Positions 1 through 33,097 of a stretch of 33,097 nucleotides of DNA are shown here, piece by piece. Numbering within the stretch: position 1 is the first letter of the stretch; each line of letters starts with the position of its first letter. Made by a program: the position numbers and the translations under genes. Source of the DNA: Guillardia theta CCMP2712 (taxonomy: Eukaryota; Protista; Cryptophyta); contig NW_005434505.1 of NCBI RefSeq assembly GCF_000315625.1, positions 1 through 33,097 of the forward strand, given 5' to 3'. The notes beneath the pieces are model-generated. The model did not search any database, was not told the origin of the DNA, and worked only from the letters and a program-made list of their open reading frames with translations.

Positions 1-173
1 TTCTCCTCCTCCTCCTCCTCGCTTTCTCCCCCCTTCCTCTCTCTCGCCATTGCTGGCCTTGTCGTCTCTCCCTGCTTCTTCGTCGTCGTCCTACACATCC
101 TCCGCATCCTCAGCCTCTTCTCCCTCTTCCCGCTCCTCCTCCTTTCTCTCCTTTCGCCTGATCGCCCGAGCAG

Positions 174-422
174 ATATCGATGGCTGCCTGGTCGGAGGAG
201 CCTCTTTGGATGCTGCTAAAGTATGTTCTATGCTGTTCCTTGCCCTCTTGTCCTCCTCCTTTTCCTCTCCATCGTTATCGTTCATCCTCCTCTCCTCCTC
301 CCTTCCTGCTTCCTTCCTCGTCTATCCTTTCGTCGCCTTTCCCCCTTCTTTCTACCGGCCGTCCTCTCCTCTCCTCTCCTCTCACTTCCTCTCAGTTTGG
401 TCGCATCATCAACTTCAAGTGA
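174..422 (+). CDS. TPI: Triosephosphate isomerase, last two exons (5'-partial)
   Basis: Exons 174-220 and 396-422 joined by a GT-AG intron give DIDGCLVGGASLDAAK|FGRIINFK*. This matches the TIM C-terminal signature DIDGxLVGGASL. The rest of the gene lies upstream of the window. Confidence 0.9.
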   Translation: MSMAAWSEEPLWMLLKYVLCCSLPSCPPPFPLHRYRSSSSPPPFLLPSSSILSSPFPLLSTGRPLLSSPLTSSQFGRIINFK

Positions 423-639
423 GCTCCGTGATCGCTCGACGGGGCCCTCAGCCTCCTCCTGCTTCTCAGCTCCTCCCATATCGTCTGTTCCTCACTGAGT
501 CACTCAACGAGCCTGGAGGAGGAGCAGCTTCGGAGGAGGAGCAGGAGACCGTGGCTCTGACTGCCACTGGTGACCGGGAGGAGCTAGAGGACTTCAGGAG
601 GCCAGGATCAGGAGGCTCATAACCTGCTATTACATGCCT

Positions 640-1035
640 GAGTCTCCAGTACCGTCGCAGCCTCGGAGTCACGGAGGCTGTCAGTGCCGGCAAGGCTGTT
701 GGGCCCTGCCGGGATCCGATCGTAGAAGTCGGGCCGTTACGGTACTGCCGCAGTGCGGTACCGGGTACCGTACTCCACAGCGGACTCCGTGACGGGACTC
801 AGTCCGCGCCGGGCCGCAGTCCCAGCGGCACCGCATGATCACGGTGCCATCGTGGCGTGGTCACACGGTGTGACCGTACACGCGCGGAGTCCTATCCGTA
901 TCGGACGGGCCGCGGCGGCACGGGCCCGGCCCGTCACAGGCTAACAAGTGACTGGCTGGGTATCTTGAGGCGGCGCGGGCCTTATGCCTTGAGCCCGCCG
1001 GGGATCTCCTGCGGCTTTAAGGACACCAAGAGACT
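640..1035. other. CpG-rich, short-palindrome-rich intergenic zone
   Basis: Dense CCGG, GTAC, GACTC/GAGTC and TCAC/GTGA words (e.g. cggtaccgggtaccgtac); no credible ORF; lies just after the TPI stop. Boundaries approximate. Confidence 0.6.
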
Positions 1036-1039
1036 CCGA

Positions 1040-1960
1040 CGGCTCCTACCACCCCACCCCCCACTCCATTGAGCAGTGCTACCCCGGTACAATGCTGTTT
1101 CCTTTTGCTCTATTTGCAGACTCCATTCAGCGATGGACTCCGGGACTCCGAGAGTGAGAATTCTATATTGACCTTTCAATTGATTTTGACGATCCTTGTC
1201 CTGTGCCTCCTGTACACCCCCCACCCCGAGGATGACTGCTTGTACTACCCCAATCATCCCACTTGCACTACCCTACCCCGATTCCGAGACTTTGTTTTCC
1301 CATCGTTCATCTAAAATGACCCCCCCATGTCCCTCTATCAACCACCCACCCCAGAGTAGAATGAGAAAAGTAGGGGTAGTCTGGAGAGGTCGCCCGAGAA
1401 GGGGTAGTAGGGCACTTTATAACCGTAACGTGACCAGATCATATGACCCAATACCACCGGTATCAAGGACGGTCAAATATGGGGTATCTAGGGGAAGGGT
1501 GGAGTACCCTACCGTCATTCATTATGTCCCAGGGAGGGGTCCATTGGGGGAGGGTTATGTCATCACGGGGCACTATGGACGTAGCAATCCAATGCACCAC
1601 CCCAGATCTGGAGAATCACTTTTGAGTACCCTGACTTTTGGTACCCTACCCTTCTTTGAAGGGTATTTCACATAGGTAAGTACCCGCCAAAAGAGATCTT
1701 TTTCTACACCCACCCCCTGTTTTTCCACCCCATGACCTTGCGCAGTGCTACACCCGCTCGTCAGGGGCAGAAGGGGTTGACACCTCTATCCGTCCCTACC
1801 CCTCTTAAACCACCCACCCTACCTGGTGAGCACAAATACTATTCTTGCACCCCTCCATTATCTCTCCTATACCCCCCCATTTTACAGGATTTTATGACCC
1901 TTACAAGCCACCACCCCCGGCCGTAACCCTACCCCCCAGTACCGCCCGTCCCTTGTCTAC
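1040..1960. other. (T)ACCC/GGGT-rich intergenic zone
   Basis: Many degenerate TACCC/CACCCC words with a locally G-rich patch near 1370-1560; no credible ORF. Boundaries approximate. Confidence 0.6.
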
Positions 1961-2809
1961 TGCGCCATCACCGTTCTTGTACGCACCGCTATGGTAGCAG
2001 GAGAGGAGAAGGCTGGTGAGTAATGCAGAGCTTGACCCTCGTGCTCCTGCCTTCCACTACCTCTTCCGCTCCTCTCATTCCTTCCTCTGCTCCTCCCTCC
2101 CTCCCTTGATAGATCCATTCCTCGCCACGCCCATCCTGGGATCGCAAGGAATCGAGTCGTGCACGAGTTTCAACTAGCTTTTGTGACGACCATCCTTGTA
2201 TCCTCCTTGAATCTAAGCATGGAACAACTTCGTCATCTTGTCTCCTTGTGCTGAGCAAGCCCTCCACCTGCATCGCTCATGTTCTATGCAACAATCCTTG
2301 AAATCCGATTCAACACAAACCCACATTTTGTTTCACTGGGTCGGGCCTTCCTCTTTTTCTTTCATCACCAGGATTCCTCTCCGTCTATTCTTGTTTCTAT
2401 ATGATCGCACGGATCCTTCCTTGAAAGATTTCATTCCCCCCGCAATCTCTTGATGCTGCAGTCCCGCTGCGATGTTGAATCACATTTCTGTACTTTTGGG
2501 TTGTGTTGAGAAAAACAAACTCGACTTGGAACATGATGGTCGAAGTTGATGCTTTCTCACAGTGTTAATGTTTTTTTTCACTCATTCACTTCGTCTCGAA
2601 GTGTACTCTCTTCTCAAAACACTTCTTCAGTTGTTTGTCCTATAAGTTGTAACTTTGTTCTACTCCATCGAACGCACTTGCACGCACTCTATTCCTCGTG
2701 CTGGTGTCTTGCTCTAGCTTCCTCGTTCAACATTCTCTCAGCCTACTCCGCCTGTGCTGCTTGTAATGTCTGCTTCCTCTCAGGGGGACGCTGAGGAGGC
2801 CGAGGAACG

Positions 2810-3725
2810 ATGAAGTTCGGGAAGCGGATTCGCGCCGAGGCGACAGAGCAATGGGCAGATCACTACCTGGACTACAAGGTGAGATGAAGCAGTGCCGGGG
2901 GAAGAAGACTAGGGCAGGAGGGCAGGAGGGCAGGAGGGCAGGAGGGCAGGAGGGCGGGAGGAAGGAGGGCAGGAGGGCAGGAGGGCAGGAGGGCAGGAGG
3001 GCAGGAGGGCAGACGTAAGGGGGGGGAGGGAGCAGCAAGGGTTGACGGGAGGAGAGGGAGAAGTGAGTATGAGGGGAGGATCAGAGGAAGAGGAGGATAT
3101 GCTACTCTCGATGCGTCAGGTCTGACCGCTGTGCTCATCAGGATCTGAAGCACAAGCTCAAGGCCCTGGTGGAGGACGGAGCACCTGCAGCGTCGGAGGA
3201 GAAGTTCAGGAGCGCGATCCTTGCGGAGATCGACAAGGTGAGGAGACGGTGGTCAGCTGACGTTGAAGGCTGACGGGACCGCAGGTTGACAGGTTCTTCC
3301 TGAACCAGGAAACGGAGCTGTACACAGAGTGAGTGGCGGAGGAAGGGGGAGAGAGCGGAAGCAGGGAGAAGGGAGTAGGGAGGGAGGGAGGGGATTAGAA
3401 ACTGAGGTCAGGATATTTCGGCCAGGGTTAGGAAGTCCAGGTGGACAGGTAGGAGGACGGGGAGCAGAGGGGAGGGGGGAGCAGAAGATGGAGGGAGTGA
3501 GGGAGAAAGAGATGGAAACAAAGGACGGGAGGAGGAGGAGGAGGAACTGAATTCTGACGCTGTTGCACAGGTTTCGTTCACTGTGCCAAGAAGCTTCGAC
3601 CGTCAAGGTCGATCACTCGCCTGAGCGTGCAGCAGCTTCGAAATGTAAAGCTGGACACTTGCGGTTGGATGCCCTGGTTAGGATGAAGAAGTGTCGGGGA
3701 TGACGATGACGACGATGATGATGAC

Positions 3726-3786
<61 letters not shown>

Positions 3787-6437
3787 CAGGAGCTCTCACG
3801 ATTGCTGATACTTCGCAGGTTTCATCACTGGAAGGAACGTCGGCAGGAAAGATGATTCAGTCTCTTCTTCAGTTTTCAGCTAAGGTGAGGACGAGGAAGA
3901 CGACGAAGGAGGGAGGGAGGGAGTCGGGAGGAGGAGGAGGAGGAGGAGGAGGAGGAGGAGGAGGAAAAGGAGGAGTACGTTGTCCTCTGAGCAACAGTGG
4001 GCAGGTCGACAGCCTCCGCAAGTTCGTCATGCTCAACAGCCTGGCCGTCATCAAGATCACCAAGAAACACGACAAGCAGTCAGCCGTGCAGCTGCGGTGG
4101 GAGATGATTCAGCATGTTCACCGGCGGCACTTTTACAGCTCCAGGAGGTTTGGCTCCCTCATCACCGACGTCGAGGTCCTCGCGTCGGAGGTCATGCATA
4201 GGGTCACCCTCTTCAAGCCCCTCCCCGAGAGCTACTCCTGCCCCATCTGCCTTGGCCTCCTCTGTAACCCGGTGAGCCGCAGCCCGTCCTCCCTCCTCCT
4301 TCTCAGCCTCCATCCTTTCTGCTATCTGTGCCCTCTTCCCCACTTCCCTTCTCCTCCTCCTCGTTCTCCTCGACTCCATCTGGTTTATTCTCCTCCCTCC
4401 TCCNNNNNNNNNNNNNNNNNNNNNNNNNNNNNNNNNNNNNNNNNNNNNNNNNNNNNNNNNNNNNNNNNNNNNNNNNNNNNNNNNNNNNNNNNNNNNNNNN
4501 NNNGAATCGTCCGGCCTCCAGCAACTCTTCCATGTCCACCCCAGCAAGTCTCCAGCTGCGTGCGGGGCCTCCAAGAGGACCACGTGGAGATGGAGGAGGT
4601 GGGCATGGAAGTCCGTCCAAGGCTCAAGAGGAGGAGCGTCGGGCAGGGAGGCAAGCAGGCGCTAGGAGGAAGACCGCAGACAGAGTCGGAGCTACAGGTG
4701 CTCCTGCTCCTGCTCCTGCTCTTGCTCCTGCTCTTGCTCCTGCTCCTGCTCTTCTCCTCCACATCCCTCCTCCCCTGACCTCACCCCTCATCCTCCGCTT
4801 CCTCGTCTTCCTCCTTTGCCTTCCCTGCTTTTTTGTTTTTGATGATTCTCCTTTCCTCTTCTCCTCCCGGCTCACTGAACCCCAACTCTCCTTTCTCCTG
4901 CTCGATCCTCTCTCACGCAGCAGCAGGCACCTCCCATCCTCCTCAACGCTGCTCTCCTTCGTTCTCACTTCAACCTCCCGCTCAACGATGCGGCTCGTCG
5001 CCTCGGTAGGAAGAGGAGGGGGGAGGGGGGAAGGCACAGCGGTGGAGGAGAAGGACAGAGCGACATGAGAAAGGAAGAGAACAAAGAGGAGGAGGAGGAG
5101 GACGAGGACGAGGAGGAGGAGGAGGCTGATAATTGGACCAGGTGTGTGTGCGACGGCGATCAAGAAAGTTTGTCGCAAGATGGGCATCAAGCAGTGGCCG
5201 CACAGGAAGTTGAAAGCCGTTGAGAAGCGACTCGCTCTCCTCCAGGTCCCTTGCTTTCTCCATCTCCTGTTCCATCTCCTCGCCTCGATCCTCCCCTCCC
5301 TCTCCTCCTTCCTCCCTGCCTTCCTCCTTCCTCTCTGCCTTCGTCCTGCTCCCTCACCCTACCTTCGCTCCTCGCTCCTCGCTCCTCCTTTACTTCCCCT
5401 CCCTCTTCGCTTCCTTACGACGCCATAGGCGGAGCACAAGTACGTGAGCGAGGAGACGTTGTTCGCCAAGTACCAGGCGGAGATCAAGGAGCTGGAGGAG
5501 AAGCGCGACAAGCTTCTGCAGGGCCTCGACTGCGACGTTGCTGACGTGGCGGATGCGGAGGACGCCAAGAAGTCGGTGACTCCATCCCGCAAAGTCAAGG
5601 TGGAGCCCAGCACGGGCCTGCGCTCTCCCACCTCCTCCAGCAGGACGTACCCGCTCTCCCCAGCTCGGGAGACGCTGGACGAGGATGACGAGGAGGAGGA
5701 GGAAGAGGAGGACCTTGGGGAGATGCCTGCGGCAGTGGAGCAGGAGGGGATCGCCGGAGGAGGTGACGGGGCGGAGCAGGACGTATGGGAGATGCTGCAC
5801 AGGATGGTGTCGGAGGAAGGGGAGGACACCCTAGGCCTCAACGAGCAGGCCAAGGCTCATCCAGCTCCTACTCCAGCTCCTCTTCCTGCCTCTGCTGCTG
5901 CTCAGGATGTCACTTGCTCGCTCCCTCCAAGCTCCTCGGGGCCAGCTCCAGGTCAGCAGTTCCCTCGTCTCCTCCCTTGCTCACCTGCCGCCCAAGGCAC
6001 CACCGACGTAGTTGACGAGTACCGAGACCTCCGAGCCCAGCTGGTCGCCCTGCAGGAGGAGATTCTGCACCTGCGGCAATTCAGCATGGCGCTGCTCAAG
6101 GAGAGGGGAGACATTGCTTCCCAGCTCCAGGGACGCGAGGAGGAGATCAGTAAGTCCCGCCTCTCCCGTCCTCCCCGCCTCCTGACTAACTTCCTTCCCA
6201 GGAGACCTCCAGCAGCGGTGCCACTCTCTAGAGTCCCAGCTCATCCTGGTGAGCTCCCCTCCATCATCCAGTAGGACCTGAGCTGACGCCCTGCAGGCGA
6301 GGACGAGCGATCATGGGAGCGAGGAGCTGCTGACCCCTTCGACGCTCTCCCTCCCTCCTGCCTCCTCCTTCTCCAGTCTCCTCAGCGATAAGCTGATGCA
6401 GGGGAGGGCCGGTGTGCGGCAAGGCGAAGACTTGTAA
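2810..6437 (+). CDS. Putative SPX - RING - RWP-RK - coiled-coil protein (model spans a 100-N gap)
   Basis: Exons 2810-2878, 3142-3237, 3285-3328, 3571-3676, 3819-3884, 4005-4271, [gap 4404-4503], 4504-4697, 4921-5005, 5142-5245, 5429-6149, 6202-6248, 6297-6437; visible junctions are GT-AG and phase-consistent. SPX: MKFGKRIR..W..HYLDYK|DLKHKLK, EIDK|VDRFF, LRKFVMLNSLAVIKITKKHDK. RING start: YSCPICLGLLCNP. RWP-RK: LLRSHFNLPLNDAARRLG|VCATAIKKVCRKMGIKQWPHRKL. Individual domains are well supported; continuity across the gap is inferred. Confidence 0.75.
2912..3010 (+). repeat. (GGGCAGGA)n octamer tandem repeat in intron 1 of the SPX gene
   Basis: Roughly ten copies of gggcagga with one interruption. 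Confidence 0.85.
3698..3786 (+). repeat. (GAT)n microsatellite, intronic
   Basis: GAT/GAC triplet run read directly. Confidence 0.9.
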
Positions 6438-6594
6438 TGACTTGTAACGATTGTTGTGTGAAGTAATGTAAGCTAATCGACCTCGCGATCTTGAATGAAA
6501 CTCGTGCTGAGTGTAGATGAGGAGGAGAGGCGAGGGTGGTGCGAGTTGACAGGTCTGAAAGTGATACAACGCAGCTACCATCATCTCCTATGTC

Positions 6595-6730
6595 GTCATC
6601 GTATCATCATCATGGTCATCATCATCATATCATCATCCTCCTCCTCCTCCTCATGCCATCGTCGTCGTCGTCGTCGTCGTCGTCATCATCATCATCATCG
6701 TCGTCGTCGTCGTCGTCGTCATCATCATCA

Positions 6731-6762
<32 letters not shown>
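6595..6762 (+). repeat. Compound (TCA)n/(TCG)n microsatellite
   Basis: Alternating TCA and TCG blocks downstream of the SPX/RWP-RK stop codon. Confidence 0.9.
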
Positions 6763-6763
<1 letters not shown>

Positions 6764-6829
6764 GTTGCCGCACTGCTACATGCACTATCGTTCTGTTGCT
6801 GGATTATTTCCATATCAGAGTCTCACGCT

Positions 6830-8250
6830 CTACCCGGACCACCTGCAACGCTCCCGGTCCGTCACATCCGAGGCTCCCGCACCTCCCCCTTGTCCCGCAC
6901 CTCAGTGCTCCCGGAGTCCGCGGCCCCGAGCTTCTCCAGTCAGCCAGTCGGGGGTCTGCTCGATCACAGGAGGATCCCAGCTAGCCCCGCGGGGACTGAG
7001 CCGCGATGTAGCCTGCCAAGTCGGAGTGCCGGTGACCAGCGGCTCAGTTGCTAGGCGGCGGAGGCGGCCGGGCCCGGTACCTGAGGCTTGAGGTACAACC
7101 GTGACTCAGAAGAGCCTTCCGAAGGCTACCGTACTAGCTATACTTCCGGTGGCAGTCACTGATCATCGGCAGTGATCTCAACTTTCTCAGTCAGTGACTT
7201 CGGAAGCCTGGCAAAGATGCGCCCGCCGCCGGGGCTTCAACCGTCACAGTGAACGGCCGCGGAGACTCGGCACGGCGGTCACGGTCCGGGTCAGGGTCAC
7301 CGGGTGGCAGCCCTGAACCGCCTTGATCATGGGAGCGCCGGGCAGCCTCCGGACACCTCGGAGCAGGCCAGTACGGATCGGATAACCGTTCGGGGCTGAG
7401 TGCCGCCGCCGCGCGGCCCGGCCGCCCGGCCGCGCGGCGACTGACCGGCTCACAGTCAGTCACCGCCGGCTCGGTCGGCCCCCGCGCCGCGGGCGGCCGG
7501 GCCGCCCGGCCGCCGGGGTGCGCCCCGGCCCGGCCCCGGCCCGCCGGCCCGGCCAGTGCGCCCGGGCGGTGCCGCGTGCATCCGAGTGCCACGGAGAGTC
7601 GAGACGGTCCGATCACTGAGTCATGATCACTGACCGTCAGTGACGACGGTCCGGGGCACCAGTCCACTGAACGGTCACGGTCACCTGGCACAGTGACACG
7701 AGTCCGATCACTGCCGGGCCTGACCGCCGGGCCCGGGGGAGTCCCGGGTTCGGCGCCCGGCCCCGGTCACTGGTGAGTCGGAGTCACCCACCCCGGGCCT
7801 TTCTTCTCCGAGGCCCTGAGGAGGAGGAGAGAGAAAAGATGTCACTCAGATGGAGAGGCTGCGGCCCCCGGCCCCCGGCCACCCCCCCTAAACCCCCCCG
7901 GGCCCGGCCCGGCCGGCACTGACCGTACAGGCCAGCCAGTCGGAGTCGGATCTGACTCCGAAGGCTTCCAAAGCCTTCGGCTGAAGAGATTGGATGCGAG
8001 TAGTCGGACCGGTACCGGGCCGGGTTTTAGACTGGTTAAACCGTGACCTGACCGTACGGTCACGGCTGGGTTTGCGGAGGTCACGCGACAAGCTCGGTGA
8101 ATCACTGGGCCCAAAAAAACAAGATCCAGCCCGCCTCACGAAGAGCATTAGGAACAGACGAAAGGCAGCATGGAGTGAGTAGCGAGGATGTCGGAGGGCA
8201 GCGAATAAGAGCTGACGTCCCTTGTGGTAGACCGTGACCACCGTGACGAC
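6830..8250. other. CpG-rich, short-palindrome-rich intergenic zone
   Basis: Very dense CCGG/GGCC/GAGTC/TCAC/GTAC words; ORFs are only R/P/G/A-rich noise. Boundaries approximate. Confidence 0.65.
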
Positions 8251-8593
8251 CCGTCACAGATTTAGTTCACCTACCCCACCCATCTCATCCTAAAAATTGG
8301 TGAAATGGGTGGGTGGTGAAAGCAAGCCTCTCGTGAAGGGGCTGCAAGGAGGCCGCTCTAAAACAGAGTTTTAGCGAAGCGATGGAGTTTGAGGCACAGA
8401 TTCTGTAGAGATCTGGATCGTTGCGAGTTCACTTTCATGTCAGCCTTACTTTATTCCAATCCTCCTCCTCTTGTCCCCACTCCCCTCGACCTCCACGCCC
8501 CTTCCACCCCCTTCGCTCCTTGACATCCCTTCCCTCTGAAGTCTCTCGCCCCCCCCCCACGTCCTCCTCTTCGTCGATCCTTAGACCCTCCGA

Positions 8594-8797
8594 ATGGCGC
8601 ATAACCTTCCTCCCCGATCGACCATTAAGATCGTCGACACGTCGCCCTGGACAGTGTACCTCTCCCACTCAAGCACAGGACACGCCAGCAGCCCTAGCCC
8701 ACAAGCTCCTACTCTCCTGAACAACGTCATGAGTGCCCGCAAAAAAGTGCTGCGAAGATCAGATAGCAGAGAGAAGCTTCTGGAACTGCAGGGGTGA
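8594..8797 (+). CDS. Small protein, paralog 1 of the local PPRxTIKI..SPWT family (67 aa)
   Basis: MAHNLPPRSTIKIVDTSPWT...TLLNNVMSAR; shares both motifs with three neighbouring ORFs; ATG start at the same position relative to the motif. Confidence 0.65.
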   Translation: MAHNLPPRSTIKIVDTSPWTVYLSHSSTGHASSPSPQAPTLLNNVMSARKKVLRRSDSREKLLELQG

Positions 8798-9533
8798 AGT
8801 GAACGCTCATGTTGCTGAAAGCACAACCGCACGATGCCGTACGGCGCCAATGATCATCTCCTCCTGAAACGATCGAGACAAGTTTCAAGGATATGTTTGT
8901 AGTTATGTGAACCATGTAGATTAATAAAGCGTGATCAAATGATAGTCACATTGCAGCTCGGCCCATACCCCTCGTGCAAAGCAACCGCAGCAATCTCTCA
9001 CAGCTTCTCGGAGTAAAACTTTAGCGTCCTCACCTGCTCATGGTCGCAGGGAGGTTCTTTATTGAGATTGAAATGATCAATCCGAGCTGTTGATATCGAT
9101 CAACCAGGTAAATCAACAGCATCAGGGATCAGCAGGTGTTTTGAAGGCTTTTTTCGCACTAGTGACTCGTATCTCACCTTTACTTCAAATCAAGCGAGAT
9201 TGCTTCTTCTCAGTCTGTAAAATTGTCCACATTGTAATCTTCTGTCTCCTCTTTCTCTCATTTTGCTCCCACCACTACGTTGTCATTGCTTGTCCTGTCA
9301 ACCTTTTCTCCGTTGTAGGAATGGAACTTGTGAAACAATCACTCAAGAAATATCAGTGAATCTTAAACACTTTGCTGTCAATCCACTTCATATTTTATAT
9401 CGAGGAAAAGATGCTATCAGTGTGAAATCTTACGTGAAGCCAGTAACCATGTAACATTTCATATTCCAAACACTTTGAGTGAGGGTCGTGTCATTCCTTA
9501 CCGACGTTGTAACTTATGTATGTACAGTCCACA

Positions 9534-9713
9534 TCATCCATCGTCCCTCCTCTCCGATGTAGTCAGAGCAACAGCCTTACAACCGCTGCCATCATATTTT
9601 GCACTTTTCTCTGTGTCATGTACGACCACTCCGTCTTTCAGTTGCGCCTCTAACCTAGCGGCCAGGATGTTTGACAGCAAATCGTTGCAAGGGCAGGAGT
9701 GCTTCAGGCGAGA

Positions 9714-9760
<47 letters not shown>

Positions 9761-9872
9761 AGGTTGAAAGCGAGGTCGATCGATGGGGAGGGGGCCTGGA
9801 GGTCCAGGGAGAGACTTGGAGGTTCCTGATGGTAGTGCGGGGGGCAGCAGGAGGTAGCTGCTGCGTCGCCAT
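9534..9872 (-). CDS. Small protein, paralog 2 (112 aa, Ala-Pro repeat linker)
   Basis: ATG at 9872: MATQQLPPAAPRTTIRNLQVSPWTS...CNDLLSNILAAR. This is the C-terminal part of the 9534..10364 ORF in the track. Confidence 0.7.
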
Positions 9873-10427
9873 GGAGGGAAGGGTCACCCTTATGGTGTTT
9901 GTATTAGTTACCACATGTATTGTAGATGACCATTCAAACAGACCCGAGGGCCGTGACTGCAATTTCCTACCATGTGACCTGCGCTTCCCATCCCGCCTTC
10001 CCTGGCCTTCGATCCTTCTCCCCATCTGACACCCGGTGCTCCTCTGACTTCTCCTCCTCCGATGCTCCTCTGACTTCTCCTCCTCCGACTGCTCCTGGCA
10101 TCTCTCCCTTGGCCTTGGACCTGCGTCATTGCCGCCAGGGCGAGGATGGGGAGCAGGGGGCTGATCAAGACAGAGGGTAACGTGATGAACTAGGACGGAC
10201 GAGAGAGTAAGAGCATGGGCACGCGTCAGGTGTGACTTGAAGAATAGGTACGGCAAGTAAAGTCTGTGACCCACTTTCACAGCTTTGAGGTCATTCAAAA
10301 GATGTAGATCTGATGTCTTTTGTTTATTCGCTCGGTACGTCACCACGTCCTTCGACAGGCCCATCTCACCCCTCCTGTGCCCCCCCCCCCCAAACCTTCC
10401 CCCGCCCCCACTCCCCCTCGGAACACA

Positions 10428-10688
10428 CTACAACATCCTCCCACTTGTCCCCCTGCTTATGCTCGCTGCCTTGACCAGCCCCTTGCTCTCTGTCCTCGCC
10501 CTCGCGGCCAAGACGTTTGACAGGAGGTCGGTGCAGGAGGAGGAGGGCTTGAGAGGAGGAGGAGAAAGAGGGGAGTCGGGCAGGGGCGAGAGAGAGGTTG
10601 TAGATAAGGAGGGCTTAGAGGAGGTCCAGGGAGAGACGTGGAGGATCTTGATGGTAGCGCGAGGAGGGTATGGGAGAGGAGTCGCCAT
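10428..10688 (-). CDS. Small protein, paralog 3 (86 aa)
   Basis: MATPLPYPPRATIKILHVSPWTSSK...LKPSSSCTDLLSNVLAARAR; a pyrimidine tract ending ctcacag just upstream suggests a 5'-UTR intron acceptor. Confidence 0.75.
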   Translation of the reverse strand: MATPLPYPPRATIKILHVSPWTSSKPSLSTTSLSPLPDSPLSPPPLKPSSSCTDLLSNVLAARARTESKGLVKAASISRGTSGRML

Positions 10689-11407
10689 AGCGGTTGACAG
10701 CCTGTGAGAAGGACGAGGCGGAGGAGAAAGTGGAGTAGGAGTAGGAGTAGGAGGAGGAGGGAGGAGGAGGAGGAGTAGGAGAAGGAGGAGGAGGGAGGAG
10801 GAGGAGGAGTAGGAGTAGGAGGAGGAGGAGGAGGAGGANNNNNNNNNNNNNNNNNNNNNNNNNNNNNNNNNNNNNNNNNNNNNNNNNNNNNNNNNNNNNN
10901 NNNNNNNNNNNNNNNNNNNNNNNNNNNNNNNNNNNNNNNNNNNNNNNNNNNNNNNNNNNNNNNNNNNNNNNNNNNNNNNNNNNNNNNNNNNNNNNNNNNN
11001 NNNNNNNNNNNNNNNNNNNNNNNNNTGAGGAGGATGAAATGATAAAGTTCAAAGAGAACTCCAGACCGTGAAGGCGTATGAGCTTTAGTAGTGGATGGTG
11101 GTGATGAGGAGGAGGACGAGGAGGGAGAGGGGGAGTCTAGATGTTTCCACGGGTGTGAAAGGAGCAAACGCCACGGGCTGTAAATCCGTGGTAACGTGAT
11201 TTTACTACGTGTCATTGATTTCCAATCGTTGGGTTTTGGAGTACTTTTTATAATTCCTGTTAAAAGTTTTACGGAGTGTTCCGATCCGTAGGTCAGCTAG
11301 GCTCTAGTCATACCTCGCACCCGGAATAGTACCACACATCGGTTGAGTGAAGATGCCCGAGGGGATGCGGAGCCGGGACTGCGAGGACTCGAGTTCTCGT
11401 ACTGCTT

Positions 11408-11428
11408 TTTAACTTAACTTTGAGTAAA
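11408..11428 (+). repeat. Dispersed 21-bp motif TTTAACTTAACTTTGAGTAAA, copy 1
   Basis: Exact match to 32260-32280 and to the reverse complement of 24783-24803. Confidence 0.9.
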
Positions 11429-11871
11429 GAAGTTTGCGAGTTGATATGGCCGTCCGGGGTGCCGTTGAGGCCGTAGGGGAGGCCGGGCCGTCGGTGCTCA
11501 ATACGTAAAGTCTGGAATCTGGAATCTGGGAGCCGGCGGGAAACGGGCCTCAAGTGCAACGATGTTGTCGCTGATGTAAGTATCTCTGAATCGCGACTGA
11601 CGGTACTGAGCCATCTCACCAACACATGACAGAAACTGTAGGACAGGCCTGAGGAGCAACCCAGAAAAAGCGTCACGGATATTGTAGAATGGGCTAAACA
11701 TTTGTCTACGCAATAGGAACGATCATGGTCATCGTCAGGTGCCGGAGATGAAAGTTACAGTCTTCATTGGTAAACCATCGTTCAACTTCGGAAGTTCCAT
11801 CGACTACTATGGTACATCGCCTATCTGAACATTGCAATAAACTACAACCCTAGAAGAGCTCATCCTCATAG

Positions 11872-12117
11872 CTAGACATCAGTTTCTGAATCAATGTGAA
11901 GTGATTTCGCGCTCTCCCTTCTCGCCCTCGCGGCCATGACGTTAGAGAGCAGGTCGTTGCAAGAGGAGGAGGGCTTGAGGAGAGGAGCAACAGCAGGGGA
12001 GAAAGTCTGGGTCGGGAGAGACGATCGCCTTTCAGAGGACTTGCTGGAGGTCCAGGGAGAGACGTGAAGGATCTTGATGGTCGAGCGAGGAGGAGGCAGC
12101 AGGGGAGGTGCTGACAT
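11872..12117 (-). CDS. Small protein, paralog 4 (81 aa)
   Basis: MSAPPLLPPPRSTIKILHVSPWTSSK...LKPSSSCNDLLSNVMAARAR; closest to paralog 3, with synonymous differences in the motifs. Confidence 0.75.
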   Translation of the reverse strand: MSAPPLLPPPRSTIKILHVSPWTSSKSSERRSSLPTQTFSPAVAPLLKPSSSCNDLLSNVMAARARRESAKSLHIDSETDV

Positions 12118-12259
12118 CGAGCTGTCCGTATCGTTTCGTACGAGAAGCAGTGGAGCAGGTGCTTGGAACTTCTGGCTGCAGACCTCAAGATGTCTTGCAA
12201 GAGATCGCTGAGTGAAGACGTTCCAATGATGCGCACGGGCGCGAACAACAGAGGATTAG

Positions 12260-12322
12260 AAGCAAGGGCAGGTACAGGGGCAGGAGCAGGCTGCGGGAGT
12301 ATGGGCTGGGACAGGCAGGAGT

Positions 12323-12361
<39 letters not shown>

Positions 12362-12495
12362 GGCGGGGGCAGGAGCAGGAGCAGGAGACGGAGCAGGAGC
12401 AGGAGCAGGAGCAGGGGCAGGAGGCAGGAGCAGGAGCAGGAGTAGGAGCAGGGGCGGGGGCAGGAGCAGGAGCAGGAGTAGGAGCAGGGGCGGGG
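12260..12495 (+). repeat. (GCAGGA)n degenerate hexamer repeat
   Basis: Read directly; same unit at 9713-9760, 32530-32790 and, reversed, 4698-4750. Confidence 0.9.
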
Positions 12496-13697
12496 GGCGT
12501 TGCAGTCTATACAAACGTTAAGACTGTGAATGTTTACTACATGGCCTACCTCGTGATCGAATGCTCTCGTGCTATGTTTACTATACACGACGTATCCGGG
12601 TCACGGTATTGCCATGGCAGCTCTACTTGGAACATGTTGAAAACGTACTTGTCAACTTATCAACCCAATATTCAAATGTTGATATGTCAGTTTCAAATGG
12701 ATCTTTTCCGCACAATAAAAGGGAGATTTGCAACATCACCCAGCCGATCAGCTAGCACGCAAGTAGAGACCCAGACTTGCTAGTCAAACGAGATTGAATC
12801 ATGCGAAAGGCTCTCTCAGGAGTTCATGGTAGCTACCGCTCAGCGGCTCTTGGAGTACCTCACTTCATGGTGATGGTCACAGCGATCGTTCACGACATCT
12901 CACTCATCCTCCCCTTGTGTACTGATCTCTCAAAAGGCGTTTACTTGGAGTTATGTTTATAGTGTAGGGTTGTTGAGAAGAAGGAACATACAGCAAGGCA
13001 TTGGAAGCACTGAAGACATGCATCCATGCAGCTTCTAACGTTGCACAGGGGNNNNNNNNNNNNNNNNNNNNNNNNNNNNNNNNNNNNNNNNNNNNNNNNN
13101 NNNNNNNNNNNNNNNNNNNNNNNNNNNNNNNNNNNNNNNNNNNNNNNNNNNNNNNNNNNNNNNNNNNNNNNNNNNNNNNNNNNNNNNNNNNNNNNNNNNN
13201 NNNNNNNNNNNNNNNNNNNNNNNNNNNNNNNNNNNNNNNNNNNNNNNNNNNNNNNNNNNNNNNNNNNNNNNNNNNNNNNNNNNNNNNNNNNNNNNNNNNN
13301 NNNNNNNNNNNNNNNNNNNNNNNNNNNNNNNNNNNNNNNNNNNNNNNNNNNNNNNNNNNNNNNNNNNNNNNNNNNNNNNNNNNNNNNNNNNNNNNNNNNN
13401 NNNNNNNNNNNNNNNNNNNNNNNNNNNNNNNNNNNNNNNNNNNNNNNNNNNNNNNNNNNNNNNNNNNNNNNNNNNNNNNNNNNNNNNNNNNNNNNNNNNN
13501 NNNNNNNNNNNNNNNNNNNNNNNNNNNNNNNNNNNNNNNNNNNNNNNNNNNNNNNNNNNNNNNNNNNNNNNNNNNNNNNNNNNNNNNNNNNNNNNNNNNN
13601 NNNNNNNNNNNNNNNNNNNNNNNNNNNNNNNNNNNNNNNNNNNNNNNNNNNNNNNNNNNNNNNNNNNNNNNNNNNNNNNNNNNNNNNNNNNNNNNNN

Positions 13698-15717
13698 TAT
13701 TCCATCTGAGTCTACAATGCCATCCACATGTTCCTCATGCATGATCTCAGCACGAGCAGCCTGCAACGTCGACTGCCACTGAGGAGACTCGTCAGCCGTG
13801 GTAACAGAACAGGAGGAGGAGGAGGAGGAGGAGGAGGAGGAGGAGGAGGAGGAGGAGGAGGAGGAGGCCTCACGTGAGGATACATCTCCTGTAGCTGGAG
13901 GTAGACGACAGAGATCCTCGACACTGGGAAGAGGTGAGAACGAGGACTTCAGCTCTCTCCCACCAGCGCCGCTCACTCTCATGCAAGACTGTTACGATGG
14001 CTGGCGACTTGCTCAGTTCCCGGATCTTGGCGTTGATCCTCCTGTCCTCCCCAAAGCTCCTTGAGCCCGTTCGCGACAGAGTCGAGTGGGTCCGAGACAG
14101 AGTCTCGAGCTGCTCCTGACGTCAGCTTTCCCCAAGCTGCAGTTCAAGACTGACTTTGCGGGGAGTCCGGTAGAGCATGACGATGGCGACTACGTGCGCT
14201 CCGTCCGAGGACATGATTGGAACCTGTCTCAACAACGTGAGCACGGAGGAGAGGAAGAAGGTAGGGAAGCAAGGGGAGGGATGAAGGGGAGGCGGGAGGA
14301 GGCGGAAGAAGGAAGGGAACGAGGAAGGGAGGGAGGGCAGAAGGAGAGTCTCTCACCCCAACGGAGACGTCAAAGAGTTTCTTAGCAAGCTGGACACGAG
14401 GGTCTCCAGCTGGGGTAGTCGTCAACGACAGCTGGGAGCGAGAGAAGGAGAAGCACCGAGCTCATCGTCATCCGGGAGGAACTCGAGCTCGTGCCAGTCC
14501 ACGTCGCTTCTGCTCCAGGCCAGCCCGGGGAACCTTCCCCCTTGGTGTAATTGACTTTGTCTGCGAGCTTGAGGAATCTCTCTAGGGCCTCCGTCTTTGA
14601 CTCGTCCTGCTCGTTCGCCTGCGGCAGCGGTCAGAAGCAGGGTAACGCCCGTAGCACCTACATGGAGAGTCGAGTCGTCGAGAAAGCTGTCACCAGTGTA
14701 TCGCAGCTTCGAAGCGTACTTCTCATGCCCTCCCTTGTCAGCTTCGCCCTTCCCCTTTTTGCCTGAGAATGCGGACCACAGCGACCTGTACACAGCATCA
14801 CCTCCTCCTTCCCTTGCTGGTTCCTCCCACCCAGCATCTCCATCGTCGTTTCTCAGGCCGTAGGAACCAAACCTGCTCCTCTTCCCGTCCGAATCGATAC
14901 CGTACGATCCAAACCTGCTCCTTTTCGAGTCGTCCGAGATGTGTCGCGCTATCTTGATGTCAATGTCTGCATCAACGAGTGACTTGCAAGCATTTGCGGC
15001 TCCATCAGCATCGACAAACCGGCCTGGCTCAGGTTAGAAGCAGCATCCTTAGAGTCTGCAGCGCAACTGAGCTTCTCCTCTCACCCCCCCCATATGGCAT
15101 GCTCACCAGCGTCCAGCTTGGAGTCCGTCTCAGGCTGTATCACATCCTCATCATCCTCGTTCACGTTGCTCGACAGCTTCGCTCGATCGGGGATAGCTCG
15201 GTTCAATGGCATCAACCGCGGCGATCGCTGTGGGGAGACTGACATGGGGGTTCGACTTCCTAGGGAGATTCCGGCCAACGAAGGCTCCGCCTGCTTCACC
15301 TTCCTTGCCCACAACTGCCACGGCAGGTATCAGCAGCAGCAGTGTATCCACACCCTCCTCCTCCTTCGTCTTTTAGCTTCCATCCTCTCTCCACTCCTCC
15401 CACATTATTCCCCTTCCCAGCTTTCTTGCCACTAACTGCTCCTTCCTCTTTGGATGCTTCTTCGCCCTTCGCTATCCTCCTATGGACGCTCCTGCCCTGT
15501 TCTGTCCTCCCCTTCCTTCAAGCCAGCCCCTTCCCCCCACCCCCGGTGCAAACTACACCGCGTGCACGGGACTTTCTCAGCAAGGAGCAGCAGCCGAGCC
15601 CCCGCCCCCCCCCCCCCCTCCGCCTCCTCTCTCAGCAGTCAGACACACCTCAGCATAGTCGAAACCGATAGCACGGCACGTGTCCGCGAGCATGCCGGAC
15701 ATCGGAGACAGCGACAT
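13698..15717 (-). CDS. GAF-like domain protein, multi-exon, 3'-partial (runs into gap), apparent 1-nt frameshift
   Basis: Spliced reading: MSLSPMSGMLADTCRAIGFDYAE|LWARK...(long low-complexity insert)...LRYTGDSFLDDSTLH|ANEQDESKTEALERFLKLADKVNYTKGEG/FPGLAWSRSDVDWHELEFLPDDDEL|AGDPRVQLAKKLFDVSVG|VPIMSSDGAHVVAIVMLYR...|WQSTLQAARAEIMHEEHVDG. The GxGxPGxAW, PR..A and VGVPI...VVAIVML elements are GAF-fold-like. The start is uncertain; more 5' exons may lie at 15760-16300. Confidence 0.65.
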
Positions 15718-16449
15718 CTTGGCCAGGATCAATGGGGGTTACAGAAGCTCATGGTTCCTCGCTTGCCAAGGATGAGTCGGTCCTGCTCGAACAGGTTACA
15801 GCATGAAATGTTATCACCAGTTAGCTGCATGCCATGTTGCATTTCCTGCTCTTTCGCCACTCCTGCTCTTTCGCCACTGGGCATCGGGTGCAAGCGGAAC
15901 TAGGAGAAATCCTCGTTTCTCGCCATAAACATCTAATTGTCACAATCTCTTGTCCTTGCAAGCTACATCTCGCCCTTACTAGCATAGTACTGCTGGCATC
16001 GATCATATCAGCATCGGTACCATGAGCAGCTTCTCTGATCTTCTCCGCCGACCATCGTCATCCTCGCTACTACGATGACAGTCGTACAGGTTCATTGCAT
16101 TCCAGCCACGTTGGTTTCTCAAGATTCTTCTTTGCAGCCTGAGCATGGCTTATCTCATCACTGCTGTAGCAGTTAATATCAACATCTCTCTATCTTTGAC
16201 ACATTCACGCTCTTCGTTCGTATCGCCCGTCATCGACCTCTCCCCACTTACCTACCTGCTGCTGTTCACCATTTGAAACCTCGAGTCTTTTCTCATCTCC
16301 TGATCTCCCGATCTCTTCAACTCCCCGTCCTCTTCTATCCCATGTCACCCTTCACTTCATCATATATCCTCCTCCTTCTGCCCAGCTTCCGCCATTTTTC
16401 CTCCCAAACGCCCCTCCCCTGCCTCCCCTGCTGCCCAGCATTTTCGTAA

Positions 16450-17345
16450 GTCTCCATTAACACCCCTACCCCCTGAATTGATGATTTGTGTAGTACCACC
16501 CACCCCTTTCGACCGTCAAGAGCTCTATCTTATGGAAACCACCCCACCCTTCATGACTTCAGGTGTCAGATACAACTGCCTCTACCCCACCCTTTCAGGC
16601 GGATTTTCAAGACCCCACCCATCCAGTCAGATTCAATTTGTACCGTACCCATACTGCTGGTTCAAACTGATTGACACCCCTACCCCCCCTTTCCATAACG
16701 AATATCCTCCTTTTTCCCCTTTACAAGTTCAAGCACCCCACCCCCCTTTAGTTCAATGTCTTTACTACCCGACTCACCTCCCTCTGTTCCCTGATCCTAC
16801 AACCCCACCCCCACATTGACTTTTCTACCCCTACCCCTGTACCCCCATTTCCTTCGTAACATCATCGGACCCCTTGTAAGGCCTCCATCACTACCCCTAC
16901 CCCCTCGATTCAAGCTTTCCACCCCCTCTAAAGAAGTGGGGAGTGTTTTTTTTCCTCCCAACTTCTGAGCCAGGACACCCCCTGCAATAATGGACCCCTG
17001 CTATTCATACCCCCACCTGTACCTAAAATACTGAAAGGACCCCCACCCCATATTTTCCACGTCGTAGACCCCCTTCTACCAGGTCGTTTTCAAAATATTG
17101 AACCACCAGTCGGTGTAACTACGGTAACCCACACACCCACCACCCTGCAGCTTTCACTTGGACCCCCTTTAAAAGTACCCCACCCTTCTCATTTGAAATC
17201 CAGGGGTACCTTGCATCATTTGATGAGCCCTACCCCCACCCTACCCCCTGTTTGAGTGATTTTTGGTATGGCAACGACACGATTGGCCTTTTCAGTTGAC
17301 TACCCCACCCCCTCGTGTGATCCTTGGCAGGACCCTACCATGGGA
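16450..17345. other. (T)ACCC-rich intergenic zone between divergent genes
   Basis: Dense CCCCTACCC/ACCCCACCC words on the + strand; no credible ORF. Boundaries approximate. Confidence 0.65.
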
Positions 17346-18082
17346 ATTCCAGGTTACGTCCACTGGGCCCGTTTTGAACATGATCTGATGACTAGACCAG
17401 GAAGCGAAGAGGGGAGGAGGAGGAGGAGGAGGAGGAGGAGGAGGAGGAGGAGGAGGATAGTGATGTAGGAAGGAGGATGAAAGGTGGACGAGGAGGGGAG
17501 GGATGAAAAACCTGGAAGAGAGTAGAAAGCGAAATGGTTGCGGTAGGGATTTGAGATGCTTGTATGAATCCATGGGATCGCGGCAATTAAGTCCAGCATG
17601 GGACAGAAATGTATAGGGTGTGGTGACGGGGATCTCTCAATTGGAATTCATAGGAGAGTCGCTAAGTCCCTTCAACTGGACTTAGGAAACAAGGAGAGTC
17701 CCTAGAAATGCTTAGAGCTTCTGCAGAGTTTGGAAGGAGAAGGGAGAAATGTTCAGACAAAGAAGATTGAAAGAATGCCAATAGATATGAATGTACAACA
17801 GTTACACTCTCGTACTCCCCCCATGTCGACTCGTTATCAACTGGGCAGTACGTGCATTGCGCCAGAAGGCATCAAGAAGCAAAAGATTGGGGGCAAACCC
17901 ATCACTTCTTGAGGAAAAGAGGCGGCATAAAAGGCTCCCGCCAAGAAATCATTTTGTATAGCAAGTTGAAACATCTTCCATGACAACATAGAATCGCAAC
18001 TCCTGCGTTTCCGCCCCTCCCCATCACCAATTCATCTCAATCTGAACCTCCCCGGGACGTTGACCTCTGTCAAGATTCTCCC

Positions 18083-18084
<2 letters not shown>

Positions 18085-18178
<94 letters not shown>

Positions 18179-18206
18179 ACTCTCTCTCTCTCTCTCTCTC
18201 TCTCTC
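18085..18206 (+). repeat. (CT)n(CA)n(CT)n microsatellite
   Basis: Read directly. Confidence 0.95.
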
Positions 18207-18614
18207 CTTCCTTTCGTCCCTCCTCCTCCCCCCCTCCCTTCCCCTTCCTCCCCTCCTCGCTCACTGGATTTCATGACCTATTGGACCACTTCCCTCCTCA
18301 TGACCTTTGTGTTGACTGATAATTACAATACAAATCCGCAGTTTGACTAAACTATTTTATATTACTTCATAAGACCCCTCATCTCACACTACCCCCTAAA
18401 TATACACCCAGCCCCTCGAATCGGTGCTCAGAAAACGTTACGCTATTGAGTACCGGTTATCGGAACCAATAATCTGTATGATGTGTACCGGTATCTGGTT
18501 CAGTCGTTCCCATGTACCGGTACTAGAATTGGATTACACCCCTACATTTGAGTCTTGGTTGGACCTTCTGATATAAGCAAGGAAGAGGGGTGGTACACCT
18601 ACAACACTTAAGAC

Positions 18615-21406
18615 ATGGCGAAGGCTGCGGCAATGGCGATGATCGCGGTAACGGATCCTCCTCCTCCTCCACCTCCTCCTCCATCGCCGCTCTCTCCCTC
18701 GTCCGCATCTCTTCCATTCTCTCACTCCCACTGCCGTAACTCTTCTCCTTGCTCCTTGTCTCCATACCCGCATGAATCCTCCAACATCCGTGCCTGGCGC
18801 ATGCCCGCGTTCAGGATCTTGTCATTGTCCATCGCCCTTTCTCCTCCCCACTCTCTTCATCAACTCCATATCACTTCCTCCATCGTTTGCTCATCCTCTG
18901 CACTTTCCTGCCCCCTTCCTCCCAACCACCCTGCTCCTCCTGGGATCCCTGCTCATCACCGCCCTTAATACCCTCCTTCCTGTTCTCCTCGCCCCTCCCT
19001 TCTCCATTTCATTCCAACCCTGCTCCCTCCCTCCTCTTTCCTCTCATTGCTAACTCTGTTCTGACTCGGACCTGCAGGCTAGTCCCGCACTTGCGTTCCT
19101 CCCACCAACCCCCTCTGGCAACTTCCTCCGCCCCTCCTCTGCCGCCTCCTCCCACGTTACCATGTCGGCGTCCCAGGGCCTGACCCGCAGGGAGATCGTG
19201 CGGTCTGCCTCCGTCTTCGCCGCCTCCTCGGTTGTTCTGCGAGGGATGGAGGCGTTCGCAGAGGAGGAGCAGTGGATCCAAGTTGACGACCCCAACGGCA
19301 AGAGGTGTGTCGCCTTTCCTACTCTCAACCCCTCTCGTCGTCTCCTCTCCTACCCCTCCACCCTCCTCTTTGTTTCCTCTTGTCTCATATCTCCTCTCCT
19401 CTCCTCTCCTCTCCTCTCCTCTCCTCTCCTCTCCTCTCCTCTCCTCTCCTCTCCTCTCCCCTCTCACGCCTTCCTCCTCCTTTATCGGCTCTGCTTCCTG
19501 CCTCCCTATTCGTCCTTTTCCTTGTCCATCACCGTGTTCCTCCCGGTCATTTGCTCTTATTTCGAGAACTCTCATTTCCTTGCCCTTCCCTTTCTATCTC
19601 CATGTTCCTCCTTCTTCACCACCACCACCACCTCCTCCTCCTCCTCCTCCTCTTTCTCCTCCTTTCTTTCTTGCTTGTAAATTCTCTACAGCTACTGGTA
19701 CAACCCAAAGACACAGAAGACCAGCGCAACCGATCCCAACAAGTCCGAAGCTTCTGCTTCAACCTCCGCTAAGGTTCTCTCCTCTCCTCCTCCCCTACTC
19801 TCACCCCAATCTTCCACCCCTCGCTTCTCCCCTTCGTTCTCCCTTTACGTCTCGATCTTCTTTCCTCTCTTACTTCCCCTCCTTCTGCCTCCTTTTCCCT
19901 CTGTCTTTCTATTTTTCCCTTCGCCACATTCTACGTTCAACTTTGTCGGCTCTCTTGACGCGTCCACAGGAAGGAAGCTCGGCTGCCAGCGGTGCCTTCG
20001 CTGACGTCAAGGTAGCAAGAGGAAGATGACGAGAAAGAGATGGGGCGAAGTGGCAGGGGGTGAGGGAGGAGAAGGAGAGGAGCAGAAGGAGGACGAGGAC
20101 GAGGAGGAGGAGGAGCTCAATCCTCTGCAGGTCACCAAGATGGGAGGTCTTCTTTCTCCCTTCAAGGATGTGAACAAGGGGTGAGACTTCTCTTGGTCCC
20201 TCTTATCTTATCCTTTCCTGCCCGCCTCCTTTCTCCTCTTGCTCACCTGAGCTCCCTCGTCTACCGTTCTAATGCCTCCGCTCGTTGCCTCCCGCTTCCT
20301 TTCTCTCCACCTCCTCTCCTCTCCTCTCCTCTCCTCTCCTCTCCTCTCCTCTTTTCTCCTCTGATTTTCCTTTCATTTTCCTTTCATTTTTCTTACTTCT
20401 TCTCACTCTCTCCTCTCCTAGCTTTCAAATCTTCCGCCCATCTGGATGGAATCAGTTCGACTCGGCTCCAGGAGAGTACGACGTTAAGTGGGAGGTGAGT
20501 GCTACTGGTCTTGTCAAAACTCCCTCAGTATAGTCCCTTTCAAAACTCTACTAGTGCTGAACCCTTCAAAACTCCCTCAGTACTGACCCTGTCAATCGCA
20601 GGATCTGGTCGAGAAGAGCGAGCTGGTCATGGTCGGCAGCTCGCCTGTCAAGTCTGCCACCGACGTCAACGTGCTGGGACCCGTTGACAAGGTAGAGAGC
20701 TGCTGGGGATTGAGCTGGGGGGGGGGGGGGGGGGATGTAGATAGTGACAGGGAGCTGGCAGGTCGGAGCCTCTCTGGCCTCGAAGAAGAAGGCAGAGCTG
20801 GTAGAGGCCAAGGTGAGGACTGCTGGAGGCGTCCAGCTGGAGTTGAGCTGTGCCGTGCAGGAGACAGAGAGGTCCGGGATCAGGTTCTATACCTTCGTCT
20901 TCAAGGCGGTGAGAGGAGACGGCGACGAGGAAGGAAGGGGGAGGGAGCTGAAGGAGCAGCAGGGAGACGACAAGACAGGAGCGAGAGAAGTTTACCAGCT
21001 CTGCGTGAACAAGGTGAGAAAAGGGATCATTGCTTTCGCATCTTCGTATCTCTTCCTTGATCCTTTCCTACGCTCCTTCTTGTTTATTGTTCCCTGCTGC
21101 TGCTGCTGCTCCTCCTCCTCCTCCTCCTCCTCCTCCTCCTACTCCTCCTCCTCCTCCTCCTCCTCCTCCTCCTCCTCCTCCTCCTCCTGCTCCACCTCTG
21201 CTCCTACCACCTCTGCTCCTCCTCCTCGTCCTACATTTCTCCCTAATTTTCGAGCAGGGAAAGCTGTGGAGCGTTACTGCAACCACCGCTGAGAAGCGCT
21301 GGAACAAGCGCAAGGTAGTATCAGCTTCTCTTGAGCTGGCCGAGCTGAGAAATATGTGCAGGACTTGTACAGTACCATCTTCTCCTCCTTCGTGCCGAAG
21401 CTCTAG
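18615..21406 (+). CDS. PsbP-domain thylakoid lumen protein with tripartite targeting and an N-terminal WW-like module
   Basis: Exons 18615-18647, 19078-19304, 19692-19773, 19970-20011, 20131-20180, 20422-20494, 20602-20691, four short exons between 20762 and 21314, and 21362-21406. Signal MAKAAAMAMIA|ASPALA-F, Ser/Pro-rich transit peptide, Tat signal TRRE...EAFA. PsbP-like core: FKDVNKG|FQIFRPSGW...LGPVDK|VGASL...ELVEAK|ETERSGIRFYTFVF...CVNK|GKLWSVTATTAEKRWNKRK|DLYSTIFSSF. Confidence 0.85.
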
Positions 21407-21955
21407 AGGAGCAGGAGAGAGTTTGTAGTCCCTCAATGAAGCAGAAGCAACATGAGCTGCTTGTCGTATTGGGTTGAAGAAGTCGGGAGGCAAGGGGCGG
21501 AGACCAGATAGTGGCAGGGGCGTACAGGGAGAGAGAGAGTTGGGGGAAGAAAGTGAGAACGGGAGGGAGGGAGGTGGGGAAGACGAAGATATGGTAGAGG
21601 GGAGGTCGAGGAGGAGGAGGAGGAGAAAAAGAGAAGTGAAGAGAAGAGGGAAGAGAAGCACGGCATTTCACCACTACACATCTTCATGCTCACAAAAATT
21701 TAAAACTACATGATACCCCTTTCATTGTTGATTGAAAGGACTCTGCATATTCTCGTACTCTGCAATGAAGGGTCTGAGATAAAGTCAGCAACGTGACAGC
21801 ATCAAGACTGAGGAGGCTGAGCAAGGGGAACAGGCAGGCAGGAAAATAGAGTAAATGCGGGAAGGGAAGCGGGAAATGAGGAGCGAGAGAGACAGAGACA
21901 GAGAGACGAACAGGGCGTAAGAAGGAGAGAGCGAGGAGCAACAGGGAGGAGGGTC

Positions 21956-23622
21956 TCACATGAACAAGCTCTCGAGCATAGAAGCAAGCCTCAAGAGCTG
22001 AGCTCTTCCTTCCATATTGCTGACCATGTAGCCGATGCTCTCCTCCTTGAGCAGCCTCTGGCTCACCATCTCCTTGCCCGGCTTCTTCCCCACCGCCTGG
22101 ATCGCAAGCAGCTCGCAGGCCTCCGGATTGTGGAGCAGAACCTGATCGTACTCGTCCTCGCTCACAACTTCCATCGTCCTCACAGCCCCGATGAAGTTCC
22201 CGTCCTTGTCCCACATCGGGTTGAACCCCTGCCGGATCAGAACTCCTTCCTGTTCCCCTCCCCGCGCGAACCGCTTGTTCCACCTCGAGTACAGGTACCG
22301 CACGGGGATGCCCTGGAACCCGACCTTGGCCCATGACATGAGCATCATCATCCCGCTGATGTGCGTGCAAATCTGGCGGAACTCGGAGGAAGCAAGGTTC
22401 ATATCATAGTAAGCCATCCTAGCCACCATCTCCTCCCGATGCACCCCGGCCAGATCTGCGAGCCAGTTGTTCACCGCGTAGGTGGAGCACCTCCCGTTTG
22501 CGTCCACCGACACTGCCTGCACCCCCAGTGTGTTGTTGTTGCTCCAGGCGTCCAGGTCGAGATCGCTATTGAGGAAGGTAGAGCAGGAGAGAAACGAACG
22601 GTTCACCTTCATCAGACCCTCCAGCGCTGTCAGCCCTCGTGATAGGATGGACTGGAGCTGGTATGGCATGCAGTTGTACATCCTGCACATCTGCCTACTG
22701 CTCACTCCTTGATTGTGCCAGATGGTCTGCAACAAGCTCGGGATCTCGTCCGCAGTCTCCACGGTATAGCTAGGGACTATCACTTGGTTGGGGTAGCTCA
22801 GAGGCCGGTCGATGTTGTAGGAGAAGTTGATGTTGAAGTCAACGTCGTCTCTGTGCGACGGGGAGGGGCTAAGGAAGGTGTCGGGGGAAAGAGAGAGGAA
22901 AGTCTCAGGTGAGGATACGAGGGCAACATCAGAGGAAGAGCAGGACAGCAGAGCAGCGTCAGAGCAGGAGGATAGGAGGGCGGCGTCGGAGGGAGAGGAC
23001 AGGAGGGTGGAAGAGGAGGAGGAGGAGGAGATGAGTGTGCTCGTAGAAGAAGAGAGAAAAATATCAGAGGAAGATGAAAGGAGGGTGTCAGAGGAGGATG
23101 AAAGGAGAGTGTCAGAGGAGGATGAAAGGAGGGTGTCAGAGGAGGAGGGGAGGTGTGACGAGAACAAGGGTGAAGGAGCCTCCAAGTCATGGTTCACGAA
23201 GACTAGATCGAGCGCCAGCTCGTCCTCCGTCCCTGGGCTTGAGGACTCTACGATCCTCTCTAAAGGCACATCGTCTTGCTGCTTCGTCTTCATCTTCTTC
23301 GCCTCCTGATCCACACAACCCTCCGGGAAGCCCTTGTACAAACACCTCCTGCACGGCCTCTCGCCGTCGCATCGCACCTTGCTGTTCTTACATGCTACGC
23401 ATGCCAGGTCCCTTCCGACCTTCTTTATCTTTGTTTTTGTAGGCTTGTCATTCTGGAGCCTCTGCGCAACATCATCGTTAGCTGGGAGTCATCGCAAGGT
23501 TTCCATGGGGTGCGCCAATGCCATTGAAGAGCTGGGAGATGGGAGGAGATGGAGAGAGGCAGGAACGCGAATCTCACCTGATTGAGATGATTTTCAGCAG
23601 CTGGTGCGGTCCAAACATCCAT
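21956..23622 (-). CDS. Zn(II)2Cys6 binuclear-cluster transcription factor with C-terminal PAS/PAC-like region
   Basis: Exon 1 MDVWTAPAAENHLNQ (23622-23578), intron with CTAAC branch site, exon 2 from about 23462: ...RDLACVACKNSKVRCDGERPCRRCLYKGFPEGC (Cx2Cx6Cx5Cx2Cx8C). Ser-rich SSSSDTLL repeats follow, then YAVNNWLADLAGVHREEM (PAS-like) and NPMWDKDGNFIGAVRTMEVVS (PAC-like). Confidence 0.85.
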
Positions 23623-24039
23623 GTCTGAGCTTGTTCACAACGCTCAAGTCTTCAAGTCTCGCGGGCCAAAGTTGGGCCAAAGTTTCTCGTTTATGCCGCT
23701 GCGCAACTTTTGACTGGCCCTATGGCTTTCTTGTCCTATCCATGGATGGCACCAGATAGCTTGAGATAATCTTGCTCTGACAAACAATGAAGCCGAAGCT
23801 CAACCTATCCCCACCACCTGCGACTTTTCCTTCCCTGTCTCGTTTCAACCAAACTCCAACCTGCAATGTTCCTTCTTCTGTCTCCACCTTCCTCTTCACG
23901 ATGTACCAGTCCAGGTTTACTTGATGCTTGAAGCAAGCTATTCTCCTGCTTTCACAAGATCGTTCTCATTCGTCTCTTCTCACCTCCTCCTCCTCCCTCT
24001 CGCCATCGCTTCGCATTCGATCGTTCTATCCGGCATTGA

Positions 24040-24775
24040 ACAGAAACCCTACCCCTGTTGCTTACCTAAAGTACCCCCACCCTTTAATCAGCCACTGTAC
24101 CACCACCTTCAGGAGCGTCAAACATAGCACCCTCTAGGGGAGATAAATTGTCTAAATACCACCCCCATTTTCCCCAAAAAAGTGGATTAATAACCGGTAG
24201 TAATGTACCCCTACCCCTTGTTTACCACCCACCGCAGGAACATGAGGTTACCTATCGTGTCATGTACGAAGAGAACACCTCGAGTCTTGTCCCCCTACCC
24301 CCACCCCCCATTTCTAGCAGATCGTACCCCACCTTAAGTAACCTCGGCATCGGCGCTTCGACTTTGATGTACCCCACCCCACAATCTCACATTCAAAAGT
24401 GTACCCCACCTACTCTGTCAGAGGACAAATGATGGAATTTGAGGGGTACTTTCCACCACCACCACACCTTTGGTATCCATATGCCCCAGCTATATTCTTT
24501 ATAGGAGCTCCGGTTTAGCAAGTACCCCTACCATCTCAAGTACCCCTGTGGTCCTTCCACCAGTGTTCTACACCAACCACCGGTATATTCCTCTACAATA
24601 TCCTTATATTTGGACCCCCTCTAACAGCCTTTAATCACACTGTCTCCTGAACAACCCCATCTATGGATTGTCCTCAAGTACCCCCACCCCTGCCGTTAGC
24701 GGGTATTTTACTACAGACTGCTTGTATTTCTCAAGGCTTTACTACCCCCAGGGCATTGTAGTCGGGACTACCCGA
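24040..24775. other. (T)ACCC-rich intergenic zone
   Basis: Repeated GTACCCC/TACCCC/ACCCCACC words, upstream of the Zn-cluster gene. Boundaries approximate. Confidence 0.65.
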
Positions 24776-24782
24776 TCTAAGT

Positions 24783-24803
24783 TTTACTCAAAGTTAAGTT
24801 AAA
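24783..24803 (-). repeat. Dispersed 21-bp motif, copy 2 (reverse complement)
   Basis: tttactcaaagttaagttaaa; a partial echo ACTTAACTTTGA follows near 24860. Confidence 0.9.
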
Positions 24804-24879
24804 ACTTGATGACTCTCATAGTAAAGACATTTTAATAGCATCCTCGTACTGATTGTTTTACTTAACTTTGACCATCCGT

Positions 24880-26580
24880 AAAAAGTCGAGCCGCACGGTG
24901 ACACCGTCCGAATCTGAGGATCAGTGTACTACGTGACCCGGTGACCCGTATCACCGCCGGGCCCGGCGGCGGCACGGTGACTCGCCGGCCTCCGGGGAGT
25001 CCGAGTCCGGGAGTCCTGGCCCTCCGACGGCCGCAGCGAACTACGGTCCGAGTCGGACTCAGCCGGGCTCCACTGAGGCCGGAGCCGCCGGCGCCCGGCC
25101 GGCACTGCGGCGGCGCAGTGGGCCTCACTGAGTCACCGGGATGGGCGATGCCACGGTACTGTAGCCTCCGCGGCCCAGTGTAGTACGGTACGGGGNNNNN
25201 NNNNNNNNNNNNNNNNNNNNNNNNNNNNNNNNNNNNNNNNNNNNNNNNNNNNNNNNNNNNNNNNNNNNNNNNNNNNNNNNNNNNNNNNNNNNNNNCGGCG
25301 GGCGGCCGGCGCGGCGGCGCGGCTGTGACCCGGTGAACCCATTGCAGTTCGATCATGATGGTCCGATCTGCCAAGCCGCGGCGGGGCCCCGGGGCTGCTA
25401 GCCTATCGGGGAGCCTCGGAGAGCCTGACCGATCGCTGACTCGGAGGCTGCCATCGGCCGGGCACTCGGAGTGCCCGGCCGCTCACCTCAGTGGCGGGCC
25501 GCGCCTCCCGCCGCCCCCCCCGGCATCATGCATGTCGGACCGGGCCGAGTCGGACCGTGTGTGAGTCACGCCGTGACTCTGTGACGAGTCAATGTCAGCC
25601 TACTGGTCCGTCACTGCTTCGGATATTCAGGCTGGCAAGGCTTGTCCGACGGCTCTCATCATCCGATTACGGCCCGGCTGCCCGACGGTTCACGGTTTCG
25701 GCGATGTGCAACTTGAACTTCGCGGCCTCGCAAGTCAAGTTCCGAAGTTCCGAGCCAATGTTTCGGCCGCCGGACCGCGGCGGCCGCTCCGGGCACCACC
25801 GTACTACCGTAGTACGGTACCGTGACCCCCGCGCCCGTCAGGGGCTCGAGCGGCGGGCCGACCGTCCGTCACTCCGTGCAGTGCAGTCACCTGGCCGCCG
25901 CTGAGTGCGGCGGCCCGGCGGCCGGGTGCCCGGGGGGTATCGTCGACTCAGCGATGTAGTGAGAACCCGGATCCGTCCTTCAGTATTTACAAAACTTGAA
26001 AACAACTCCGAAAAACCTGACTTGGCGCCACCTCAAAACTTTGAGGACAAAATCCGTGACGCCGCTGGTCCACGTTCCGGGCCGGCGCCGTCGGCCGCGC
26101 CCACGTTCCGACGGCGACGCCGCGCCGCGGCCCCGGGACAGCCGGGCCCCCGGACCGTACGGTGCCAGTCACTGTGACGGACTGAGCCGCGGCCAGGGCT
26201 GCCACCCGGCTCCGTGACTCGGACTCTCCCAGTGGGAGTGGCAGTCCGACTTCAATGAGAGTCAGGCCGGTTACCGGGAGGCCGGCACTGCGCATCCGGA
26301 GACTCACCGTCACTGAGTCGGAGCGGCCATGAGTCAACGGCTAGTAGGCACAGTTGGTTGCTGAGATTCCGGGCCTGGCAGAACGCCGGGCGGCGGCGGC
26401 GGGCTCTGCGACCCAGCACTCAGAACCTAGCGGCTTCTTTGAGGCCAACGCCCGGCCGGGGCCCGGCAACCTTCAGGCCCGGGCCCGGCCCGGTTCCCCG
26501 CGCCCCTCTCAGTTTCGTTCGACTCGTGACTTCTCAACCCTTGAGTCCGATCCCCCGTGCCGGACGTGCCTGGCGAAACC
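24880..26580. other. CpG-rich, short-palindrome-rich intergenic zone
   Basis: Same word composition as 640-1035 and 6830-8250; lies downstream of the NAPRT stop; contains a gap of about 100 N. Confidence 0.65.
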
Positions 26581-26611
26581 TTGAACAGTACTTCGTCCTC
26601 CGCCGTCAGCA

Positions 26612-26655
<44 letters not shown>

Positions 26656-26908
26656 TGTCCTCGCTCCCCTCTTGTCCCGACGCTCTTCTCCTGGAGGCCT
26701 CCGCGCCTTCTCCAAGCCCAGCCCGCCTCCCCAAGGATCCTCTTCCATGTCCAGCGCCCGCAGCCCTCCATCCTGCGATGATACCTCATCCACTACCGTT
26801 CCGTCTTCTTCCCAGGCATCTTTCCCCTCGCATCCCCAGCACACGCCCCAGCAGGAAGCTGCTTCCGGCGATGCGCTCCTCGCCCACCCTTGCTCTAAGT
26901 CGCTTGGA

Positions 26909-29900
26909 CTATGAGGAGGAGGCGGACGAATGCGTAGGAGCCTCCGACGTCCAGAGGTCGTGCATCATCTTAAAAAGCTTCTCCGATATTGAGACCTGCA
27001 AGCAAAGCTAAGCAGAGAGCGAGGAGGAGGACGGAGGGGAGAAAAGGAAAGGAGGGAGGAGGGGAGAGGAGAAAGGAGGGAAGAGAGGAGAAGTCCGGGG
27101 GGGCAGGCTTACATTGTAGGGCTGCGGGTCAAAGCGCCTTTTGTGCTCCTCAGGAAGAGCTTGAAGCTCTCTGCGAGAAACAAAGAAATGAAAACGAGTA
27201 ATTCTAACGGAGGATGAAGAAGCAGAAGAGAGAAGAAAGCAGAAAGGATAAGAGTTCGAGAAGGTAGAGGAGCAGCGAGAGCGGATGAGGAGGGCAAACG
27301 AACAGCAAGGGCGTCATCGATACCTCTTGGCTCGATCTCTGATAGCATCAACATTCTCCACCTGAAGTTTTGTTAGACAATCACAAGAAGAAGAATAAGG
27401 AGAAGAGTCAATGAGGACGAGAAGGAGTCAGGCGAGGCGGGGTAGGTGATTGGAAAGGGTTGAAAAGACAATGACGAGAAGGGAGAGGAGGACGGGCGAA
27501 GGGCAAGGGCAAGGGCAAGGGTAATGGCGAAAAGTCGAGAACAGGGAGGTGGAGGGGGAGGGAGAGGGGGAGGGCAAAAGCGAGAGGGAAATTGGGAGAG
27601 GGAGAGGGGAAAGCGTGAGGGAGAGGGAGAGGGAGAGGGAGAGGAAAAGGGGAAGGGAGAGGGAGAGGGAGAGGGAGAGGGGGAGGGGGAGGGAGAGGGA
27701 GAGGGAGAGGGAGAGGGAGAGGGAGTACCAGGGTTAAAATCTTGCCATCCCAGACGCAGGTCAGAACATCTTCGACTTGTGCTGGAGTGAAGCTAATTCT
27801 CTTGCTTGCATCCAGAGGGTGACAGCAAGTGATGGCCTCCCCCACCTGTTGCAAGTTGAGTGCGAGAGGAGGACGCGCAAGGGAGAGAGCGGGCGAGAAA
27901 CAAAAGGGAGGATAGTCACAAGGATACGGGAGAATTGGAACGAGGGAAAGAGGAGGAGGAAGCGAAGGCGGAAGAGGAGAGAGGAGAAGAGAGGAGAAGA
28001 GAGGAGAAGAGAGGAGAGAAGAAGGGCGGAGCGGGGAGGGAGGGTGTGAGAGGGAAGAAAGAAGAGGGGGCAGGAGAGGGAAGAAGAAGGGCGGAGAGGG
28101 GGGGAAGGAGAGGCGAGGAGAGGAAAGGAGAGGAGAGGGGGGAAGGAGAGGCGAGGAGAGGAAGGAGGGAGGGAGGGAGGGGGAGGGAANNNNNNNNNNN
28201 NNNNNNNNNNNNNNNNNNNNNNNNNNNNNNNNNNNNNNNNNNNNNNNNNNNNNNNNNNNNNNNNNNNNNNNNNNNNNNNNNNNNNNNNNNNNNNNNNNNN
28301 NNNNNNNNNNNNNNNNNNNNNNNNNNNNNNNNNNNNNNNNNNNNNNNNNNNNNNNNNNNNNNNNNNNNNNNNNNNNNNNNNNNNNNNNNNNNNNNNNNNN
28401 NNNNNNNNNNNNNNNNNNNNNNNNNNNNNNNNNNNNNNNNNNNNNNNNNNNNNNNNNNNNNNNNNNNNNNTAGACGAAAGAAGGAGGGGAGGGGCAAGCA
28501 GTTGCAGCATTGACCTTGGGAGCTCCGTCATGCTTCACCTCATCGTCCGTCATCATCAGGTCAACCCGCGGAGAGCCTGCAGGAAAAATCGGCGATGAGC
28601 ATGAGAGGAGGAAAGGGGAAGGCGAGAAGAGAGGAAGGGAGAGGAGCAGGGGGGAGATGAAGGGGATGAGGGTGAGGTAAGAGAGGTAAGAGAAAGGAGG
28701 GAGGAGGGAGATGGGAGGAGGGACGAGGAAGGGACGAGGGAAAATCACCAGTGGAGTCGAAAAGGCGGAAGACTCTCTTGGATCCTGGGATGCTGACTTT
28801 GACGAGATCATGGGAGATCTTGATGCGAGGGAGAGAGCCCATGGCGACGAGCTTGTAGACGCAACCGAGAGCTGGCTGAGCCTGAAGGGAAGATAGTCAG
28901 ACGCGCGAGCGATCAAGAGATTTGACTGCAGAGTGAGAGAGGAGAGCAGGTGAGGAGATGGAGGAAGCGGAAGAAGAGGAGAGGGATGGAGAAAGAACAG
29001 GACAGAAAAGAGCGTGCAGGACAAGAAAGAGGACAAGAGCAGGAAGTGGCGGGTGAGAAGAAGGAAGGTGAGAAGAAGGAAGCGGAGGAGGGAGGGACGG
29101 GAAACTCACTTGACAAGTGACGAGGTTGGTCCCAATTCCAAACATATCGATCTCATGGCCCTATAACGGCATGAGGGGACAGCTGCCACGTCATTCAGTG
29201 ACTCACCTTGTCGTTTAGTTCGTGCAGTGAATCTTCTGAGATGTCATTGCTGGTACGGGTGTTAGCACGAGCGGAGAGGAAGAGGAGGGCAGGATGGGAG
29301 AGGACAAGATGCAGGAGGCGCGGAAGAAAGTGCAAGAGGGGGCGGGAAGGCGAGCAAGGGAGCGACTGCACGAAGCAGGATAGGAGGAGAAGGACAAACA
29401 GACGTGGAGGTGGTGGTGAAAGAGGAGGAGCGGGTGTGGAAAGGAGGGGTGGTGGGGGGGAGCGCCATATTCAGTGGTGTACCTAGCAACGATGTTGAGG
29501 CGAGAGGCAAAGTTGGGGATGGAAAATTTCTCCTCGATCTCTCTGAACAGTTTCCTTGCCTGCAGCATCAAATTCATCATCAAGGCAAGGAGACTCTTCA
29601 TGCCACCGTTTCCTTTCACGCTCCCCTCTCCTTTCGCTCTTGTCACCTCTATCGGCCCTCCCTCTTCATATCCTTTCCACCCCTTCATTCGACCCCTTCC
29701 CAAGATCTTCCTCCTCCTCCTCCTCACTATGACGCCGCTGCCACCACCACCGCCACCCCCCCCTCTCTCACCGACTTCGACATTTCTGCCAAGTCTCCGC
29801 TGTCTAATCGTATTCCTATCGGGAAGTAGCCCAACTCAATGAGGGCTAGTGCGCAGCACAGAAAGTTGGGAATGCCTGCACAAAGTCTCAGAACATCTCA

Positions 29901-31229
29901 GCATTCCTCCCTTTCCACCCCCTCAATGTCTGTCCTTTTCCCCTCCTCTTCTCAGCCCCCTCCCTCCAAACCCGTCCTCCCTGGTATCCCCCCCCCTTCC
30001 CGATTCTTCTACCATCCTCGCACCCATACATCCTCCTCCCATACTTGCTCTGCTGCCTCCTCCGGCTACTTCCTCCCTGCTCCTCCTCTCTCACCGGACT
30101 CCAGGCAATCGTAGGTGTCGACCAACGCAAGGAAAGCGGAAGGGAAAGCCTGCAGCGTGACGAGTTAGTCCAGGAAAGAGAGCGATGGGTGCACTAAGGG
30201 CAAAACGATGTAGGGAGGAAGAGGAGGAGAAGGCGAAAGAGAAGTACGAGGTTGTGCAAGGGAATCAACATGCAGCAGCAACAGCGGCATTCCTAAATGG
30301 ACGAGCGCTTGCGGAAAGGCGAGAGGGAGTAAACAAGGCAAGCAGGGGGAGCCAAGTAGACAAGGATAAGCAAAAGAGACGGAAATGAGGAGGAAACGAG
30401 GAGCAGGAGGAGCTGAGAAGTCTATTCCTACCTGACAGTACGCGATAAAAGCAGCAAGCTCCCCCAGGTTTGCCTTGCTGATCCCCAGCTGCTTGCGATA
30501 CGCCATGACCTTGTCAACCAGGTTCACAGTGGAGCCGTCTGCCGCCTTCACCTCCTGCTGCTGCAGGTCCTCGATCCCTGAGAACGACTGCACGAACGCA
30601 TGCGCGTGAGTGCCCGAGATCTTTACCCCGAACTTCAGCCCCGCTAACACGTTGCTGGAAGAATCAAACCCTCCCATGTGCGAGTAGCGCGAGGCCGACA
30701 GCCCCCCGTCCGGCCCCTGCGCCCGCCTCAGCCCCATCTCCACAAGCACCTTGTCGGGCCCTGCAGCGAGCCGCATTCGAGCCGCATTCGTAGCGACAAG
30801 CGAGGAGTAGTTGACGAGGCAGAGGAGGGTGGTCTCTAGGAGCTGACAGACTGCGATGGGGCCCTCGACGCGGAGGAGAGGCTCACGGGCAAAGACGACT
30901 GAGCCCTCGTGGAACGACCAGACCTTGACCTGAGAGCAGTCGATATTCTGCATCCAGTCGAAGAAGGAGGCGTCGGCGTTGGGCATCTGTTCCCTCAGAT
31001 ACCTGATCTGCTCTTCTGTGAATTTGTACGTCTGGAGCAGCCCGAGGACCTCCCGCACTCCTCCGAGGAGGGTGAACTGACCCTTGAACGGGCTCTTGCG
31101 AAAGTACATTTCAAACACCGCCGGAGTCTCGTGCCGTCCTGCCTTCCAGTACGCATAGCACATGGTGATCTGATACATGTCCGTCAGGCAGGCGTTCACC
31201 GCCTCCGTGCTCGGCCGGTGCTCCTCCAT
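26909..31229 (-). CDS. NAPRT: Nicotinate phosphoribosyltransferase
   Basis: Large first exon 31229-30432 with [43 protein letters not shown]. Later exons give [13 protein letters not shown]|[14 protein letters not shown]|[19 protein letters not shown]|[40 protein letters not shown]|VSISEKL, ending at TAG 26911-26909. A splice acceptor just before the ATG allows a further 5' exon. Confidence 0.95.
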
Positions 31230-31716
31230 TCCTGCATTGCACGTCAGCACGAATATAACGAGTCAGCTCGCGTCATGTGTGTCCCTTGCGCTTCTGATGC
31301 TAGTCTCTCGTTTCACTTCACTCGCCACGTAATCCTCTTGGAGCCTATCATGCTGCTCCTCGGCTTGCACCAAGGTCATCGATGTCCAGCCCAGCATCAG
31401 ACATCGCCCTTGAACGAGGATCTCAAAATGATGAGATCAGGAAAAGAACTTCTCTGGTGCGAAGTCGAGCTCTAGCATGCGTTCTATCCTCCTCATGCCC
31501 GTCTCGTGAGCTCTGCGCTTCCATGTTCATTGTGCGTTCCCTTCGTCTCCTTTGTTCCAGGCTACAGCTCCTCTGATCTGTCCTCCTCAAACCATCTCCT
31601 TCCTCCCTCCTCCCTTTTCCCATCCTTCTCCTCATCCTCATCCTCATCCTCATCCTCCGACGCGTTCATGTTGGCGGCCTGTGAACACGCTGATGGCACA
31701 GAAGGGGCTATGCACC

Positions 31717-32230
31717 GGGGGGTAGTGGTTGCTTTGGGTGGTTGAGAAATCAGGGGGTACTTGTAGGGATCCATAGGGGTGGGTGTGGGGATTGGGGGAT
31801 CGGGGGAAGGTTATGGAAGGAGGGGTGGGGAACGTTTATTCACGGTAGGCATTATTATGAGTCGACTAAAATTGAAAGTTCAAGACAATATTTGAAACAA
31901 AGTTGAAAACTATTCGAAAGTTTGGGATGGTGGTGATGGACCCGGAGAATTCGTTAGTAGGCCTACTAGGAGTGTGAAGGGGGTGGGTGCTAGAGAGGGG
32001 TAGGTGCTCTCCAATATCTTCATGGGGGGTGTCTTAATGAGGGGGTAGGGGTACATGCGAGTCCTAGTTATCTTTAGGGTACCGGTGCTAACTTGAGACG
32101 AGAAGGGGGTGGGACAGAAGGAAGGGGGTACGGTGAGAGGGGATGGTACGGGTCCTCTAAGCCCCTTATATGCAGGGGTCCGAGTCAAGCACGGCTTCGA
32201 GCGCTTAATCGCAAGGGGTAGTAAAGGGTA
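31717..32230. other. GGGGT-rich intergenic zone (ACCC zone in opposite orientation)
   Basis: Many GGGGTA/GGGTGGG words on the + strand, upstream of NAPRT. Boundaries approximate. Confidence 0.65.
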
Positions 32231-32259
32231 AAGTACCGGTGATTGTTTTCGTATAGATA

Positions 32260-32280
32260 TTTAACTTAACTTTGAGTAAA
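32260..32280 (+). repeat. Dispersed 21-bp motif, copy 3
   Basis: tttaacttaactttgagtaaa, identical to copy 1; partial echo TTGAGTAAA near 32358. Confidence 0.9.
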
Positions 32281-32528
32281 AGCGGTATTATATCTATATT
32301 AAAAAGGTGATTTATACTCTCCTTATTGTCCTGGTACTGAGTTTGGACTTAAAAATCTTGAGTAAACTAAATTAGTACTTCTATACTGGTCTGTGGTACC
32401 ATGTATATTCTGTGCCCGCCTCAGGACTCGGTAATTCGGGCCGGGCCGGGCCGATTTACCCGACAACTGAGTTCACGCCGGACAGGCGAGGCGGGCCGGA
32501 TTCATGATCCAGAATTTCCACCCTGATG

Positions 32529-32541
32529 AGCAGGAACAAGA

Positions 32542-32588
<47 letters not shown>

Positions 32589-32622
32589 CAGCAGGGGAAG
32601 GAGCAGGAGCAGGGGCAGGAGT

Positions 32623-32661
<39 letters not shown>

Positions 32662-32664
32662 GGA

Positions 32665-32703
<39 letters not shown>

Positions 32704-32706
32704 GGA

Positions 32707-32739
<33 letters not shown>

Positions 32740-32795
32740 GGCAGGAGCAGGATCAGGAGCAGGAGCAGGAGCAGGAGCAGGAACAGGAGCTGGAG
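32529..32795 (+). repeat. (GCAGGA)n hexamer tandem repeat
   Basis: About 40 units with GGGGAA/GTAGGA variants. Confidence 0.95.
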
Positions 32796-32878
32796 CTCCC
32801 CCCCCCCCTCAGGAGCAGGATTTGGAGCAGGAAAGAAGCAGGAGCAGGGTCAGGTGCATGGTTGGATCTTGATCAGGA

Positions 32879-33097
<219 letters not shown>

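What the first reader, a model, noticed from the sequence alone, without database searches (positions are those of the whole stretch)
2810..6437. Apparent SPX-RING-RWP-RK fusion: phosphate-sensor domain, E3 ligase domain and RWP-RK DNA-binding domain in one gene
Seen: manual splicing gives a complete SPX domain retaining the basic-surface residues (YLDYKDLKHKLK; IKITKKHDK), then the start of a RING finger (CPICLGLLCNP), and after a 100-N gap on the same strand an open exon splicing in phase into a full RWP-RK domain (HFNLPLNDAARRLGVCATAIKKVCRKMGIKQWPHRKL) and a C-terminal coiled coil. Known: SPX domains bind inositol poly/pyrophosphates as phosphate-status sensors; SPX-RING is the architecture of the plant NLA/BAH1 E3 ligase; RWP-RK is the DNA-binding domain of NLP/NIN/RKD/NIT2/MID; in rice SPX4 and NLP3 act as separate interacting proteins. 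Inference: one polypeptide could couple phosphate sensing, ubiquitination and transcription, possibly integrating N and P signals. I do not know of this three-domain architecture being described. The six-frame track hides it because the exons are short.
Basis: partly seen in the sequence, partly recalled or inferred. Interest (0 to 1): 0.9.

Follow-up and report, generated by a model that had tools for sequence, protein, structure and literature searches.

The report
Real SPX-RING-RWP-RK fusion gene
The two halves on either side of the assembly gap are one expressed gene of the cryptophyte alga Guillardia theta; its 737-residue protein joins a phosphate-status sensor domain, a ubiquitin-ligase RING finger and an RWP-RK DNA-binding domain, an architecture kept in related cryptophytes that I found described in no paper.

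Summary
A de novo transcript (L011, 2364 nt, poly(A); protein P0020, 737 aa) matches every window exon base for base on both sides of the gap. It also supplies 323 nt (residues 217-324) that the assembly lacks: the rest of the RING finger and a conserved Cys4 tail.

The true gap is therefore larger than 100 N. The first 80 bases after it lack two single C's compared with the transcript.

P0020 passes Pfam cut-offs for SPX, zf-C3HC4 (barely) and RWP-RK. The NCBI model of this locus (GUITHDRAFT_147735, 639 aa) jumps the gap and mis-splices the RWP-RK domain, so it scores only as SPX.

The architecture recurs in:
- an ungapped paralogue in the same genome (contig C6), where an intronless SPX-RING frame runs through a 49-nt in-phase intron into RWP-RK;
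- two Hanusia phi proteins;
- three environmental or SRA contigs.

The linker is under purifying selection (dN/dS 0.17) and its indels are multiples of three.

Function is inferred, not shown. The most likely role is an inositol-pyrophosphate-gated RWP-RK transcription factor with a built-in E3 ligase. It is a new variant built from known modules.

The parts
1976..2015 (+). 5'UTR exon; donor GTGAGT at 2016
   Evidence: Exact match to transcript L011 nt 1-40
2784..2878 (+). Exon with start codon (ATG at 2810); first SPX helix, residues 1-23
   Evidence: Exact match to L011; Pfam SPX positions 1-23, E 2.2e-5
3142..3237 (+). SPX exon (DLKHKLK...EIDK)
   Evidence: Exact match to L011; GT..AG borders
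3285..3328 (+). SPX exon
   Evidence: Exact match to L011
3571..3676 (+). SPX exon (variable loop); donor GT at 3677
   Evidence: Exact match to L011 nt 276-381; replaces my first, shorter guess
3819..3884 (+). SPX exon
   Evidence: Exact match to L011
4005..4271 (+). SPX C-terminal helices (KITKKHDK lysine cluster) and the first two RING cysteines (C206, C209); ends in phase 0 at codon 216
   Evidence: Exact match to L011 nt 448-714; Pfam SPX positions 305-337
4272..4403 (+). Start of the intron that runs into the gap
   Evidence: GT donor at 4272; not in the transcript
4404..4503 (.). Assembly gap. It hides at least 323 nt of coding sequence (residues 217-324: six of the eight RING ligands and the conserved Cys4 tail) plus the rest of the intron
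   Evidence: L011 nt 715-1037 have no counterpart in the window or elsewhere in G000
4504..4697 (+). Partial exon: Ser/Pro-rich linker and the invariant motif MEVRPRLKRRSVGQGGKQALGGRP. The window lacks one C at 4539-4542 and one C at 4580-4581 compared with the transcript
   Evidence: Alignment to L011 nt 1038-1233: 2 single-base gaps, otherwise identical
4927..5005 (+). RWP-RK domain, first half
   Evidence: Exact match to L011; Pfam RWP-RK
5142..5245 (+). RWP-RK domain, second half (QWPHRK) and start of the adjoining helix
   Evidence: Exact match to L011; Pfam RWP-RK E 5.5e-11 on this exon alone
5429..5951 (+). Helical segment after RWP-RK, acidic low-complexity region, conserved AEQDVWEMLHRM motif
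   Evidence: Exact match to L011; helices 436-480 and 564-581 in the model; conservation
5997..6149 (+). C-terminal long helix / coiled coil, after a 45-nt intron at 5952-5996
   Evidence: Exact match to L011; helix 628-698, pLDDT 79-93
6201..6248 (+). Coiled-coil exon
   Evidence: Exact match to L011
6297..6515 (+). Last exon: stop TAA at 6435-6437, 3'UTR, poly(A) site near 6515
   Evidence: Exact match to L011 nt 2140-2358, followed by A-run in the transcript

Best explanation
Window 1976-6515 (+) is one 14-or-more-exon nuclear gene of Guillardia theta CCMP2712, at the locus annotated as GUITHDRAFT_147735.

It encodes a 737-residue protein with this layout:
- SPX domain, residues 1-200;
- C3HC4 RING, 206-244;
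- conserved tail with a second CxxC...CxxC motif, 279-301;
- Ser/Pro-rich linker ending in the invariant motif MEVRPRLKRRSVGQGGKQALGGRP;
- RWP-RK domain, 399-441, continuing into a helical segment to about 480;
- acidic disordered region with a conserved AEQDVWEMLHRM motif;
- a roughly 70-residue C-terminal coiled coil.

Shown here: the gene is a single transcription unit and a single open reading frame. The assembly gap hides residues 217-324. The architecture is conserved and under purifying selection in cryptophytes.

Inferred (about 40% for this particular mechanism): the protein is a nuclear, dimeric RWP-RK transcription factor. Its DNA-binding or oligomerisation module is gated by its own SPX domain according to inositol pyrophosphate (phosphate status), as free SPX proteins gate PHR and NLP factors in plants. 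The RING finger would add ubiquitin-dependent turnover of the protein itself or of partners.
For: Single gene:
- Transcript L011 matches all window exons exactly on both sides of the gap and carries one complete ORF, P0020.
- The NCBI protein of G. theta CCMP2712 (P0021) shares the same exons.

Domains:
- Pfam on P0020: RWP-RK 70.2 bits (cut-off 29.3), SPX 54.0 (27.8), zf-C3HC4 21.4 (21).
- All eight RING ligands are present with canonical spacing.
- The SPX model has pLDDT 87-98. Its TM-score by target is 0.83-0.86 to XPR1 SPX crystal structures, including the IP8 complex.
- The KITKKHDK lysine cluster aligns with KILKKYDK / KILKKHDK of solved SPX domains. K144, K147, K148 and K151 are invariant across the aligned homologues; Y22 and K26 are conserved in the four rows of that alignment that contain the N-terminus.

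Conservation of the fusion:
- The paralogue at G000:C6 has an intronless SPX-RING frame. A 49-nt GT..AG intron shifts it by +1 into the RWP-RK frame, which has no ATG before the domain.
- Hanusia phi has P0010 (726 aa) and P0022 (711 aa).
- P0011 and P0023, and contigs L014 and L015, are colinear.
- In the two word-based searches that reached proteins of 400 aa or more, every hit sharing the linker motif belongs to such a locus.

Coding constraint, G. theta versus Hanusia: dN/dS is 0.073 overall and 0.17 in the linker, with dS 0.76. Indels in the linker are 3 and 6 nt.

Mechanism hint: SPX(1-200) against RWP-RK+helix(390-500) gave weak support.
- Score 0.37, best control 0.02.
- The mark was reached by 51 of 78 solved complexes and 2 of 108 mismatched pairs.
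- Scores of 0.60 or under were seen in only 5 of those 78, and in all 4 mismatches that passed.
- Runs agree in at least 93% of contacts; partner pLDDT is at least 74.
Against: - The join in this species therefore rests on one de novo transcript assembly.
- The two missing C's after the gap are called assembly errors by inference only.
- No experiment bears on ligand binding, E3 activity, DNA binding or localisation.
- The RING scores only marginally in Pfam.
- The RWPxRK signature reads QWPHRK.
- The complex score is weak. It may echo solved SPX-PHR complexes, and no InsP ligand could be included.
- My searches for an InsP8 kinase and for MYB-CC factors in this genome were uninformative.
Confidence: 0.8

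Rival explanations
1. Two separate genes. An NLA-like SPX-RING gene ends inside the gap and an independent RWP-RK gene starts there. The joined transcript would then be a read-through or an assembly chimera.
For: The gap hides the junction in this assembly. The post-gap exon contains in-frame Met codons. Prokaryote-style gene callers split related loci into separate ORFs.
Against: - The transcript has one uninterrupted 737-codon frame with all introns removed.
- The 108 residues hidden by the gap align with the paralogue without a stop.
- The ungapped paralogue joins the two parts through an in-phase 49-nt intron, and its RWP-RK frame has no upstream ATG.
- The Met of the linker motif is Leu in L015/P0014.
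- The linker is under purifying selection with indels in threes.
Confidence: 0.03
2. The window copy is a pseudogene. The two single-base deletions after the gap are real and break the frame.
For: Compared with the transcript, the window lacks one C at 4539-4542 and one at 4580-4581.
Against: - The transcript is identical to the window over all other exon bases, about 2 kb.
- No second near-identical locus exists in the assembly, so the intact mRNA must come from here.
- Both differences are homopolymer undercalls within 80 bases of a contig end.
- dN/dS of 0.07 against Hanusia argues for a working gene.
Confidence: 0.04
3. Same protein, different logic. It is chiefly a chromatin-targeted E3 ligase. 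RWP-RK brings the RING to specific DNA sites to ubiquitinate other factors or histones, and SPX tunes ligase activity as proposed for plant NLA. It would not act as a transcription activator itself.
For: - The RING and its Cys4 tail are the most conserved part of the protein: 96% identity and dN/dS 0.035.
- SPX-RING is fused to many different effector domains in protists: kinase, FCP1-type phosphatase, DHH.
- SPX-RING-BET has been listed in algae and basal plants (PMC8717665).
Against: A conserved acidic-hydrophobic motif and an acidic region after the DNA-binding domain look like an activation region. The weak complex hint points to SPX contacting the RWP-RK module. The two readings do not exclude each other.
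Confidence: 0.3
4. The fused ORF is a precursor or one of several isoforms. Internal initiation, alternative polyadenylation or cleavage in the disordered linker would release free SPX-RING and free RWP-RK proteins.
For: The linker 326-389 is predicted to be disordered. It contains a basic RPRLKRRS motif and Met codons.
Against: No shorter transcript or protein of this species was found in the length-limited searches. The short relatives I examined were truncated contigs, ORF-calling artefacts or an adapter artefact.
Confidence: 0.1

Closest known systems
NLA / BAH1 (plant SPX-RING E3 ligases, SPX class IV)
   Same: N-terminal SPX domain followed directly by a C3HC4 RING finger. The SPX basic-surface residues are retained.
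   Different: About 490 further residues carry a second Cys4 motif, an RWP-RK domain and coiled coils. Orthology to NLA was not tested. Only about 25-30% identity to other SPX-RING proteins. The genome also has an SPX-RING gene without RWP-RK (P0025, contig C8).
RWP-RK transcription factors (NLP/NIN, RKD, Chlamydomonas NIT2 and MID)
   Same: RWP-RK domain well above the Pfam cut-off (70 bits), followed by a helical segment.
   Different: No PB1 or GAF-like domain was found. The signature reads QWPHRK. The N-terminal SPX-RING is unique to this group. It is 2 of at least 150 RWP-RK loci in this genome.
SPX1/2/4 with PHR (MYB-CC) and rice SPX4 with NLP3: two-protein phosphate and nitrate signalling modules
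   Same: A PP-InsP-sensing SPX domain paired with a DNA-binding factor that carries an adjoining coiled coil. In rice a RING-type ligase controls SPX4 stability (established knowledge, not tested here).
   Different: Here sensor, ligase and factor are covalently joined. Regulation would be intramolecular or within a dimer. There is no evidence yet that it responds to P or N.
Other SPX fusions to transcription-related domains (EIN3-SPX, SPX-RING-BET) listed for algae and basal plants in PMC8717665
   Same: An SPX domain or SPX-RING joined to a nuclear or transcription domain.
   Different: A different DNA- or chromatin-binding module. RWP-RK and cryptophytes are not mentioned in that survey.

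Membership tests
SPX domain (PF03105) | Profile score above Pfam gathering cut-off | tested here: met
   P0020 scores 54.0 bits against a cut-off of 27.8. Single window exons score 24-25 bits each.
SPX domain (PF03105) | SPX helical fold | tested here: met
   Model pLDDT 87-98 over residues 1-200. Foldseek TM by target 0.83-0.86, rmsd 1.7-2.8 A, to XPR1 SPX structures 8tyu and 8tyv.
SPX domain (PF03105) | Basic ligand surface: Tyr/Lys of the second helix and the K-x2-K-K-x2-K cluster | tested here: met
   Y22, K26, K144, K147, K148 and K151 are present. They align with KILKKYDK / KILKKHDK of solved SPX proteins. The role of these residues comes from the literature (Wild et al. 2016, recalled).
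SPX domain (PF03105) | Binds InsP6 / PP-InsP | not testable with these tools
   Needs ITC or another binding assay.
C3HC4 RING finger E3 | Eight zinc ligands with C-x2-C-x9-39-C-x-H-x2-C-x2-C-x4-48-C-x2-C spacing | tested here: met
   C206, C209, C221, H223, C226, C229, C241 and C244 in P0020. In the window itself only C206 and C209 are present; the rest lies in the gap.
C3HC4 RING finger E3 | Profile score above cut-off | tested here: inconclusive
   PF00097 scores 21.4 against 21, just over. The other six RING profiles listed are below their cut-offs. Foldseek finds RING domains 1z6u, 4s3o and 6fga only at E about 0.02.
C3HC4 RING finger E3 | E2-dependent ubiquitin transfer | not testable with these tools
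   Needs an in vitro ubiquitination assay.
RWP-RK (PF02042) | Profile score above cut-off | tested here: met
   70.2 bits against 29.3, residues 399-441.
RWP-RK (PF02042) | Literal RWPxRK signature | tested here: not met
   It reads QWPHRK in all fused members. W, P, R and K are kept and the first R is Q.
RWP-RK (PF02042) | Sequence-specific DNA binding | not testable with these tools
   Needs DAP-seq or EMSA. No solved RWP-RK structure was found by sequence.
NLP subfamily of RWP-RK | C-terminal PB1 domain and N-terminal GAF-like nitrate-responsive region | tested here: not met
   No PB1 or GAF hit at E <= 0.001 in P0020 or P0022.
NLA orthologue | Groups with plant NLA in an SPX-RING phylogeny | not tested
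   No tree was built. I make only the architectural comparison.

The most novel reading that the evidence does not exclude
A one-polypeptide nutrient switch. Inositol pyrophosphate binding to the N-terminal SPX domain would directly gate the RWP-RK DNA-binding and oligomerisation module of the same protein or of its dimer partner, and the RING would set the protein's lifetime. Phosphate status would then be wired straight into an RWP-RK (nitrogen- or gamete-type) transcription programme. As a 'Rosetta stone' fusion it would also argue that SPX-RING ligases and RWP-RK factors are ancient direct partners, as rice SPX4-NLP3 and Arabidopsis NLA suggest.
Probability: 0.35. Interest if true: 0.8.

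Novelty: new variant of a known kind. Interest (0 to 1): 0.62.

Why it matters
[quoted passage not shown] In plants they control transcription only through separate partner proteins.

A conserved natural fusion of the sensor, a ligase and an RWP-RK factor would be a compact, genetically simple system for testing how PP-InsP sensing is passed to DNA binding and protein turnover.

It would also be independent evolutionary support for a direct link between phosphate sensing and RWP-RK (nitrogen-type) regulation. It points to a candidate master nutrient regulator in cryptophytes, an ecologically important algal group whose transcription factors are almost unstudied.

Practically, the public gene model of this locus is wrong. 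It has no RING and a broken RWP-RK domain, so domain-based surveys miss the gene.

Tried and rejected
Reads:
- No letters of 2909-3013 were sent to any search tool afterwards. Locus L005, which contains them, was never used. The window file served only as the local subject in my own scripts.
- The look-up of sequencing runs listed 15 runs holding 0.37-0.69 of the words of 4504-6437. That fits spliced RNA, but none is on record as RNA and none could be laid.

Corrected guesses of my own:
- My first exon 4 (3571-3607) was wrong. The transcript gives 3571-3676.
- I took the C-terminus of P0001 (...DRKSVV) for a relative of the linker motif. It is Illumina adapter sequence at the contig end. Whether the Rhodomonas-like homologues P0001 and P0002 are fused stays open.

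Apparent counter-examples that dissolved:
- The apparent 'RWP-RK-only' relatives P0014 and P0024 are ORF-calling artefacts of fused loci.
- P0009 is likewise a wrong-frame ORF call on Hanusia genomic DNA.

Uninformative searches:
- Own-genome searches for MYB-CC (PF14379: no hit, controls silent) and the PPIP5K N-domain (PF18086: 26 bits, under cut-off) say nothing either way, because genes match exon by exon. The SPX family search found only 2 places for the same reason.
- The ESM Atlas feature search gave no usable hit.
- PDB by sequence has no RWP-RK relative.
- The search of earlier findings returned nothing for this place.
Full report
**What is in the window**

The region is intron-rich eukaryotic DNA. 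Pfam on single exons finds:
- SPX at 2810-2878 and 4005-4271;
- RWP-RK at 4921-5007 and 5144-5245, the latter at E 5.5e-11.

Exon 4005-4271 ends with the first two RING cysteines (CPICLGLLCNP) and a GT donor. The intron then runs into the 100-N gap at 4404-4503.

**Is it one gene? The direct test and the substitutes**

Fifteen public runs hold 0.37-0.69 of the words of 4504-6437. That is the share expected for spliced RNA, but it could not be examined further.

Protein searches gave the answer instead.
- A search with the SPX/RING-start exon found cryptophyte SPX-RING proteins. One of them, P0003, ends with MEVRPRLKRRSVGQ. In the window that motif lies after the gap, in the exon that splices into RWP-RK.
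- On the contig of P0003 (L001), the SPX-RING frame is followed by a 49-nt GTGAGC...CAG intron. This intron shifts the frame by +1 into GGKQALGGRP...RWP-RK. That second frame has no ATG before the domain.
- The same locus, at 98% identity, is a paralogue inside the window's own genome at G000:C6:762650-763807, intronless through SPX-RING and without any gap.

**The transcript that spans the gap**

An exhaustive search with the C-terminal exon found P0010, a 726-aa protein with SPX, RING and RWP-RK. Searching with P0010 then found two further proteins.
- P0020: 737 aa, sources JGI and MMETSP, flagged 'type:complete'.
- P0021: the NCBI model GUITHDRAFT_147735 of Guillardia theta CCMP2712.

The contig of P0020 is L011, 2364 nt with a poly(A) tail. 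It matches every window exon exactly, including a 5'UTR exon at 1976-2015 and the 3' end near 6515.

Transcript nt 715-1037 (323 nt, residues 217-324) have no counterpart in the window. Elsewhere in the 87-Mb assembly they match only the paralogues, at 74%. The gap therefore hides the other six RING ligands and a conserved tail with a second CxxC...CxxC motif, and it must be longer than 100 bases.

Within 80 bases after the gap the window lacks two single C's in C-runs (4539-4542 and 4580-4581). Everything else is identical. I read these as low-quality contig-end bases. This is an inference, because reads could not be checked.

The NCBI model P0021 jumps from CNP straight to a post-gap frame and reads through the intron inside the RWP-RK domain. 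That is why it scores only as SPX.

**Domains of P0020**

| Region | Evidence |
|---|---|
| RWP-RK, residues 399-441 | 70.2 bits, cut-off 29.3 |
| SPX | 54.0 bits, cut-off 27.8 |
| zf-C3HC4 | 21.4 bits, cut-off 21; other RING profiles just below their cut-offs |
| RING ligands | all eight present with canonical spacing |

An AlphaFold2 model from a 42-row alignment has mean pLDDT 72. By region:
- SPX: 87-98;
- RING: 86-95;
- RWP-RK plus following helices, residues 390-490: 81-93;
- C-terminal helix 628-698: 79-93;
- the linkers are disordered.

Foldseek places the SPX part on XPR1, Vtc4, Gde1 and rice SPX1/2 structures. TM by target is up to 0.86 on the XPR1 SPX-IP8 complex. The RING part falls weakly on RING domains.

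The lysine cluster KITKKHDK aligns with that of solved SPX domains. K144, K147, K148 and K151 are invariant across the aligned homologues, and Y22 and K26 are conserved in the four rows that contain the N-terminus.

**How conserved is the fusion?**

Fused members found:
- the window gene;
- its C6 paralogue;
- Hanusia phi P0010 (orthologue of the window gene, 86-88% identity) and P0022 (orthologue of the C6 gene);
- P0011 and P0023, from unnamed sources;
- a Tara Oceans scaffold, L014, with SPX, RING and RWP-RK frames in a row;
- an SRA contig, L015, where the post-RING tail sits upstream of the RWP-RK frame.

The apparent RWP-RK-only hits, P0014 and P0024, are ORF-calling artefacts of such loci.

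Both paralogues occur in both genera, so the duplication predates the Guillardia/Hanusia split.

Between the G. theta and Hanusia transcripts, dN/dS is:
- 0.073 overall;
- 0.03-0.04 in SPX, RING and RWP-RK;
- 0.17 in the linker, with dS about 0.8 and linker indels of 3 and 6 nt.

The junction is therefore coding sequence under constraint, not an untranslated bridge.

**How it probably works (inference)**

The parts suggest three functions.
- The RWP-RK domain, an adjoining helical segment, an acidic region with a conserved hydrophobic-acidic motif and a long C-terminal coiled coil point to a dimeric nuclear transcription factor.
- The N-terminal SPX domain with an intact basic surface points to inositol polyphosphate or pyrophosphate binding.
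- The RING points to E2-dependent ubiquitination.

By analogy with the plant SPX-PHR and SPX4-NLP3 modules (established knowledge), I propose that ligand-bound SPX contacts the RWP-RK/helix module and controls DNA binding or oligomerisation. The RING would set turnover.

A complex prediction of SPX(1-200) with residues 390-500 gave only weak support.
- Score 0.37; best control 0.02.
- The mark was reached by 51 of 78 solved complexes and 2 of 108 mismatches.
- Scores of 0.60 or under were seen in just 5 of those 78 and in all 4 mismatches that passed.
- Runs agree in at least 93% of contacts; partner pLDDT is at least 74.
- The score may reflect memory of SPX-PHR structures.

A chromatin-targeted E3 ligase is a serious alternative, and it is not exclusive.

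**Comparison with what is known, and novelty**

The protein works like, and contains, an NLA-type SPX-RING unit and an RWP-RK factor. It is not an NLP, since it has no PB1 or GAF domain. Its signature reads QWPHRK. Orthology to NLA is untested.

Full-text searches found no paper combining SPX, RING and RWP-RK in one protein, and none on RWP-RK fusions in Guillardia. Reviews list four plant SPX classes. A survey of algae and basal plants lists EIN3-SPX and SPX-RING-BET among others, but not this one.

Proteins with this architecture do exist, unnamed, in the MMETSP, EukProt and JGI collections. I rate it a new variant built from known modules: real, conserved, mis-annotated in the reference genome, and functionally untested.

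Noticed in passing
G000, many contigs (e.g. C50:148837-159337, C2:281944-291187, C5:1081920-1086053): The RWP-RK family is greatly expanded in this genome. At least 150 matches pass the Pfam cut-off (571 first-look candidates), and many sit in tandem or inverted clusters.
   Followed up: no
G000:C8:833746-834786 (L004); protein P0025: A third SPX-RING paralogue, 41% identical, 545 aa, without RWP-RK. Its C-terminal part contains a hydrophobic, membrane-helix-like stretch.
   Followed up: partly
L002:1288-1311: The last residues and the stop codon of the Logan-derived protein P0001 come from Illumina adapter sequence (AGATCGGAAGAGCGTCGTGTAGG) at the contig end. Its apparent C-terminus is an artefact.
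   Followed up: yes
window 4005-5245 (NCBI model GUITHDRAFT_147735 = P0021): The public gene model skips the RING remainder and reads through the intron 5006-5141 inside the RWP-RK domain. Pfam therefore sees only SPX.
   Followed up: yes
window 5952-5996: This 45-nt intron is a multiple of three and has no stop in frame. If retained, it would insert 15 residues into the disordered region before the C-terminal coiled coil.
   Followed up: no
window 10839-11025, 13052-13697, 25196-25295, 28190-28470: There are four further assembly gaps in the window. Introns and flanks are rich in triplet and purine-rich simple repeats, e.g. (GAT)n at 3700-3790 and (GTC/ATC)n at 6600-6765.
   Followed up: no
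hits (e.g. P0029, P0031, P0032, P0040, P0046, P0058, P0030): In other protists and green algae, SPX-RING is fused to quite different effector domains: protein kinase, FCP1/NIF-type phosphatase and DHH phosphoesterase. SPX-RING looks like a portable regulatory cassette.
   Followed up: no
P0020 residues 279-301 (hidden in gap 4404-4503): A second CxxC-x15-CxxC motif after the RING is conserved in all fused members and partly in P0025. Model confidence there is low (pLDDT 57-72), so its fold is unknown.
   Followed up: partly

What the first reader, a model, noticed from the sequence alone, without database searches (positions are those of the whole stretch)
8594..12117. Cluster of four paralogous intronless microproteins with two conserved motifs
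Seen: four ATG-initiated ORFs of 67, 112, 86 and 81 aa (one +, three -) share PPR[S/A/T]TI[K/R]xxx[V/T]SPWT near the N-terminus and LL[S/N]N[V/I][L/M][A/S]AR, separated by a variable-length Ser/Pro-rich linker that keeps frame. Motif codons differ largely at synonymous sites (GAC CTC CTG TCA AAC GTC TTG GCC GCG / GAC CTG CTC TCT AAC GTC ATG GCC GCG / GAT TTG CTG TCA AAC ATC CTG GCC GCT), and I see no similarity in the flanks. Inference: purifying selection on a family of small disordered proteins with two short linear motifs, of a size that gene finders commonly miss. I do not recognise the family; no signal peptide or TM segment is evident.
Basis: partly seen in the sequence, partly recalled or inferred. 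Interest (0 to 1): 0.8.

Follow-up and report, generated by a model that had tools for sequence, protein, structure and literature searches.

The report
Cryptophyte-only small two-motif protein family
Four small genes clustered in the Guillardia theta nuclear genome, three of them missing from the annotation, belong to a real, partly expressed family of mostly disordered proteins found only in Guillardia and its sister genus Hanusia; its function is unknown.

Summary
Four ATG-initiated ORFs carry the same two motifs in the same order and frame:
- c1: 8594-8797 (+), 67 aa
- c2: 9534-9872 (-), 112 aa
- c3: 10428-10688 (-), 86 aa
- c4: 11872-12117 (-), 81 aa

The assembly gap (10839-11025) lies between c3 and c4 and touches no ORF. 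The window is the start of scaffold JH993133.1 of Guillardia theta CCMP2712. Only c1 is an annotated gene.

RNA data show c1 and c4 as short, unspliced, strand-correct mRNAs; c4's poly(A) tail is seen directly. In each, the ORF starts at the first ATG. No RNA was seen for c2 or c3.

A profile search of 1.84 billion proteins found only three true relatives. Two are from the Hanusia phi transcriptome. One is a 78-aa G. theta hypothetical protein present at three loci.

DNA similarity between copies stops inside the ORFs. The motif codons differ 3-4 times less than the linker, and the changes lean towards third positions. Only the proposed frame is open in every copy.

Pfam, PDB and ESM Atlas gave nothing. 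AlphaFold predicts one helix over motif 2 and coil elsewhere.

Verdict: a genuine lineage-restricted family of small proteins. I infer that the two motifs bind a partner. Translation is untested, and c2 may be decaying.

The parts
8594..8797 (+). c1: 67-aa ORF, the only annotated member in the window (single-exon gene model). Motif 1 is at 8609-8653 and motif 2 at 8714-8740.
8516..8944 (+). c1 transcript of about 429 nt, unspliced. The 5' UTR is 78 nt with no ATG. AATAAA lies at 8923-8928, 16 nt before the shared 3' end.
   Evidence: contigs at 8516-8944, 8529-8944 and 8530-8944 in three runs from three studies. Raw RNA reads lie on the + strand only. for the UTR and AATAAA.
9534..9872 (-). 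c2: 112-aa ORF, unannotated. Its linker holds an (AP)n run encoded by an (AGCAGG)7.8 microsatellite. It is the most diverged copy. No RNA was seen and no poly(A) signal was found.
10428..10688 (-). c3: 86-aa ORF, unannotated, with both motifs intact. No RNA was seen. AATAAA lies 100 nt after the stop. A (GAG)n tract and then the gap begin 18 nt upstream of the ATG.
10839..11025 (.). Assembly gap between c3 and c4. It lies outside every ORF.
11872..12117 (-). c4: 81-aa ORF, unannotated. Motif 1 is at 12049-12096 and motif 2 at 11926-11952.
11750..12344 (-). c4 transcript of at least about 595 nt, unspliced and polyadenylated near 11749. The known 5' UTR is 227 nt with no ATG and starts inside the (GCAGGA)n microsatellite. 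TGTAA lies at 11755-11759, just before the poly(A) site.
   Evidence: a 589-nt contig reaches 94 nt beyond 12250. Raw reads lie on the - strand only, at depth about 20. Seven reads carry a poly(A) end at 11749. No splice joints were found. for the microsatellite, UTR and TGTAA.

Best explanation
These are four old tandem or inverted duplicates of a small, intronless nuclear gene of the cryptophyte Guillardia theta. The family is restricted, as far as current data show, to Guillardia and its sister genus Hanusia.

Each gene encodes a basic protein of 67-112 aa, rich in Ser, Pro and Ala, that is largely disordered and has no targeting signal. Two short islands are conserved. The first is an N-terminal extended segment, P-R-x-T-I-K-I-x-x-V-S-P/A-W-T/S. 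The second is a C-terminal amphipathic helix, (C-x-D)-L-L-x-N-V-M/L-A-A-R, followed by basic residues. A freely evolving linker of variable length joins them.

Shown here: the family exists, c1 and c4 are transcribed as short monocistronic mRNAs on the correct strand (poly(A) tail seen directly for c4), constraint is concentrated in the two motifs, and the family split into two subgroups before Guillardia and Hanusia diverged.

Inferred: the proteins are translated and stay in the cytosol or nucleus. They would act as small adaptors or regulators that grip one partner with both motifs, the Trp-containing strand docking by strand addition and the helix packing through its Leu/Val/Met face. The linker would act as a tether and possibly a phosphorylation target. 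I give about 0.75 to 'real protein-coding family under motif-level purifying selection'. I give about 0.3 to the two-site binding mechanism. c2 is the copy most likely to be decaying.
For: Motifs and frame:
- Four copies occur in one frame each. It is the only frame open in all copies and in the related loci, and all start M-A/S-x-P.
- The three start codons of c1-c3 share an ATGGCG context.

DNA similarity:
- It is confined to ORF interiors. c3 and c4 are 78% identical over 183 nt without gaps, and the other repeat families are microsatellites.

Constraint:
- Motif codons differ at 10-18% of nucleotides against 36-47% in the linker for c2, c3 and c4 (Fisher p = 2e-5 to 7e-5).
- Between c3 and c4, 6 of the 9 motif differences are at third positions. 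Motif dN/dS is 0.13-0.50.
- Across 7 family members, mean pairwise identity is 61% in motif 1, 70% in motif 2 and 25% elsewhere.

Expression:
- c1 gives discrete contigs of about 420 nt with the same 3' end in three studies.
- c4 gives a 589-nt contig and strand-specific raw reads with a poly(A) tail.
- No splice joints were found, and each ORF starts at the first ATG of its transcript.

Relatives:
- The profile search gave Hanusia phi P0002 (E = 4e-9) and P0005 (1.4e-4), and G. theta P0006 (1.8e-4). All three carry both motifs in order.
- After adding them, E-values were 1e-23 to 1e-25.
- P0005 and P0006 form a cross-genus pair with support 96/94.

Structure:
- AF2 gave pLDDT 63 and pTM 0.24, with a single helix at residues 52-76 over motif 2.
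- The Atlas models have pLDDT 0.43-0.46.
- No transmembrane segment or signal peptide was found, and the proteins are net basic.
Against: There is no evidence of translation from Ribo-seq or proteomics. No RNA was seen for c2 or c3 in four runs, although holes in contig data prove nothing. Whole-ORF dN/dS is 0.28-0.82 with dS saturated for c1. The choice of motif columns is partly circular. Third-position enrichment is only marginal overall (18 of 38 variable sites, p = 0.05). The sense strand is pyrimidine-rich, so open frames are cheap there: a second frame is also open in c4 and nearly so in c3. No canonical linear motif (PP1 RVxF, calcineurin PxIxIT or LxVP, D-box, KEN, 14-3-3, B56) is shared family-wide, so the partner is unknown. 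The Ser-Pro in motif 1 is Ser-Ala in subgroup B and Phe-Pro in P0002, which weakens a phospho-switch idea.
Confidence: 0.72

Rival explanations
1. Only part of the cluster is functional. c1 and c4 (with the 78-aa relative elsewhere) are working genes, while c2 and perhaps c3 are silent duplicates drifting towards pseudogenes.
For: No RNA coverage of c2 or c3 was seen in three contig runs or in the raw-read run. c2 has the longest branch among the window copies (2.09). Its motif 1 is altered (I-R-N-L instead of I-K-I-L). It has a microsatellite expansion in its linker and no AATAAA or TGTAA downstream. dN/dS outside the motifs is about 0.9 for c2-c3 and c3-c4.
Against: Both ORFs are intact, with the ATG, both motifs and no frameshift, although the linkers have diverged heavily. 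Motif codons of c2 and c3 are still 3 times better conserved than the linker. The c3 promoter region lies in a microsatellite and the assembly gap, so it cannot be judged. Expression may be conditional.
Confidence: 0.3
2. The transcripts are non-coding RNAs, or the conserved blocks are DNA or RNA elements, and the ORFs are incidental open frames in pyrimidine-rich sequence.
For: Open frames are easy in this composition: alternative frames are open in c4 and in the P0006 loci. There is no translation evidence. Third-position bias is only marginal.
Against: Only one frame is open in all copies. It starts with an aligned ATG that is the first ATG of both mapped transcripts. Indels are whole codons. 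Relatives from another genus were detected by protein profile at E = 4e-9 in a library of 1.84 billion proteins, with both motifs in order. Paralogues with saturated synonymous divergence still keep the peptide motifs.
Confidence: 0.08
3. The ORFs are exons of one or more larger genes, or relics of a transposable element or dispersed repeat.
For: Three copies are unannotated and lie in an 8-kb stretch without gene models. Near-identical copies of a relative occur at three loci, including a head-to-head pair.
Against: The RNA contigs are colinear with the genome, have no splice joints, and end at a poly(A) site (c4) or 16 nt after an AATAAA (c1), both shortly after the stop. The annotated c1 model is a single exon. 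There are no terminal or inverted repeats, no flank similarity and no Pfam domain. The full-library profile search has no length limit and found no longer protein containing the module.
Confidence: 0.04

Closest known systems
Guillardia theta hypothetical proteins GUITHDRAFT_119972 / GUITHDRAFT_122248 (78 aa, P0006) and Hanusia phi transcriptome proteins (EukProt EP00960: P0002 at 117 aa, P0005 at 78 aa)
   Same: They are true homologues. They have the same N-terminal start, motif 1 (S-T-I-K-I-A-H/Y-V-S-A-W) and motif 2 (L-L-G-S/N-V/I-M-A-A-R), and similar length and spacing.
   Different: They are uncharacterised themselves. Subgroup B (P0005, P0006, with c1 nearest) has Ala instead of Pro before the Trp and lacks the Cys-x-Asp that precedes motif 2 in c2-c4 and P0002.
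Small intrinsically disordered regulators that work through short linear motifs, such as PP1 inhibitor-2 and inhibitor-3, ENSA/ARPP-19 and CP12 (named from general knowledge)
   Same: The architecture is alike: under about 120 aa, little predicted structure, and conservation confined to two short islands joined by a variable linker.
   Different: There is no sequence relationship. There was no Pfam hit at E up to 10 and no PDB hit. The defining motifs of those families (RVxF and others) are absent. The resemblance is in likely mode of action only.
Taxonomically restricted (orphan) small-ORF proteins that genome annotation misses
   Same: They are short and intronless, lie in an apparently intergenic stretch, are absent from three quarters of the gene models, and have relatives only in the sister genus.
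   Different: Unlike a typical young orphan, this is a multi-copy family. Its paralogues are saturated at synonymous sites and it was already split into two subgroups before the genera diverged. It is therefore old and maintained within its lineage.

Membership tests
Any Pfam-A family | Profile match at or near the gathering score | tested here: not met
   no family for any of the four ORFs at E up to 10. The precomputed Pfam field is '-' for the relatives.
Lineage-restricted small-protein gene family (orphan family) | Homologues found only within a narrow clade | tested here: met
   only Guillardia theta and Hanusia phi proteins were found; no metagenome loci. Caveat: small ORFs are under-represented in proteomes derived from transcriptomes.
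Lineage-restricted small-protein gene family (orphan family) | Transcribed as its own mRNA | tested here: met
   met for c1 and c4 (unspliced, strand-correct; poly(A) tail seen for c4, shared 3' end after AATAAA for c1). Not seen for c2 or c3. The Hanusia members come from a transcriptome.
Lineage-restricted small-protein gene family (orphan family) | Translated into a stable protein | not testable with these tools
   No Ribo-seq or proteomics data were accessible.
Intrinsically disordered protein acting through short linear motifs | Little predicted structure, with conservation confined to short islands | tested here: met
   pLDDT 63, pTM 0.24, one helix only. Atlas pLDDT 0.43-0.46; motifs 61-70% identical against 25% elsewhere.
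Intrinsically disordered protein acting through short linear motifs | Motif-dependent binding to a partner | not testable with these tools
   This needs pull-downs or complex prediction against the G. theta proteome.
PP1 regulators (RVxF type) | [RK]-x(0,1)-[VI]-{P}-[FW] docking motif | tested here: not met
   no match in any of 7 members.
Calcineurin substrates and regulators | PxIxIT or LxVP docking motif | tested here: not met
   no match in any member.
APC/C degron carriers | D-box RxxLxx[LIVM]xN or KEN box at a conserved position | tested here: not met
   no full D-box or KEN. The minimal RxxL matches are at non-homologous positions. The Arg of motif 1 is Cys in P0005.
Transposable-element relic or dispersed repeat | Similarity extending into the flanks, terminal repeats, or TE protein domains | tested here: not met
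   similarity stops inside the ORFs. The only inverted repeat (7726-7908) lies outside the cluster and flanks no copy; no domains.

The most novel reading that the evidence does not exclude
The family is a cryptophyte invention. It would be a set of two-motif microproteins whose Trp-containing strand motif and amphipathic helix clamp a conserved cellular enzyme or complex, such as a kinase, a phosphatase or a chromatin or cell-cycle factor. The paralogues would be expressed differently (c1 and c4 on, c2 and c3 conditional) to tune that target. That would define a new pair of linear motifs and a new class of small regulators in an understudied eukaryotic supergroup.
Probability: 0.25. Interest if true: 0.55.

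Novelty: new member of a known kind. Interest (0 to 1): 0.35.

Why it matters
The result adds three unannotated genes to the Guillardia theta reference genome and shows that at least two of the four copies are expressed. It also defines a small protein family with two sharply conserved motifs, which makes a tractable starting point for finding a binding partner in cryptophytes, where very few lineage-specific proteins have any function assigned. It is a concrete case of gene finders missing intronless ORFs under 100 codons in a protist genome. It does not bear on a long-standing open question, and orphan small-protein families are common, so the interest is moderate.

Tried and rejected
- Word-index protein search with c4 alone found nothing.
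- Pfam at E up to 10 found nothing.
- A PDB sequence profile search found nothing.
- ESM Atlas: c4 and c1 scored 0.75-0.77, which is noise. P0006 scored 0.93 to Actinomycetota hypothetical proteins without families, which I take as Ala/Pro/Ser composition and not kinship. The structure hits rest on models with pLDDT 0.43-0.46 and are meaningless.
- Two metagenome scans with subgroup alignments gave pattern hits but no tblastn-confirmed relative.
- Exact-product look-ups of the Hanusia proteins found no contig, so no Hanusia nucleotide sequence was available for orthologue dN/dS.
- Two profile hits, P0003 and P0004, are internally repetitive proteins that match one motif each. I rejected them as spurious.
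- The literature search for the gene identifiers returned no paper. A general search gave nothing relevant.
- Regex tests for known docking and degron motifs found none shared family-wide.
- I did not run a fold search because the model is too poor (pTM 0.24).
Full report
**Where we are.** An exact look-up placed the 67-aa ORF c1 on scaffold JH993133.1 of assembly GCA_000315625.1. The window corresponds to the first 33 kb of that scaffold. A relative found later is named by NCBI as a Guillardia theta CCMP2712 hypothetical protein from the same assembly. This agrees with an earlier scan note that the genome is G. theta. In the 18.8 kb fetched, the annotation has only three genes:
- an SPX-domain gene at 2810-6437
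- the 67-aa c1 at 8594-8797
- a 230-aa gene at 14501-15717

c2, c3 and c4 are unannotated and absent from a 15-billion-protein collection.

**The observation.** The four ORFs are c1 8594-8797 (+, 67 aa), c2 9534-9872 (-, 112 aa), c3 10428-10688 (-, 86 aa) and c4 11872-12117 (-, 81 aa).
- In a six-frame translation of the whole window, the core of motif 1 (S-P-W-T/S) and motif 2 (L-L-S/N-N-V/I-L/M-A/S-A-R) each occur exactly four times. All are in these ORFs, in the same order and frame.
- The alignment has 17 invariant positions.

**The gap.** The run of N at 10839-11025 lies between c3 and c4. It is 150 nt upstream of the c3 ATG and 846 nt downstream of the c4 stop. No ORF, motif or frame argument crosses it. 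It makes only the c3-c4 spacing (1426 nt as assembled) and the c3 upstream region uncertain. The long ORFs that read through it are artefacts.

**Is it coding, or a DNA repeat?**
- Pairwise blastn with 400-nt flanks shows similarity only inside the ORFs. c3 and c4 are 78% identical over 183 nt without a gap, from codon 8 to just past motif 2. c2 matches c3 and c4 over the same interior, and c1 matches only over motif 1.
- The repeat finder gives the same picture. The only families that are not microsatellites are the motif-1 segment (c2, c3, c4) and a 111-nt c3/c4 block. The only inverted repeat it reports lies outside the cluster, at 7726-7908, and flanks no copy.
- The proposed frame is the only one open in all four copies and in the related loci, and each starts with an ATG.
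- Within the alignable interior, motif codons differ at 10-18% of nucleotides against 36-47% in the linker among c2, c3 and c4 (Fisher p = 2e-5 to 7e-5). The figures are 33% against 67-69% for c1 versus c3 or c4.
- Nei-Gojobori estimates give dN/dS of 0.13-0.50 in the motif codons and 0.3-0.9 elsewhere. dS is above 1 for every comparison with c1.
- Third-position enrichment of motif differences is in the expected direction but weak (6 of 9 for c3-c4; 18 of 38 variable sites overall, p = 0.05).
- The motif columns were chosen because they are conserved, so the low dN there is partly circular. The stronger arguments are the frame, the aligned start codons, the in-frame indels and the cross-genus relatives.

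**Expression.** The runs labelled 'RNA?' hold only 17-18% of the words of 8400-10830. That share matches the c1 transcript alone and shows they are not genomic DNA.
- c1 is covered by a discrete contig in each of three runs from three studies: 8516-8944, 8529-8944 and 8530-8944. They are colinear with the genome and share a 3' end 16 nt after an AATAAA at 8923-8928.
- c4 is covered by a 589-nt contig from 11756 to 94 nt beyond 12250, and by shorter contigs in two other runs.
- In a run of raw RNA reads from 2026, coverage of c4 is only on the - strand (depth about 20, falling towards the 5' end). Seven reads carry a poly(A) tail at 11749, just after a TGTAA at 11755-11759.
- The few raw reads on c1 are on the + strand.
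- No splice joints were found.
- The known 5' UTRs (78 nt for c1, 227 nt for c4) contain no ATG, so each ORF starts at the first ATG of its mRNA.
- c2 and c3 have no coverage in any of the four runs. The tool warns that holes prove nothing.
- c3 has an AATAAA 100 nt after its stop. c2 has neither that signal nor TGTAA.

**Relatives.** A profile of the four ORFs was searched with HMMER against 1.84 billion representative proteins, with no length limit. It returned c1 itself plus three convincing hits. Two further hits, to internally repetitive proteins, I rejected.
- The true hits are P0002 (117 aa, E = 4e-9) and P0005 (78 aa), both from the Hanusia phi transcriptome in EukProt.
- The third is P0006 (78 aa), which is G. 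theta GUITHDRAFT_119972 and GUITHDRAFT_122248.
- All three carry both motifs in order with similar spacing.
- A second search with the enlarged profile found the same proteins at E = 1e-23 to 1e-25 and nothing else.
- Two metagenome scans found no relatives.
- P0006 is encoded at three nearly identical places. Two form a head-to-head pair about 750 nt apart on JH993262.1, one of them broken by a gap. The third is near the end of JH993127.1.
- A maximum-likelihood tree, built on short sequences with long branches, gives two groups: A with c2, c3, c4 and Hanusia P0002, and B with c1 and the pair Hanusia P0005 + Guillardia P0006 (pair support 96/94).
- The family therefore diversified before the two genera separated, and it has kept the motifs since. 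Mean pairwise identity is 61% in motif 1, 70% in motif 2 and 25% elsewhere.

**What the proteins look like.**
- Ser, Pro, Thr and Ala make up 38-54% of residues. The proteins are net basic, and no hydrophobic window reaches transmembrane or signal-peptide level.
- AlphaFold2 with the 7-sequence alignment gives pLDDT 63 and pTM 0.24. It predicts a single helix at residues 52-76 of c3, covering motif 2 and the basic stretch after it. Motif 1 is extended, with the best local confidence (70-75).
- The ESM Atlas models of c1 and P0006 are also poor, at pLDDT 0.43-0.46.
- Pfam, PDB sequences and Atlas features gave no credible family.
- Regex tests for PP1 RVxF, calcineurin PxIxIT and LxVP, D-box, KEN, 14-3-3 mode 1 and B56 LxxIxE found nothing shared by the family.

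**Interpretation.** Three things are shown: this is a real, lineage-restricted, multi-copy family of small intronless genes; at least two window copies are expressed; and purifying selection is focused on two short peptide motifs. The rest is inferred. I propose cytosolic or nuclear disordered microproteins that bind a partner at two sites, through an N-terminal Trp-containing strand motif and a C-terminal amphipathic helix joined by a flexible linker that evolves freely. This resembles in kind, but not in sequence, small motif-based regulators such as the PP1 inhibitors or ENSA/ARPP-19. That comparison comes from general knowledge and is not a membership claim.

The main open points are translation, the partner, and whether c2 (long branch, altered motif 1, microsatellite-expanded linker, no RNA, no poly(A) signal) and perhaps c3 are still functional. 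The rivals 'non-coding transcript', 'exons of a larger gene' and 'TE relic' are each contradicted by several independent results, set out in the Rival explanations section.

**Novelty and score.** One member is deposited as a hypothetical protein. The family, its motifs and the three extra genes are undescribed as far as my searches reach. Orphan small-protein families are a familiar kind of thing in protist genomes and no function is in hand, so I score interest at 0.35.

Noticed in passing
window 11396-11428: An element of about 32 nt occurs inside or at the ends of many different RNA contigs (31 nt to 2.4 kb) in three runs, in both orientations. Most copies have A instead of the window's C at 11405, and the sequence on both sides is unlike the window. 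It occurs once in this window. It may be a short dispersed repeat carried in many transcripts.
   Followed up: partly
window 11026-11084 (right edge of the assembly gap): These 59 nt match, with two 1-nt deletions, the interior of a heavily covered 1.9-3.9 kb RNA contig that continues unlike on both sides. This could be a fragment of a paralogous exon, or a sign that the scaffold join at the gap is not sound.
   Followed up: no
window 10706-10838, 12315-12488 and 9714-9760: Purine-rich microsatellites lie directly upstream of c3 ((GAG)n, running into the gap) and c4 ((GCAGGA)n; the c4 RNA contig starts inside it). The same hexamer inside c2 encodes an (Ala-Pro)n run in its linker.
   Followed up: partly
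L002 2639-2883 and 3636-3872; L003 530-766: The 78-aa relative (GUITHDRAFT_119972 / 122248) is present as a head-to-head pair of 99%-identical copies about 750 nt apart, one interrupted by an assembly gap. A third copy lies near a scaffold end. This is either recent duplication or assembly redundancy.
   Followed up: partly
window 8923-8928 and 11755-11759: The two mapped 3' ends follow different candidate poly(A) signals. AATAAA lies 16 nt before the c1 end, and TGTAA lies about 6-10 nt before the c4 poly(A) site.
   Followed up: no
window 9873-10364 (- strand): The c2 reading frame stays open for a further 164 codons upstream of its ATG, making a 276-aa ORF. That extension has no relatives and no RNA coverage, so it is probably a chance open frame.
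   Followed up: partly
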